Origin: Candidatus Saccharimonadota bacterium
GTDB lineage: Bacteria > Patescibacteriota > Gracilibacteria > BD1-5 > UBA6164
Length of the DNA stretch: 32,000 bases
NCBI GenBank assembly: GCA_965229705.1
Contig: OZ245922.1
Coordinates: 870,001-902,000, forward strand
Direction of reading: 5' to 3'
In this document: positions 1 to 32,000 of the stretch, piece after piece
Position numbering within the stretch: the stretch's first letter is position 1
Layout: each line of letters starts with the position of its first letter
Made by a program: the position numbers and the translations under genes
Notes under the pieces: generated by a model
Seen by the model: only the letters and a program-made list of their open reading frames with translations
Told to the model about the DNA's origin: nothing
The model's database searches: none

Positions 1-552
1 TCCAGTTTTTTCATTTTTTTCTTCGAGCATTGTTGCCTGCGACGGAGATTTGAGATTGTGAGGAACAGGGAGTTTTTTGTACTCGAGCCAGCTGATAATA
101 GGAGACTTATTATAGTTAATATCTGGCAGATGATAGAGCGTTGATGCTTCATCAGCTGAAAAAATAGATATATTTTGAAAAAATCCTACGAGTTTATGGC
201 GAAAGGCAAAATGTCGACAAGGAGTAAATATCCATGGCATAGAGTCTTCGTATATTTGAGGATTATCAAGAGCATTGTTGTACTCATCAGTAAAGATACT
301 TGCAGCTGCTACAACAGCATGGACAGCATTTTCAGATTGCTTATGAGTTTGAGATGAAACAATAATACGAATAGAGCTCTCAAAAGATGGCTGAGCAGCG
401 GACTCTCCCATGATTTTATGAGCTTCTGTCTCTGCCTGATTAAATATTTTATACGCGTCTCACTCACTGGCTCATGGAGCGTTGTTTCATCAGACCATAT
501 CTTCGGGCCCTTCTATCATCGCAACAATAGGATTCCACAGAAAACTCAGAGG
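1..552 (-). pseudogene. Downstream continuation of the 592..1437 ORF in the same frame, after two in-frame TAA codons; runs off the left edge of the window. CPR-type membrane-anchored VirD4/TraG-like (DUF8128-like) N-terminal region. A possible restart ATG lies at 519.
   Basis: The minus frame stays open from 552 to 1 with TGA=Gly. It translates ...WNPIVAMIEGPEDMV..SFESSIRIIVSSQTHK..FSADEASTLYHLPDINYNKSPIISWLEYKKLPVPHNL. From memory, the 'IRIVVSS' and 'EELAtlyHlP' segments belong to single-polypeptide CPR coupling-protein-like proteins. Confidence 0.5.
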
Positions 553-591
553 CTTAAAAAATACTCATAAAAGTCACATTTTTCGTCATTT

Positions 592-1437
592 TTTATATTT
601 TCCTTTTGCGACTTGTCGAGCAGCGCGAAGAGCTTTTTTATTCCATCAAGAGTTAGTGGGTTTTATCACAACTTGGTATACGGCTTTATCTGCTTTATCG
701 AGTCCTCCAAAAACATTGGTAAAGTTATTGATAGGATCATCTTCGAGGTACTTAAATGCTTTTATCGGAAATACATCGTCATGCTCTTTTCAGAGAGATG
801 CTGCTCGCATATGATAGCCTTTTTGTGCAAGATTGATATAGTCTACTTTATCAACTTTTTCAATTTCGGCATCATTATAGATAGAGGTAATATGTTGAGA
901 GACAAGATTGACATAGTTTTCGTAGGTAACAATAAAAAAACTTACTTCGCCATTTTCATATACGAGCTCGAGGGCGATTTTTGAGTGTCCAAAGAAAAAG
1001 TTGAGGAGTGTGTCACGCAGTCCTGCCTCGGAGAGTTTATGGATCGCTTTGTAAAACATCGACATTTGTCAGATCTTTTCCTTAAAATCTTTTTTTGTTT
1101 CTTTTTCTTTATCGAGTTTTGAGTCTGCTCTCGGAACAGTGATCTTGAGGTAACGGAGATTTTTAGAGTACCAGAGCTCAAAACCAAGTCTGATAGACTT
1201 GTAGAGTATGAAGAGTAGCAGAGCCCAAAACAGGAGCTGCAGGATGAGATATCCTACCTCATTCATCAGACCTCAAAAATCCATGGAAAAGAGTCAGTCT
1301 CACCCCTCAGAACTGTCTGCTTGTTTTGGTTCACTACTGCCCACTTGTTGCTCGATACTTCGACCAAGAGCAGCCTGAGCTTTGGTGTATCATATACAAA
1401 ATAGAGCGATACAAATGGCAAAATACTTCAATTTCAT
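592..1437 (-). CDS. Signal-peptide/TM-anchored protein, N-terminal part of the DUF8128-like (T4SS coupling-protein-like) protein. Alternative start at 1266.
   Basis: ATG at 1437 gives MKLKYFAICIALFCIGYTKAQA (signal-like), then a TM helix YLILQLLFWALLLFILY, then LKITVPRADSKLDKEKE..., ending ..NSGWNKKALRAARQVAKGKI-TAA(592-594). Several in-frame TGA codons. The track ORFs 1069..1266 and 790..1065 are in the same frame. Confidence 0.6.
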
Positions 1438-1505
1438 GAATATTCCTAAAAAGTTATGTTAGCTTTAGGATATCAGAAAAAGAAGATATTTTCCAAGATT
1501 GAGAC

Positions 1506-1533
1506 TTGACGAAGAAGGGGAAAATAATATAGT
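1506..1533 (+). promoter_or_regulatory. Sigma70-like promoter: TTGACG, 16-nt spacer, TATAGT.
   Basis: TTGACG at 1506-1511 and TATAGT at 1528-1533. Motif match only. Confidence 0.35.
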
Positions 1534-1607
1534 ATCTATAAAATATATTTTTAAGTGAAAATCTATATAAGTCACTTAAGGAGACTCTGAAAAATAGAAA
1601 AATCATC

Positions 1608-1673
1608 TTCTCCAAAATCTCTCAAGTACTCGAGAGAGTTTTTTTATTGTAAAAATAGGTTTTTGTATACAAT
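1608..1673 (+). promoter_or_regulatory. Terminator hairpin plus promoter/operator block, copy 1, upstream of the first TA operon. Contains the palindrome TTGTATACAA.
   Basis: About 90% identical to 2212..2276. Hairpin CTCTC-N8-GAGAG followed by a T7 run, then TATTGTAAAAATAGGTTTTTGTATACAATGTAAACATTA. Confidence 0.6.
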
Positions 1674-1702
1674 GTAAACATTAGTGTATAATTTTTAATG
1701 AA

Positions 1703-1945
1703 ATGAACCCAGCAAAAGACACCGTTGTATCTTTTCGTATTCCTGCAGAAAAAAAGCAATTTCTTACAAAAATAGCAAAAGAGTATAAAAGAACCCCAGC
1801 TTCACTTATGCAGCAAGGACTGGACTATGTATTTGAAAATTATGAGATGGAAAACTCTATAACTCTTGCGAAAAGAGTAGAAGAATCACGAAAAAGTAAG
1901 ACTATTCCTGCTCAGCAAGTATATGAAGAACTCGGGTTGTTATAG
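1703..1945 (+). CDS. Ribbon-helix-helix (RelB/CopG-like) antitoxin.
   Basis: 80-aa ORF. N-terminal VVSFRIPAEKKQFLTKIAKE looks like an RHH beta-strand plus helix. It lies 2 nt upstream of a RelE/ParE toxin gene. Confidence 0.75.
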   Translation: MNPAKDTVVSFRIPAEKKQFLTKIAKEYKRTPASLMQQGLDYVFENYEMENSITLAKRVEESRKSKTIPAQQVYEELGLL

Positions 1946-1947
1946 CG

Positions 1948-2208
1948 ATGTGGAAATTGCAGTATACAGATAAGTCAAAAGACGATTTTAGGAGAATTGA
2001 TTTTTTGACTCAGAAGCGCATCATGAAGAAATTGTGATTTTTCATTGAATCATGAAATACTCTTTATTTTGCAGAAAAACTCACAAACTCTCTATATGGA
2101 GAATATCGTTTTCGAGTATGAGATTACAGAATTTTATTTGATGTAAATATAGAAGGACAAATAATTATTATTGTAGTAATTGGACATAGAAAGGAAATTT
2201 ATAAATAA
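1948..2208 (+). CDS. RelE/ParE-family toxin.
   Basis: MWKLQYTDKSKDDFRRID...EYRFRV(G=TGA)DYRILFDVN..IIIIVVIGHRKEIYK. Classic R-x-G-D-Y-R-I motif. Three in-frame TGA codons; TAA at 2206. Confidence 0.85.
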
Positions 2209-2211
2209 GCT

Positions 2212-2276
2212 TCTTTCAAGTACTTGAGAGATTTTTTTATTGTAAAAATAGGTTTTTGTATACAATGTAAACATTA
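2212..2276 (+). promoter_or_regulatory. Terminator hairpin plus promoter/operator block, copy 2, upstream of the VapBC-like operon.
   Basis: Near-identical to 1608..1673, including TATTGTAAAAATAGGTTTTTGTATACAATGTAAACATTA. Confidence 0.6.
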
Positions 2277-2287
2277 ATATTTAATAC

Positions 2288-2572
2288 ATGAGAAAGATGA
2301 GTACCACCGAAACACGGCCACATGTGATTTCGATACGCGTTTCTGACACAGAAAAACGAGAGCTTGATGCATTGGCTGAGAAAAAAAAACGAAAACCGAC
2401 AGCTATAGTATGAAAATATTTCCGTTCAAGTCTCAAAAAAGATATGACAAATCAAGGGAGTTTCTATAAAAAAATGTTAGAGTTGAGAAAAAAATCAGAA
2501 GCTATAGGAACAACTAATAGACACCCCAATGATATAGATATACAAATTCGTGAGTTTCGAGGTGATGAGTAA
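2288..2572 (+). CDS. RHH antitoxin (VapB-like).
   Basis: MRKMSTTETRPHVISIRVSDTEKRELDALAEKKKRKPTAIV(G)KYF... One in-frame TGA. Overlaps the PIN toxin start by 8 nt. Confidence 0.7.
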
Positions 2573-2993
2573 AAAATATAATATCCCAAAAAATGCAAGA
2601 ATATATATAGATGCAAATATATGTATTTATTGGTTAGAAGATAATATGAAATACTCTGAAAGAATACAGCATCTCTTTCAGGCTATAGAAGTATCACATG
2701 CTCAAATATATACTAGTAAAATAACTATTTCAGAATGTCTTTTTTGAATATATAAGAATAATAGAGAGGTTCTGAAAGATATATATGATACCTTCTTTGA
2801 ATCCTGTGAACTTATAAATATAGATGATGATATTGTAAAAAATGCACCTCGAGTCTGAGTGAAGTATTCTCTGAAACTCATAGATGCTATTCATATGACG
2901 AGCGCTGAAAAATATAATTGCAATATTTTCATCACAAACGATAAAAAAATCTCGTCTCATACCATCCAAATTTTACAACTTAGCGAACTATAA
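2565..2993 (+). CDS. vapC: PIN-domain toxin (VapC-like).
   Basis: Acidic PIN residues in order: IYIDANICIY (D), ISECLF (E), LIDAIHMTSA (D), FITNDKK (D). Two in-frame TGA codons; TAA at 2991. Confidence 0.8.
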
Positions 2994-2997
2994 TAAT

Positions 2998-5022
2998 ATG
3001 ACTTACTCAAAAGAATCACAAGATCGCATAAAAAAAATCCAAGACCTAAAAGATGCAGGAGTTATTCCTTATGCCCATAGCCTTCAAGGAAAAATAGATA
3101 TTTCTCAAATACAGGAGTATTGCTGAACAGAGAAAGTGAGAGATATTGATACGCTGATGGCGTGAAAGTGTGAAAATACATTTACTACTGCCGGAAGAAT
3201 TATCTCATCAAAATCACATGGAAAACTCACTTTTGCAAAGATCCGAGATAACTCAGGAGATATCCAAATATGTTTCATGCGTGATATGGTATCTTTTCAT
3301 TCGGGGATGCCTCAGAGCCCAAAACTCCCATCTCTAGAAATCGCTGGAGAAATGAAGTCAGCTTATAAGATAGCGGAAAAATTTTGCCAAGTAGGAGATT
3401 ATATTGCGGTAAAGTGAGACCTTTTTGAAACAAAGCATGGCGAGCTGACGATCTTTGTAAGTGAGTTTCAGATCATGTCAAAAGCCGTGAGACCTCTCCC
3501 AGAAAAATGGCATGGGATAAAAGATCAAGAAAGCATACAAAGACAACGATATCTTGATATGATTATGAATGATGACACCTATCAAAAGTTTCGAAAACGA
3601 GCATTATTTTTAAAGTCTATACGAAAATTTCTTGATGATCATGGTTTTATAGAGATTGATTGTCCCGTGCTTGATAATGCAGCATCCGGAGCTGCAGCAC
3701 AACCGTTTACTACCCACCATAATGCTCTTGATATAGATGTATATCTCAGAATTTGTGATGAAATACCTCTCAAAAAAGCAACAGCTGGAAGATTTGAAAA
3801 AGTCTATGAGATGTCAAAAGTCTTTCGAAATGAATGAATTGATCCCAGTCACTTGCAAGAGTTTACGATGCTAGAGTTTCAGGCAGCATATTGGACACTA
3901 GAACAGAATATGGATTTTGCTGAAGCATTTGCTAAGTATCTTGTAGAAAGTCTCTGAATTGATCCAAAAGTTCCCGTAAAAGATACACAAGGGAACGAAA
4001 AGATAGTAGATTTTTCACAAGATTGGGAGCGTATAAACTATTCAGATGCAGTAATGCAGGCATCGTGAGTCGATGTTTCGAGGTTTTCAGCAGAAGATGA
4101 AGAAGAACTCCGGCAGGAGATACGAGCAAAAGGATATGATTGGGAGTGACTCGATATTCAGGGAACGGCAACGATGATAGACTATCTCTATAAAAAGGTT
4201 CTCAGACCAAAGATTGTTGGACCAGCATTTATATATAACTATCCCAAGACAATGCAGCCACTTGCTCGACAGAGTGATACAAACCCTAAAATAGTCGAAC
4301 AGTATCAGGTAGTGGTAAATGGTTGGGAAATCATGAAGTGTTATAGTGAGTTGATTGATCCAACAATCCAAAAAGCAAATTTTGCTGCTCAGAGTGACGC
4401 GCTTCATCGAGGAGATGAGGAAGCAACATCAGGAGATGAGGACTATCTACTGGCTATGGAGCACGGTTTTCCTCCACAATCAGGTTTTGGTATGGGGATA
4501 GAGAGGATATTTGCGATTCTCATGCAAGAGGAAAATCTCAGAGATGTGGTGATGTTTCCTATTATGAAGCCTCTTACAGCAGAAGAAAAGACTTCATCTC
4601 AAACACAACTTGCAGTATCAGTTCTATGCAAGGACTGTCATCTTGAGAAGTGGCAGGAGCTCAATACGGTCTCTCATCTTGCAGCTTCACTTGCTGGGAG
4701 AGAGTGAAAACACCTATTTCTCTATGAGAGTGTGAAGTCTCAAGATAGTCAGGATATTCCGATGAATATGCAAAGTGCTATTATGATACAAGAGATCGGG
4801 ACACAAAAAGAAATTCATGATCTTTATCAGGAGGCTCAACATCAAGGTCTGTCAGTTGTTCCATTTACTCGAGAAATGCTAGAGACGAGTAACGATACAC
4901 TGGTACAAGAAAAAACAAGCAGTCAAAAGTTTGATGAGTTAGAATTTCTTGGAATTATGATTTTTGGAGCAAAAAAGACTGTAGAGAGTCTGACACGCGA
5001 TCTTCCACTATATGGTTCTTAA
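2998..5022 (+). CDS. lysS: Class II lysyl-tRNA synthetase with a roughly 150-aa C-terminal extra domain (DUF2000/PTH2-like).
   Basis: The track ORFs 3475.., 4174.. and 4732.. are all in frame with the ATG at 2998. Motifs FRNE(G=TGA at 3835)IDPSH, QVVVNGWEI, GFPPQSGFGMGIERI. About 10 in-frame TGA codons; TAA at 5020. Confidence 0.93.
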
Positions 5023-5110
5023 AGAGTTTTTGAGGAAAACAACCATGAGTTTCAGCCCGGGGTTCATACTCAGGACTTTCTTGAAAAGCTCTGAAGAACA
5101 TCACAAGTTT

Positions 5111-5707
5111 TTACTGTCAAAAAGGGAGGTCTCCTCAAAATATTTCTTGAAAGTAGGCTTTTCTTTCTTCCATAGACATACTTTGTATCATATCCCTGTC
5201 TTCCTCTGACGCATTATCTCGAATATTTTTAATGGTGTTTATATCTATATCTTGTGGAATACCAGCTCCTTGTTCAGCAGGAACATTTTCGGGTATTTGC
5301 ATAGGGATTTCCTCTGGGATGACTTCTGGAACAGGAGTCTCTACTTGAGGTAGCTCTGCTTGAGGAGTTTCTTGTTGCTGCCATTCAGGAGCAGTGACTT
5401 CAGGAATATTTTTTATTTGTTCTCCCTCTTGAGGTGGAGTATACTCGACTTTTTTTTGAAGAGCCTCTTGAGGAGAGGCGTCTCGCATCCCTCATGTACT
5501 AGGCAGCTCTGGAAGAACTTCGAGGAGTATTTCTTCTATCATATCCTCATCTGGCTTTTGGATTTCTTTTGGAGGAATACTTTTTGAGAAATCTTCTCAG
5601 GTATCTTCCGGCGAATTTGATATATTTTGCTGAGTCACTACAAATCCTATAATAGCCATTAATAGCAGTCCGATGTATACGGCTCAAAGTACTTTTTGTG
5701 TGTTCAT
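5111..5707 (-). CDS. N-terminally membrane-anchored, acidic Pro/Glu-rich protein (hypothetical).
   Basis: ATG at 5707: MNTQKVL(G)AVYIGLLLMAIIGFVVTQ (TM), then PEDT..., in frame with track ORF 5135..5488 (PQEGEQIKNIPEVTAPEWQQQETPQAELPQVETPVPEV...). Ends ..QEIFGGDLPFGQ-TAA(5111). Confidence 0.7.
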
Positions 5708-5728
5708 TTATGCGAATATTAAAATTAA

Positions 5729-5826
5729 GGAAACTCTGAGAAAGTTCTTTTCTCTCTCCTTTTCAAAGGAGAGATTGCTCGGTAGAGCTAGAGTAGATTG
5801 GAAGATGTCTGTCTTTCAGAGCTTCC
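5729..5826. repeat. Structured intergenic repeat, copy 1 (second copy at 17185..17280).
   Basis: About 75% identity over about 96 nt. Outer helix CTCTGAGAAAG/CTTTCAGAG. Inner hairpin CTCTCCTTTT-CAAA-GGAGAG. Second hairpin GCTC-GGTA-GAGC. Confidence 0.6.
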
Positions 5827-5992
5827 TTAAAAGAAGCACCGAAAGAATGGAACAATGTATAAAAATACCCAAAGGGCATAAACTTTGTAGTTCAAGGAAA
5901 ATGCAACTTGTCTGAAATAAGCGTACTTACTTGTACGAGTTTGAAGACAATGTTGCACTTTGACGATGAAATACGAAGTTTTTATACATTTT

Positions 5993-6700
5993 CTAATTAT
6001 CCATCTCTTCTTCAACGAGCTCTCGGAGAGCCTCAAGTTGGAGGATAATATCTTCTTGTTTTTCTTCAGATATATCATCATTGTCCTCGTATTTTTCGAT
6101 GAGATCATCTATTTTATCTATCACACTTTCGAGCGTATCATCAGAGTATTTATTGAGACTCTTACCGAGTTTTCCACTAAAGCTAGATTTGTATCATGAT
6201 CTTTTTTTGTCTCTTTTTGATCGCTTTTCAGAAGAGTATTTATCCTCAGAAAATGTTTCTCGAGAGAATTTTTTTGTATTTTGTCACATTTTTTCTTCCA
6301 TATCTTCTCTGATATTTTCAAGCTCTTCCAGTGCTTCTGTCTCATTATTGTCTTCAAGGAGCTCCTCAATCTCATCATACATATCTTCCTGCATACTTTG
6401 CATATCTTCTTTGATACTTTCTGCCTGAGAACTCGAAAAACCTCCACTTCTCATTTCTTCCATGAGTTCTGATCGAAGATCTTGGTATTTCTCATAAATA
6501 TCCTCAAGTTCTTCTTGAGTATCATCACTCAGATCAATATCCTCAAACAAATCTTTCATATTTCATCATCCGTATTGTCACATCTTTTGGCTAAAACCTG
6601 AACTTCAAGACTGTCATCAAAAAAATGATGAAACAGGGAGAGTACTTCCAAGGGACAGTCAAACTACTATGAGTAAGGCAATACATTTTTTCGCATTCAT
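5993..6700 (-). CDS. Secreted, extremely acidic (Glu/Asp-rich) protein (hypothetical).
   Basis: ATG at 6700: MNAKKCIALLIVV(G)LSLGSTLPVSS (signal-like). A Gly-rich linker is built largely from TGA codons. It is in frame with track ORF 6284..6559 (..EELEDIYEKYQDLRSELMEEM..) and continues to ..LRELVEEEMDN-TAG(5993). Confidence 0.7.
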
Positions 6701-6808
6701 AAGAAAAAAATTACATATATAAAAGAGCGTAAAAGAGTGTTTTACATGCGGAAGTATATGGAGTTTTGTAGAGAAGTAAAGAGTATGAAACGAAAAACCT
6801 AAAATTTT

Positions 6809-7600
6809 TTATTTCTCAGAAATCTCCTGGCAAAAACCTTGTTCTTCTAGAACTCTCCCATCCCAGTTTTTGAGCTGACTTTTTTCAATAAATAGCGTAA
6901 CTTCTCCCGGGAGAAAAGAAATCTTTGCCTTGAGATGTTCCGAGAGAGTTTTGATACTTCTTCCGTCGGCATATATTTCTATAATACTCTTTCTTCCTTG
7001 AGTTTCTAGCTCTATTTTTTGAGAAGAAGAGAGAATGATAGGAGGCAGTCTTTTTGGTTTCCAGGGAGCCTTTGGAGTGAGAATATATGAGTTTGAACTA
7101 TGTGCGAGAATCGGACCTCCAAAAGATGAGCTATATCCTGTTGATCATGCAGGAGAGGAGAGGAGTATACCGTCTCCGAGTATTTCGTGACGATATCATC
7201 AACCAACATGCACGACTATGTCGAGCATTTTTCACTCTCCAGCCTTGATATCAAACTCATTAAACGCAAAGAAAGTTTCTGTTCCTATTTGGCAGGCGAG
7301 TAAAGGATATTCACGCTTTTCAAACGAAAAGTTTTTTTGGAGCGTGATACTCTTTGGGTGCATGAGGAATCCTTTGTTTCAAAAGTTGATACCGATAAAG
7401 TTTTTATACTCACAAGAATATGTGGCAATTGCTTCTAGGAGACTTCCGTCTCATCAGAGAACAATAATGGTATGCGCTGCAAGATTTTTTATAAAAAACT
7501 CTAGTTCTCACAACAAAACAAACGCTTCTATTTCAGCGTTTTCTTGAGATTTATACTCGCTGTAGACAACTTTGCATCAGTGGATGTTTCTCTCTTTCAT
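6809..7600 (-). CDS. nadK: NAD+ kinase.
   Basis: IIVL-GGDGSLLEA, with both glycines of GG encoded by TGA at 7451-7456. GINFGNKGFL, NEFDI, GDGILLSSPAGSTGYSSSFGGPIL. 263 aa; TAA at 6809. Confidence 0.9.
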
Positions 7601-7709
7601 AAGTATCTGCTATAAAATATTAGTATTATATTCTATCGGCAGGAGAAAACAAATTTGAAAAATACCGTGAAATACAAATAATACTACGCATTATTTCTCA
7701 AAAAATATT

Positions 7710-8282
7710 ATGCCAAATTGGTCACATATACAGTTTGAAGGAAAACATGTAGATGAAAAGGTCTTACACTTTGCTCGTCCTGCAAAGGCGCAGACTATTT
7801 TGGAGGTATCAAAAATGTTGATAGCCTTGCTACTAATAGAAGGGGTTATTTTGGGTATTTTTTGGCTCGGAATATCTTCGCTCATGTTTACTCTTTGGTC
7901 ACTTATAGTGATAGCTGTGATAGCGGGGATATCGATATTTTATAAGCTCTATCGCATACGGCATAATTTTCTCTATATTACTTCAAAGAGAATTATGTTC
8001 CATGGAATAGAAGGACTCTTTGGAGACCATATGAGGAAGATAACGCTCAATAATGTTAGAAATGTAGATTATAAAACAGAGTCTCTTATAGGGAAGATTT
8101 GTGGATATGGAACACTGGTAGTACAAACGGCAAATGATACAGGAGGAGAGAATCATATTTGGCATATACACGATGCACGAATGCTCACACACTATATCGA
8201 TAAACTTATCTCTTTATCACCTGAAGAGCGTTCTGAGTTCAGTGAATTTGATGCGTCATATTTTAAGAATTGGAACAAATAA
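7710..8282 (+). CDS. Membrane protein with a bacterial PH (YdbS/DUF304-like) domain.
   Basis: 190-aa ORF free of TGA. Two TM helices (LIALLLIEGVILGIFWLGI, LWSLIVIAVIAGISIFY), then YITSKRIMFHGIEGLF...GTLVVQT. The family call is from memory. Confidence 0.7.
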   Translation: MPNWSHIQFEGKHVDEKVLHFARPAKAQTILEVSKMLIALLLIEGVILGIFWLGISSLMFTLWSLIVIAVIAGISIFYKLYRIRHNFLYITSKRIMFHGIEGLFGDHMRKITLNNVRNVDYKTESLIGKICGYGTLVVQTANDTGGENHIWHIHDARMLTHYIDKLISLSPEERSEFSEFDASYFKNWNK

Positions 8283-9205
8283 TGAAAGAGCTTTCTCTAC
8301 AAGATATTTTAGAAAATACCTCCGATCTCGGCGAAAAAATAGTAGGATATGTTGCTATTATTGGTCGACCAAATGCTGGAAAATCCACATTTATAAATAC
8401 TCTTATCGGAGAAAAAATAGCTATTACCAGTAATATTCCTCAGACAACCAGAAATAAGATTCTTGCAATATATAATGATGAGGATGCCCAAATTATCTTC
8501 TTTGATACTCCAGGGCTTCATGAGTCGCAAAAACTCTTCAATGCGCAGATTAACAAATCAGCCATGAAGAGTATGGCAGACGCAGAGATAGTACTCTATT
8601 TTATTGATAGCTCTCGTCCAAGAGGAGCAGAAGAAGAGTATATAGAAAACCTTTTATCATCAATGGATATTCCGGTATTTTCTGTATATAGCAAAAGAGA
8701 TTTACCGCAGGTACAAAATATCTCAAAAGGGAAAAATGTTTTTGAGATTTCTAGTATGGATCAGTTAGGCTTTTCTGATCTTCTTTGAGCCATCAAGTGA
8801 CAACTCTCTTCGTGACAGATATTGTTTCCACAAGACTATTACACGCAGCAAAGTGTTTTTTTTCGTGTATCTGAGATTATCCGAGAAAAACTATTTTGAG
8901 AACTCAAACAAGAGCTTCCACATAGTATTTTTGTGAGTGTTGAAGAAATAGTTGAAGCAAGCGATGAGACAAATAATGTTATGAAGATCATCGCTTATGT
9001 TTATAGTGAGACGGATTCTCAAAAATATATTGTTATTGGGAAAAATGGCTCACTCATATCTCGCGTTTGAAAAATGGCTCGATGTGAGCTTGAAGATATT
9101 TTTGGAAAAAAAGTCTTTTTGCAACTTAGGGCAAAGGTATGGAAGAACTGGAGAAAAGATGAAAAGTTTATCAAAAATATGTTGAGGAGTGTGTCACAGA
9201 AGTAG
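8282..9205 (+). CDS. era: GTPase Era.
   Basis: ATG overlaps the upstream TAA (TAATG). G1 GRPNAGKST, G3 DTPG, then a KH-like C-terminus ..VYSETDSQKYIVIGKNGSLI..ELEDIFGKKVFLQLRAKV. Five in-frame TGA codons; TAG at 9203. Confidence 0.9.
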
Positions 9206-9220
9206 GAAAATCCAAATACA

Positions 9221-9250
9221 AAAAAGACGTTCCAACGGAACGTCTTTTTT
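9221..9250. terminator. Bidirectional rho-independent terminator between convergent era and the dsbA-like gene.
   Basis: AAAAAGACGTTCC-AAC-GGAACGTCTTTTTT: perfect stem flanked by an A-run and a T-run. Confidence 0.8.
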
Positions 9251-9300
9251 GTAAGAAGCTCAAAGGCTTCTGAGATATATTTTTTATAGAGAGAAGAGTC

Positions 9301-10488
9301 TTAGTTTCCAAGAAGTCTGTTGATACTGGTCTCAAAAGTAGCAACTTGCGCAGCTCATCGTACTTGCGTATACTCTCCAGTCTCAAGGTTGATGATGATG
9401 TTACTTGGAGTAGAGTTAACACCAAAGTTTTGCGTTCCAAAATCCATATGATCTTGAACTCGTTTCTTATATTGTCCTTCTTCAATACAGTCTTCTATAT
9501 CACTTCGAGAGAGTCATGCCTCCTCTGCTGCAGAGATAAAACTCTCTACCGTTTCATTTCCGGCATAGTTTTTCTCAACCATATCATAGAAAACATCACT
9601 ACCTGCAAGACTTCCGATACATTCGAGTGCTTCAGCCTTTCCTCGAGCAAGAGGGTGAATGCTATCAAGCGGAAAGTGTAGGAGGGACTTTGCCATTGTA
9701 TCTCCAAAAGTTTCACGAAGTTTTGTATCTGTTTTTTGTGTATAGAGTGCTCGACAAGCTGGACAATCGAGATCAGAAAACTCTAGCCAGAGTATTTTTG
9801 CATCTGCAGATCATTTTCTATATCAGAGTTCACGACTCTTTTCTACAATATCTTTTTCGAGTATCAAAAATCCGTTTTCACTTCTATTGGCAAAAGGGTC
9901 AAAGTCAGCTCCAATGGAGAGAGAGTATTCACCACTGGGAAGCGCTGAAAGATACGGACTGATTTGCCCACTATCATACAAGATATTGCTACTAAAGATA
10001 ATCGCAGGAAGAGCGTTAATATTATTTTCTTTGAGGTAGGATTCTACGCCGCTATCACGAAAGTCTTGGAAGAAAAATTCAGCCTGGCTAAGAAAAGGAA
10101 GATTCTGAAGTTGCGAGCTAATACCTTCCGTCGCACAGTCTAAACATCGCTCATCATCTATGACGGTGATAACGATTTTTTCAGCCGATGGAGGAGTTGG
10201 AGTATTTACAGTATTATATTCTGCACCTTCGGGGTTTCAGAGTATTTGTCATACATAAAAAGCGAGACAAGTAATAATCATAAGCAGTATGATAATCACC
10301 CCGTACAGTAGATGTATCATGTAGCTATTGTGATGAATGATTTTAGCGTTTTTCTCAATATTTGCGGTATTTTTTGCTATTTGAGATTGCGCTGTAGACT
10401 TGCTGTTGGTACTACTTTTTTGTCTGGGAGTAGTTGTTTTTTTCGCAGCTGTTTTTGCTGTGGTAGTGACTGTTTTTTTTGGAGGCAT
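9301..10488 (-). CDS. Membrane-anchored DsbA-family thiol:disulfide oxidoreductase (two thioredoxin-like modules).
   Basis: Lys/Thr-rich N-tail, TM helix LLYGVIIILLMIITCLAFYV, CLDC, then WLEFSDLDCPACRAL (CxxC). Track ORFs 10249..10488 and 9514..9696 are in the same frame. TAA at 9301. Confidence 0.8.
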
Positions 10489-10676
10489 AAAAAAATGTAT
10501 ATAAAAAATAAATTACCAAGAGATTGTATAGCTTTTTAGCGAAATAAAAATAGAAGAAAAAAAGATACATTAAAAAAATGCAGTTTTCTTGTAAAATATA
10601 GTTTTAAAAAAATATTTGGTTATACTATAAAAGTGTATAGTGTATAAAACACTTTTACTATTTTTGTTAAAAATGT

Positions 10677-11903
10677 ATGGTAGAAATAATAGATAAATCT
10701 AAAAATATAATTAAAAGAAATATATTTTCTCGACCTCATTATCTTCAAAAAATGAGCAGTATAGTGAGTGATAAAAATATACTTGTTATTTCATGACAAA
10801 GAAGGGTTTGAAAAAGTTATATTATTCTCGATTATCTCAAATCAAATAACATAGATTTAGAAGAAGTTTTTTATATCAATAAAGAACTGGATTCAAATGA
10901 TGAATTACAAACAAACATAGATTTAGAAGATCTGTTTACAGCTTTTGAAAAAGATAATAAAATAAGATATATTATTATTGATGAAATTCAGGATATAGAG
11001 TGATGGGAGAATTTTATACGAGCCAAATGCAGTGAAAAAAAATATAATATCATTATTACCTGAAGTAACTCAAAACTTTTATCGAGTGAATTATCTAGTT
11101 ATCTTACATGAAGGTATATAAATCTTGATGTTTACCCCCTTACTTATTTTGAAGTATTAGATGTCAAAAAATTAGAAAATTCGAAAGAAACTTTTTTACA
11201 TTATCTAGAGTTTGGATGACTCCCAGAAATAATTTTAGAAACAAATGAAGATTTAAAAAGAAACTATATTAAAAATCTAAAAGATTCTATTGTACTCAGA
11301 GATATTGTAAATAGATATAAAATAAAAGATTATAGTTTTTTTGAGAAAATCCTATGATTTGTTTCACAAAATATTTGAAATATAACATCTCTCAGAAAAG
11401 TAGAAGATTATCTCAAAAAAGATAAAATAAAGGTAAGTCTATCAACTATATCGAATTATATAAAATATCTTGAAAATACCTATCTGATTAACAATTGTGA
11501 AAAATATGACTTAGCATGAAAAAAAATTTTAGAATATAACTCAAAATATTATTTTAATGATCTATGAATACGAAATAGCATTTACTATAATTTCAACTTT
11601 GATATTTGAAAGCTTCTAGAAAACTATGTTTTTAATATTTTACTCAGTAGAGGATATAAAATCTATATATGAGATAAAAAATGACGAGAAATAGATTTCA
11701 TAGCTCAAAAATGAAATGAAAAAAAATATTTTCAAGTGAGTTACCTTATTTCAAGTGAAGAGGTGTATGAGAGAGAATTTTGAAATTTACAACTCATAAA
11801 AGATAATTTTGAGAAAATAGTTCTCAGTATGGATGATGTAAAATTCAAGGATGAATCATGAATCAAACATTATAAAATCTGGGAATTAGAAGGTATTATT
11901 TAA
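10677..11903 (+). CDS. AAA+ ATPase of the AAA_14/DUF4143 type.
   Basis: Invisible in the standard-code track because it has about 17 in-frame TGA codons. Walker A (G)QRRV(G)KS, with TGA at 10794 and 10809. Walker B YIIIDEIQDIE. Later ..EFGGLPEI.., ..GREIDFIAQK... 408 aa; TAA at 11901. Confidence 0.8.
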
Positions 11904-11989
11904 AAATTTTCTGCACGAATGAAAAAATATATCTCTCAGGAGAAAGTGAAGCTTAGGATTTTTAGCAAATAAAATATTGTATACACTTT

Positions 11990-12502
11990 ATGAAAATTAC
12001 AGATATAAAACAGATTTACAAAAATTTATCAGAAAAGCAGCAGTGAGATCTCTTTATAGAGATTTGTAAGTCATTTCCTGAAGTCAAGGAATTTCTTTGA
12101 ATAAAATATGGGGATAAAGAAATCCAAGAAAAACTGTTTAACAACGTGAAACAGAAGATGCAGAAAGAATTTGATTTCAAGTATGTGAATTCAAGATGGC
12201 GATCTTCAGTCGTGAAAAAACAGATATCTGAATATAAGAAAATTACCCAAGATATAAAAGGAGAGATAGATTTATATATTTTATATTTGAATATTCTCAC
12301 TTCTTGTATAAATGAATTTTGAGGCTGGGAAGAAATCATAGATGCTTATTATAATAATTTTTGATATACTGCGAGACTTATTCATAAATCAGGACTCCAA
12401 AAAAAATACAAAGAAGAACTCGAAAATATTGCTGAAAAAAGTCAGTATTATTGATATGGAGCAGATGCTGTATATGACTTCCTTCATGAATTTATCTACT
12501 AA
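11990..12502 (+). CDS. Hypothetical protein (170 aa).
   Basis: MKITDIKQIYKNLSEKQQ(G)DLFIEICKSFPEVKEFL... Open with TGA=Gly; TAA at 12500. No family recognised. Confidence 0.5.
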
Positions 12503-12507
12503 TCTAA

Positions 12508-12750
12508 ATGATTATGAAAAAATATATATTTCTCGCATGTTACGCAGAAGATGTAGAGCATAATTTTATAGACCTTGAGAGAGCATCATCAACGGGTATT
12601 GCTATTGTAGAGTGAGAAAATCCAGAAGATGCATTTCAACAGCTGCGAAAATTAGAGAGATTTGAGCATTTAGGATATAGTTGAGATAAAGAAAATTATA
12701 TATGCTACGAATTAGTCGATGGAAAAATGACACAATTTACTCTTGGTTAG
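12508..12750 (+). CDS. Hypothetical small protein (80 aa).
   Basis: MIMKKYIFLACYAEDVEHNFIDLERASSTGIAIVEGENPEDAFQQLRKLERFEHLGYS... Starts 6 nt after the previous stop; TAG at 12748. Confidence 0.45.
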
Positions 12751-12789
12751 AACTAAAACAATCCCTATTTCTAGAGATTATTTCATAAA

Positions 12790-12864
12790 AAATTGAGTTT
12801 GGTATCCCCAGCTGGAATCGAACCAACATCTACCCCTTAGGAGGGGGTTATTCTATCCATTGAA
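12790..12864 (-). tRNA. tRNA-Arg (anticodon CCU), CCA encoded.
   Basis: Hand-folded cloverleaf: acceptor GTCCTCA/TGGGGAT, anticodon stem ACCCC/GGGGT, loop CTCCTAA, T-arm GTTGG-TTCGATT-CCAGC. Confidence 0.85.
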
Positions 12865-12892
12865 CTATGAGGACGAAAAAAGACGACAAGTA

Positions 12893-13468
12893 TTATACTC
12901 CAAGAAACCATATAAATCAAATAGCAATAAAGCAGATAACACAAAATATCATCAGTATGATACTCGTGCGTTTTTCATATTTGATCTGTTCCTCCAGCGT
13001 ACTGAGATGTTCTTTGAGTCATGTATTTTCAACGGCAATATGTCACTTAGATTCCTCCAGAAGAAACTGAGATTTTTTAAATTCAACGATGCTTACAGAG
13101 TTTTTTGCTATTTCTTGAGCTCTTCAAAGTTTGAGAGAAAGGTCTTGGATCACGGCATCTTTTTGTTGTATTTCACTTCTCAGATCAAGATATATTTTTT
13201 CGAGAGAGCCATTATGAGATATAGTAGATGTCTCTGATGTTTGAAAAGATTCTTTTTCTTTTGTTTGTGTATAGGAAGGATTTTGAGAAATAATAACCTT
13301 TGCTTTTTTCTCTTTTTGCGGAGAGAGATTATTGACATCATCGGCATGAAGATAGATAATCTTCCCCATTTTTTTACTTCGTATTTTTCATCATTTTGCG
13401 TATCTATCTATGCTACGAGTAGATATTCACAAAAAATCGGCAGCTTCTTGACGAGTGTAAGTATACAT
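12893..13468 (-). CDS. HTH (excisionase/MerR-like HTH_17) protein with a coiled-coil region and a C-terminal TM anchor.
   Basis: MYTYTRQEAADFL(G)ISTRSIDRYAK(GG)KIRSKKMGKIIYLHADDV, in frame with track ORF 13124..13369. C-terminus ..TSIILMIFCVICFIAIGFIWFLGV-TAA(12893). Confidence 0.65.
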
Positions 13469-13576
13469 AAGAATAATTCATAAAATACTGTCTATAATAC
13501 TATAAAAAGAACCATTTACTCGCAAAAGTTTTTGTCTACTTTATGATTGACACTTATTTTTTTCTTTTTAAAAAAC

Positions 13577-13605
13577 TTGACTCAGAATGCTTCTATATAT
13601 AATAC
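13577..13605 (+). promoter_or_regulatory. Stable-RNA promoter for the tRNA-Glu/tRNA-fMet cluster.
   Basis: TTGACT at 13577-82, TATAAT/TAATAC at 13598-13605, then a GC-rich discriminator CCCGAGCTCTCAG that is also present at the tRNA-Asn promoter. Confidence 0.6.
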
Positions 13606-13637
13606 CCGAGCTCTCAGTGAGCTTTGTCCTAGTTTGT

Positions 13638-13712
13638 GCGGCTATCGTCTAGTGGTTAGGACTCATGGTTTTCATCCATGCAACCGGGGTTCGATTCCCC
13701 GTAGCCGTACCA
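13638..13712 (+). tRNA. tRNA-Glu (UUC), CCA encoded.
   Basis: GCGGCTA..TCGTCTAGTGGTTAGGAC.., anticodon stem CATGG/CCATG, loop TTTTCAT, T-arm CGGGG-TTCGATT-CCCCG. Confidence 0.88.
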
Positions 13713-13730
13713 TTTTTTGCTTATATATAC

Positions 13731-13805
13731 CGCGGAGTGGAGAAGTGGTATCTCGCCAGGCTCATAACCTGGAGGTCATAGGTTCGATTCCTATCTCCGC
13801 AACCA
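13731..13805 (+). tRNA. Initiator tRNA-fMet (CAU), CCA encoded.
   Basis: C1xA72 mismatch (CGCGGAG/CTCCGCA), A11:U24, anticodon loop CTCATAA, two G:C pairs at the bottom of the anticodon stem. Confidence 0.85.
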
Positions 13806-13947
13806 ATTTTTTGTTTATCATCTTCGGGTCTCATCCTTTTAGCTTATCGCAAGAAAAAACTCCTTGAACTGCTCGATTTTAAACAAAAATTATAATAAAC
13901 TTTTTTAAAAGGCTGAGATGCTGATTTCAGCACTTCAGCCTTTTTAT

Positions 13948-14024
13948 GTCACTATAGCTCAGTTGGTTAGAGCGCAGGATTCATATCCCTGAGGTCGGTG
14001 GTTCAACTCCACCTAGTGACACCA
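13948..14024 (+). tRNA. Elongator tRNA with CAU anticodon (Met or lysidine-Ile2; not resolvable by eye), CCA encoded.
   Basis: Acceptor GTCACTA/TAGTGAC, D-arm GCTC-AGTTGGTTA-GAGC, anticodon loop TTCATAT (A31xC39 mismatch), T-arm GGTGG-TTCAACT-CCACC. Confidence 0.8.
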
Positions 14025-14541
14025 ATTTTATACAAAAAGCTAGTGGGAGTTGAGTGGAGGCACTGATTTCCAGTCTGCGCGAAGCGCAAAGATGGAAATT
14101 GATTGCGAGGAATACGAGCAATCACCGACGGTCTGAGAGCTACTGCTTGTGAAGCAAGTTGTAGCGAAAGACAACTCCACCTAGTGACACCAATTTTATA
14201 CAAAAAGCTAGTGGGAGTTGAGTGGAGGCACTGATTTCCAGTCTGCGCGAAGCGCAAAGATGGAAATTGATTGCGAGGAATACGAGCAATCACCGACGGT
14301 CTGAGAGCTACTGCTTGTGAAGCAAGTTGTAGCGAAAGACAACTCCACCTAGTGACACCAATTTTATACAAAAAGCTAGTGGGAGTTGAGTGGAGGCACT
14401 GATTTCCAGTCTGCGCGAAGCGCAAAGATGGAAATTGATTGCGAGGAATACGAGCAATCACCGACGGTCTGAGAGCTACTACTTGTGAAGCAAGTTGTAG
14501 CGAAAGACAACTCCATCTAGTGACACCAATTTATACAAAAA
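14004..14541 (+). repeat. Tandem array of 3 full 168-bp units plus a terminal partial copy. Each unit begins with the tRNA(CAU) T-loop-to-CCA segment plus 16 nt of trailer.
   Basis: CAACTCCACCTAGTGACACCAATTTTATACAAAAA recurs at 14004, 14172 and 14340. A slightly divergent copy at 14508 has CCATC instead of CCACC and one T fewer. The three units look identical by eye. Confidence 0.9.
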
Positions 14542-14542
14542 A

Positions 14543-14579
14543 TAGTTCTTAGTTACTACTAACCAAGAACTATTTTTTT
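14543..14579. terminator. Bidirectional rho-independent terminator.
   Basis: AAAAAA-TAGTTCTTAGTT-ACTACT-AACCAAGAACTA-TTTTTTT. Overlaps the stop codon of the minus-strand CDS. Confidence 0.75.
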
Positions 14580-15640
14580 GTCAGTAATGACAGTCTTTGA
14601 TAAGCTGCTTGAAGAGGAGGAAATTGAGAGCACCTTTCCATGCTCAGTCTAATACTCTGTAGGTTGACATTGGTAGCATCCAAATTTCATCCTCTTACTT
14701 CTCTTACAATATCGTTAAGTATCGTTTCTCGAGCAAAATTTCCTTTTGTGTCACCTTCTTCTTTATTTGCTATTATATCAAATAGTCTTATAGCCTCATC
14801 AACATTTAATGGTTGTATAAGTGTATATCTTCCTCAATAAGTTAAGGAGTCTATTATATCTTTTACAGGCTTCTTTATAAACTCTTCAAATGATATTTTT
14901 TGTACATGGTTATGTACTTCTGTTTTTACTTCTTCAGTGGTTTTTTCGACTTTATCTGCGCCATATGTCTCGTATAAAAATATGAGAAAATCATAACGTC
15001 TCTTATACGCGAGCTGCAGTTTATTTCAGTCTTCATGTTTAGTGAAAGGTAGGAGGTGAGCAAAAAAACTGTATCATTGTCAAAAAAGTCATCAATCTAT
15101 TTTACACTCTTCTAAAATAATTTTGGACCAATTATTATTGATATCTTCTTGAGTCAGATTCTTTAACCATTTTGCATATTTTTGTAGATTTTCAGAAAGT
15201 TTTTTCATAGCATCACGTCATCATTTGAATTCATCTTGATAGCTTTTTTGTTGTTTTGCAAGGTTAGTATTTAATAACTGTAGTGCTGTATCTAACTTTC
15301 ATTTGTACCAGGTGATTCAGAGGTCCATTTTTGGTATTCAATACCCCATTTTTGCTGCGAAATCTCCATGTACCTCGATATGATAGTTTATATCAAAAGA
15401 GTGAGAATTGCCTTCTTTAGAGTAAGAACATGTATCAGTGATAAACTCTGGTCATCACGTAGTTCCTTCCCGAATACATGATACTATATATGTTATAATT
15501 TCATCATTTATATCCTCATGAAAGAAACTCCGTATCTCTTCATTAATTTCAAAGTGTAGTATACGTTTCTTTAGTGATGATTTTTGTAGTTTTTTTTCTC
15601 AAGAATTCTCGTGTACTTTGGGTTTTTCCATTTTATACAT
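14570..15640 (-). CDS. Hypothetical protein (356 aa), no recognisable family.
   Basis: Open from ATG 15640 to TAG 14570 with about 20 in-frame TGA codons. Translation MYKMEKPKVHENS(G)EKKLQ...HLLPFTKHED(G)NKLQLAYKRRYDFLIFLYETYGADK...; the frame was spot-checked codon by codon over 14990-15058. Confidence 0.55.
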
Positions 15641-15754
15641 TATTTAATCATAATGTAAATTATTATATCATGCACTAGTAGTTATGTCAAATTTATTGAT
15701 TATTTTAACATCTCTTATACACTCTATTTTTAAGTATTTTTCAAAAGTTAGAAA

Positions 15755-17113
15755 ATGTTCATCGACGAAGTTTCCATTCATGTAATTGCAGGGAAAGGCT
15801 GAAATGGTCTTGTATCTTGGCGTCGAGAAAAATATATTCCCAAATGAGGACCATGGTGATGAGATGGATGAAATGGTGGAAATGTGATACTTCAGGCAGA
15901 TGAAAATATCAATACTCTCAGTGAATACCGACACAAAAAAGTTGTGCGAGCACCAGACGGAGAGTGAGGAATGCCAAATCTTTGTCATGGAGCAAATGGA
16001 GAAGATAGAGTCTTGAAAATCCCCGTATGAACACTCGTTCGGGATGAACAAACCCGAGAAATCCTCAAAGATTTTCAGCAACATGGAGAACAATATTGTA
16101 TTGCTCGAGGCTGACGAGGATGATATGGAAATGCGCACTTCACAAGCTCAACCAGACAAGCCCCTGCCTTTGCGGAGCTTTGAGATATTCCTGAAGAAAA
16201 GCATATATATCTTGAACTCAAGCTCGTGGCTGACGTCGGAATTATTGGTATCCCGAGCGCTGGAAAATCAACACTTATTTCAAAACTTTCAAACGTAAAA
16301 CCCAAGATAGGAGACTACCCTTTTACAACTCTTACACCAAACCTTGGAGTACTGGAACATAAATGAAAATCTCTCGTGCTCGAAGACGTTCCTGGACTCA
16401 TTCCTGGTGCAAGTGAGGGAAAGGGGCTTTGAATAGAGTTTTTGAAGCATATTGAACGCACATGAGTTCTCTTACATCTCATAGATTTATACAGATTAGA
16501 TCAGGTTTTTACTGATTATAGTGATATTCGACATGAGCTTGAACAATTCTCTGAGGATCTTACATGAAAACAAGAAATATTTGTCTTTTCAAAAGCAGAT
16601 TTGTTGGACAGTGAAATGAAAGAGCACATCATCTCTGAATTTCGAAAAAAATACCCAGAAAGGGAGTACTTTGTTATTTCAGCTGCGACAGGAGAATGAA
16701 TTGAAGAACTCAAAGATTATCTCGCATGAAATATCTCTCCGATACAAAATGAAATCTCAGATGAGAAGAGAGAAGATATAAAAGTCTATGATCTTGAACA
16801 CCTCTCAGAAGATCCTAAGAAAGTAAAAATTACATATGAATGAGATATGGTTTTCCGTGCAAAGTGAGCAAGACTAGAACAAATTGTGCGTATGACAGAC
16901 TTTGAGAATAGAGAAGCTATTATGAGAGTATATGATGTGCTTGAGAAAATGTGAGTGATAAGGGAGATAGAGAAGAAGCTCGCAAGTATTCTCGAAGATC
17001 AAGATATAGATAATAGTTTCTTTTTTGAGGGTTCAGAGGAGAATAATATATTACCAAAAATTTGTATTTGAAACAGGGAAATTCCTCTTGAGAAGTTGAA
17101 GTATAATTTGTAG
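15755..17113 (+). CDS. obg: GTPase Obg/CgtA with a C-terminal Obg_CT-like domain.
   Basis: [15 protein letters not shown](G)[13 protein letters not shown](GG)P.(GG)DGGNGGNV; G-domain [26 protein letters not shown]. More than 25 in-frame TGA codons. 452 aa; TAG at 17111. Confidence 0.93.
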
Positions 17114-17184
17114 AGGATTTTTCTATTTGTCAGAGACTTCTAAATTATTGCCTTACATACTAAACAAGATATACTCTATCTTGA

Positions 17185-17280
17185 GGAAATTCTGAGAAAC
17201 TTCTTTTTTCTCTCCTTTTTCAAAGGAGAAATGGCTCGATAGAACCAGAGAGGATTAGAAATTTTCTATTTTTCAGAACC
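17185..17280. repeat. Structured intergenic repeat, copy 2, in the obg-prfA spacer.
   Basis: Aligns with 5729..5826. Its outer helix is TTCTGAGAAA/TTTTTCAGAA, with C>T on one strand matched by G>A on the other relative to copy 1. Confidence 0.6.
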
Positions 17281-17346
17281 TACCTGAAGTACATGAAGCT
17301 ACAATATGTTTCTGAACTTATATAAACTTTTACACTCTTTGTTAGC

Positions 17347-18417
17347 ATGAAATTTAACCTTGATTCTCTTGTAGAAGAATTTTCTTCACTCGAACAAGAA
17401 CTTTCCAATCCAGATATTTTTAAAGATCAAAAAAAGGTCAAAGAAGTATCTTCTCGAAAAAAATCCCTTGAAGAAGCAGTAGGGTTATATAAAGAATATA
17501 AGAATCTCTATACTACACTGTGAGAAAATAAAGAAATGCTCTCTGAGGAAAAAGATGAAGAGATGAAAGAACTTCTAAAACTCGAGATCATACAGATAGA
17601 AGAACAAATTCCCAAATATGAAGAAAAACTCAAAATGGCACTTCTTCCAAAAGACCCCAATGACGAAAAAAATATTATTGTAGAAATCAGAGCCGGAACC
17701 TGAGGCGATGAAGCGGCACTCTTTGCCGGAGAGCTCGCAAGAAGCTATCTCATGTTTGCCGATGAAGAAGGTTATAGAACAGAAATCACAGAAAAAGCAG
17801 AAGGAGATTCATGATGAGTCAAAGAAATGGTATTTGAGGTTCGAGGAGAATGAGCTTATAGCCGATTTAAATATGAGTCAGGAGTACACCGAGTCCAGCG
17901 TATTCCTGAGACAGAAAGTAAGGGGCGTGTTCATACTAGTGCTATTACTGTTGCCATTCTCCCAGAAGCAGAAGAATTTGATGTTGAGCTCAAAGAAGAA
18001 GACCTTGATATCAAGGCAACTAAGTCCTCATGAGCAGGAGGTCAACATGTAAATACCACAGACTCAGCAATACATATGGTACACAAACCAACAGGGATAT
18101 CTGTTTTTTGTCAGGAGTGAAGATCACAGCACAAAAATCGAGAAAAAGCCTATCAAATACTTAGAGCAAAGATTTATGCACTTGAGGAGGAAAAACGAGC
18201 AAAAGAACTCGGTGAAGAACGACTCTCTCAGGTAGGTTCAGGAGATAGATCAGAAAAGATACGAACATACAACTATCCTCAAGATCGTGTCACAGACCAT
18301 AGAATAGGACAAAACTTTTCTGGTATTCCCCAAGTAATGAGTGGAAAACTTGCTCCAATTATTGATGCCTGCGCTCTCGCAGATCAGCAAATGAAGCTTG
18401 AACAGGCGGGGAAATAG
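17347..18417 (+). CDS. prfA: Peptide chain release factor 1.
   Basis: RF1 tripeptide motif P-x-T ([15 protein letters not shown]). GGQ loop SS(G=TGA at 18031)AGGQHVN. 356 aa; TAG at 18415. Confidence 0.93.
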
Positions 18418-18456
18418 ATAAATATTTTGTTTTTCAGTAAAAATACTTATAATTCT

Positions 18457-18472
18457 TAGGTATTTTTACCTA
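18457..18472. promoter_or_regulatory. Candidate operator palindrome upstream of the Phd/YefM-RelE pair.
   Basis: TAGGTA-TTTT-TACCTA inverted repeat, 14 nt before the ATG at 18486. Confidence 0.35.
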
Positions 18473-18485
18473 TAAAATAATAACC

Positions 18486-18755
18486 ATGATAACAGAAGAT
18501 CAATATGTTTCTATCTCTGAAGTACGTGACCAAACAACGCGTGTTATAAAGTCTTTAGGACAGGTAGGAAAAAAAATAATCCTCTCACAAAATAAACCAG
18601 TAGGAATTTTCTTAAGTATCCAGGAGTATAATACTCTGAAAAAGCTTTCTTTTTTACAAGAAAATGCGACATGAGAGGATATTCAAGCATACCAGAAAAG
18701 CTCACACGGAAGAGATGGAGTAGAAGCATTTTCTTTTTTGGAATCACTAAAGTAA
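18486..18755 (+). CDS. Phd/YefM-family antitoxin.
   Basis: MITEDQYVSISEVRDQTTRVIKSLGQVGKKIILSQNKPVGIFLSIQEYNTLKK... One in-frame TGA extends the track ORF to TAA at 18753. Confidence 0.8.
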
Positions 18756-18757
18756 CT

Positions 18758-19027
18758 ATGTATAATGTTATTATTGAAAAGCCGGTTGCAAAGTTTCTTG
18801 AAAAACACAAGTGAGAGAAGCTTATTACTCAGTTTGAATATGCTCTTACAATTCTTTCACAAGATCCGTATGAAAATAATCTTGATATTCGAATAGTACA
18901 ATGACTCCCTGATTCTTATGCCCTTAGGATAGGAAAGTATAGGTTTCTCTATGAGGTTATAGAAGATACTATCTCTATATCTTTTTTTAAGGCTGAAAGC
19001 CGAGGAAGCGTTTATAAAAAATTGTAG
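18758..19027 (+). CDS. RelE/ParE-family toxin.
   Basis: MYNVIIEKPVAKFLEKHK..YALRIGKYRFLYEVIEDTISISFFKAESRGSVYKKL. Starts 2 nt after the antitoxin stop. Confidence 0.8.
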
Positions 19028-19033
19028 TATATA

Positions 19034-20647
19034 TTATTTCCTACATACTTCAAGAAGTCATACGAAAAGTGGAGCTGGGTCTTCGAGTTTGCTCGTGAGC
19101 TCTGCATGAGACTGTGTTCATACATAGAAAGGATGAACTTTTTTTCGTAATTCAACAAATTGAACAATATGTTTATTTTGACTGACTCATGTGACTTTGA
19201 GATCACTTCCTGCAAGTCCATCAGCAAATGTTGGATGTACCTCAAAGCGATGACGAAAACGTTCACGAACCACTCATCGTGAGTTCATTCGTTCAGAGTT
19301 TTTATAGAGGTCTTTGATAATTCCAGAACGCAGAAGGGATTTTTGTGCTCAGAGTCGCATAGTTCCTCAGAGATTGACGATATTTTTTTGACTATCAAGG
19401 AGCGTGATAATATCATAGGGGAAACAATCTTTTTCAAACTCTAAACTATTTGCTTTTTCGATTCCAAGAACATTTCTCGCAAACTCAAGCGTCATTAACT
19501 GCATTCAGAGGCATATTCCAAGACAGGGGATTTTATGTTCTCGTATATACTTGAGAGTAGAAATCATATTTTCTACGGCAGTATCTCAAAAACCTCCAGG
19601 GATAATACATCCATCACACTTTTTGACTCATTCAATACCATTTTTTTTCCGAGTATTGATAAAGGATATTTCCACACTAACACCAAGAGCAAAGGCTGCG
19701 TGATTAAGAGCTTCAACCACGCTAGAATAACTGTCTTCAAGAGTCGTATATTTTCAGATGATTCCTATACGTAATTGTTTCTCACTTTGATTATTTGTTT
19801 TTAAAATATTATTCCACTGTTCTAGTCGAGAATTTTCTGCGTAAGGGATACAGAGTTTTCCATGAACAAGTTGAGGAAAGTTTTGAGCTGTAAGTATAGA
19901 GGGAAGAGAATAAATAGTGTTTACATCAGGAATAGAAATGATTCTTTCGTCTCGCAGGTGTGAAAAAAGAGCAATCTTATCTCTGCTTTCTTTGGTCAGT
20001 TTTTCTTTACTTCGTACAGCAATAATATCAGGGAAAAGTCATCGAGATTGCAGGAGGTTAATAGATTGTTGCGTAGGTTTTGTTTTTTGCTCGAGAACAC
20101 CTCAAGGGATAGGAACATAGCTGAGATGAATATGAAGAAAGTCTTCTGTTTTTTTCTTTCTTTTCATTTGGCGAAGAGCCTCGAGATAGAGCTCTACTTC
20201 TATATCTCATACCGTTCACCCCACCTCTATGATACATATTTCTCAGCGAGAGAGAGAAAATACTTCTTCGATTCTTTCACAAATATGGTCTGTCACATGA
20301 GGGATCATTTGCACGGTCTTTCACAGAAAATTTCATCGGCGCTCTTTTTCTAATACTCCTGCATATATCTTTCACATAGAAATACTCTGCATTCAAGAGC
20401 ACTGCACATTTAAAAATCTCTCATAGTGCCCAAAATCCATATCAACTTCGGCTCCATCATCGAGCACAAACACTTCTCCGTGTTCCCGAGGATTCATGGT
20501 TCCAGGATCAATATTGAGATATCCATCAAGCTTTATCGGGCAAACTTTATACTTTTCCGAAAAGAAAAAACCGGCAGAGGCAGTGGTAACTCACTTTCCT
20601 ATACCGGATATAACTCAACCAGTAATGATAATGTATTTTTTTCTCAT
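19034..20647 (-). CDS. pyrG: CTP synthase.
   Basis: MRKKYIIIT(GG)[45 protein letters not shown], glutaminase part GICLGMQL and HRHRFEV-like [10 protein letters not shown]. 537 aa; TAA at 19034. Confidence 0.93.
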
Positions 20648-20776
20648 ATTTTTTAAAGGGAGAAACTAAGCATAAGTATAAGCACGAAAAGTAAATGAGG
20701 AAATTTTATTTTTTGATTTTTATAGGGATTTATACATTATAATTACATATTTTTTTACATCTAATGAGTATTATGT

Positions 20777-21337
20777 ATGTCCTTTAATACAAGCATGGAT
20801 TTTATCGTTACTGATGCTGAATATCAAACTTTTGGAGATACAAGAGAGACGGGTTGGATAGAGCCCCATCATCACAAAGAAATTTTTCAGATATGAGCAG
20901 CAAAGGTTATTTCAGGAGAAGTGATAGAAAGAATAAATATTTTCGTGAAACCTCGAATCAATAGGATTCTTACTCCCCAGAGCATTGATTTAACAGGAGT
21001 ATCTCAAGATACTATAGATCAACAAGGAGTGAGCTATGAGCAATGACTCGCTGATTTTGTTTCATTTTCATAAGGTTTAGAGGTTTATACTTTTGATAAT
21101 GACTATAATGTGCATCTAGAAAATGCTCGAATTAACAATATACAACTTACAATCCCAGAATTTACTAAGGTGAAAGAAAAGCTAAGAGAGTATGGTATCA
21201 ATCCAAATGAATACTCTAGTGGTTCTCTCTATAAAGCTCTATGACTTGATATATCTGGTCATGTTCATGATGCATATCACGATACATATAGCTTGGCGTT
21301 ATCTTTGATAGAATTAAAAAAAACAATCTCGCTTTAG
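20777..21337 (+). pseudogene. DEDDh (DnaQ-like) 3'-5' exonuclease interrupted by an in-frame TAA at 21071-21073.
   Basis: Exo I FIVTDAEY; TAA; Exo II EVYTFDNDYNV; Exo III HVHDAYHDTYSLA. All in one frame. Alternative start at 20795. Confidence 0.65.
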
Positions 21338-21422
21338 AAAAAAAGAAGAAAGAATATTTTAAAATAAGAGTATTATTCTGTATAATTTCTTAGTGTAATA
21401 GTATATTCTTAATGTTATATAT

Positions 21423-21992
21423 ATGACTCTCCCAACCGAAAAACAAGCTCTCGATCTCGTAGAAAAATACGCTACTTCAACAAAACAGCATCTCCTACAG
21501 GTTGGCTGTATTATGAAATATTTTGCCGAAAAACTATGAGAAGATACTCATTACTGGTGGCTTGTGTGAGTCCTGCATGATATAGACTGGGACTATATTG
21601 AAAAAGACGAAACAAAACATATGGCAGATGATTTTGAAAAAATACTTTCCCAGATAAATGCTCCTGTAGAACTTTTATGAGATATCAGATCCCATGGTCC
21701 TCATCTCTCACATATTTCAGAAATACCAGATACTCTCGTAAGAAAATATATTAATGCTGTCGATGAACTTTCGGGCTTTGTTTGGGCATATTTTCGTATG
21801 ATTCCTTCTAACGATGTGATGGATATCAAAGCCAAGTCGATCAAAAAACGTCTCAAAGATAAGAGTTTTGCTGCAGGAGTTGACAGAGAACATGCGAGGG
21901 CTTGTGAAAATCTCTTGAATATTCCTCTTGAAGAATTTGTAGAAGATATGAAAAAAGCTCTCAATAATCCTTCTATTGAGTGGGAGAAGTAG
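21423..21992 (+). CDS. HD-domain metal-dependent phosphohydrolase.
   Basis: ..HLLQVGCIMKYFAEKL...WWLV(G)VLHDIDWDY.., in frame with track ORF 21798..21992. Four in-frame TGA codons. Confidence 0.75.
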
Positions 21993-22055
21993 AAAATTTG
22001 TCTTTTTTGTATTTATAGATATATTTTTACAAATTGACAATTAATTCTCTCAATT

Positions 22056-22967
22056 ATGAATTGACTGAAATTAGACAATGGAAACATTGCGTTATGAGCA
22101 TTTGATTTTGATGGAAATATTTTACATATGCCCACTCTACTCTATCTGAAAAATAAAACTACAGGAAATATGGAGGGCTTTCCATGATGGATGATTGATC
22201 AGGGGAAAGTAGATTTCCATCAGTACGAAGATATAAGCTGATATTTTGAAGATTTTCGTGCTCATTTTGTTTGCCCTTCTCCGAAAAATAAAAAAGGTTT
22301 TGATGGATTAGTCAGTGATATTGACGAGGCAATAGAACGCAAAATGTTTTCTCCAAGCTTCCCTGTATTTAAAGAGGTATTTTTGGTTCAGGCAAGAATA
22401 TGGTCTTTGATCACATCTCGATCAAATAGTCCTGATAACTTTATTCGTGGACTGATGAGTATGAATGAAAAGATACTGACACAGGAAGAAAAAGAGATAC
22501 AAGAATCTGCTATAAAAGAAAATTATGGATATAAAGGAACCCGTGAAGAAGTAATGTTTGAATATTTTCAGAGAATTGTTGATTATTATTTTTGTTGAAA
22601 TATCCAAACGCAAAAAATGATTGGGTTAGGCATTTCTGAAAATTCTCAGAGAAAATCTCAGGCAATGCATCACTGGTCAACAACTTCTCTTCCACGAAAA
22701 TTTGAACAACTAGGACTTTCACAAGATATACCTCTTTCGTTTGGTTTCAGTGATGATGGTAAAAAACATATCATATCTATGACACAATATTTTACAGAGA
22801 TGATACAGCAGTGAGCATTTGATAAGAATAAAGTGAGATTATTTTTTACAGGACCTCAAGATCAGAGAGAAGATGTAATAGGAGAAGTACATACTATTAT
22901 ATGAGATACACCTTATGCTATTCGACAATCTGATCAGCAGTTAGAGATAAGACTTGATTGAAGATAA
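22056..22967 (+). CDS. HAD-superfamily hydrolase (nucleotidase-like).
   Basis: Motif I FDFDGNILH, motif II LITSRSNS, motif III/IV GFSDDGKKH. Track ORFs 22344.. and 22617.. are in frame. TAA at 22965. Confidence 0.65.
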
Positions 22968-22980
22968 AACTCTCAAAACA

Positions 22981-23012
22981 ATAAAAAACTCGTCTTCTCG
23001 CGAGTTTTTTAT
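22981..23012 (+). terminator. Rho-independent terminator after the HAD gene.
   Basis: AAAAAACTCG-TCTTCT-CGCGAGTTTTTTATTTTTT. Exact stem boundaries are approximate. Confidence 0.6.
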
Positions 23013-23133
23013 TTTTTGCGTCTAGGAAGTTGTGTAAAAAAGAACTATGAAATCTGAAAAATAGTGAAATTTCATCAAAAATAGCCTCTCAGAATGTTTA
23101 TAAAAAATTCCTCGCCCTCCAAGAAATATATAT

Positions 23134-23161
23134 TTGCAATAACTTTTTGCCTCTTTATAGT
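23134..23161 (+). promoter_or_regulatory. Sigma70-like promoter of the third RelE-type TA pair.
   Basis: TTGCAA (23134-39), 16-nt spacer, TATAGT (23156-61). Confidence 0.45.
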
Positions 23162-23193
23162 GGGACTCGTATTACTTGATAAAAAATATCTCT

Positions 23194-23409
23194 ATGAGTA
23201 CTACAACAATAGAAGAAGATGTTACTTCGTTTACACTGAGAAATGAAGAGTTTGTTGTTATTCCAAAAAAAGAATTTCAAAGACTTCAAGATTTAGAAGA
23301 ATACCCAAAAATCTATACACAAACAGATGAAGAAGGGAGCTGGGAAACTTTAGATTTTTGACCTGAATGAATTGATCCAAAGCAGTTGATAAATCATTTA
23401 CGCTCTTAG
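23194..23409 (+). CDS. Small antitoxin-like protein (71 aa).
   Basis: MSTTTIEEDVTSFTLRNEEFVVIPKKEFQRLQDLEE... Lies immediately upstream (3 nt) of a RelE/ParE toxin. Two in-frame TGA codons. Confidence 0.6.
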
Positions 23410-23412
23410 AAA

Positions 23413-23649
23413 ATGGTACAAAAATGGGAAAAGCTTGTAGATAAAGTTGTGCAATCATGATCTCGTTGAGACCTGGCAGGCTTTATTGATGAGATTTGCA
23501 TATGAAATATTTTGTGAAAAGATATTAGACCTCTCTCATGATACAAAAATAGATTTCGAGCAAGATTATGAGACTACCGAATTATCTTCTTAAAAACACC
23601 GTCTTGAAATAAGATTCTGCAAGTCAACAAACGATGAGATATACATTAA
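23413..23649 (+). CDS. RelE/ParE-family toxin.
   Basis: ...RPLS(G)YKNRFRARL(G=TGA)DYRIIFLKTPS(G)NKILQVNKR(G)DIH. Has the R-x-G-D-Y-R-I motif. Nine in-frame TGA codons, so it is absent from the track. Confidence 0.75.
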
Positions 23650-23660
23650 CATAAAAAAAT

Positions 23661-25568
<1,908 letters not shown>

Positions 25569-25701
25569 TAATATCATAAGAAAGAAAAAATATGAGGAGT
25601 CTTGTTGTTTTTTTTGAAAACTTTCCATATATCAATATAAAGATTCTTAAAATACAAATACAAGAAGAACGGAGTATTTTATTTTTCTAGATACATAACT
25701 T

Positions 25702-26994
25702 ATGAATAAGTTTTTATCGCAGTATTGAGTACTTGAGGATTTGAAAAATCCAAATATGCTTATAGGTCTTATTGCTTATGGATGACTGACTCTTGTTTTA
25801 GCACTGTTTATTGGGAACTTTTGGGCAGCTCTGTGTTTTGCTCTTGCTGCATATGCCGTTATAGGAAATGATGCAGTACAAACACTTATGACATATATCC
25901 ACTCAAACAATGATATTCCGAAAAAATATCTTTTTACAGGTGTAGCTGCTGTTCTTCTTACGGTAATTTGGTATGGATTTTTGACAGCAGGAGATATTAC
26001 TTATGGTCGTCTTGATGCAAAATGATATGCTGACTTTGATATACAATGGTATATTGCGATTTTTCCTTTATTACTCGTATTTTTAACGCGTTTTCGAGGA
26101 ATACCGGTTTCTACATCACTTCTTATGCTTTCTATTTTTTCGACAACGCTCTTATTTGAAAAAATAGTGATGAAGTCTGCTCTTGGATATCTCGTTGCAT
26201 TTCTTGCAGCTTTTGTTATGTGGTGTGGCGTAGAATATATTTTAAAAAGAGTGAGTAAGGCAAAGAAAACAGCTGTCGTGCAGTTGTGATGAATACTTCT
26301 GCAAGCATGAATTGCATCTGCAGTCATTATTACAGCGATAAAGTATGCTCTTTTACCTCTACTTATCAATCTTCTTCCAGGTATTTCTTTTCCAGAAATA
26401 AGTAACTTTCAATTCATTTTATACGGATCAGTGATACTACTATTTATAGCAGGAGTGATGTACGAGTCTCAGGCTGATGATAGTTCTTCGAGGAGTTCGG
26501 TTTTTTGGAGGGTAGCACAGACATTTACAACATGACTTCTTTTTGCAACATGGCTTATGCATGATATGGTAAATATTGCTGTTTTTCTCCCTTCAGATTT
26601 TGGTTTTTATATCATGCTCATAATCTCGGCTCTTTTTATTATTGGACTTGCTTATACATTTTCTATCAATGGTTGACCTGTCGGAAATGTTGTTACACAA
26701 AAAACATCAACAAATGAGATTATTGCGGCAACGATGATCGATCTTGTGTATTTTGTGATACTTCTCATTTTTAAAGAATGGTCAAATATTCCGATGAGTA
26801 CTACTTGGGTATTTATCTGACTTCTTGCATGAAGACAGTTTGCGATCCGAGCGATAAATAGAATTGATGTTCAGTGAAAATGAAGGATGAAGGTTGCTTT
26901 TACAGAGTCTTGGAAAGATTTTTCAAAAATTATGGTAGGACTTGGAATTTCTGTATTTGCCCTTATTATTGTTCGCTATTTTACCGGAACGTAA
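25702..26994 (+). CDS. Polytopic membrane protein, PiT (PHO4)-like phosphate/sulfate permease.
   Basis: About 10 hydrophobic segments. GNDAVQT near the N-terminus and IPMSTTWVFIGLLAG near the C-terminus resemble the duplicated PiT signature. 430 aa; TAA at 26992. Confidence 0.6.
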
Positions 26995-27309
26995 GATTTC
27001 CTTATCTCAAAAATTTCATCACAAACTCTGATTTTCACCTATAGATGAGATCGATATGCCTCACGGTAGAGAGATATTTTATGAGAAAAGTATATAAAAA
27101 AACACAAAAAACTTCGTACTTCATCATCACGCCCGAATATTTTCTTTCTCCTTCTCCTCACGAATACTACACTTGTTTCAGGAAATTTGTGTTTCCTTTC
27201 AACTACAGAGTGTGTTAAGTATTTTTCACCTGCTATTTTTCTATAGAAATATATTTTTTATGTAATTTATTTCTTATAAAATGAGTCATTGATTTTTTAA
27301 AAAATATAT

Positions 27310-28887
27310 ATGTCAGGGAAAAACAAATGATACCAAAGTCCATTTTTATATGATCTTACTGATGGTGTTGAGTTGATAGAGGTGTCTCCTCAAGCCGAAG
27401 ACCTTGCAATGTATGCTGTTGGGGGAAAGATCTTTCCAGTTCATACGGCGTGAGATACTCCAATTACTTCTAACGATCGTCCAGAATATCAAGAACTCAA
27501 AATAGTTGATGATTTCCAAATTCATCCAGAGACAGGAGAGGTAATGATTGACCAACAAAAGCTGATAGCAAATGCTTTTAATCTTGTTAAAAAAGCAGTA
27601 AAAAGTTATGTAGGATATCGTTTTCAAAGGGAATTTGATCTTGGTAAACCCATAAAATGGGATATGAGAGCCCTACAATGAGAATCAGAGGGAGATGAGA
27701 TTTTATTAAAGCTCTACTGGTCTCTTGGTCAAGATGTGAGGAAAGCTATGAAGGATTCACAAGACAAGGTTTTAAGAATACTTCAGCTTACACAATATAC
27801 AGATTACGAGGAGGCTCTTCCAATTATCCACAATGCTATTTTTGATTATGTAGCATTTGGAGTACATGTGACTTTATTCCAGAGTGATGACAACAAAAAA
27901 CTCCTTGAAAAATTACAAGCTTTATCACTGCGACTTGAGAGAGGTCAAAAAGATAGTTTAGAGGCAAGGCAAAAAAAGATGAGTCAACTTCTGAAGGCAA
28001 CTACAAGAGAGGCAAATAATATCAGAAGAGATGGAAAGAATGCAAAAAGAGAAACAGAAAGGAGGCGTCATTATAGATTAGGGAAGCATTGAGAAAAGAT
28101 GCGTAATACACAAGAAGATCGTATTACGCACACGAATTCTCTTACGCCATCTGATATTGATCTTCCATCACCAGATATTACCATTTCTCCCAATATAGGA
28201 CAAGACTATATTTGAGAGCTTGAAGAACTGATATGAAATCTTTTTTCTTTACCAGAAATAGAGTCGAAGCTTCAAGAAGGGGATATATATAGTTGAAATG
28301 TTCATCCGGTAAAAACAATTGCCCCCAAAAAAAGAGTGCAAATTCTCAAAATCATGGACAAATATATATCTTTTCTTACTTATCATAGTTCAGATAAAGA
28401 TGATGTATATCCAAGAGAATTTTTATTTCAGAATATAGAAATGCAATTAGGAGAAAAAGTGCAATTACTAGAGTTGATATTTCAGTTTGAGTTAGCTCAT
28501 CAAGGTCGATGGGATGAGGTTGTATATTTACAACAGGCAATGCTCAAAGGTTCAGGTTTTACTGTTGGTGCTGAGAGAGATCTCTCACATGCTCAGATTG
28601 AGTCTATGCTGAGTATTATAGATGCCAGTACGGATTCTTTGGTTTTTGCTATTCAGGCATGACTGAGACGCCAAGATACACATTGAGAGAAAATTTATCA
28701 ACAAGCTCTGAGAATTCATGAAGCGATACATTCATGAGTCTCATCTTCTCTTGATCTTAAAATCAATACTAAACAGAAAATACAACTTGCTATTGATGTT
28801 ATTCAGGGAAATAATTTTCGAGAAATAGAGAAGTTTTGGGAAAGATTTGTAGAGTTTTCGATAGGACATTTAGACAAGTTAATCTAA
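27310..28887 (+). CDS. Hypothetical protein (525 aa), no recognisable family.
   Basis: First ATG after an upstream TAA. Track ORFs 27736.. and 28336.. are both in frame. Contains a basic coiled-coil-like stretch (..ARQKKMSQLLKATTREANNIRRDGKNAKRETERRRH..). Confidence 0.6.
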
Positions 28888-29186
28888 TTTTGAGAAAAAA
28901 ATAATTCAACAGCGAGTGATATTGCGTTTCTTGCAAAAAAAATATTTACCAAGAATCAGGGAAAACCAAATCAAGCAGAAAAAATATTATTAAGAATATT
29001 TGCAGATAACGCTCGAAGTGAAAAGGCTTTAGGTCATAGATCACGAGTTGCACGTAATAGCTTTTGACTCACAGATGTGGGAGAATGATTTTTGAAATCA
29101 AAATAAAGGGATTATATGTTCAAAATATTTGTTTATTGGTGTGAAAAACTTGCTGAAAACTCCATAGTCTTTTCATCAAAAAATAT

Positions 29187-29214
29187 TTGACTTTACATGT
29201 CTTGTGCTTAATAT
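29187..29214 (+). promoter_or_regulatory. Stable-RNA promoter for the tRNA-Asn/Ser/Ser/CAU cluster.
   Basis: TTGACT (29187-92), 16-nt spacer, TAATAT (29209-14), then discriminator CCCCGAGCTTTCAG. Confidence 0.6.
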
Positions 29215-29237
29215 CCCCGAGCTTTCAGAAAAAGTAT

Positions 29238-29312
29238 TCCTCCGTAGCTCAGCGGTAGAGTAGACGGCTGTTAACCGTTTGGTCACTGGTTCGAATCCAG
29301 TCGGGGGAGCCA
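29238..29312 (+). tRNA. tRNA-Asn (GUU), CCA encoded.
   Basis: Acceptor TCCTCCG/CGGGGGA, anticodon stem GACGG/CCGTT, loop CTGTTAA, T-arm ACTGG-TTCGAAT-CCAGT. Confidence 0.88.
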
Positions 29313-29516
29313 TTTAAAATAGCACGAGATTGGCATTAGAGTTTTTCATACTTTATGTTTCTGACTGGATGAGAAGTTTATGCCCCGCAGGGGTAAATCC
29401 AGTCGGGGGAGCCATTTAAAATAGCACGAGATTGGCATTAGAGTTTTTCATACTTTATGTTTCTGACTGGATGAGAAGTTTATGCCCCGCAGGGGTAAAT
29501 CCAGTCGGGGAGCCAT
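29294..29516 (+). repeat. Two tandem 102-bp units plus a terminal partial copy. Each re-creates the tRNA-Asn 3' end (AATCCAGTCGGGGGAGCCA).
   Basis: AATCC.. copies at 29294, 29396 and 29498. The terminal copy has GGGG instead of GGGGG and a different trailer. Confidence 0.9.
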
Positions 29517-29572
29517 AAAAAATTATCCTTAATTTCCCCTCTCCTTTGAGGAGAGCTTTGGAATAAGGTTTT

Positions 29573-29662
29573 GGAGAGATGGCTGAGTGGTCGAAGGCAA
29601 CGGTCTTGAAAACCGTCGAGGCTTCCGGGTCTCCCAGGGTTCGAATCCCTGTCTCTCCGCCA
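29573..29662 (+). tRNA. tRNA-Ser (UGA), long variable arm, CCA encoded.
   Basis: GGAGAGATGGCTGAGTGGTCGAAGGC.., anticodon stem ACGGT/ACCGT, loop CTTGAAA, T-arm CAGGG-TTCGAAT-CCCTG. Confidence 0.88.
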
Positions 29663-29790
29663 TTTTAATATCACAAAGAGTTATTTTATAGTTTTCGTGA
29701 TAGATTGTAGAGAAAATGTGGGATGAGAAGTTTATGCCCCGTAGGGGTAAATCCCTGTCTCTCCGCCATTTTAATATCACAAAGAGTTAT
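29644..29790 (+). repeat. One 106-bp unit duplicating the tRNA-Ser(UGA) 3' end plus 22 nt of trailer.
   Basis: AATCCCTGTCTCTCCGCCATTTTAATATCACAAAGAGTTAT occurs at 29644 and again at 29750. Confidence 0.9.
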
Positions 29791-29835
29791 CCTTTTACTC
29801 CCCTCTCCTTTGAGAGAGATATGGGGTAAGGTTCT

Positions 29836-29926
29836 GGAAAGGTGGCAGAGTGGTTGAATGCGCACCCCTGCTAAGGGTGTGTACCGAATTTCGGTACCGA
29901 GGGTTCGAATCCCTCTCTTTCCGCCA
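29836..29926 (+). tRNA. tRNA-Ser (GCU), long variable arm, CCA encoded.
   Basis: GGAAAGGTGGCAGAGTGGTTGAATGC.., anticodon stem CACCC/GGGTG, loop CTGCTAA, T-arm GAGGG-TTCGAAT-CCCTC. Confidence 0.88.
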
Positions 29927-30007
29927 TTGAAATCGCAAGGCGATTTCCAGATATAAAGTTAAAAGTTTTTTATATATAATACTTTTACTTTTTTCTTGCT
30001 ACTATTT

Positions 30008-30083
30008 GGGTCTGTAGCTCAGGGGTTAGAGCAGTCGGCTCATAACCGATTGGCCGTTGGTTCAATTCCAACCAGGCCCACCA
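30008..30083 (+). tRNA. Elongator tRNA with CAU anticodon (Ile2-lysidine type or Met), CCA encoded.
   Basis: GGGTCTGTAGCTCAGGGGTTAGAGCAGTCGGCTCATAACCGATTGGCC.. From memory this resembles E. coli ileX through the anticodon arm; not decisive. Confidence 0.8.
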
Positions 30084-30264
30084 TTCTTCATGTTACTATG
30101 AGCTAGGAATGGTATGTCAGTATACCTTCTACAAGCTTTGTTATCGAAGAAACTACGTCATCTGAGTCTGAAGTGTATCCTATTAAATATTACGAGAGGA
30201 TAAGCAAAAATACTCTTTACATAAATAAAGGAATACCTTTTTGAGAAAAAAGTAGTAAATTGTT

Positions 30265-30292
30265 TTGACAAAGAGGCCTCGACTTATAGAAT
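30265..30292 (+). promoter_or_regulatory. rRNA operon promoter.
   Basis: Consensus TTGACA (30265-70), 16-nt spacer, TAGAAT (30287-92), GC-rich discriminator GAGCCGGC. Lies about 140 nt upstream of the 16S 5' end. Confidence 0.65.
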
Positions 30293-30430
30293 GAGCCGGC
30301 TTTCAAATCGGAAGGCGCAAAAATTGCTCTTTAAAATAAGCAGAATATTAGAAAAAAGTGACACTAAGTGCTTTGGAAAAAACTTAAAAAATCAAAGTCC
30401 TATATTGTAGTATATAATGTAGGCATTACG

Positions 30431-31905
<1,475 letters not shown>

Positions 31906-32000
31906 TATTTTTCCTGAAAAGCACAAAGTTCCTTTTTTCTAATATCTTGTTTATTTTGTTCCTTAGCATAATCTGATCAGTCAAAGTTAATTAACTTTAA

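Follow-up and report, generated by a model that had tools for sequence, protein, structure and literature searches.

Tandem 168-bp units in the T-loop of a Gracilibacteria tRNA(CAU) gene belong to a wider and apparently undescribed class of small tRNA-associated elements

What kind of DNA can lie in three head-to-tail copies directly behind a tRNA gene, each copy carrying the 3' part of that same tRNA, when the repeat measures 168 bp and contains no start-containing open reading frame? tRNA genes are classic landing sites of genomic islands and prophages, and the insertions in tRNA genes known to us all need an integrase encoded by the element. The locus that raises this question lies in a stretch of 32,000 nucleotides analyzed here as a whole (contig OZ245922.1, positions 870,001 to 902,000), hereafter called the window, which is assigned to the Gracilibacteria in the GTDB lineage of its assembly. 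The window has a G+C content of 35.7%, and the closest homologues of its Obg protein are Gracilibacteria proteins with identities of up to 75%. Stop-to-stop frames of at least 150 amino acids number 8 under translation table 11 and 52 under tables 4 or 25, so that UGA has to be a sense codon in this DNA. Eight tRNAs were recognized in the window by ARAGORN, one of them being tRNA(CAU).

The target gene is an intact tRNA(CAU), either elongator Met or Ile2, at positions 13948-14024 of the + strand (ARAGORN; 67.8 bits with the Rfam tRNA model). Its last 21 nt, C56 to A76 (14004-14024), constitute the first copy of a repeated segment, and Tandem Repeats Finder delimits an array at 14004-14541 with a period of 168, 3.2 copies, 99% matches and a score of 1055. 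The 3' 18-mer of the tRNA is found again at 14175 and 14343, and with one mismatch at 14511. Sequence comparison, with all features on the + strand, places direct repeats of 35 nt, comprising the 21 nt from C56 to CCA and a 14-nt trailer, ATTTTATACAAAAA, at 14004-14038, 14172-14206, and 14340-14374. These alternate with three cargo segments of 133 nt: the first at 14039-14171, with 50% G+C, an identical second copy at 14207-14339, and a third at 14375-14507 in which a G>A change in one stem replaces a G.U pair by A-U. Units 1 and 2 are identical, and unit 3 departs from them at unit positions 121 (G>A) and 156 (C>T). The array closes with a decayed repeat copy at 14508-14541, which has the C>T change and a trailer one T shorter, and which we infer to be the displaced original 3' end of tRNA(CAU) with its native trailer. 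Directly behind it, at 14542-14579, stands a terminator-like AT-rich hairpin, ATAGTTCTTAG...CTAAGAACTAT, followed by a T-run; a consensus terminator scan of the window did not list this hairpin because its stem has fewer than three G-C pairs. Each strand of the 168-bp unit has one stop-free frame under code 25, and neither contains an ATG.

Most of this layout had been described in an earlier note made from the letters of the sequence, and the programs used here recover it: ARAGORN, Rfam, and Tandem Repeats Finder see the tRNA(CAU) followed by 168-bp tandem units, comparison of the copies returns both of the changes given for the decayed distal copy (C>T in the T-stem, one T fewer), a terminator-like structure does follow that copy directly, and the non-coding cargo put at about 130 bp has the measured length of 133 nt. 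One detail needs correction, as the repeated segment was given as 37 nt and the segment common with the distal copy is 35 nt.

The first issue to be settled is whether the array entered an existing tRNA gene. Using Obg homologues, five syntenic Gracilibacteria loci were collected (L001-L004 and L062) in which the gene order is Era, DsbA-like, HTH, tRNA-Arg on the opposite strand, tRNA-Glu, tRNA-fMet, tRNA(CAU), and Obg. All five have a terminator or the next gene immediately 3' of tRNA(CAU) and none has an array. In L004 the hairpin ATAGTTCTTAG...CTAAGAACTAT begins 15 nt past tRNA(CAU), and because this is the same hairpin that ends the array in the window, 3 x 168 bp separate the tRNA(CAU) body from its ancestral 3' context; the hairpin at 14542-14579 is thus the putative ancestral terminator of tRNA(CAU). 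Since five syntenic relatives carry the same tRNA without the array, the array is evidently an insertion, as the earlier note had proposed pending a check of related genomes for empty sites. The locus therefore shows two features expected of an integrative element, namely a direct repeat of the tRNA 3' end flanking the insert and empty sites in relatives.

A plainer account would explain the array, with no mobility, by tandem duplication on the spot or by faulty assembly, and it can point to the facts that units 1 and 2 show no differences and that the count of three units comes from the assembly. However, the third and distal copies are told apart by three sequence differences, two more tRNAs of the window and over 100 stretches of independently assembled DNA show the same architecture, and a relative of this cargo lies at another tRNA in another genome. 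This account, and with it the proposal that the units are cDNA primed by mature tRNA, which is taken up below, is in our estimation very improbable.

The two further tRNAs lie near the end of the window. A tRNA-Asn gene (29238-29312, + strand; ARAGORN and repeats) is followed by two units of 102 bp (29313-29516, + strand; Tandem Repeats Finder, period 102), with core modules at 29367-29400 and 29469-29502 that each precede a tRNA-Asn 3' part, the distal of these copies having lost one G. Beyond them, tRNA-Ser(UGA) (29573-29662, + strand; ARAGORN and repeats) is the target of one 106-bp unit (29663-29789, + strand) with its core module at 29721-29754, after which come a copy of the tRNA-Ser 3' part and a 21-nt trailer. 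The Asn and Ser units have in common a module, GGATGAGAAGTTTATGCCCCGYAGGGGTAAATCC, immediately before the tRNA part, and they end with the local tRNA sequence from A58. We call units of this kind, with a core of 25-34 nt, type A, and the cargo at tRNA(CAU) type B. At tRNA(CAU), tRNA-Asn, and tRNA-Ser alike the junction lies in the T-loop, an intact tRNA stands upstream, and a local 3' copy follows the insert, and the tRNA(CAU) unit is one of a wider class of elements that share this plan and encode no enzyme.

The extent of this class was explored with two patterns, GGATGAGAAG-N(8-22)-GGGGTAAATCC in species-representative genomes and the core alone, GAGAAGTTTATGCCCCGNAGGGGTA, in metagenomes. 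The type A core was matched in 48 species-representative and 59 metagenome stretches, 107 in total, whose hosts include Peribacteria, Moranbacteria, Magasanikbacteria, Jacksonbacteria, Gracilibacteria, Paceibacterota, and Shapirobacteria as well as Bdellovibrionales, MAGs labelled Gammaproteobacteria, Oscillospiraceae, and Agathobacter; the candidate phyla radiation, a large and mostly uncultured group with small genomes, is where the units are concentrated. With two more arrays in the window and over 100 stretches elsewhere, a family of such miniature elements, of which the earlier note knew no described example, does exist. Nearly all matches have an intact tRNA just 5' and an exact copy from A58 after the core. 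They make up 56 distinct tRNA-plus-unit loci at 12 isotypes: Ser (22 loci), Tyr and Pro (6 each), Gln and Asn (5 each), Ala and Lys (3 each), Val (2), and Arg, His, Met, and Ile (1 each). Unit lengths group at 54-71 and 92-112 bp, two units are present in seven loci, and the smallest units amount to little more than core and guide, the latter, described below, being separated from the tRNA end by only 1-3 nt. The core was found in none of 2.9 million viral contigs, nor in phage genomes or plasmids. Rfam 15 gave nothing over any unit of both window regions and three related loci, at gathering thresholds or at E <= 10. Readings of UGAGAG...CGAAAG and GAUGAGAAG as a hammerhead, hairpin ribozyme, twister, or k-turn were discarded by eye, the consensus cores not fitting, and a putative SD-ATG micro-ORF in the core is disrupted in several members (ATA for ATG, frameshifts).

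Where the duplicated segment stops is informative about its origin. In 41 of the 56 loci it ends 0-2 nt from the tRNA 3' end. The tRNA gene has no CCA in 28 loci, and there the copy has none either; the copy was therefore made from DNA and not from mature tRNA, which excludes cDNA of a mature tRNA and tRNA-primed reverse transcription.

The segment immediately 5' of the type A core adds a second link between unit and tRNA. About 10 nt at this place are complementary to tRNA positions 59-68, and the run of consecutive pairs beside the core has a mean of 2.9, whereas shuffling of the partners gives 0.9 (highest value 1.5 in 2000 shuffles). Both flanks were free in the search, and they covary: besides GGAT facing AATCC, with 49 cases, the variants AGAT/AATCT, GGAC/AGTCC, and GGGC/AGCCC occur in its place. 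Among 97 distinct units, guide positions 1-5 are Watson-Crick paired in 82-95 and positions 6-10 in 48-65, pairing farther out being at background. In an alignment of 88 sequences, 10 of the 11 pairs of the helix P1 are altered on both sides; P1 has 175 compensatory cells where shuffles give 86.6 +/- 7.5, none of 500 shuffles reaching 175, and slid registers score far below the true one. The guide helix shows no excess of G.U pairs over A.C, and it could therefore act in RNA or in DNA.

A comparable guide is predicted in type B, where the criterion rests on two sequences. The first 13-14 nt of the cargo, GCUAGUGGGAGUUG (14039-14052), would pair with C56-G68 of the next tRNA-derived segment with two mismatches, leaving an 8-nt 3' tail as in type A. 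Folded as + strand RNA, the cargo is predicted to form four hairpins at -60.2 kcal/mol (z = -5.3), which is 10 kcal/mol more stable than the - strand RNA (-49.8 kcal/mol, z = -3.6), and as single-stranded DNA it likewise has a predicted fold with z = -5.3. These predictions indicate that the type B cargo, with 50% G+C in a genome of 36% G+C, is not inert DNA, being strongly structured and paired through its 5' end with the tRNA-derived segment, a property that the earlier note does not mention.

A search for this cargo elsewhere, which the earlier note had suggested, gave zero matches in genome, metagenome, viral, and phage collections. A relaxed type B pattern matched four viral contigs, and the one inspected had no hairpin and looks like a chance match. 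Among the sequences gathered, the only relative is a 115-nt insert 3' of tRNA-Arg(CCU) in L004, a tRNA-Arg that carries no such unit in the window, L001-L003, or L062. The insert and the cargo share a 27-nt match that is weak (BLAST E = 1.1) and convincing only through its place inside another such unit; they have in common an (R)UGGAGG block and a hairpin AUUGC-N11-GCAAU. Positions 58-62 are ACUCC in both targets, tRNA(CAU) and tRNA-Arg(CCU), and mostly AAUCC in the targets of type A. Two further core types are represented in L045, where a unit of 190 nt with z = -5.85 follows tRNA-Ser(GCU), and in L053, where units follow tRNA-Gly, and in every unit type (A, B, L004, L045, and L053) the junction lies at tRNA positions 55-58.

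The reading that we favor, to which we give about an even chance, is that tRNA(CAU) harbors three head-to-tail copies of a 168-bp non-autonomous T-loop insertion element, guided by base pairing and mobilized in trans. Each unit begins with a replacement for the tRNA from C56 to CCA and the 14-nt trailer, so that the tRNA gene stays intact, and continues with the G+C-rich non-coding segment of 133 nt that can fold into four hairpins as + strand RNA or single-stranded DNA. The fold would be closed by the helix between the first 13 nt of this segment, the guide, and positions 56-68 of the next tRNA-derived segment. The original 3' end of the tRNA would be displaced downstream and left free to decay. 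The regenerated T-loop would again be a target, and arrays may grow by new insertion at the tRNA or by slippage between direct repeats. The sequences themselves show the insertion, the layout, the junction in the T-loop, the pairing of the guide with its covariation in type A, and the wide, patchy distribution. In this scheme the guide would further pick the target by base pairing, and a trans-acting enzyme, or the RNA itself, would catalyze the insertion; these two points, and the way in which the proximal tRNA copy arises, are the inferred parts of it.

The same observations can be read in terms of RNA. The units would then be genes of structured small RNAs co-transcribed with tRNAs, the copy of the tRNA 3' part would serve as a handle for processing, stability, or CCA, and the arrays would be gene amplifications spread by duplication and recombination. 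This account, the main rival, is compatible with the mobile-element reading as an additional role of the units, and taken for itself we consider it unlikely, though well short of negligible. The strong folds of the window unit and the L045 unit, the greater stability of the + strand RNA, and the G+C content of the cargo relative to the genome argue for it, as do the position of units within tRNA and rRNA-leader operons and the finding that the copy stops where the tRNA does in 41 of the 56 loci, which would suit a functional tRNA-like terminus.

Evidence for either reading comes from a comparison of the window with L021, the two being syntenic for tRNA-Asn, tRNA-Ser(UGA), and tRNA-Ser(GCU). 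Each has units at Asn and Ser, and the differing copy numbers (Asn: 2 in the window, 1 in L021; Ser: 1 and 2, respectively) speak for the insertion element. The core is unchanged between the two while the spacers have strongly diverged, and in the hairpin of the L021 Ser units one C and one G have been lost together; a constant core with diverged spacers could reflect an RNA function in place rather than mobility. In six tRNA-Pro loci with near-minimal units, base changes of the tRNA 3' part recur for the most part in copy and guide, the L104 copy having since drifted by a single base, and this fits either repeated re-insertion or homogenization by slippage together with selection on the helix. 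On the other side, the shortest units barely exceed guide and core, tRNA and core lie anywhere from less than 60 nt to about 1 kb apart, with protein genes in between in the latter case, and a near-identical core is distributed patchily over phyla. Distal copies decay, the unit of L027 interrupts a reading frame, no Rfam model matches even at E <= 10, and the guide helix lacks the enrichment of G.U over A.C.

The L027 locus bears directly on the insertion of guided elements into the T-loop, since there the order of events can be followed in a protein. Immediately behind a 57-nt type A unit, and on the opposite strand, this locus encodes a large serine recombinase, P0241 (PF00239, PF07508, PF13408; annotated with 528 aa). 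A homologue with 69% identity, P0248, has the C-terminus ...SCFDMRNGRDSNSRPPA (tail DSNSRPPA), and these last residues are antisense to the 3' part (T-arm) of an intact tRNA-Asp in L142. P0241 aligns with P0248 up to ...SCLDMRRGWD, continues with LPLRGINFSSLLFMRRGWD, 19 extra codons that are the 57-nt unit, and ends in SNPRSF*, which corresponds to the tail of P0248. The frame of P0241 is split, and the unit therefore entered an already functional tRNA that overlapped the recombinase gene. The alignment puts the break at the T-loop, with a new 3' copy beside the tRNA body and the original joined to the old downstream sequence, and it indicates that the unit arrived later than the recombinase element and damaged its frame. 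Two proposals of the earlier note gain from this: that the junction lies within the T-loop, as the repeat at tRNA(CAU) begins at C56 and the L027 unit breaks the recombinase frame at the T-loop, and that the distal copy is the displaced original, as it keeps the native terminator context at tRNA(CAU) and adjoins the old sequence in L027.

The presence of a recombinase next to a unit also raises the possibility that the units are scars or minimal derivatives of integrase-borne tRNA islands, tyrosine or large serine, the core being an element-side att arm. A block of identity that runs from the T-loop as far as the 3' end of the tRNA, as found here, is a generally known mark of islands, and an account of integration sites in tRNA genes by K. 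P. Williams from 2002 reportedly gives it as a hallmark of integrase-borne elements. The units of L027, L082, and L026 adjoin a large serine recombinase, that of L086 a tyrosine integrase (PF00589, E = 4e-27). The motif screen detected the recombinase-like ORFs of L027, L082, and L086, and tblastn added the C-terminal end of a second serine-recombinase copy in L026 and two weak serine-recombinase matches 4-6 kb from the cores in L093 and L114. The P0241 family, moreover, occurs in the candidate phyla radiation and integrates in tRNA genes, its L142 member overlapping and supplying the 3' part of tRNA-Asp.

We nevertheless regard descent from such islands as decidedly improbable. The motif screen revealed no recombinase in the examined flanks of the other unit loci, and an all-against-all comparison of flanking ORFs in L006-L053 returned no recurrent family besides ABC transporters and SLH-like proteins, the latter looking like SLH-domain proteins by sequence. 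The adjoining recombinases come from two unrelated families, the L142 homologue lacks a type A core, and the unit of L027 came after the recombinase element and split its frame; on these grounds the large serine recombinase was rejected as a parent, and two unrelated enzyme families, one of them damaged by a unit, point to a common hot spot rather than to a cognate enzyme. One 25-nt core at 12 isotypes, each time with the local tRNA part, is not what copies carried on an attP predict, and the core is missing from the 2.9 million viral contigs, phages, and plasmids. An autonomous partner with shared ends, such as a CIME- or MITE-like derivative might have, was found in none of the 107 type A stretches. 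In the window itself, where the earlier note had seen no integrase, none was detected in a Pfam scan of 7 ORFs, by tblastn, or in the motif screen, and neither recombinases nor transposases were seen among the remaining ORFs by inspection of translations, tblastn, and motif screen.

At three loci tRNA and core are much farther apart, and the cargo is longer. The two units of L017, each of about 1 kb, are homologous over their ends (77 and 132 nt) and unrelated inside, one interior ORF having a sub-threshold match to DUF3592, and L091 has an AbiEi/AbiEii gene pair between two cores. The third, L086, contains an IS within an 853-bp unit. Its IS200-like tnpA (PF01797, E = 3.5e-32) and the strong single-stranded DNA fold suggest another origin, in which the units would be PATE-like derivatives of IS200/IS605 elements that a Y1 HUH transposase moves in single-stranded form; it is generally known that a hairpin with an adjacent guide serves in end recognition by IS608, which the units resemble. 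However, twenty other copies of this IS have their own ends, follow terminator T-tracts, and carry no core, and the copy in L086 sits in the unit's spacer hairpin and is therefore a secondary insertion. No tnpA was found near any other unit. IS200/IS605 elements duplicate no target, whereas every unit is flanked by a duplication. A PATE-like origin from the L086 IS is thus largely refuted, and the whole account is scarcely probable. An interpretation as a CRISPR array is contradicted by 'spacers' that are identical to one another and equal to the tRNA 3' end, and by the lack of cas genes among the window ORFs examined.

Guided insertion in trans, the reading preferred here, is itself constrained by the boundaries of the copies. 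With or without an encoded CCA, the duplication stops at the tRNA terminus, which a fixed staggered cut does not explain, and both copies always match the local tRNA even where the guide pairs over only 4-5 bp, which is not easily explained by a tRNA part carried on the element. No mechanism tested accounts jointly for the boundary at the tRNA end (41 of 56 loci) and the constant match to the local tRNA. A bolder form of the reading would make the units a new kind of mobile element, protein-less and starting at about 55 bp, in which a guide of about 10 nt chooses the tRNA by pairing with the 3' strand of T-stem and acceptor, and in which insertion into the T-loop, with an exact duplication of the tRNA 3' part, is catalyzed by a universal host enzyme or by the folded nucleic acid itself; we put it forward tentatively, doubting it somewhat more than we believe it. 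In a weaker version, the units would be tRNA-tailed structured RNAs with a conserved 25-nt core, forming a new class.

No description of such T-loop units was found in the full-text literature, with most subscription journals outside its coverage, and these small elements thus appear to form a widespread and undescribed class. Their significance lies in the fact that an outcome of the integrase type, with an intact tRNA, a displaced 3' end, and tandem build-up, comes from enzyme-less units down to 54 bp. If the guide does select the target, the units would represent a natural and minimal system for programmable insertion, and tRNA and rRNA operons would have a new source of structural variation. 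Even with an ordinary mechanism, they make pseudo-tRNA fragments, lengthen neighboring frames such as that of the L027 recombinase, and mislead island-finding tools that use tRNA fragments as boundaries.

The nearest known kinds of element share part of this plan and fail on defining features. Small RNAs with tRNA-derived or tRNA-like ends, such as the Y RNA YrlA, mascRNA, and 3' external transcribed spacer RNAs, are likewise non-coding and linked to tRNAs; the units, in contrast, contain the 3' strand of T-stem and acceptor alone, as an exact copy of the neighboring tRNA and in tandem, and the Rfam models do not match them. Group I introns of tRNAs and IStrons are also structured inserts with an internal guide to the flanking target and a harmless mode of insertion, whereas the units lie in the T-loop and not the anticodon loop, duplicate a 3' part instead of splicing, are far smaller than introns, and have no match among Rfam introns or ribozymes. 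Integron cassettes with their attC sites resemble the units in forming arrays of one orientation at a fixed site, with an imperfect bulged hairpin per unit and a cargo that ranges from none to single genes (compare L017 and L091), but the units have no IntI-type integrase and no R/L box consensus, and they use the tRNA T-loop as their site and create a long target duplication.

MITEs and PATEs come closer in being tiny, non-coding, structured, multicopy, and presumably moved in trans, with a hairpin and a guide-like sequence. The units, by comparison, have no terminal inverted repeats and are strictly specific for the T-loop, their duplication of 16-40 bp is set by the tRNA end where that of MITEs and PATEs is fixed and short or absent, and the only transposase found near them is a secondary insertion. 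The closest parallel in outcome is provided by integrase-borne tRNA islands, the CIMEs of streptococci, and tycheposons, the features of CIMEs and tycheposons compared here being general knowledge. These too insert in tRNA genes, restore the 3' part and displace the original as a direct repeat, build up in tandem at one tRNA, and leave empty sites in relatives. They measure kilobases, however, whereas the units described here measure 54-170 bp with no integrase in or beside them, and display a 25-nt core that recurs over phyla at 12 isotypes and a guide that covaries with the tRNA.

UGA is a sense codon across the window (1-32000), in which long open frames number 8 under table 11 versus 52 under tables 4/25. 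Because the best matches to the window proteins come from Gracilibacteria, code 25 applies here, and ORF lists compiled under table 11 are misleading for this stretch.

The window carries two further tRNA-anchored arrays at 29238-29789, one of two units following tRNA-Asn and one of a single unit following tRNA-Ser(UGA), both within the group of clustered tRNA genes that precedes the 16S rRNA gene. Units of the two arrays have in common a 34-nt module that is widespread. The spacers following the Asn array (29517-29572) and the Ser unit (29790-29835) resemble each other (TCCTTaaTTTCCCCTCTCCTTTGAGgAGAG...GGtAAGGTT) and place a hairpin immediately 5' of the next tRNA, which may be a processing signal. 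In alignment to the bacterial model, the 16S rRNA gene itself (30430-31905) has several helices shortened or missing, among them those at model positions 178-200 and 452-470.

Two blocks on either side of a tRNA cluster are small islands, both missing in the syntenic relatives at L001 and L004. The first, between the terminator of the tRNA(CAU) array and obg, is a 357-aa ORF (14573-15643, - strand) that had no match in Pfam; the second, adjoining tRNA-Arg(CCU), comprises an AAA_14/DUF4143 ATPase alongside an ORF of 170 aa (10671-12499, + strand). No direct repeats were found for either island. Elsewhere in the window, Tandem Repeats Finder reported two short repeats of two copies each, at 6380-6420 (period 21) and 21380-21424 (period 19).

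Units with other cores occur at two of the loci compared. A 190-nt insert after tRNA-Ser(GCU) in L045 (3525-3717, + strand) has a very stable predicted fold (z = -5.85), and two units of about 55 nt, containing CCCGAUGAG...AUCGGGACG, lie downstream of tRNA-Gly(CCC) (4552-4623, - strand) in L053; neither the insert nor these units matched Rfam. The unit in L086 contains an IS200-like IS of about 755 bp, with ends TTGGTTGTACCAAAGACAACCCCCGG... and ...CCGGAGGTTTTGACT. Other copies are found in L122-L141; this IS inserts immediately 3' of intrinsic-terminator T-tracts and is abundant, with TnpA 87-99% identical over many metagenome contigs, mostly from ENA assemblies.

Large serine recombinase genes in L027 (2585-4171, - strand) and L142 (10001-11530, + strand), the latter in an element lacking the type A core, belong to one family of the candidate phyla radiation. 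The C-terminal tail of this family (...DSNxR...) is encoded antisense to the tRNA T-arm and acceptor 3' strand; the recombinase gene therefore overlaps the tRNA 3' part supplied by the element. In the database annotation, the L027 recombinase (528 aa) reads through the inserted unit.

In L091, an AbiEi/AbiEii toxin-antitoxin pair lies between two type A cores (359-1877, cores on the + strand). The tRNA 3' parts that these cores bear differ, and the second, AGGTCTTGCTCGCCA, corresponds in decayed form to the one present at another locus, L066; this difference and resemblance in sequence suggest that the pair is a cassette moved between tRNA sites.

Follow-up and report, generated by a model that had tools for sequence, protein, structure and literature searches.

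A tandem repeat that begins inside a tRNA gene and ends ahead of that gene's terminator raises the question of whether it is a spacer, a folded DNA substrate or a gene for a structured RNA, and of how it came to be there. In the window analyzed here, by which we mean the whole stretch of 32,000 nt, Tandem Repeats Finder reports such an array at 14004-14541 (168-bp period, 3.2 copies, 99% matches). The array starts inside the T-loop of tRNA-Met(CAT), its units lie directly 3' of this tRNA and on the same strand, and it is placed between tRNA-Met and the terminator of the tRNA. Units 1 and 2 are identical, and unit 3 has two substitutions. The first unit (14025-14192) consists of a 15-nt AU-rich linker, a 132-nt core that includes a 5' arm, and a 21-nt tRNA copy. 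The part that is not a tRNA copy spans 14025-14171 (147 nt) and is followed by CAACTCCACCTAGTGACACCA, which corresponds exactly to tRNA positions 56-76. A single homologous unit was found on the metagenome contig PDWI01077156.1 (L071), in which the 21-nt tRNA tail occurs twice, 166 nt apart. With this homologue for comparison, the locus comprises the following features.

13948-14024, plus strand: intact tRNA-Met(CAT) (ARAGORN; Rfam tRNA, 67.8 bits)
14004-14024, plus strand: first direct-repeat copy, i.e., the final 21 nt of tRNA-Met
14025-14039, plus strand: AU-rich linker ATTTTATACAAAAAG, recurring at 14193-14207 and 14361-14375 and found in the L071 element as ATTTTATACAAAA
14040-14052, plus strand: 5' arm CTAGTGGGAGTTG, complementary at 11/13 positions to the T-loop, the T-stem 3' strand and the start of the acceptor 3' strand
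14053-14064, plus strand: junction AGUGGAGGCACU with conserved UGGAGGC (alignment with L071)
14065-14100, plus strand: P3, an 8-bp stem, a GUC/AAGA internal loop and an inner hairpin with a GAA triloop (GCGAAGC)
14101-14123, plus strand: P4, a GAUUGC stem with the 11-nt loop GAGGAAUACGA, 100% conserved in L071
14124-14132, plus strand: possible 3-bp mini-hairpin ACC-GAC-GGU (RNAalifold), the stem of which is invariant and hence without covariation
14133-14170, plus strand: P5, a 2-bp outer helix, an internal loop (GAGA/GAA) and a hairpin of 5+5(6) bp that has a U/U mismatch and a UGAAG loop
14172-14192, plus strand: copy of tRNA positions 56-76, comprising the 3' arm CAACTCCACCTAG and the predicted free tail TGACACCA
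14193-14541, plus strand: units 2 and 3, followed by a partial fourth linker of ~13 nt (ATTTATACAAAAA)
14537-14579, downstream of all units: AT-rich terminator hairpin, ancestral to the tRNA and kept in L071, L072, and L083-L085

The tRNA-tail copy recurs at 14340-14360 and, in a degenerate form (CCATC), at 14508-14528. Scored with a covariance model, the three copies of the unit reach 188.4, 188.4, and 187.3 bits. Because the linker is present in the L071 element and missing from the trailers of empty sites described below, we consider it part of the element and not of the ancestral trailer. The tRNA-Met itself is 100% identical in L068-L072 and L083. A terminator-like hairpin (AAAAGGCTGA...TCAGCCTTTTT; 13907-13946) is located a few bases upstream of the tRNA-Met 5' end and is kept in relatives.

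The 147-nt span was originally predicted to be GC enriched, and we measured 46.3% GC for 14025-14171 and 50.0% for the core (14040-14171) versus 34.5% for the background outside RNA genes and 35.7% for the window overall; in the rest of the window, the cutoff of 47.6% GC is reached by only 1.3% of 147-nt windows. The three hairpins that had been proposed by eye are present exactly as written, at 14065-14100, 14101-14123, and 14133-14170, and the proposed complementarity of the 5' end is equally there, with CTAGTGGGAGTTG pairing with CAACTCCACCTAG at 11 of 13 positions around a 2x2 mismatch in the center. The unit RNA has a predicted minimum free energy of −60.2 kcal/mol, while dinucleotide shuffles have a mean of −40.3 kcal/mol (z −5.26; 0 of 200 as good), and z is −6.31 for the core and only −3.55 for the reverse strand of the unit. 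The original prediction had named shuffled controls as a check, and on the plus strand the unit folds far better than these controls (z −5.3 to −6.3). Using DNA parameters, folding is significant on both strands (z −5.3 and −4.0). In the predicted fold, the 3' tail UGACACCA is unpaired, and the acceptor strand is paired over only 4-5 bp. The minimum-energy fold also adds a 4-bp helix (AGUG/CACU) at the junction (14053-14064); as this helix has no support from the L071 homologue, we take the four-helix junction as the conserved picture.

Homologues with compensatory substitutions had been put forward as a further check, and the L071 unit is one such homologue. It is located at the same tRNA-Met, with the same terminator and in the same orientation as in the window. 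The two units are 81% identical and the flanks about 71%, and the element is therefore better conserved than its flanks. We counted covariation between these two independent sequences, the window unit and the L071 unit, on the RNAalifold consensus. Each of the 44 consensus pairs is retained in the window unit and in the L071 unit; 8 pairs have double compensatory changes, 3 have single changes of the G-U type, 0 are broken, and all 19 paired positions that differ between the window and L071 still pair. In the control, in which the 3' partners were slid by 1-3 columns, 27-38% of positions paired and 0-1 compensatory changes were seen. The double compensatory changes map to the P3 stem (2), the P3 inner hairpin (1), and P5 (5), and the G-U-type changes to P3 (1) and P5 (2). 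Within the array, the sole within-helix substitution of unit 3 is a G>A change in P5 that converts a G-U pair into an A-U pair. G-U pairs are restricted to the tRNA-sense strand; together with the site upstream of the terminator in both carriers, this indicates an RNA that is cotranscribed with the tRNA. On this comparative evidence and the folding energies, the unit is a real structured single-stranded nucleic acid, and the strand asymmetry and the position upstream of the terminator favor RNA. The original prediction, that the unit is a structured RNA or a folded-DNA recombination substrate and not a spacer, thus holds for the structured single strand and less so for the DNA substrate, since the G-U pairs and the orientation favor RNA.

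The helix proposed to close the unit, between the 5' arm and the T-arm 3' strand in the tRNA-tail copy, is present in the minimum-energy folds of both homologues. Its six inner base pairs (GAGUUG/CAACUC) show no change in L071, and its outer part has drifted differently in each homologue with pairing retained. However, this helix is unable to covary because one of its strands is fixed by the tRNA copy, and its energy is nonspecific: among the duplexes with all 8 tRNA tails, the GC-rich cargo of the Met unit reaches −17.3 kcal/mol with its own tail and −18.2 kcal/mol with the tRNA-Glu tail. As the helix cannot covary and its energy is no better than with unrelated tails, the modeled closure of the unit by the 5' arm and the tRNA-tail copy is plausible rather than proven. 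The 5' arm had also been expected to have two possible partners, the tail copy before it and the one after it, and the calculations agree, with the alternative junction hairpin scoring −15.0 kcal/mol. For the tRNA plus one unit, the fold with the junction hairpin (−89.3) is predicted to be slightly more stable than the cloverleaf plus the closed unit (−86.3).

The distribution of the unit was followed in the tRNA-Met locus of about 17 distinct Gracilibacteria lineages, collected by six 21-mer pattern matches and by look-ups of homologues of Obg and of the upstream HTH protein. The scan with the tRNA 21-mer gave four genome loci, all with a single copy, and two metagenome loci, one of which is occupied (L071); about 20 further loci reached via Obg and HTH-protein homologues are all empty. 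In the empty loci (L067-L070, L072-L073, L077-L079, L081, and L083-L092; about 16 related lineages), only an AT-rich trailer of 10-25 nt separates the tRNA from the terminator. Judged by the flanks, which share 70-72% nucleotide identity with those of the window, all lineages, including L071, are about equally distant, and the site is empty in L072, the nearest relative of L071 in the set. In L071, the second tail copy runs directly into the local terminator, and the linker of the element follows the first copy only, which is the arrangement expected from insertion of a donor "tail + linker + core." The left edge of the repeat is in the T-loop, and its right edge is variable (22 nt in L071, about 36 nt for Met in the window, and 41 nt for tRNA-Ser), which argues against a fixed-length target-site duplication. 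At the level of aligned loci, these comparisons show the 147-bp unit as an insertion ("cargo") that is precisely missing in related genomes.

The surroundings of the array vary as well. The tRNA-Met-obg interval (14580-15755 in the window; L073-L079 and L083-L084) contains a different small gene from one relative to the next (DUF1706, TerB_N or unannotated ORFs of 130-170 aa) or no gene, which suggests that it is a local hotspot for gene insertion. In the window, a 356-aa ORF (code 25; 14570-15640, minus strand) lies between the array terminator and obg. Among 1.8 billion representatives, it has, beyond itself, one weak homologue (E 2.6e-15, 29% identity) and a partial match that is weaker still (E 1.3e-05), and no family was assigned to it in Pfam, PHROG or PADLOC. 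We considered this ORF as the enzyme of the element and rejected it, as it is an orphan and is missing beside the L071 element. In a "Peribacteria" MAG (L067, 2337-2614), an unrelated tandem repeat of 131 bp, with 2.1 copies at 100% identity and without a tRNA-tail copy, lies behind tRNA-Met. The metagenome contigs L073, L077, and L080 break inside the tRNA-Met gene, which might reflect repeats or strain variation.

Two further tRNA genes in the window are followed by comparable units. tRNA-Asn(GTT) (29238-29312) is followed by a 102-bp unit in 2.3 copies (29294-29523), each of which terminates in a copy of the last 19 nt of tRNA-Asn, with the final tail copy lacking one G. Between the 5' arm of the Asn unit, GUUUCUGACUGGAU, and the tail, 13 bp can form, four of them G-U pairs. 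Downstream of tRNA-Ser(TGA) (29573-29662) lies one 106-bp unit (29663-29790) that is flanked by a 41-nt direct repeat made up of the tail and 22 nt of trailer. The Asn and Ser units are paralogous over their whole length and have in common the 34-nt module GGATGAGAAGTTTATGCCCCGYAGGGGTAAATCC, for which no Rfam, phage or viral match was found. The last part of each unit duplicates its own tRNA from A58 through CCA, and the arms of each match the respective local tRNA. Among the 36 tRNAs scanned and the loci of relatives, a downstream copy of the own tail was detected only for Met, Asn, and Ser(TGA) in the window and for Met in L071. From these arms and tails we infer a general architecture, a structured insert on a helix with the T-stem/acceptor 3' strand of the host tRNA and with a CCA end, that seems to be common to the Met, Asn, and Ser units.

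Because the window genome reads TGA as sense (Obg and other ORFs are intact only under table 25; the closest protein relatives are annotated as Candidatus Gracilibacteria) and 168 is divisible by 3, the array is free of stop codons in one frame per strand under code 25 (13948-14541; 193 and 187 codons). We judge these frames to have arisen by chance. Three observations led us to reject a protein-coding repeat: ATG is missing from the stop-free frames, the homologue has a length of 166 nt, and the changes are mostly nonsynonymous, with differences at 13 of 49 residues. An origin of the cargo from the 5' part of the tRNA (D and anticodon arms) was likewise discarded, with alignments no better than those of shuffles (z 0.8, −0.03, −0.5, and −1.05); a weak match of the covariance model on the tRNA (16.9 bits) is mainly due to the common 21-nt tail and to the D-loop AGUUG against the 5' arm. 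An integron attC-like junction hairpin (RYYYAAC...GTTRRRY) fits, by eye, the first tRNA junction only and not the Asn/Ser units, and this reading was therefore dropped.

Searches for known families gave the following picture. Using Rfam 15 with cmscan at the gathering threshold and at E ≤ 10, the region 13900-14620 returned only tRNA and chance matches, and the Met and Asn arrays returned nothing beyond tRNA and rRNA. No covariance-model match to hammerhead, HDV-like, twister, twister-sister, pistol, hatchet or hairpin ribozymes was obtained at E ≤ 10, and this search thus gives no support to self-cleavage. ARAGORN detected only the 8 tRNAs of the window and no tmRNA, and Rfam detected neither tmRNA nor YrlA. 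In phage, plasmid and viral-contig collections, blastn and pattern scans were negative or gave chance matches only, and the exact 43-mer of P5 had 0 matches in metagenomes. A Pfam scan of 11 window proteins (neighboring and unannotated ORFs) identified no recombinase/integrase, HUH enzyme or reverse transcriptase. A literature search on tRNA-linked tandem structured repeats in Gracilibacteria and the candidate phyla radiation returned nothing relevant.

Several known systems resemble the array in part. Small RNAs from 3' external transcribed spacers, such as 3'ETS-leuZ of E. coli, are functional RNAs that lie between a tRNA and its terminator and are freed from the precursor. The unit has the same placement, on the strand of the tRNA and ahead of the terminator; unlike the unit, 3'ETS RNAs are short unstructured trailers that are not known to be mobile or tandem or to have a copy of the tRNA end. 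The tRNA-like RNAs include the tRNA-like domain of tmRNA, the Y RNA YrlA, and the stable RNAs "species 1 and 2" encoded in the tRNA cluster of phage T4. With these, the unit shares a structured RNA with acceptor/T-arm-type ends, CCA, and a location among tRNA genes. However, the unit has neither a complete acceptor stem nor a T-arm with a T-loop, and its free tail of 7-8 nt is a literal copy of the neighboring tRNA. This comparison draws on PMC4201824 and on general background. The ToxI arrays of type III toxin-antitoxin systems are also tandem structured-RNA repeats followed by a terminator, but they have a repeat of about 36 nt compared with 168 nt here. No same-strand toxin gene lies downstream of the array; its terminator is followed by the minus-strand orphan ORF described above, which has no Pfam, PHROG or PADLOC family. 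Retrons have an adjacent reverse transcriptase, and no RT domain was detected in the 11 window proteins scanned.

We propose that the array is a tRNA-anchored ncRNA module, cotranscribed with the tRNA, with a multi-hairpin fold that is probably closed on the tail copy, that entered by recombination in the tRNA 3' segment and later multiplied through unequal crossing-over; taken as a whole, we give this explanation about an even chance of being correct. The array would be transcribed together with tRNA-Met, and each unit would fold into a roughly four-way junction, with the 5' arm on the copy of the T-arm/acceptor 3' strand and the ...GACACCA tail free. The tRNA-like end may give the unit a defined, exonuclease-resistant 3' end and possibly access to tRNA-processing enzymes, as in a natural "tRNA scaffold." At the DNA level, the module would have come from a donor that carried the tRNA 3' segment and recombined with the chromosome in this segment, and unequal crossing-over between the 21-36-nt repeats would have expanded it to three copies. 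Points against this explanation are that the covariation comes from two sequences, that no enzyme for insertion is seen among the 11 window proteins scanned, that DNA-parameter folding is significant on both strands, and that a double-stranded DNA circle of 168 bp would be out of the ordinary as a recombination donor. As to function, our best guess is a small, stable RNA whose invariant loops, UGGAGGC and GAGGAAUACGA, bind a partner, either protein or RNA.

A direct repeat from the T-loop to CCA next to a regenerated tRNA is the classic signature of tRNA-targeting integrases, and the array could instead be a miniature DNA integrative element, i.e., an attP-bearing unit or a collapsed island remnant placed at the T-loop by a tyrosine integrase acting in trans, with the hairpins as features that act as single-stranded DNA or bind protein and the RNA incidental. 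In common with integrative elements of this kind, the locus has a direct repeat of the tRNA 3' segment from the T-loop (C56-A76, 21 nt, for Met; from A58 for Asn and Ser) to CCA, an intact regenerated tRNA, an unoccupied site in ~16 loci of relatives, and tandem copies, which such elements can form; the tRNA-to-obg hotspot with different small genes in different relatives and the DNA folding (z −5.3 and −4.0) also fit. We nevertheless regard this reading as decidedly unlikely. No integrase is found in the unit, which has no start-codon ORF, in the 11 window proteins scanned or in L071, and the cargo of 147 bp is noncoding with a conserved RNA fold. The right edge of the repeat varies, the cargo directly left of the repeat lacks the inverted core-site partner, and the three different tRNA targets within 32 kb would require several specificities. 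The one-sided G-U-type changes and the strand asymmetry suit RNA and not duplex DNA sites, and the phage, plasmid and viral-contig searches were all negative. Alternatively, the unit may be a resident, nonmobile small-RNA gene of the tRNA operon, comparable to a 3'ETS RNA, that arose by one partial duplication of the tRNA 3' end, descended vertically and was lost many times by deletion, with the array as a product of slippage. The two carriers agree in locus and orientation, their flanking intergenic DNA can be aligned too, the 21-nt repeats ease precise loss, and the compensatory changes imply long purifying selection; repeated loss of an old gene by deletion between the 21-nt repeats would explain the patchy distribution equally well. 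We still think this history unlikely: it needs many independent losses over about 16 lineages, including L072, the nearest to L071; the L071 unit, with its second repeat copy followed by the local terminator and no element linker, has the pattern of an insertion from a foreign donor; and the arms of the paralogous Asn/Ser units, swapped to match the tRNA at each site, imply that units have moved from one tRNA gene to another.

Movement could also have passed through RNA. Reverse transcription primed by a tRNA or initiated at CCA is known from retroviral primer-binding-site biology and from the Neurospora retroplasmids, and a full tRNA followed by n x (insert + final 19-21 nt of the tRNA, with the T-loop as the boundary) is the product expected from it. 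The array would then be the footprint of a small, possibly circular RNA with a CCA end or a tRNA primer-binding site that was reverse transcribed and recombined as cDNA at the tRNA, rolling-circle copying or template switching accounting for tandem cDNA; the head-to-tail arrangement with a partial last unit ending in an A-run agrees with this. Against it, the window proteins scanned include no reverse transcriptase, the selected structure is on the plus strand whereas a tRNA-primed template would be the minus strand, and no ribozyme or circularization signal was detected, which makes such an origin very improbable. That each unit cuts itself from the tRNA transcript as part of a self-cleaving ribozyme array is barely credible to us. 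The head-to-tail units of ~170 nt beside a tRNA, with possible unit-length structured RNAs, recall satellite-DNA hammerheads, retrozymes and theta ribozymes, the tandem structured unit beside the tRNA is presumably transcribed, and the P5 motif CUGAGAG...CGAAA is superficially hammerhead-like. However, no ribozyme core was detected (no Rfam ribozyme family at E ≤ 10), and the CUGA/GAAA letters are not conserved, L071 having CGGGAG...GUGAAG. [quoted passage not shown] In the array, by contrast, the unit does not abut the tRNA end, since CCA and the 5' arm are separated by the 15-nt AU linker, and its conserved helices form nested hairpins around a junction and no double pseudoknot. Finally, the units might be very small noncoding mobile elements that are transcribed from the tRNA promoter, released by the tRNA-processing machinery as a tRNA-tailed, structured (possibly circular) RNA and reinserted behind the cognate tRNA via the copy of the 3' end, with either a reverse-transcription step or a single-stranded intermediate that recombines. 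We lend little credence to this life cycle, which would account for the tandem arrays and for arms that match each host tRNA.

With regard to novelty, duplication of a tRNA tail is already known. For a covarying, noncoding 147-nt RNA fold as the sole tandem cargo, together with sister elements on other tRNAs of the genome, we found no description; on our best reading, tRNA-3'-end-anchored structured ncRNA modules form a new family. If the tRNA-anchored ncRNA module is the correct explanation, a reduced, recoded Gracilibacteria genome would carry at least two families of structured RNA that ride on tRNA genes, with use of the tRNA promoter and terminator and of a duplicated tRNA 3' end. They would add a covariation-supported RNA family in a phylum with almost no described ncRNAs, provide a natural counterpart of the engineered "tRNA scaffolds," and raise the question of how a 150-nt noncoding sequence inserts behind its cognate tRNA and multiplies without a visible enzyme of its own.

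Elsewhere in the window, a 72-nt direct repeat occurs at 5760-5831 and 17217-17288 (75% identical, 11.5 kb apart). The 16S rRNA 3' end (31890-31905) reads ...GGACUAUCUCCUUA instead of the usual ...CACCUCCUUA, which gives an altered anti-Shine-Dalgarno, and the conserved loops of the element hold GGAG/GAGGA.

Follow-up and report, generated by a model that had tools for sequence, protein, structure and literature searches.

Two tandem 102-bp units that each rebuild the 3′ end of the tRNA stand directly behind a tRNA-Asn gene in the DNA analysed here (the window, meaning the whole stretch of 32,000 nt), and on balance they are probably a miniature RtT-type RNA module of the tRNA trailer, which would be co-transcribed with the tRNA and whose arrays would change by unequal recombination. 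The finding is real, and both its distribution and its conservation are out of the ordinary. The unit is most aptly grouped with the tRNA-linked repeats of the RtT kind, as a new, miniature version of them, and its presence at 11 or more tRNA specificities in what are the most reduced of known bacteria suggests that the RtT structure is not an enterobacterial curiosity. Moreover, it defines a minimal conserved core, composed of a closing helix, a GAGAAGUUUA bulge and a G-U-containing hairpin, which is open to direct mutation, pull-down and assay. The “pseudo tRNA 3′ ends” of Patescibacteria are thus not automatically the scars of prophages or islands.

A conserved core precedes each regenerated tRNA end

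The first-pass annotation of the window had described a tRNA-Asn followed by two 102-bp units with identical 83-nt cargos, and this description holds: the segments 29294-29395 and 29396-29497 are 100% identical (find_repeats), and with them the cargos that they enclose. The 3′-end string AATCCAGTCGGGG recurs, as had been claimed, at 29294, 29396 and 29498. The last of these copies (29498-29515) is indeed degenerate, with GGGG for GGGGG and a different trailer after it; the full 19-nt string from A58 to CCA is found at 29294 and 29396, and the third copy is one G short. The tandem repeat finder TRF sees the same array as a 102-bp period with 2.3 copies and 97% matches at 29294-29523, the copy number of two at tRNA-Asn being that of the assembly as it stands.

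What the annotation had overlooked is a 26-nt core, GAGAAGTTTATGCCCCGNAGGGGTAA, immediately before every rebuilt 3′ end. The conserved motif corresponds to the last 28 nt of each Asn cargo, and a 34-nt string composed of these 28 nt plus the first bases of the tRNA copy, GGATGAGAAGTTTATGCCCCGCAGGGGTAAATCC, occurs three times in the window (29367, 29469 and 29721) versus none in 100 shuffles. The third occurrence, with one mismatch, spans 29721-29754 behind a different tRNA, the neighbouring tRNA-Ser(TGA), where a 41-nt direct repeat links 29644-29684 with 29750-29790. In all of these units the order of the parts is the same: a spacer, the 5′ strand of a helix that we call P1, the core, and finally the copied tRNA 3′ piece, which itself serves as the 3′ strand of P1. 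The core in turn is laid out as the GAGAAGUUUA bulge, a hairpin UGCCCC-GNA-GGGGUA and one A (Table 1). The possibility that the unit is a degenerate copy of a whole tRNA was rejected, since the spacer aligns with the 5′ part of the tRNA no better than shuffles do.

Table 1. Features of the tRNA-Asn and tRNA-Ser(TGA) loci, in window positions.
Feature	Position	Strand	Basis or remark
Promoter-like candidate TTGACT-16-TAATAT, upstream of tRNA-Asn	29187..29214	+	Consensus scan 9/12, a consensus match alone
tRNA-Asn(GTT), CCA encoded	29238..29312	+	ARAGORN; Rfam tRNA 66.3 bits
Unit 1, variable trailer part	29313..29357	+	59% identity to the orthologous L014 trailer
Unit 1, P1 5′ strand TTTCTGACTGGAT	29358..29370	+	Pairs with 29397-29409; P1 covaries across the family
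Unit 1, conserved core GAGAAGTTTATGCCCCGCAGGGGTAA	29371..29396	+	10-nt purine-rich bulge and 6-bp hairpin with GNA triloop
Unit 1, copy of tRNA-Asn from T-loop A58 to CCA, AATCCAGTCGGGGGAGCCA	29396..29414	+	
Unit 2, trailer part	29415..29459	+	100% the same as unit 1 (repeat family D1)
Unit 2, P1 5′ strand	29460..29472	+	
Unit 2, conserved core	29473..29498	+	
Terminal tRNA-Asn 3′-end copy, GGGG	29498..29515	+	Different trailer follows
Hairpin CTCTCC-TTTGA-GGAGAG in the distal trailer	29539..29555	+	Similar sequence after the Ser unit (family D4)
tRNA-Ser(TGA)	29573..29662	+	ARAGORN, Rfam
Ser unit, P1 5′ strand GGGAT, 5 pairs	29720..29724	+	
Ser unit, conserved core, loop GTA	29725..29750	+	
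Copy of tRNA-Ser(TGA) from A58 to CCA, plus 22 nt of trailer	29750..29790	+	Family D2, 100%

Both loci belong to a tRNA cluster (Asn, Ser(TGA), Ser(GCT), Met) located just upstream of the rRNA operon, whose 16S gene lies at 30430-31905 (Rfam), in a window with a G+C content of 36%. A search of the window loci, together with several related ones, against Rfam returned tRNAs and noise alone, either at the gathering threshold or at E values up to 10, and the hairpin of the distal Asn trailer received no call in the terminator scan. Each Asn unit also holds a weak candidate sigma-70-like site, TTGGCA-18-TATGTT (9/12; 29330-29359 and 29432-29461), whose candidate start would fall approximately at the P1 5′ strand.

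The window genome uses genetic code 25, the code of Gracilibacteria and Absconditabacteria (Patescibacteria/CPR), and is thus of the type found in these two groups. TGA is a sense codon in it, with 15 in-frame occurrences in gyrB (23655-25568), and the coverage of the window by open reading frames is about tenfold higher when TGA is not read as a stop. In the N-terminal stretch, which was compared with the E. coli GyrB sequence, the TGA positions correspond to glycines of E. coli.

Distribution behind tRNA genes

The unit was sought in one genome per species with the exact pattern GAGAAGNNNATGCCCCNNNGGGGTAA, and in metagenomes with a pattern that leaves the hairpin free, GGATGAGAAGYTTNTG-N7-30-GTAAATC. 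The genome scan gave 42 loci, 41 of them real and one (L010) a chance match inside a coding gene. Most of the real loci come from Patescibacteria MAGs (Moranbacteria, Gracilibacteria, Peribacteria, Peregrinibacteria, Parcubacteria/Paceibacterota and Shapirobacteria), and 12 carry the record labels Bdellovibrionales, Gammaproteobacteria or Oscillospiraceae, which are given here as recorded. The metagenome scan added at least 136 units on at least 120 contigs, which brings the loci carrying the unit to at least about 160 in genomes and metagenomes together.

In both sets the unit follows a tRNA of the same strand at a distance of a few nt up to about 100 nt, 8-110 nt separating tRNA and core in most loci, and its 3′ piece begins at T-loop position 58-60. 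Among the metagenome matches listed, the tRNA is on the same strand in all 100 units that have one upstream, and in 80 of these 100 the 3′ piece is that of the upstream tRNA. Exact identity between the piece and its tRNA was found for 11 specificities: Ser (54 units), Tyr, Gln, Asn, Ala, Lys, Val, Pro, Asp, His and Ile. Tandem arrays of two to five units exist in L023, L025, L014 and L119, the number elsewhere ranging from one to five, and a few orphan units are not preceded by any tRNA. In 75 of 117 verified cases CCA is not encoded in the tRNA gene, which makes a tRNA-type 3′ maturation of those units doubtful.

Structure of the unit

At tRNA-Asn, P1 comprises 13 contiguous pairs, several of them G-U, which join the P1 5′ strand to the copied T-stem and acceptor 3′ strand, and the hairpin of the core (P2) has 6 bp (U-A, G-U and four C-G). 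Across the family, the proposed P1/P2 structure leaves 87% of cells paired versus about 80% in shuffles (42 and 96 distinct sequences), and P1/P2 slid by one to three columns pairs at most 55%. The two P1 pairs that close onto the core involve T-loop nucleotides 59-60, outside the T stem of the tRNA, and they covary (UA 35, CG 4, UG 3 at one pair; AU 38, GC 2, GU 1 at the other). The outer four pairs, at the level of the acceptor, are formed in about 50-75% of the units, so a tRNA-like top half is not general. The hairpin of the core is 99.6% paired, with a mostly invariant sequence and a conserved G-U pair; its loop tolerates insertions of 11-30 nt, its natural variants still pair (CCC-GUAA-GGG in L014, and CCCA...UGGG), and it is kept in a frequent 43-44-nt class with the loop GRAGCG(N)AGCGNA. 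As both scans fixed most positions of the core, its conservation is overestimated, an effect that does not touch the covariation of P1 or the free positions of the hairpin. Counts of wobble versus A-C pairs were discarded as a test of the strand, being confounded by A-rich spacers opposite the C-rich tRNA strand.

Each unit thus consists of a fast-evolving spacer, a strand complementary to the 3′ strand of the T stem (at Asn, also to that of the acceptor), a strongly conserved 26-nt core that stands in for the T loop, and the tRNA copy from A58 to CCA. These features are compatible with the following course of events. Considering its same-strand placement and its position in a tRNA-rRNA operon, we infer that the unit is transcribed together with the tRNA. 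The P1/P2 fold would then resemble the top half of a tRNA with the core hairpin at the place of the T loop, and the tRNA-identical 3′ tail of the folded unit may be free or partly paired. By analogy with the E. coli rtT RNA, the unit would be released as a small stable RNA, the invariant core being a putative contact for a widely conserved partner.

tRNA-like 3′ modules act as handles for processing or stability in mascRNA-type elements, in RNase P external guide sequences and in tRNA scaffolds. The window unit shares with these modules a T-arm-like helix, an acceptor 3′ strand and NCCA at the 3′ end, but differs from them in that the acceptor-level pairing is weak in many units of its type. 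Searches for hammerhead, twister, pistol, hatchet and HDV-like ribozymes gave no Rfam match at E values up to 10. A hammerhead reading, suggested by the resemblance of GGAUGAGAAG to CUGAUGAG, was rejected because, as we read the sequence, it offers neither the required G8/A9 register nor a GAAA box behind stem II. A guide for CRISPR or transposon homing was likewise looked for, and there are no cas, tnpB or transposase genes nearby.

It has also to be considered whether translation from the AUG within GGAUGAGAAG yields a very small basic peptide, comparable to Tpr, the 29-amino-acid product predicted for the tyrT repeats of E. coli. AUG AGA AGY UUN (Met-Arg-Ser-Leu/Phe) is common to the CPR units and E. 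coli, and the long-loop variants would give Arg/Lys-rich peptides. However, the AUG is buried in P1, a Shine-Dalgarno sequence is ruled out because the upstream strand varies with the tRNA, and the frame enters the tRNA copy and ends at arbitrary stops, after 16 codons at Asn and 44 at Ser. As the third codon positions are moreover invariant while the pairing of the hairpin is kept, we judge such a peptide highly improbable. Coding in general, either sense (MRSLCP...) or antisense (...WDLPLRGINFSS), was discarded, since the hairpin is kept through non-synonymous changes; in L021, the antisense ...WDLPLRGINFSS forms the tail that a serine recombinase ORF gains by reading through.

Likeness to the RtT units of E. 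coli

The nearest known parallel is the E. coli tyrT locus, for which Egan and Landy reportedly described 178-bp repeats in 1978, and Bosl and Kersten are said to have described the rtT RNA in 1991. According to the literature, this RNA is released as a small stable RNA. The tyrT units bear the RefSeq annotation “RtT sRNA, processed from tyrT transcript” and score 121-134 bits with Rfam RF00391. Both the E. coli and the window units come immediately after a tRNA, with which they share the strand, and are arranged in tandem (three units in the E. coli locus, L043). The E. coli unit ends in AATCCTTCCCCCACCACCA, the 19 nt of tRNA-Tyr from A58 to CCA, that is, with the same junction and the same length as the window unit with its end AATCCAGTCGGGGGAGCCA. 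A closing helix is present in both, formed by GGGGAAGGAU/AUCCUUCCCC in E. coli (Rfam consensus structure) and 13 bp long at tRNA-Asn of the window.

Short boxes are shared as well. Directly 3′ of the closing strand, both the E. coli RtT and the CPR units carry GGAUGAGAAG(C/U)UU, which in E. coli reads GAGAAGCUU. The box GGAUGAGAA(C/G)CUU, whose GGAUGAGAA is capitalised in the Rfam consensus and thus marks strongly conserved positions, takes the form GGATGAGAAGTTT in the window, whereas L035 and two of the E. coli units (2 and 3) have exactly GGATGAGAAGCTT. The CPR-consensus 13-mer GGATGAGAAGYTT is exact in E. coli units 2 and 3 and has two mismatches in unit 1, which makes three matches at up to two mismatches in E. 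coli, versus 0.10 expected. On the 3′ side, just before the tRNA copy, E. coli has GAGUAAUCC and the window GGGGUAAAUCC, with (G)UAAUCC in common, and GGAGCGAAGCG of E. coli unit 1 equals the loop of the long-loop CPR class, a coincidence that is weakly significant when taken alone.

The two kinds of unit differ in size and range. The E. coli unit has 178 bp and a multi-hairpin interior of about 90 nt, whereas the window unit has a 15-nt hairpin, with the 11-30-nt loops as intermediates; and E. coli RtT is tied to tRNA-Tyr and to enterobacteria, whereas the mini units occur at 11 or more tRNA specificities and in Patescibacteria. Strict membership of RF00391 fails: the RtT covariance model has no match in the window or in the CPR loci, at the gathering threshold or at E values up to 10, and conversely a covariance model of the mini unit (R1) does not find E. 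coli RtT. With the models failing both ways, the link with RtT rests on the architecture and on the 13-nt and 11-nt boxes. The shared junction, helix and boxes lead us to read the CPR element as a miniature of the RtT type, its interior of about 90 nt reduced to one hairpin.

A candidate for a further transcript of this kind is sX4 of Xanthomonas (Rfam RF02223), which covers a tRNA-Ser and its trailer and gives Northern signals of 280-300 nt, longer than the tRNA (PMC3300014). The end of its consensus, ...GGGGGGUGAGA, resembles the P1 5′ strand and the start of the RtT box, so RtT-like units may also exist behind tRNA-Ser in Xanthomonas. The sX4 model yields sub-threshold matches of 32-37 bits (gathering score 70) in the window (29563-29713), L075 and L121, which lie over a tRNA-Ser together with its trailer and are driven by the tRNA-Ser part.

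Inheritance and dynamics of the arrays

A syntenic relative, L014, preserves the order Asn, Ser(tga), Ser(gct), Met and then a promoter, with the copy numbers exchanged: one Asn unit and two 104-bp Ser(tga) units, versus two and one in the window. Identity between both loci amounts to 95% and 84% for the tRNAs, 59% and 65% for the spacers, 96% and 92% for the cores and 50% for the upstream region, and the single change in the core is two-sided and keeps a perfect hairpin. Similarly, the Asp units of three Moranbacteria-type loci have an identical core and spacers without sequence relation. In the sequences compared, the core is conserved about as well as the adjacent tRNAs; its conservation while the trailers drift indicates purifying selection on it, and both comparisons show that the units are inherited at orthologous tRNAs, copy number alone being labile. 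The pattern, as read from alignments, fits a conserved RNA module under purifying selection whose copy number changes by unequal recombination, and fits less well an insertion process that is active now.

Two statements of the first-pass annotation can be revisited in this light. The recurrence at a second tRNA had been taken to favour a process that targets T loops over a one-off slippage event; a one-off event is indeed excluded by the recurrence, and a process aimed at T loops is not borne out, given the orthologous retention and the maintenance of the core. An identical, fixed trailer in relatives had been named as a refuting observation, and what we find is mixed: the presence of the units is fixed, and their copy number and trailer sequence vary.

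A local accident, either a single slippage duplication or a mis-assembly, has in its favour that both 102-bp copies are perfect and that the MAG was probably assembled from short reads. Against it stand the second locus of the window, the reciprocal copy numbers of L014, the approximately 160 independent assemblies and the analogous structure in complete E. coli genomes, which make it extremely improbable.

For a conserved module inherited in place, the arrays would grow, shrink and swap units by unequal homologous recombination or replication slippage, for which the repeated tRNA 3′ ends, as direct repeats of 19-41 nt, would offer the substrate, and such crossing-over or slippage would suffice for a 2.3-copy array with a more degenerate terminal copy. 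A degenerate terminal copy is also seen in L119, and the copy differs in E. coli unit 1 too.

Some arrays have a composite make-up. L119 (5790-6410) has two adjoining arrays, with two units behind Ser(gct) and four behind Ser(tga), and the later units of the Ser(tga) array bear the core variant of the Ser(gct) array along with its 3′ piece, so that core and piece have been exchanged between the neighbours. At Ser(gct), the last copy of the array has CCGCCA, versus CCGCAT in the functional tRNA and in the inner copy. In L042 and L037, from the same MAG, the tRNA-Ala, spacer, P1 strand and core are identical; the distal 3′ piece of L042 is that of another tRNA-Ala allele (as in L018 and L032), and its P1 is broken. 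The L042 chimera looks like the product of a recombination within the conserved core between diverged alleles.

Mobile elements and attachment sites

The same observations could be seen as the trace of a non-autonomous selfish element that inserts in T loops or behind tRNAs and regenerates the 3′ end, leaving the host tRNA intact, with the core as the end recognised by an enzyme or ribozyme. Such an element would account for one core behind at least 11 tRNA specificities in very distant lineages, for a junction that invariably falls within the 3′ half of the T loop, a geometry shared by three unrelated cargos, and for the different proximal and distal trailers at Asn. It could also explain the terminal copy of L119, which keeps CCA where the functional tRNA reads CAT, the foreign tRNA-Ala allele in the distal piece of L042, and the orphan units, two of which flank a 12.7-kb island in L132. 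Nevertheless, L042 and L119 are equally explained by recombination of alleles or arrays within the core. No recurrent neighbour protein emerged from the ORF clustering of the 41 loci, the Pfam scan of the neighbouring proteins found no recombinase near the unit in the window, and the unit has no matches in viral contigs, GenBank phages or plasmids. Furthermore, orthologous positions have been kept while the spacers diverged to about 60%, and the P1 5′ strand is tailored to each tRNA, a strand that a hopping element cannot carry. We thus regard a selfish element as rather unlikely.

In L132, the orphan units (165-207 and 12855-12897) have similar flanks and no upstream tRNA, and the 12.7-kb stretch that they bracket encodes an RVT_1 reverse transcriptase, RadC, a MutH-like nuclease with a C5 methylase, and an IS3-type transposase.

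A related proposal is that the units are remnants of attachment sites of integrases (T-loop-class tyrosine or large serine recombinases), the core being a binding arm and the arrays the result of repeated integration. Williams reportedly described in 2002 a T-loop class among the attachment sites in tRNA genes. Sites of this class resemble the window loci in their direct repeats of the tRNA 3′ end from the T loop, in the intact tRNA and in the possibility of serial repeats; the window differs from them in having just 83 nt between repeats, no integrase and no element body, and a conserved hairpin that is RNA-like and includes a G-U pair. In L021, L020, L096 and L053/L122, genes for large serine recombinases do extend into the unit, and serial repeats of tRNA or tmRNA 3′ ends are typical of successive integrations, the ssrA islands of Dehalococcoides (PMC3146451) being an example. 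However, a recombinase gene is found at a handful of the approximately 160 loci, where the similarity of the recombinase proteins is confined to the unit itself, and the 8-110 nt between tRNA and core in most loci leave no element body. The conserved G-U pair and the strict same-strand orientation, moreover, fit an RNA and not a duplex DNA site, and an origin as attachment-site remnants seems very unlikely.

The recombinase genes lie on the opposite strand and enter or adjoin the unit (L021 2585-4177, L020 7691-7999, L096 919-2256, L053 8836-9567). The ORF of L021 continues across the tRNA copy and the core and on through tRNA-Ser (...RRGWDLPLRGINFSS...), and in L053/L122 the core is followed by a piece that does not resemble a tRNA. 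Some serine recombinase elements may use the unit, or the 3′ end of tRNA-Ser, as their attachment site.

Other cargos at the same junction

A junction within the 3′ half of the T loop is also seen at the second tRNA of the window, at the tRNA-Met of a 14-kb locus, at about 160 or more loci elsewhere and at E. coli tyrT. At that 14-kb locus, the claim that the same architecture exists with a different tRNA and an unrelated cargo proved correct. Such recurrence could point to an ancient, perhaps pan-bacterial, class of RNA modules built on the top half of the tRNA, with a cargo replacing the T loop, and spreading from one tRNA gene to another through a T-arm-directed process based on RNA or on recombination, in which the 26-nt mini-RtT would be the minimal active core and the other cargos (the 168-nt Met unit and the type 2 unit of Moranbacteria) would be passengers, a broader proposal that we hold to be unlikely.

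At tRNA-Met(CAT) (13948-14541), 3.2 copies of a 168-bp unit regenerate the tRNA from T-loop C56 to CCA. This unit (14025-14192) has no GAGAAG core and possesses its own closing helix, CUAGUGGGAGUUG/CAACUCCACCUAG; it folds into four hairpins with -60.2 kcal/mol (z = -5.3), a value that none of 200 shuffles equals. It has no match in Rfam and no detectable similarity to E. coli RtT, and its hammerhead-like CUGAGAG...CGAAAG was dismissed because the register of the core does not fit.

Another, “type 2” cargo of about 130 nt, GC-rich and with the sequence ...CGAACGGGAAGGGGUCGGGAAACGGGAG...GCAGGCCGGAGG..., was observed in L018 (reverse complement, about 520-700), L004 and L009. It abuts a regenerated 3′ end of tRNA-Ala or tRNA-Asp and can share an array with a mini-RtT unit. 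Its copies are significantly similar among themselves (0 of 500 shuffles), not to RtT, and have no Rfam match. A kinship of the type 2 and type 3 cargos with RtT was set aside, as no sequence relation was detected.

Among the neighbouring proteins of the window, Pfam identified an AAA_14/DUF4143 ATPase and an HTH_17 protein. The latter (12800-13540, minus strand) is of the excisionase type (E = 6e-6); it adjoins tRNA-Arg(CCT) and lies about 400 bp from a tRNA-Glu/Met/Met cluster.

Follow-up and report, generated by a model that had tools for sequence, protein, structure and literature searches.

A tRNA-linked two-helix module, possibly the folded recombination site of miniature cassettes

The features described here lie on the plus strand of the window, the whole 32,000-nucleotide stretch of DNA that was analyzed. 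An intact tRNA-Asn(GUU) gene (29238 to 29312; ARAGORN, and Rfam tRNA at 66.3 bits) ends in a 17-nt segment, T60 to A76 (29296 to 29312), that is repeated downstream. The gene is followed by a variable spacer (29313 to 29357), which comparison with the related locus L016 showed to be unconserved among relatives, and then by a strand, TTTCTGACTGGA (29358 to 29369), that is complementary to tRNA positions 60 to 71 and folds into a helix of length 12 with four G·U pairs. Next comes a 28-nt core (29370 to 29397), comprising TGAGAAGTTTA, the hairpin TGCCCC-GCA-GGGGTA, and AA, which was scored at 65.4 bits by covariance model R1. The other strand of the helix is a second copy of the tRNA-Asn 3' end, from T60 to CCA (29398 to 29414; direct repeat D2). 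A second unit, identical to the first (29415 to 29499), again consists of spacer, complementary strand (29460 to 29471), and core (29472 to 29499), and it abuts a third tRNA-Asn 3' end (29500 to 29515), a decaying displaced fragment with one G missing. Further along, an intact tRNA-Ser(UGA) gene (29573 to 29662; ARAGORN and Rfam) is followed by a spacer (29663 to 29719) that is 64% identical to its L016 ortholog, a complementary strand, GGGA, with a helix length of 4 (29720 to 29723), and a third core with loop GTA (29724 to 29751; R1, 61.9 bits). The displaced tRNA-Ser 3' end and 22 nt of trailer come last (29752 to 29790; direct repeat D3), and counted from A58 the repeat is 41 nt long.

The module GGATGAGAAGTTTATGCCCCGYAGGGGTAAATCC is present three times in the window. 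The copies at 29367 to 29400 and 29469 to 29502 belong to tRNA-Asn and have C as the hairpin-loop base, while the copy at 29721 to 29754 belongs to tRNA-Ser(UGA) and has T. Direct-repeat analysis found each copy to be followed by a repeat of the 3' end of its host tRNA, and GGATGAGAAGTTTATGCCCCGYAGGGGTAAATCC was absent from all 100 shuffles. A preliminary description of this DNA had proposed that the Asn and Ser(UGA) units end in a common module one loop base apart, and we find this to be so at all three sites. That description gave the length as 33 nt, but the module measures 34 nt; the count of three reflects a perfect 102-nt tandem duplication of the Asn unit (29294 to 29497). The predicted pairings were borne out: CTGACTGGAT pairs with ATCCAGTCGG in the Asn unit, where the fold adds U·G pairs to give 13 in total, and pairing in the Ser unit is restricted to GGGA with TCCC plus an A-U pair. 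The contrast at the fourth pair, T/A in the Asn unit versus G/C in the Ser unit, is genuine. To call that contrast a compensatory adaptation on the strength of two window copies alone was premature, but the same pattern recurs across 122 distinct copies from elsewhere. Two other ideas about the locus were rejected. A small peptide (ATG CCC CGN AGG GGT AAA...) does not fit, as ATA replaces ATG in 21 of 122 copies and shorter hairpin variants break the frame. The idea that the two tRNA clusters are separated by a 14-kb island does not fit either, as the interval holds housekeeping genes (Obg, RF1, CTP synthase, and GyrB).

The other tRNA cluster includes a tRNA-Met(CAU) gene (13948 to 14024; ARAGORN and Rfam) that hosts a different family of units. 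Three tandem units of 168 nt (14004 to 14532; direct repeat D1) carry modules of the form GTC-TGAGAG-hairpin-CGAAA-GAC (14131 to 14172, 14299 to 14340, and 14467 to 14508), and each module borders directly on a repeated tRNA-Met 3' end that begins at C56, the final copy having a C-to-T change. The units had been described as ending analogously to the Asn and Ser units, and the analogy is partial: both have UGAGA, a hairpin, a 3' side rich in A, and a short helix that closes the module, but the GUC/GAC closing helix forms without the T-stem strand and R1 misses the Met unit. We conclude that the Met unit represents a separate module family of another design.

The module is not confined to the window. 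One genome scan and one metagenome scan returned 165 copies at about 148 loci, mostly in CPR/Patescibacteria, with some in MAGs labeled Bdellovibrionales, Gammaproteobacteria, or Oscillospiraceae; the search patterns imposed part of the apparent invariance of the core, including the fixed positions of its UGAGA. The tie to tRNA genes holds in this larger set, with a same-strand tRNA within 400 nt upstream of 115 of the 165 copies and sequence resembling a tRNA 3' end still flanking most of the remaining 50. In every copy, the core meets the duplication junction exactly, in T-loop register. Downstream of the module, the second tRNA 3' part begins at T-loop residue A58, and directly 5' of the junction the T-loop sequence GTTCGAA was found in all 123 scorable host tRNAs. 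Moreover, the first 12 nt were identical between the two tRNA-end copies in 101 of 122 scored copies. The module had no match in 2.9 million viral contigs or in BLAST of phage and plasmid collections, and full-text literature searches with the module sequence and related concepts found no description. Such tiny tRNA-gene insertions, present in many uncultured bacteria, seem to be an undescribed kind of mobile element.

On the tRNA-sense strand, the module folds into an outer helix, P1, formed by the flank and the duplicated tRNA strand, and a hairpin, P2, around an asymmetric, sequence-constrained loop of 11 nt on one side and 2 nt on the other. P2 is variable at its tip, having loops of 3 to 5 nt or a 13-nt extension. 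P1 is usually 4 to 9 bp long, mostly 4 to 6, and in no copy longer than 12 bp. Among 122 distinct copies, the first five pairs counted from the core boundary were paired in 100, 99, 97, 89, and 77%, with G-C, A-U, U-A, and C-G all in use, versus 54% at pair 4 and 38% at pair 5 for non-cognate flank combinations. Paired cells amounted to 85.6% versus 31 to 56% in slid controls, and the covariation score was 0.301 versus 0.141 in shuffles, none of 500 shuffles reaching the observed value. RNAalifold independently recovered the same two helices, and P2 covaries as P1 does. The pair counts, the covariation score, and RNAalifold thus agree that the 5' flank tracks the 3' strand of the adjacent tRNA T-stem, as had been proposed from the window. 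A structure on the antisense strand was rejected, as A·C mismatches in the outer part of P1 were no commoner than in non-cognate controls.

Several details of the fold fit a role in RNA as well as, or better than, a role in DNA. Wobble U·G pairs occur solely when the tRNA-sense strand is read, and at the foot of P2, 99 of 122 copies have a G·U pair and 21 have A-U. Every copy has UGAGA directly after P1, at positions fixed by the search patterns, and this pentamer fits the T-loop motif consensus UGNRA, or YGNRA (bioRxiv 10.1101/2022.12.26.521914). A T-loop motif has a reverse-Hoogsteen pair between positions 1 and 5 and an intercalated base between positions 4 and 5; RNAalifold instead pairs the U of UGAGA with the last A of UAAA. 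We note that a constrained internal loop that opens with UGAGA suits an RNA role as well or better.

The units in which the module lies share one anatomy. At the left end is a copy of the tRNA 3' end from A58 of the T-loop, which keeps the host gene intact. The spacer that follows ranges from 2 nt to over 3 kb and may be empty, form a terminator-like hairpin, or carry one or two accessory genes. At the right end are the strand complementary to tRNA positions 60 to 64 (at most 60 to 71), the 28-nt core, and the displaced old tRNA 3' end. Gene-free units measure 53 to 110 nt, the smallest being 53 nt, and an architecture of 53 to 57 nt was found at both tRNA-Pro and tRNA-Ser in different lineages. 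In long units, a hairpin that resembles a terminator and has a T-run separates the tRNA from the module, an arrangement that speaks against the module having to be transcribed. Mini units have no terminator separating the tRNA from the module, which fits an RNA role equally well or better. No promoter was seen at a constant distance from the module. The Asn units of the window contain weak promoter-like matches.

Comparison of relatives indicates how the units are inherited. Orthologous units have spacers that are 58 to 64% identical, whereas flank plus core are 94 to 95% identical; for the Asn unit and its L016 ortholog, the values are 58 and 95%. The flank and core are inherited together with the 5' portion of the downstream tRNA copy, as a single block (L148, L130, and L031), and positions at which the flank tracks one tRNA-end copy or the other are split ambiguously, five versus seven. 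The block inheritance suggests, from sequence comparison, that a strand-exchange point would lie 3' of position 69. Moreover, the same tRNA genes are filled or empty in syntenic relatives: the window has two units at Asn, one at Ser-UGA, and an empty Ser-GCU; L016 has one at Asn and two at Ser-UGA; and L108 is empty at Asn and Ser-UGA but filled at Ser-GCU. Arrays of mixed unit subtypes occur at L040, L059, and L050, and L013 holds two cassettes with common ends and different cargo. The cargo is accessory or defense-like and mostly co-oriented (GmrSD with HNH, Mrr_cat, DUF4357, a methylase, RusA, and T5orf172). CRISPR arrays do not match this pattern, as the same tRNA end lies between all units and no cas-like family recurs near modules.

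How the module works can be proposed from these patterns. The reading that we tentatively favor, while rating its chances as somewhat below even, is that miniature cassettes targeting tRNA genes use the module, folded as a single strand, as their cis-acting recombination site, and that it would be the conserved right-hand terminus of those cassettes. P1 would re-create the duplex of the target T-stem/acceptor arm, and the folded single strand would be used like integron attC and CTX-phage attP. A recombinase encoded elsewhere would exchange strands at the T-loop, and repeated insertion would build the arrays. A guide-like or recombination-site function had been suggested from the window, and a recombination site is our best explanation as well, but a trans-acting guide is unsupported. 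The exact junction, the invariant GTTCGAA, the filled and empty sites, the mixed arrays, the co-oriented cargo, the helices that covary, a P1 of at most 12 bp, the inheritance of flank, core, and tRNA copy as a block, the terminator-like hairpin ahead of the module in long units, and the conservation of flank and core relative to spacers are all consistent with this reading. Against it stands the lack of a recombinase. No protein family recurs beside modules, and no integrase was found in scans of the cargo, in bounded cassettes (L013, L088, L111, L119, and L159), or in open reading frames upstream of modules. No excised or circular form was observed, the lack of matches among viral contigs, phages, and plasmids also speaks against it, and to our knowledge units of 53 to 57 nt are smaller than anything that known recombinases have been shown to move.

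Integron attC sites are among the systems that resemble the proposed site. They too belong to small, mostly promoterless, co-oriented cassettes in arrays, and an enzyme acts on them in trans, as is proposed here. In both cases the fold of a single strand consists of two paired boxes with an unpaired spacer between them and a variable end, and the following unit supplies the rest of the outer box. The core sequences of integron R'' and R' boxes are RYYYAAC and GTTRRRY. The module and its flanks instead read NNGGA...TCCNN in the alignment, with no R''/R' consensus and no GTTRRRY. Moreover, no intI, attI, or Pc accompanies the arrays, which start at a tRNA gene and have no integrase beside them; docking is at a tRNA T-loop, sequence is constrained in the unpaired loop, and the core is far more conserved than attC. 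CTX-phage attP(+) and other Xer exploiters likewise form arrays and need no recombinase of their own, and in them, as proposed here, a folded single strand imitates the duplex on which a host recombinase acts, but the target here is a tRNA gene rather than dif and there are no viral matches.

A broader proposal is somewhat more doubtful. The module might serve a gene-capture and insertion system that encodes no enzyme, in which a 28-nt core and a few target-complementary bases suffice to dock cassettes of 53 nt to several kilobases, often with defense genes, into the universal T-loop of tRNA. Strand exchange might then be performed either by a hijacked host recombinase acting on the folded single strand, as on an integron-like CPR platform with tRNA genes as attI, or by the module through chemistry at the RNA level. 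If the favored reading of a folded recombination site is right, the unit would be among the smallest site-specific mobile units known to us, and the element would live cost-free in an essential gene, whose end it carries and whose leftover copy it folds away. An unrecognized route of gene gain would also exist in CPR/Patescibacteria, where mobile elements are poorly known. Given the enzyme, the short module, whose outer helix is set by the target, might be developed for programmable insertion. For annotation, the module accounts for partial tRNA repeats in tandem that trouble assemblies and island finders.

A role in RNA is a fairly unlikely alternative to the folded recombination site. The module may act as a T-arm mimic in the tRNA read-through transcript, with P1 as a pseudo-T-stem, UGAGA as a T-loop-type turn, and P2 inserted where nucleotides 59 and 60 bulge. 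Such a mimic would sequester the extra tRNA 3' strand from the real tRNA and/or offer a handle to RNase P, RNase Z, or the CCA-adding enzyme on a trailer or cargo mRNA. As in the T-arm and its minihelix, UGAGA, a UGNRA pentamer whose position was pattern fixed, comes immediately after a 5-bp stem formed on a real T-stem 3' strand, and the acceptor 3' strand comes next. The Met-type module also has UGAGA, and an Arg-type module at L002 has CGAGA after a short helix. The sense-strand U·G pairs and the G·U or A-U base of P2 fit an RNA, P1 is as long as an acceptor/T minihelix (12 bp) in the Asn unit of the window and at L027, and the mini units sit between tRNA and terminator and are therefore co-transcribed. 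P1 is mostly 4 to 6 bp, however, and therefore provides no acceptor helix, and in long units the terminator-like hairpin comes before the module, with no promoter recurring at a set distance. Unlike in a tRNA, a 17-nt hairpin-containing insert replaces two bulged T-loop nucleotides, and there is no D-arm, anticodon arm, 5' acceptor strand, cloverleaf, or tRNA-derived 5' part according to ARAGORN, Rfam, and shuffles. Finally, an RNA role explains neither the exact abutment of the core on the DNA junction nor the spread of the units.

Less probable is that the module is an ordinary double-stranded attP arm of tyrosine-integrase islands with the integrase at the far, tRNA-proximal end, the mini units being deletion remnants or products of unequal crossing over between direct repeats. 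Regenerated tDNA, a displaced fragment, crossover sites in the anticodon loop, in the T-loop, or at the T/acceptor junction, and tandem arrays are the established logic of the tDNA islands collected in Islander (PMC4383910). Here too the tRNA gene is split, its 3' part is restored by the element, and the displaced direct 3' fragment lies at the far end behind an intact tRNA. The identity block begins at A58. Several modules have no tRNA in the available sequence, and larger elements therefore exist; unequal recombination can also yield identical tandem units. The modules here, however, end gene-free units of 53 to 110 nt, and fully bounded cassettes of 0.9 to 3.3 kb lack an integrase, as do the open reading frames upstream. 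A covarying two-helix module abuts the junction, and covarying hairpins are needless in a double-stranded binding site. Moreover, random deletions would not repeat the 53- to 57-nt architecture at tRNA-Pro and tRNA-Ser across lineages, and the module is kept while spacers are saturated with change. The island logic also counts in favor of the folded recombination site.

We consider it improbable that the module marks an end of an HUH/Y1 transposon, either IS200/IS605-like or REP/RAYT-like, that inserts 3' of TTCGAA without target duplication. The left end would be the element's own tRNA 3'-end copy, and P2 with TTTA/TAAA would act as hairpin, guide, and cleavage site of the right end. Strand-specific hairpins are likewise a feature of IS200/IS605 ends, of their miniature derivatives, and of REP elements, which insert at a short conserved motif without target duplication and have tiny non-autonomous copies mobilized in trans. 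In the units here, the repeated tRNA end may be borne by the element or may be a duplication. GTTCGAA precedes the junction in all hosts, empty sites look seamless, the structures are strand specific, the tiny units are compatible with single-strand circles, and the TTTA that precedes the hairpin is complementary to the TAAA that follows it. In contrast to those elements, the units here have no linked Y1, carry the end of their target gene, occur in few copies per genome, and lie all at tRNAs, and they show no conserved left-end hairpin. By tblastn, a Y1 transposase was present at 2 of about 160 loci and beside 1 of 165 modules. The TnpA at L111 was rejected as a link to IS200/IS605, as it belongs to an IS inserted incidentally in the spacer and L046 is the same unit without the IS.

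Still less probable is a new small self-cleaving or self-ligating ribozyme of an RNA-mediated mobile element, in which P1 would be a substrate helix with the target sequence, as in the R2 ribozyme. The compact two-helix architecture, the constrained internal loop, and the free helix tips would suit a ribozyme, and the Met-type core, C-UGA-GA/GAAA, resembles a hammerhead core minus one nucleotide. No module matched any Rfam 15 family, however, at gathering scores or at an E value of ≤10 (hammerhead, twister, pistol, hatchet, HDV-like, and hairpin ribozymes were compared). There is also no linked reverse transcriptase, terminators lie upstream of the module in long units, and a hammerhead drawing lacks both a third helix and a cleavage-site strand. 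For the Met-type core itself, a hammerhead was rejected, as it has no stem I/III partner, no allowed cleavage-site nucleotide, and no Rfam match. A trans-acting guide RNA that pairs with the T-stem 3' strand of tRNA for cleavage or modification is highly improbable, as its complementarity to tRNA positions 60 to 71 is always met by a cis copy of its own target, inherited with it as one block and hence self-paired, often over just 4 to 5 bp, with no partner protein gene found near modules.

Finally, the units might be viewed as degenerate tandem tRNA genes with an insert in the T-loop. This was rejected, as spacers resemble the 5' part of their own tRNA no more than shuffled sequence does, and ARAGORN and Rfam do not call the units as tRNA. 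The unit length of about 100 nt is in itself compatible with such an origin.

The same 34-nt sequence closes units at two tRNA genes of the window. Its three copies are at 29367, 29469, and 29721, and 100 shuffles of the window contained none. The preliminary description had rightly recognized a shared module here, although the module is 34 nt long rather than 33 and has three occurrences. tRNA-Asn is followed by two identical 102-nt units and then by the tRNA 3' end for a third time, here lacking one G, while tRNA-Ser(UGA) is followed by one 106-nt unit between 41-nt direct repeats. All repeats in the window start in the interior of the T-loop. Moreover, the pairings proposed earlier between the 5' flank of the module and the tRNA end are present in the window and were seen in the fold.

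The module extends well beyond the window. One scan, in which 19 of the 28 core bases were fixed, covered one genome per GTDB species and returned 41 loci against a rough estimate of four by chance, and two of the 41 resemble chance matches. A second scan, over metagenomes and with the hairpin left free, returned at least 120 loci. Together and after filtering, the scans gave at least 165 copies in approximately 148 loci. Hosts were mostly CPR/Patescibacteria (Moran-, Uhr-, Pace-, Peri-, Peregrini-, Shapiro-, and Gracilibacteria), with a few MAGs labeled Bdellovibrionales, Gammaproteobacteria, or Oscillospiraceae. No copy was found in viral contigs, phage records, or plasmid records, Rfam 15 gave no match to the module even at an E value of ≤10, and a full-text literature search for its sequence and related concepts returned nothing relevant. 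The module belongs to a widespread element that apparently is undescribed.

Copies of the module share one layout. Among the matches listed, 115 of 165 copies have an intact tRNA gene on the same strand within 400 nt upstream (Ser, 64; Gln, 11; Pro, 9; Asn, 8; Tyr, 6; Val, 6; Lys, 4; Ala, 3; His, 2; Glu, 1; Asp, 1). Eight copies lie at contig ends, and most of the other 42 have a 3' flank resembling a tRNA 3' end. Every copy reads tRNA-complementary strand, (G)A, TGAGAAGTTTAT, R, CCC(C)-loop-(G)GGG, TAAA, and then the tRNA from T60 C61 C62 onward; the invariance of TGAGAAG, TTTAT, and TAAA was partly imposed by the search patterns. TTTATR, the upstream GA, the downstream TC, and the inner hairpin are conserved or covary even though they were free in one scan or the other. 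Identity between the downstream copy and the real tRNA begins at A58, and all 123 scorable host tRNAs have the T-loop GTTCGAA. Unit lengths cluster at 53 to 57, 66 to 74, and 94 to 109 nt. The smallest units occur at tRNA-Pro (L023, L029, and L035) and are made up of the tRNA end, 2 to 3 nt, a complementary strand of 8 to 9 nt, and the core; in long units, the stretch from the tRNA end to the module includes a terminator-like hairpin and its T-run. At Peri-/Peregrinibacteria-type loci, a bipartite hairpin resembling a terminator (A-tract, ACAG, CTCTGCC-AAA-GGCAGAG, ATGG, T-tract) recurs downstream of tRNAs, in spacers and tRNA trailers (L007, L030, L032, L039, L102, L125, and L144), where it stands both within units and past the displaced tRNA end.

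The module folds into two helices, an outer helix (P1) formed by the 5' flank and the duplicated tRNA 3' strand and an inner hairpin helix (P2). Over 122 distinct sequences, the first five pairs of P1, counted from the core, were paired in 100, 99, 97, 89, and 77% of cases, and all four Watson-Crick types were used. Flanks combined with noncognate tRNA ends paired in 54% at pair 4 and 38% at pair 5, and the duplex energy was −11.9 kcal/mol for cognate and −8.1 kcal/mol for noncognate combinations, a comparison that ignores the kinship of the sequences. By pair counting, 85.6% of cells were paired versus 75.8% in shuffles, and the covariation score was 0.301 versus 0.141; none of 500 shuffles attained either real value, and slid controls gave 31 to 56% paired cells. 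RNAalifold, unaided, yielded both helices. Two tRNA-Pro genes illustrate the covariation (ATACAGGA/TCCTGTAT versus ATACAAGA/TCTTGTAT), and tRNAs with C60 have GGGG/CCCC in place of GGGA/TCCC. The claim that the 5' flank covaries with the host tRNA was therefore correct. P1 spans 3 to 12 pairs and never exceeds position 71. P2 was 98.6% paired; its loop-closing C-G is replaced by U-A in 12 copies and by A-U in 2, G.U forms its basal pair in 99 copies and A-U does so in 21, and its tip is a loop of 3 to 5 nt or a 13-nt extension. The extension marks a subtype (L040, L059, L050, and L036) reading CCCA-GUAGC-NNA-GCGRA-UGGG, with possible tandem G.A pairs. The wobble pairs count as wobble on the tRNA-sense strand only.

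Filled and empty sites in related genomes are evidence that the units are insertions. Two relatives of the window organism (L016 and L108; GyrB, 83% identical) keep the same Asn-Ser-Ser-Met order. tRNA-Asn, tRNA-Ser(UGA), and tRNA-Ser(GCU) carry two, one, and no units in the window and one, two, and none in L016, whereas in L108 the first two are empty and tRNA-Ser(GCU) has one unit with another core variant. Between orthologous units of the window and L016, flank plus core is 94 to 95% identical and spacers are 58 to 64% identical. Single arrays can mix unit subtypes (L040, L059, and L050). At L013 (3249 to 5370), tRNA-Asn is followed by two consecutive cassettes of approximately 1 kb that share left ends (tRNA end and terminator hairpin) and right ends (approximately 70 nt and the module, the first module being degenerate) and differ in cargo. 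Cassettes of 0.9 to 3.3 kb hold accessory genes (GmrSD+HNH, Mrr_cat, DUF4357, DNA methylase, RusA, T5orf172, and DUF3592), most of them in the orientation of the tRNA; no protein family recurred beside modules, and no integrase was found in bounded cassettes. The single IS200-type transposase (Y1; Pfam PF01797) belongs to an IS200-family element within the spacer of a tRNA-Ser unit at L111 (3650 to 4440). It was rejected as the enzyme of the unit, and the element was taken as an insertion into the spacer, because L046 has the same unit without it.

When the two copies of the tRNA end diverge strongly, it is the downstream one that the complementary strand matches; at L148, the G at position 69 is incompatible with the 5' strand of the tRNA itself yet is paired by a C of the flank. 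The flank and the core, together with the first part of the downstream copy, therefore probably move as one block. At L028 and L134, a 20-nt G+C-rich hairpin, which may be a further small insertion, breaks the duplicated tRNA 3' strand after TCC(C), immediately 3' of the module, and the acceptor strand resumes beyond it. L031 has, between tRNA-Ser(GGA) and the module, an additional piece of a tRNA whose T-loop is intact and whose acceptor strand differs; the locus thus contains three different tRNA-Ser ends, suggesting that insertion took place there several times. Approximately 100 nt upstream of the module of L004, a tRNA-Ser end copy has TGAGATT where the T-loop is expected and looks like a module minus its hairpin.

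The units after tRNA-Met (13948) end in another family of module. Three tandem 168-nt units (14004 to 14532) run in the order tRNA end, spacer, terminal module, and tRNA end again, and the last copy is decaying, with C>T in its tRNA end. The preliminary description held that these units end analogously. The unit logic is indeed the same, but the module (GTC-TGAGAG-hairpin-CGAAA-GAC) is closed by a GUC/GAC helix rather than by a T-stem strand and was not detected by the covariance model of the main module (R1); elsewhere, the unit contains a 13-nt strand with near-complementarity to the tRNA end. The only similar module among collected loci precedes a duplicated tRNA-Arg end (L002). Counting distinct tRNAs with a downstream copy of positions 61 to 72 in those loci, which were selected for the main module, 76 of 84 had the main module and 8 had something else.

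We class the element as a kind of tRNA-gene-targeting integrative element. Like known elements that integrate into tRNA genes (PMC4383910), it restores the gene, leaves a displaced fragment, has its junction on the T-loop side, and forms arrays. Unlike them, it has tiny units, bounded cassettes without an integrase, and a covarying two-helix module exactly at the junction, and there is a real chance that its mechanism is new. In integrons, attC sites have an outer helix completed by the neighbor, an asymmetric spacer that stays unpaired, and an inner helix whose tip varies, and they end small co-oriented cassettes in arrays; CTX phage integrates via a folded single strand that mimics its duplex target. 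The module has the same succession of parts and likewise terminates small, co-oriented, arrayed cassettes. Because of this match in architecture, we favor the interpretation that the module is a recombination site used as a folded single strand; P1 would re-create the duplex of tRNA positions 60 to 71, and the enzyme would be encoded elsewhere. Neither such an enzyme nor an intermediate was observed. Of the earlier "guide-like or recombination-site" proposal, the recombination site is thus the better-supported half, and the guide did not find support.

A serious alternative is that the module acts as RNA, mimicking a T-arm. The T-loop consensus is UGNRA (bioRxiv 10.1101/2022.12.26.521914), and UGAGA follows P1 directly; UGAGA recurs in the Met-type module, and CGAGA occurs in the Arg-type module of L002. 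The sense-strand specificity of the wobble pairs and the cotranscription of mini units with the tRNA also agree with an RNA, but terminators precede the module in long units, which argues that the module need not be transcribed. An ordinary double-stranded attP arm would leave both the hairpin covariation and the recurrent 53- to 57-nt design unexplained. HUH-type single-strand transposition suits the seamless junction beside TTCGAA, but its enzyme is missing. For a ribozyme, the compact, conserved loop is the sole argument. A trans-acting guide is unlikely because the complementary strand always adjoins its own target.

The window is chromosomal DNA of 36% G+C in which UGA is a sense codon, as long reading frames are seen only when TGA is read through. 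In-frame UGA codons in the glycine-rich N terminus of Obg (e.g., 15755 to 16000) fall at conserved glycine positions, indicating genetic code 25 (UGA as glycine), the code of Gracilibacteria/Absconditabacteria. The protein collection renders UGA as Trp for the 1.0-Mb contig of this genome. Housekeeping genes (LysRS, Era, Obg, RF1, CTP synthase, and GyrB) occupy the interval that separates the two tRNA clusters, which is therefore not an island. The units sit in the cluster tRNA-Asn, tRNA-Ser(UGA), tRNA-Ser(GCU), tRNA-Met, and 16S rRNA. Upstream of the 16S rRNA gene, a strong promoter-like site (30265 to 30292; TTGACA, 16 nt, TAGAAT; 11 of 12 matches) was found, and thus rRNA expression may be independent of read-through from the insertion-bearing tRNA cluster.

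Follow-up and report, generated by a model that had tools for sequence, protein, structure and literature searches.

A small, apparently undescribed repeat with a predicted hairpin duplicates the 3' end of tRNA genes in Patescibacteria and at least one Firmicutes contig

The tRNA-Ser(UGA) locus

Why does a tRNA-Ser(UGA) gene on a Candidatus Gracilibacteria chromosome carry a second copy of its own 3' end, separated from the first by a short non-coding insert? We examined this locus within a window of 32,000 nucleotides (contig OZ245922.1 of assembly GCA_965229705.1, positions 870,001 to 902,000, forward strand), i.e., the whole stretch of DNA that was analyzed, to which all coordinates below refer unless a fetched sequence (labelled L001, L008 and so on) is named. 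The window is low in GC (35.7%), and UGA is a sense codon: all table-11 ORFs are short and ORFs become long only under tables 4/25, with housekeeping genes (LysRS, Era, Obg, RF1, CTP synthase and GyrB) reading through UGA. GyrB homologues are named Gracilibacteria, with one on a 1.0-Mb contig showing 98% identity. A 16S rRNA gene lies at 30430-31905, and just upstream is the tRNA cluster Asn(GUU), Ser(UGA), Ser(GCU), Met(CAU). A promoter-like site lies at 29187-29214 and a consensus scan finds no terminator-like site in 28800-30500; the whole cluster, units included, is therefore probably one transcript.

A search for direct repeats gives an exact 41-nt repeat, AATCCCTGTCTCTCCGCCATTTTAATATCACAAAGAGTTAT, with copies spaced 106 nt apart and flanking a 65-nt insert (29685-29749), as described in the initial annotation. 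The repeat starts at A58 of the T-loop (GGTTCG|AATCC) and covers the T-stem 3' strand, the acceptor 3' strand, CCA and 22 nt of trailer. The insert ends in GGATGAGAAGTTTATGCCCCGTAGGGGTA, the same 34-nt module that is found in the two tRNA-Asn units. The module GGATGAGAAGTTTATGCCCCGYAGGGGTAAATCC occurs three times in the window, at 29367 and 29469 (Asn units) and at 29721 (Ser unit, one mismatch in the hairpin loop), while none is expected in 100 shuffles. The features of the locus and of the two other tRNA genes in the window that carry T-loop-to-3'-end duplications are as follows.

29573..29662 (+), tRNA-Ser(UGA), the host gene, complete with CCA encoded (ARAGORN; Rfam tRNA, 58.1 bits)
29644..29684 (+), copy 1 of the 41-nt direct repeat: A58 to CCA of the tRNA (19 nt) plus 22 nt of trailer
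29685..29719 (+), variable spacer of the unit, holding AGAGA (29709-29713), which can pair with UCUCU (29758-62) of the acceptor 3' strand
29720..29724 (+), guide, acting as a T-stem 5'-strand mimic, in which GGGAU pairs with AUCCC (29751-29755)
29722..29749 (+), conserved module core GAUGAGAAGUUUAUG-CCCC-GUA-GGGG-UA, with the hairpin at 29736-29748
29750..29790 (+), copy 2 of the 41-nt repeat: a spare tRNA 3' part plus 22 nt of trailer, joined to the module at the T-loop 57/58 position
29238..29523 (+), tRNA-Asn(GUU) with 2.3 tandem 102-nt units of the same family (TRF, 97% matches), the last 3' copy being decayed by a 1-nt deletion
13948..14541 (+), tRNA-Met(CAU) with 3.2 tandem 168-nt units (TRF), with the same architecture but a different structured module (type 2)

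The initial annotation also claimed that the trailer following tRNA-Ser resembles that following tRNA-Asn (TTTTAATATCACAAAGAG versus TTTAAAATAGCACGAG). This resemblance covers only about 12 of 18 positions in A/T-rich sequence, and the Asn version also appears after the tRNA in L122, a relative with an empty site (TTATTAAAATAGCAATGAG); it is therefore probably native trailer and not part of the element. The term ‘att-like’, applied to the repeat in the same annotation, implies integrase-mediated site-specific recombination, which is not shown. The proposal that the locus belongs to a family of elements at different stages of amplification is, however, supported by the results below.

Distribution and host tRNAs

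An exact-pattern scan of one genome per GTDB species returned 26 loci and a looser scan of metagenome contigs returned 92, for a total of 118. In most loci where a tRNA is detected upstream (76 tRNAs, 84 distinct repeat instances), the module lies just downstream of a complete tRNA and is followed by a second copy of that tRNA from A58 onward, while in 41 of about 125 module instances no exact upstream copy was found. The junction is the same in about 100 instances. Hosts with a detected duplicate and module are Ser (30), Tyr (9), Gln (8), Asn (6), Ala (5), Pro (4), Lys (4) and Val (4), with one each of His, Asp and Ile. Units range from 53 nt to about 113 nt, and arrays of two or three units are common. 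As the search patterns fixed most module positions, including the flanking module sequence, the apparent invariance of the module is partly imposed and family diversity is probably underestimated.

Taxa named in the records include Gracilibacteria, Peribacteria, Moranbacteria, Shapirobacteria, Paceibacterota, Oscillospiraceae, and MAGs labelled Bdellovibrionales and Gammaproteobacteria, although the labels of short MAG contigs may be wrong. In the one non-CPR case that we examined, the L016 contig encodes a UgpC/MalK protein whose close homologues are named Firmicutes, Mogibacterium and Solobacterium.

In single-unit loci the direct repeat runs from A58 to the end of the tRNA (17-21 nt) and ends in CCA exactly when CCA is genomically encoded. 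Longer repeats, including the 41-nt repeat described here, include part of the trailer, for an overall range of 17 to 57 nt. A fixed-length target-site duplication was therefore rejected, and tRNA-primed reverse transcription was rejected as the general rule, since repeats lack CCA wherever the gene lacks CCA. Fold-back (hairpin-primed) synthesis of copy 2 was also rejected, since the predicted product differs from the observed junction and the guide is too short. Downstream copies are sometimes mutated (L056, L084, L041, L115, L017 and the window's last Asn copy), and where the two copies differ, the guide matches copy 1 in some loci and copy 2 in others.

Perfect tandem copies could in principle reflect a functionless duplication of the tRNA 3' region produced by replication slippage or by assembly error. 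This is excluded by the family-wide data: the same 33-nt module recurs in more than 100 independent assemblies and on many tRNA types, joined at the same T-loop position in about 100 instances; covariation is present; and the module is conserved in situ while the spacers diverge (see below).

At some loci no tRNA was called upstream of the module. In L067 (1029-1229, - strand), a group I intron (Rfam, 39.5 bits, below the gathering score) lies immediately upstream of a type-1 unit (the Asn/Ser type), where an intron-interrupted host tRNA (probably Tyr, undetected by ARAGORN) would sit, and this may explain some of these loci. In L033/L077, L076, L082, L108 and L118, a recurring sequence, ..TTTTC(T/G)(T/G)CAAAAAA(A/T)GTTCG(G/A)A...CACCGCA, stands upstream of the module where a normal tRNA 3' part (copy 1) is expected; its nature is not understood.

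Predicted structure and covariation

The bases just 5' of the module (GGGAU in Ser, UUUCUGACUGGAU in Asn) pair with AUCC plus the T-stem 3' strand of the following tRNA 3' copy. The Met unit does the same, with CUAGUGGGAGUUG against CAACUCCACCUAG, and folds far better than shuffles (z = -5.3). Each unit is thus a T-arm mimic in which the 5' half of the T-loop is replaced by a structured insert. On 80 distinct aligned instances, we tested a two-helix model (guide-to-target, 10 bp; hairpin, 5 bp): 85% of cells are paired, against 75.8% in shuffles, and the covariation score is 0.249 against 0.104 (0 of 500 shuffles as high; slid controls, 0.06-0.12). A permutation test on guide/target partners gave p<1e-4. 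Watson-Crick pairing beyond GGAU:AUCC is 83%, 70%, 57%, 49%, 49% and 54% at the next six positions; the helix therefore covers the T-stem plus a few acceptor bases, with pairing beyond the T-stem of only about 50-60%.

The hairpin shows compensatory variants (CCGC/GCGG, CUCC/GGAG, CCCA/UGGG) and length variants, and its loops are mostly GNA or GNRA on the sense strand. Among the listed variants, four have a U.G wobble and none has A.C, which points to a folded sense strand, either RNA or single-strand DNA. Hairpin length variants of 9-13 nt shift the reading frame, and the downstream codons come from different tRNAs, so that a micro-ORF starting at the AUG inside the module was rejected.

The invariant GGAUGAGAA of type 1 is the reverse complement of the universal T-loop UUCGAAUCC except for the central GA, which would face G57-A58 as tandem G.A, precisely where the module's 3' end is joined. 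GUCGAAC in type 3 (below) and GGAGUUGA in type 2 are likewise antisense to their hosts' T-loops. This common anti-T-loop stretch, together with the host-specific extension, is our main reason for proposing recognition by base pairing, an inference from sequence alone.

Searches against Rfam 15, at gathering threshold and at E<=10, over the Ser/Asn region (29200-29850), the Met array (13900-14600), L023 and L067 returned only tRNAs and the group I intron. Hammerhead, hairpin, HDV-like, twister, pistol, K-turn and box C/D readings of the module were checked by inspection, and essential core positions are missing in each. An HDV-like or theta ribozyme requires a nested double pseudoknot (P1, P1.1, P2, P3) with an L3 of at least 5 nt and a J4/2 cytosine, while the hairpin loop of the module is 3 nt and the P2 3' partner would have to lie in variable flank. 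The hammerhead core (CUGANGA ... GAAA with three helices) is not present, as the module reads (N)GGAUGAGAAG...UAAAU, so that C3, G8 and G12 are absent. A similarity to a dif/XerD half-site (TTATG...TAAAT) is not accompanied by a match to the XerC-arm equivalent. Full-text literature searches, including one with the module sequence itself, found no description of the family, with only theta ribozymes next to phage tRNAs turning up as a precedent (PMC10879173).

Occupied and empty sites in relatives

The relative L008 keeps the same four-tRNA cluster, with one unit on Asn (2.3 in the window) and two on Ser (one in the window); its Ser modules have a paired C/G deletion in the hairpin. L034, L039 and L065 carry 1, 2 and 3 units, respectively, at one tRNA-Ser locus. 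Four further relatives were fetched through GyrB (82-90% identity), and all keep the cluster downstream of gyrB. The Asn-Ser and Ser-Ser gaps are 55 and 23 nt in L121 and 31 and 28 nt in L122, and neither has a module. L119, the closest relative by GyrB, has gaps of 120 and 115 nt but also no module or repeat remnant, although after its tRNA-Ser(GCU) (L119:14181-14215) it has GAGCGGATGAGAGATGAAGATC, which resembles the module's GGATGAGAAG but lacks the hairpin and the 3' copy and could be a remnant or chance. The tRNA-Met orthologue in L122 is followed directly by trailer and terminator. The elements are therefore gained or lost on short evolutionary scales, and their copy number changes.

Between the window and L008, the tRNAs are 95% (Asn) and 86% (Ser) identical, the spacers 60% and 67%, and the modules 97% and 94%. 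The module is thus held constant in situ while its surroundings drift.

In-situ conservation, the sense-strand structure and the probable co-transcription of the units with the tRNAs could also suggest a host-beneficial RNA processing signal or small ribozyme rather than a mobile element, with the T-arm mimic plus module directing 3' maturation of the upstream tRNA, either by self-cleavage at UA|AAUCC or by recruiting RNase P or RNase Z. Theta (minimal HDV-like) ribozymes adjacent to phage tRNA 3' ends (PMC10879173) are similar in being small structured RNAs directly downstream of tRNA genes, possibly linked to 3' trailer processing, but their fold differs, and the present units carry a copy of the tRNA 3' part, occur in tandem arrays, and are found in cellular genomes and not in the viral contigs scanned. 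We consider this explanation unlikely, since the patchy distribution and variable copy number among close relatives argue against an essential processing role, there is no match to any Rfam ribozyme, and terminators lie upstream of many modules.

Neighboring genes and possible vehicles

All-against-all comparison of ORFs in the 26 genome loci found no recurrent neighbor. BLAST searches of 50,697 phage records, 72,556 plasmids and E. coli genomes gave no hits, and a scan of 2.9 million viral contigs gave 0. Two related large serine recombinase genes (Resolvase, Recombinase and Zn_ribbon_recom domains; L013:2585-4171 and L012:7691-7996) each end right next to a module-plus-tRNA-Ser 3' copy on the same Patescibacteria contig, adjacent to GIY-YIG and DndB-like genes. 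These are probably islands that use the duplicated tRNA 3' end as their attachment site, and the association with the unit looks incidental.

The layout is exactly that of tRNA-integrated islands: a direct repeat from the T-loop to the tRNA 3' end, an intact tRNA, tandem arrays, and empty sites in relatives. A miniature integrative element of the classical kind could therefore be envisaged, in which a tiny circular DNA carries an attP made of module plus the tRNA 3' part, an integrase of the tyrosine or serine type encoded elsewhere integrates it at the T-loop, the element supplies the new tRNA 3' end (copy 1), and the displaced original (copy 2) decays. The decay of the downstream copy in several loci and the terminators carried by many spacers are consistent with this view. 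However, no integrase recurs near the 118 loci; a 53-110 bp circle is a poor recombination substrate; one module serves at least 11 tRNA types, each with a perfectly matching 3' part, which a fixed attP cannot explain; the L122 empty-site trailer resembles the sequence after copy 1 and not that after the last copy; and cross-phylum invariance of a protein-binding site is unusual. The units also differ from such elements in being only 53-170 nt and non-coding, and in containing a guide that pairs with the T-stem 3' strand. We regard this explanation as improbable.

An IS200-like Y1 transposase gene (Pfam Y1_Tnp, E=1e-40; L064:3760-4308) lies inside the spacer of a type-1 unit on tRNA-Ser(CGA), between the tRNA and the module. 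The related array in L029 lacks it and the IS has its own terminal hairpins, so that it looks like a secondary IS200 insertion; tblastn found only one further, weak hit in the other loci (L069, about 9 kb from its module). The units could nonetheless be non-autonomous single-strand DNA elements of the IS200/IS605 or REP type, with a Y1 HUH transposase supplied in trans binding the folded hairpin, the cleavage site chosen, as in IS608, by base pairing between a guide 5' of the hairpin and the sequence 3' of it, and the duplicated tRNA 3' part being the element's right end mimicking its target site. The order guide, hairpin, junction matches the logic of an IS608 right end, GNA triloops are also very stable in DNA, and IS200/IS605 ends, their miniature derivatives (PATEs) and REP/RAYT elements likewise show a GC hairpin flanked by conserved single-stranded bases, strand-specific folding and many short non-coding copies. 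Yet a Y1 transposase was found in only 1 of 118 loci, plus the weak distant hit (without scanning whole genomes for genes acting in trans), and no linked RAYT was found. There is only one conserved hairpin and one conserved end per unit, where IS200/IS605 elements have sub-terminal imperfect hairpins at both ends and no target duplication; the spacers are unrelated between hosts; and IS200/IS605 guides are 4 nt, with targets that are not 17-19 nt mimics. REP/RAYT elements are dispersed extragenic palindromes that flank a RAYT gene and are specific to a species, while the present units are tRNA-linked, with the same sequence in Patescibacteria and Firmicutes. In-situ conservation between the window and L008 is also not expected for inert MITE copies. 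This explanation likewise seems unlikely.

Folded single-strand recombination sites (integron attC; CTX phage attP(+)) are similar in that recognition appears to depend on a folded strand in which helix sequence varies while structure and a few unpaired bases are conserved, but no IntI or Xer link is shown, the target is a tRNA T-arm, and there are no cassette genes. Tandem ribozyme-bearing repeats (retrozymes, satellite hammerhead repeats) and type III antitoxin repeat arrays (ToxI) are also short, head-to-tail, structured non-coding units that are co-transcribed; in the present units no known ribozyme core is present, no toxin gene lies adjacent, and each unit ends in a tRNA 3' fragment.

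A tentative model

Our preferred, though tentative, interpretation is that the 106-nt unit is one copy of a widespread family of miniature, non-coding, non-autonomous elements at the 3' end of tRNA genes, each with a spacer, a short guide, a nearly invariant module (GAUGAGAAGUUUAUG-hairpin-UA) of about 28 nt, and a second copy of the host tRNA from A58 to its 3' end. We propose that the element recognizes the T-loop and T-stem of a tRNA (gene or transcript) by base pairing and that its 3' end becomes joined at the 57/58 position, giving a module fused to the tRNA's 3' part, by a chemistry and an enzyme (or ribozyme) that can only be inferred. Once present, units would multiply or be lost by unequal recombination or slippage between the repeated 3' parts. 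The module and guide would be kept intact in situ because the unit is co-transcribed with the tRNA and must fold away the spare 3' strand, which would otherwise compete for the tRNA's 5' half, and be processed harmlessly; this resembles the constraint on a self-splicing intron. The predicted MFE of tRNA-Ser plus the unit pairs the tRNA's 5' acceptor strand with the second copy, which shows how the copies could interfere. However, there is no direct evidence of transposition, excision, cleavage or ligation, the acquisition of each new tRNA's own 3' part is unexplained, and about half of the units in other genomes have an intrinsic-terminator-like hairpin with a U-run between the tRNA and the guide, which would limit transcription of the module and fits a DNA-level role better.

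A further, more speculative possibility, which we consider unlikely though not excluded, is that the module is a minimal, protein-independent (or host-enzyme-assisted) catalytic or guide RNA that uses an anti-T-loop internal guide (GGAU-GA-GAA plus a host-specific extension) to attack or ligate at G57|A58 of tRNAs. It would then be a new class of nucleic-acid-guided, tRNA-targeting selfish element, with at least four structurally distinct module types, whose RNA-level products become fixed in genomes and amplify in tandem.

If our preferred interpretation holds, tRNA genes in Patescibacteria and at least some Firmicutes (MAG labels suggest further phyla) host a previously uncatalogued class of ultra-small structured elements that read the universally conserved T-loop by base pairing and copy the tRNA's 3' end. 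This would provide a new conserved RNA or single-strand DNA motif, a natural example of programmable targeting of tRNA genes by a roughly 55-nt element, an explanation for many ‘tRNA fragments’ and tandem repeats that confuse tRNA annotation and assembly in metagenome-assembled genomes, and a possible new route for tRNA 3'-end processing or interference in organisms with reduced RNase sets. Even as a miniature integrative element, it would be the smallest such element known, with an unusual host range across phyla.

Other unit types and adjacent features

Three other module types share the architecture, and the four types share an anti-T-loop stretch. Type 2 is that of the tRNA-Met array, on an unrelated tRNA-Met (13948-14024), and its junction is also in the T-loop. 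Type 3 is about 125 nt, with the core GUCGAAC.GGAAAGGGGUCGGGAAA...GGACUAGAGGG.GGAAG.CCUAUAGAGCG, and occurs in L001, L023 (3565-3720), L036 and L067. It also sits behind tRNA genes and is followed by a tRNA 3' copy, but its junctions range from position 54/55 to 60/61 of the T-loop; in L001 it is stacked directly after a type-1 unit. Type 4, of about 110 nt with a 190-nt period, occurs in L083 (reverse strand, downstream of tRNA-Ser GCU at 4942-5035) and shares GGGGAUGAGAAC and GUUUUAUG with the type-1 module, which suggests that type 1 is the minimal form of a larger family.

In the window, an ORF at 12893-13540 (- strand), next to the tRNA-Arg/Glu/Met cluster, has an N-terminus that looks like an excisionase or MerR-type helix-turn-helix (YTRQEAADFLGISTRSIDRYAKGGKIRS). 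An 81%-identical 37-nt leader (TTATCCTT..CCCCTCTCCTTTGAG; 29514-29550 and 29778-29814) precedes both tRNA-Ser genes and contains a CTCTCC/GGAGAG hairpin. It may be a processing or promoter element, and it is absent from L008 and from the empty-site relatives at these positions.
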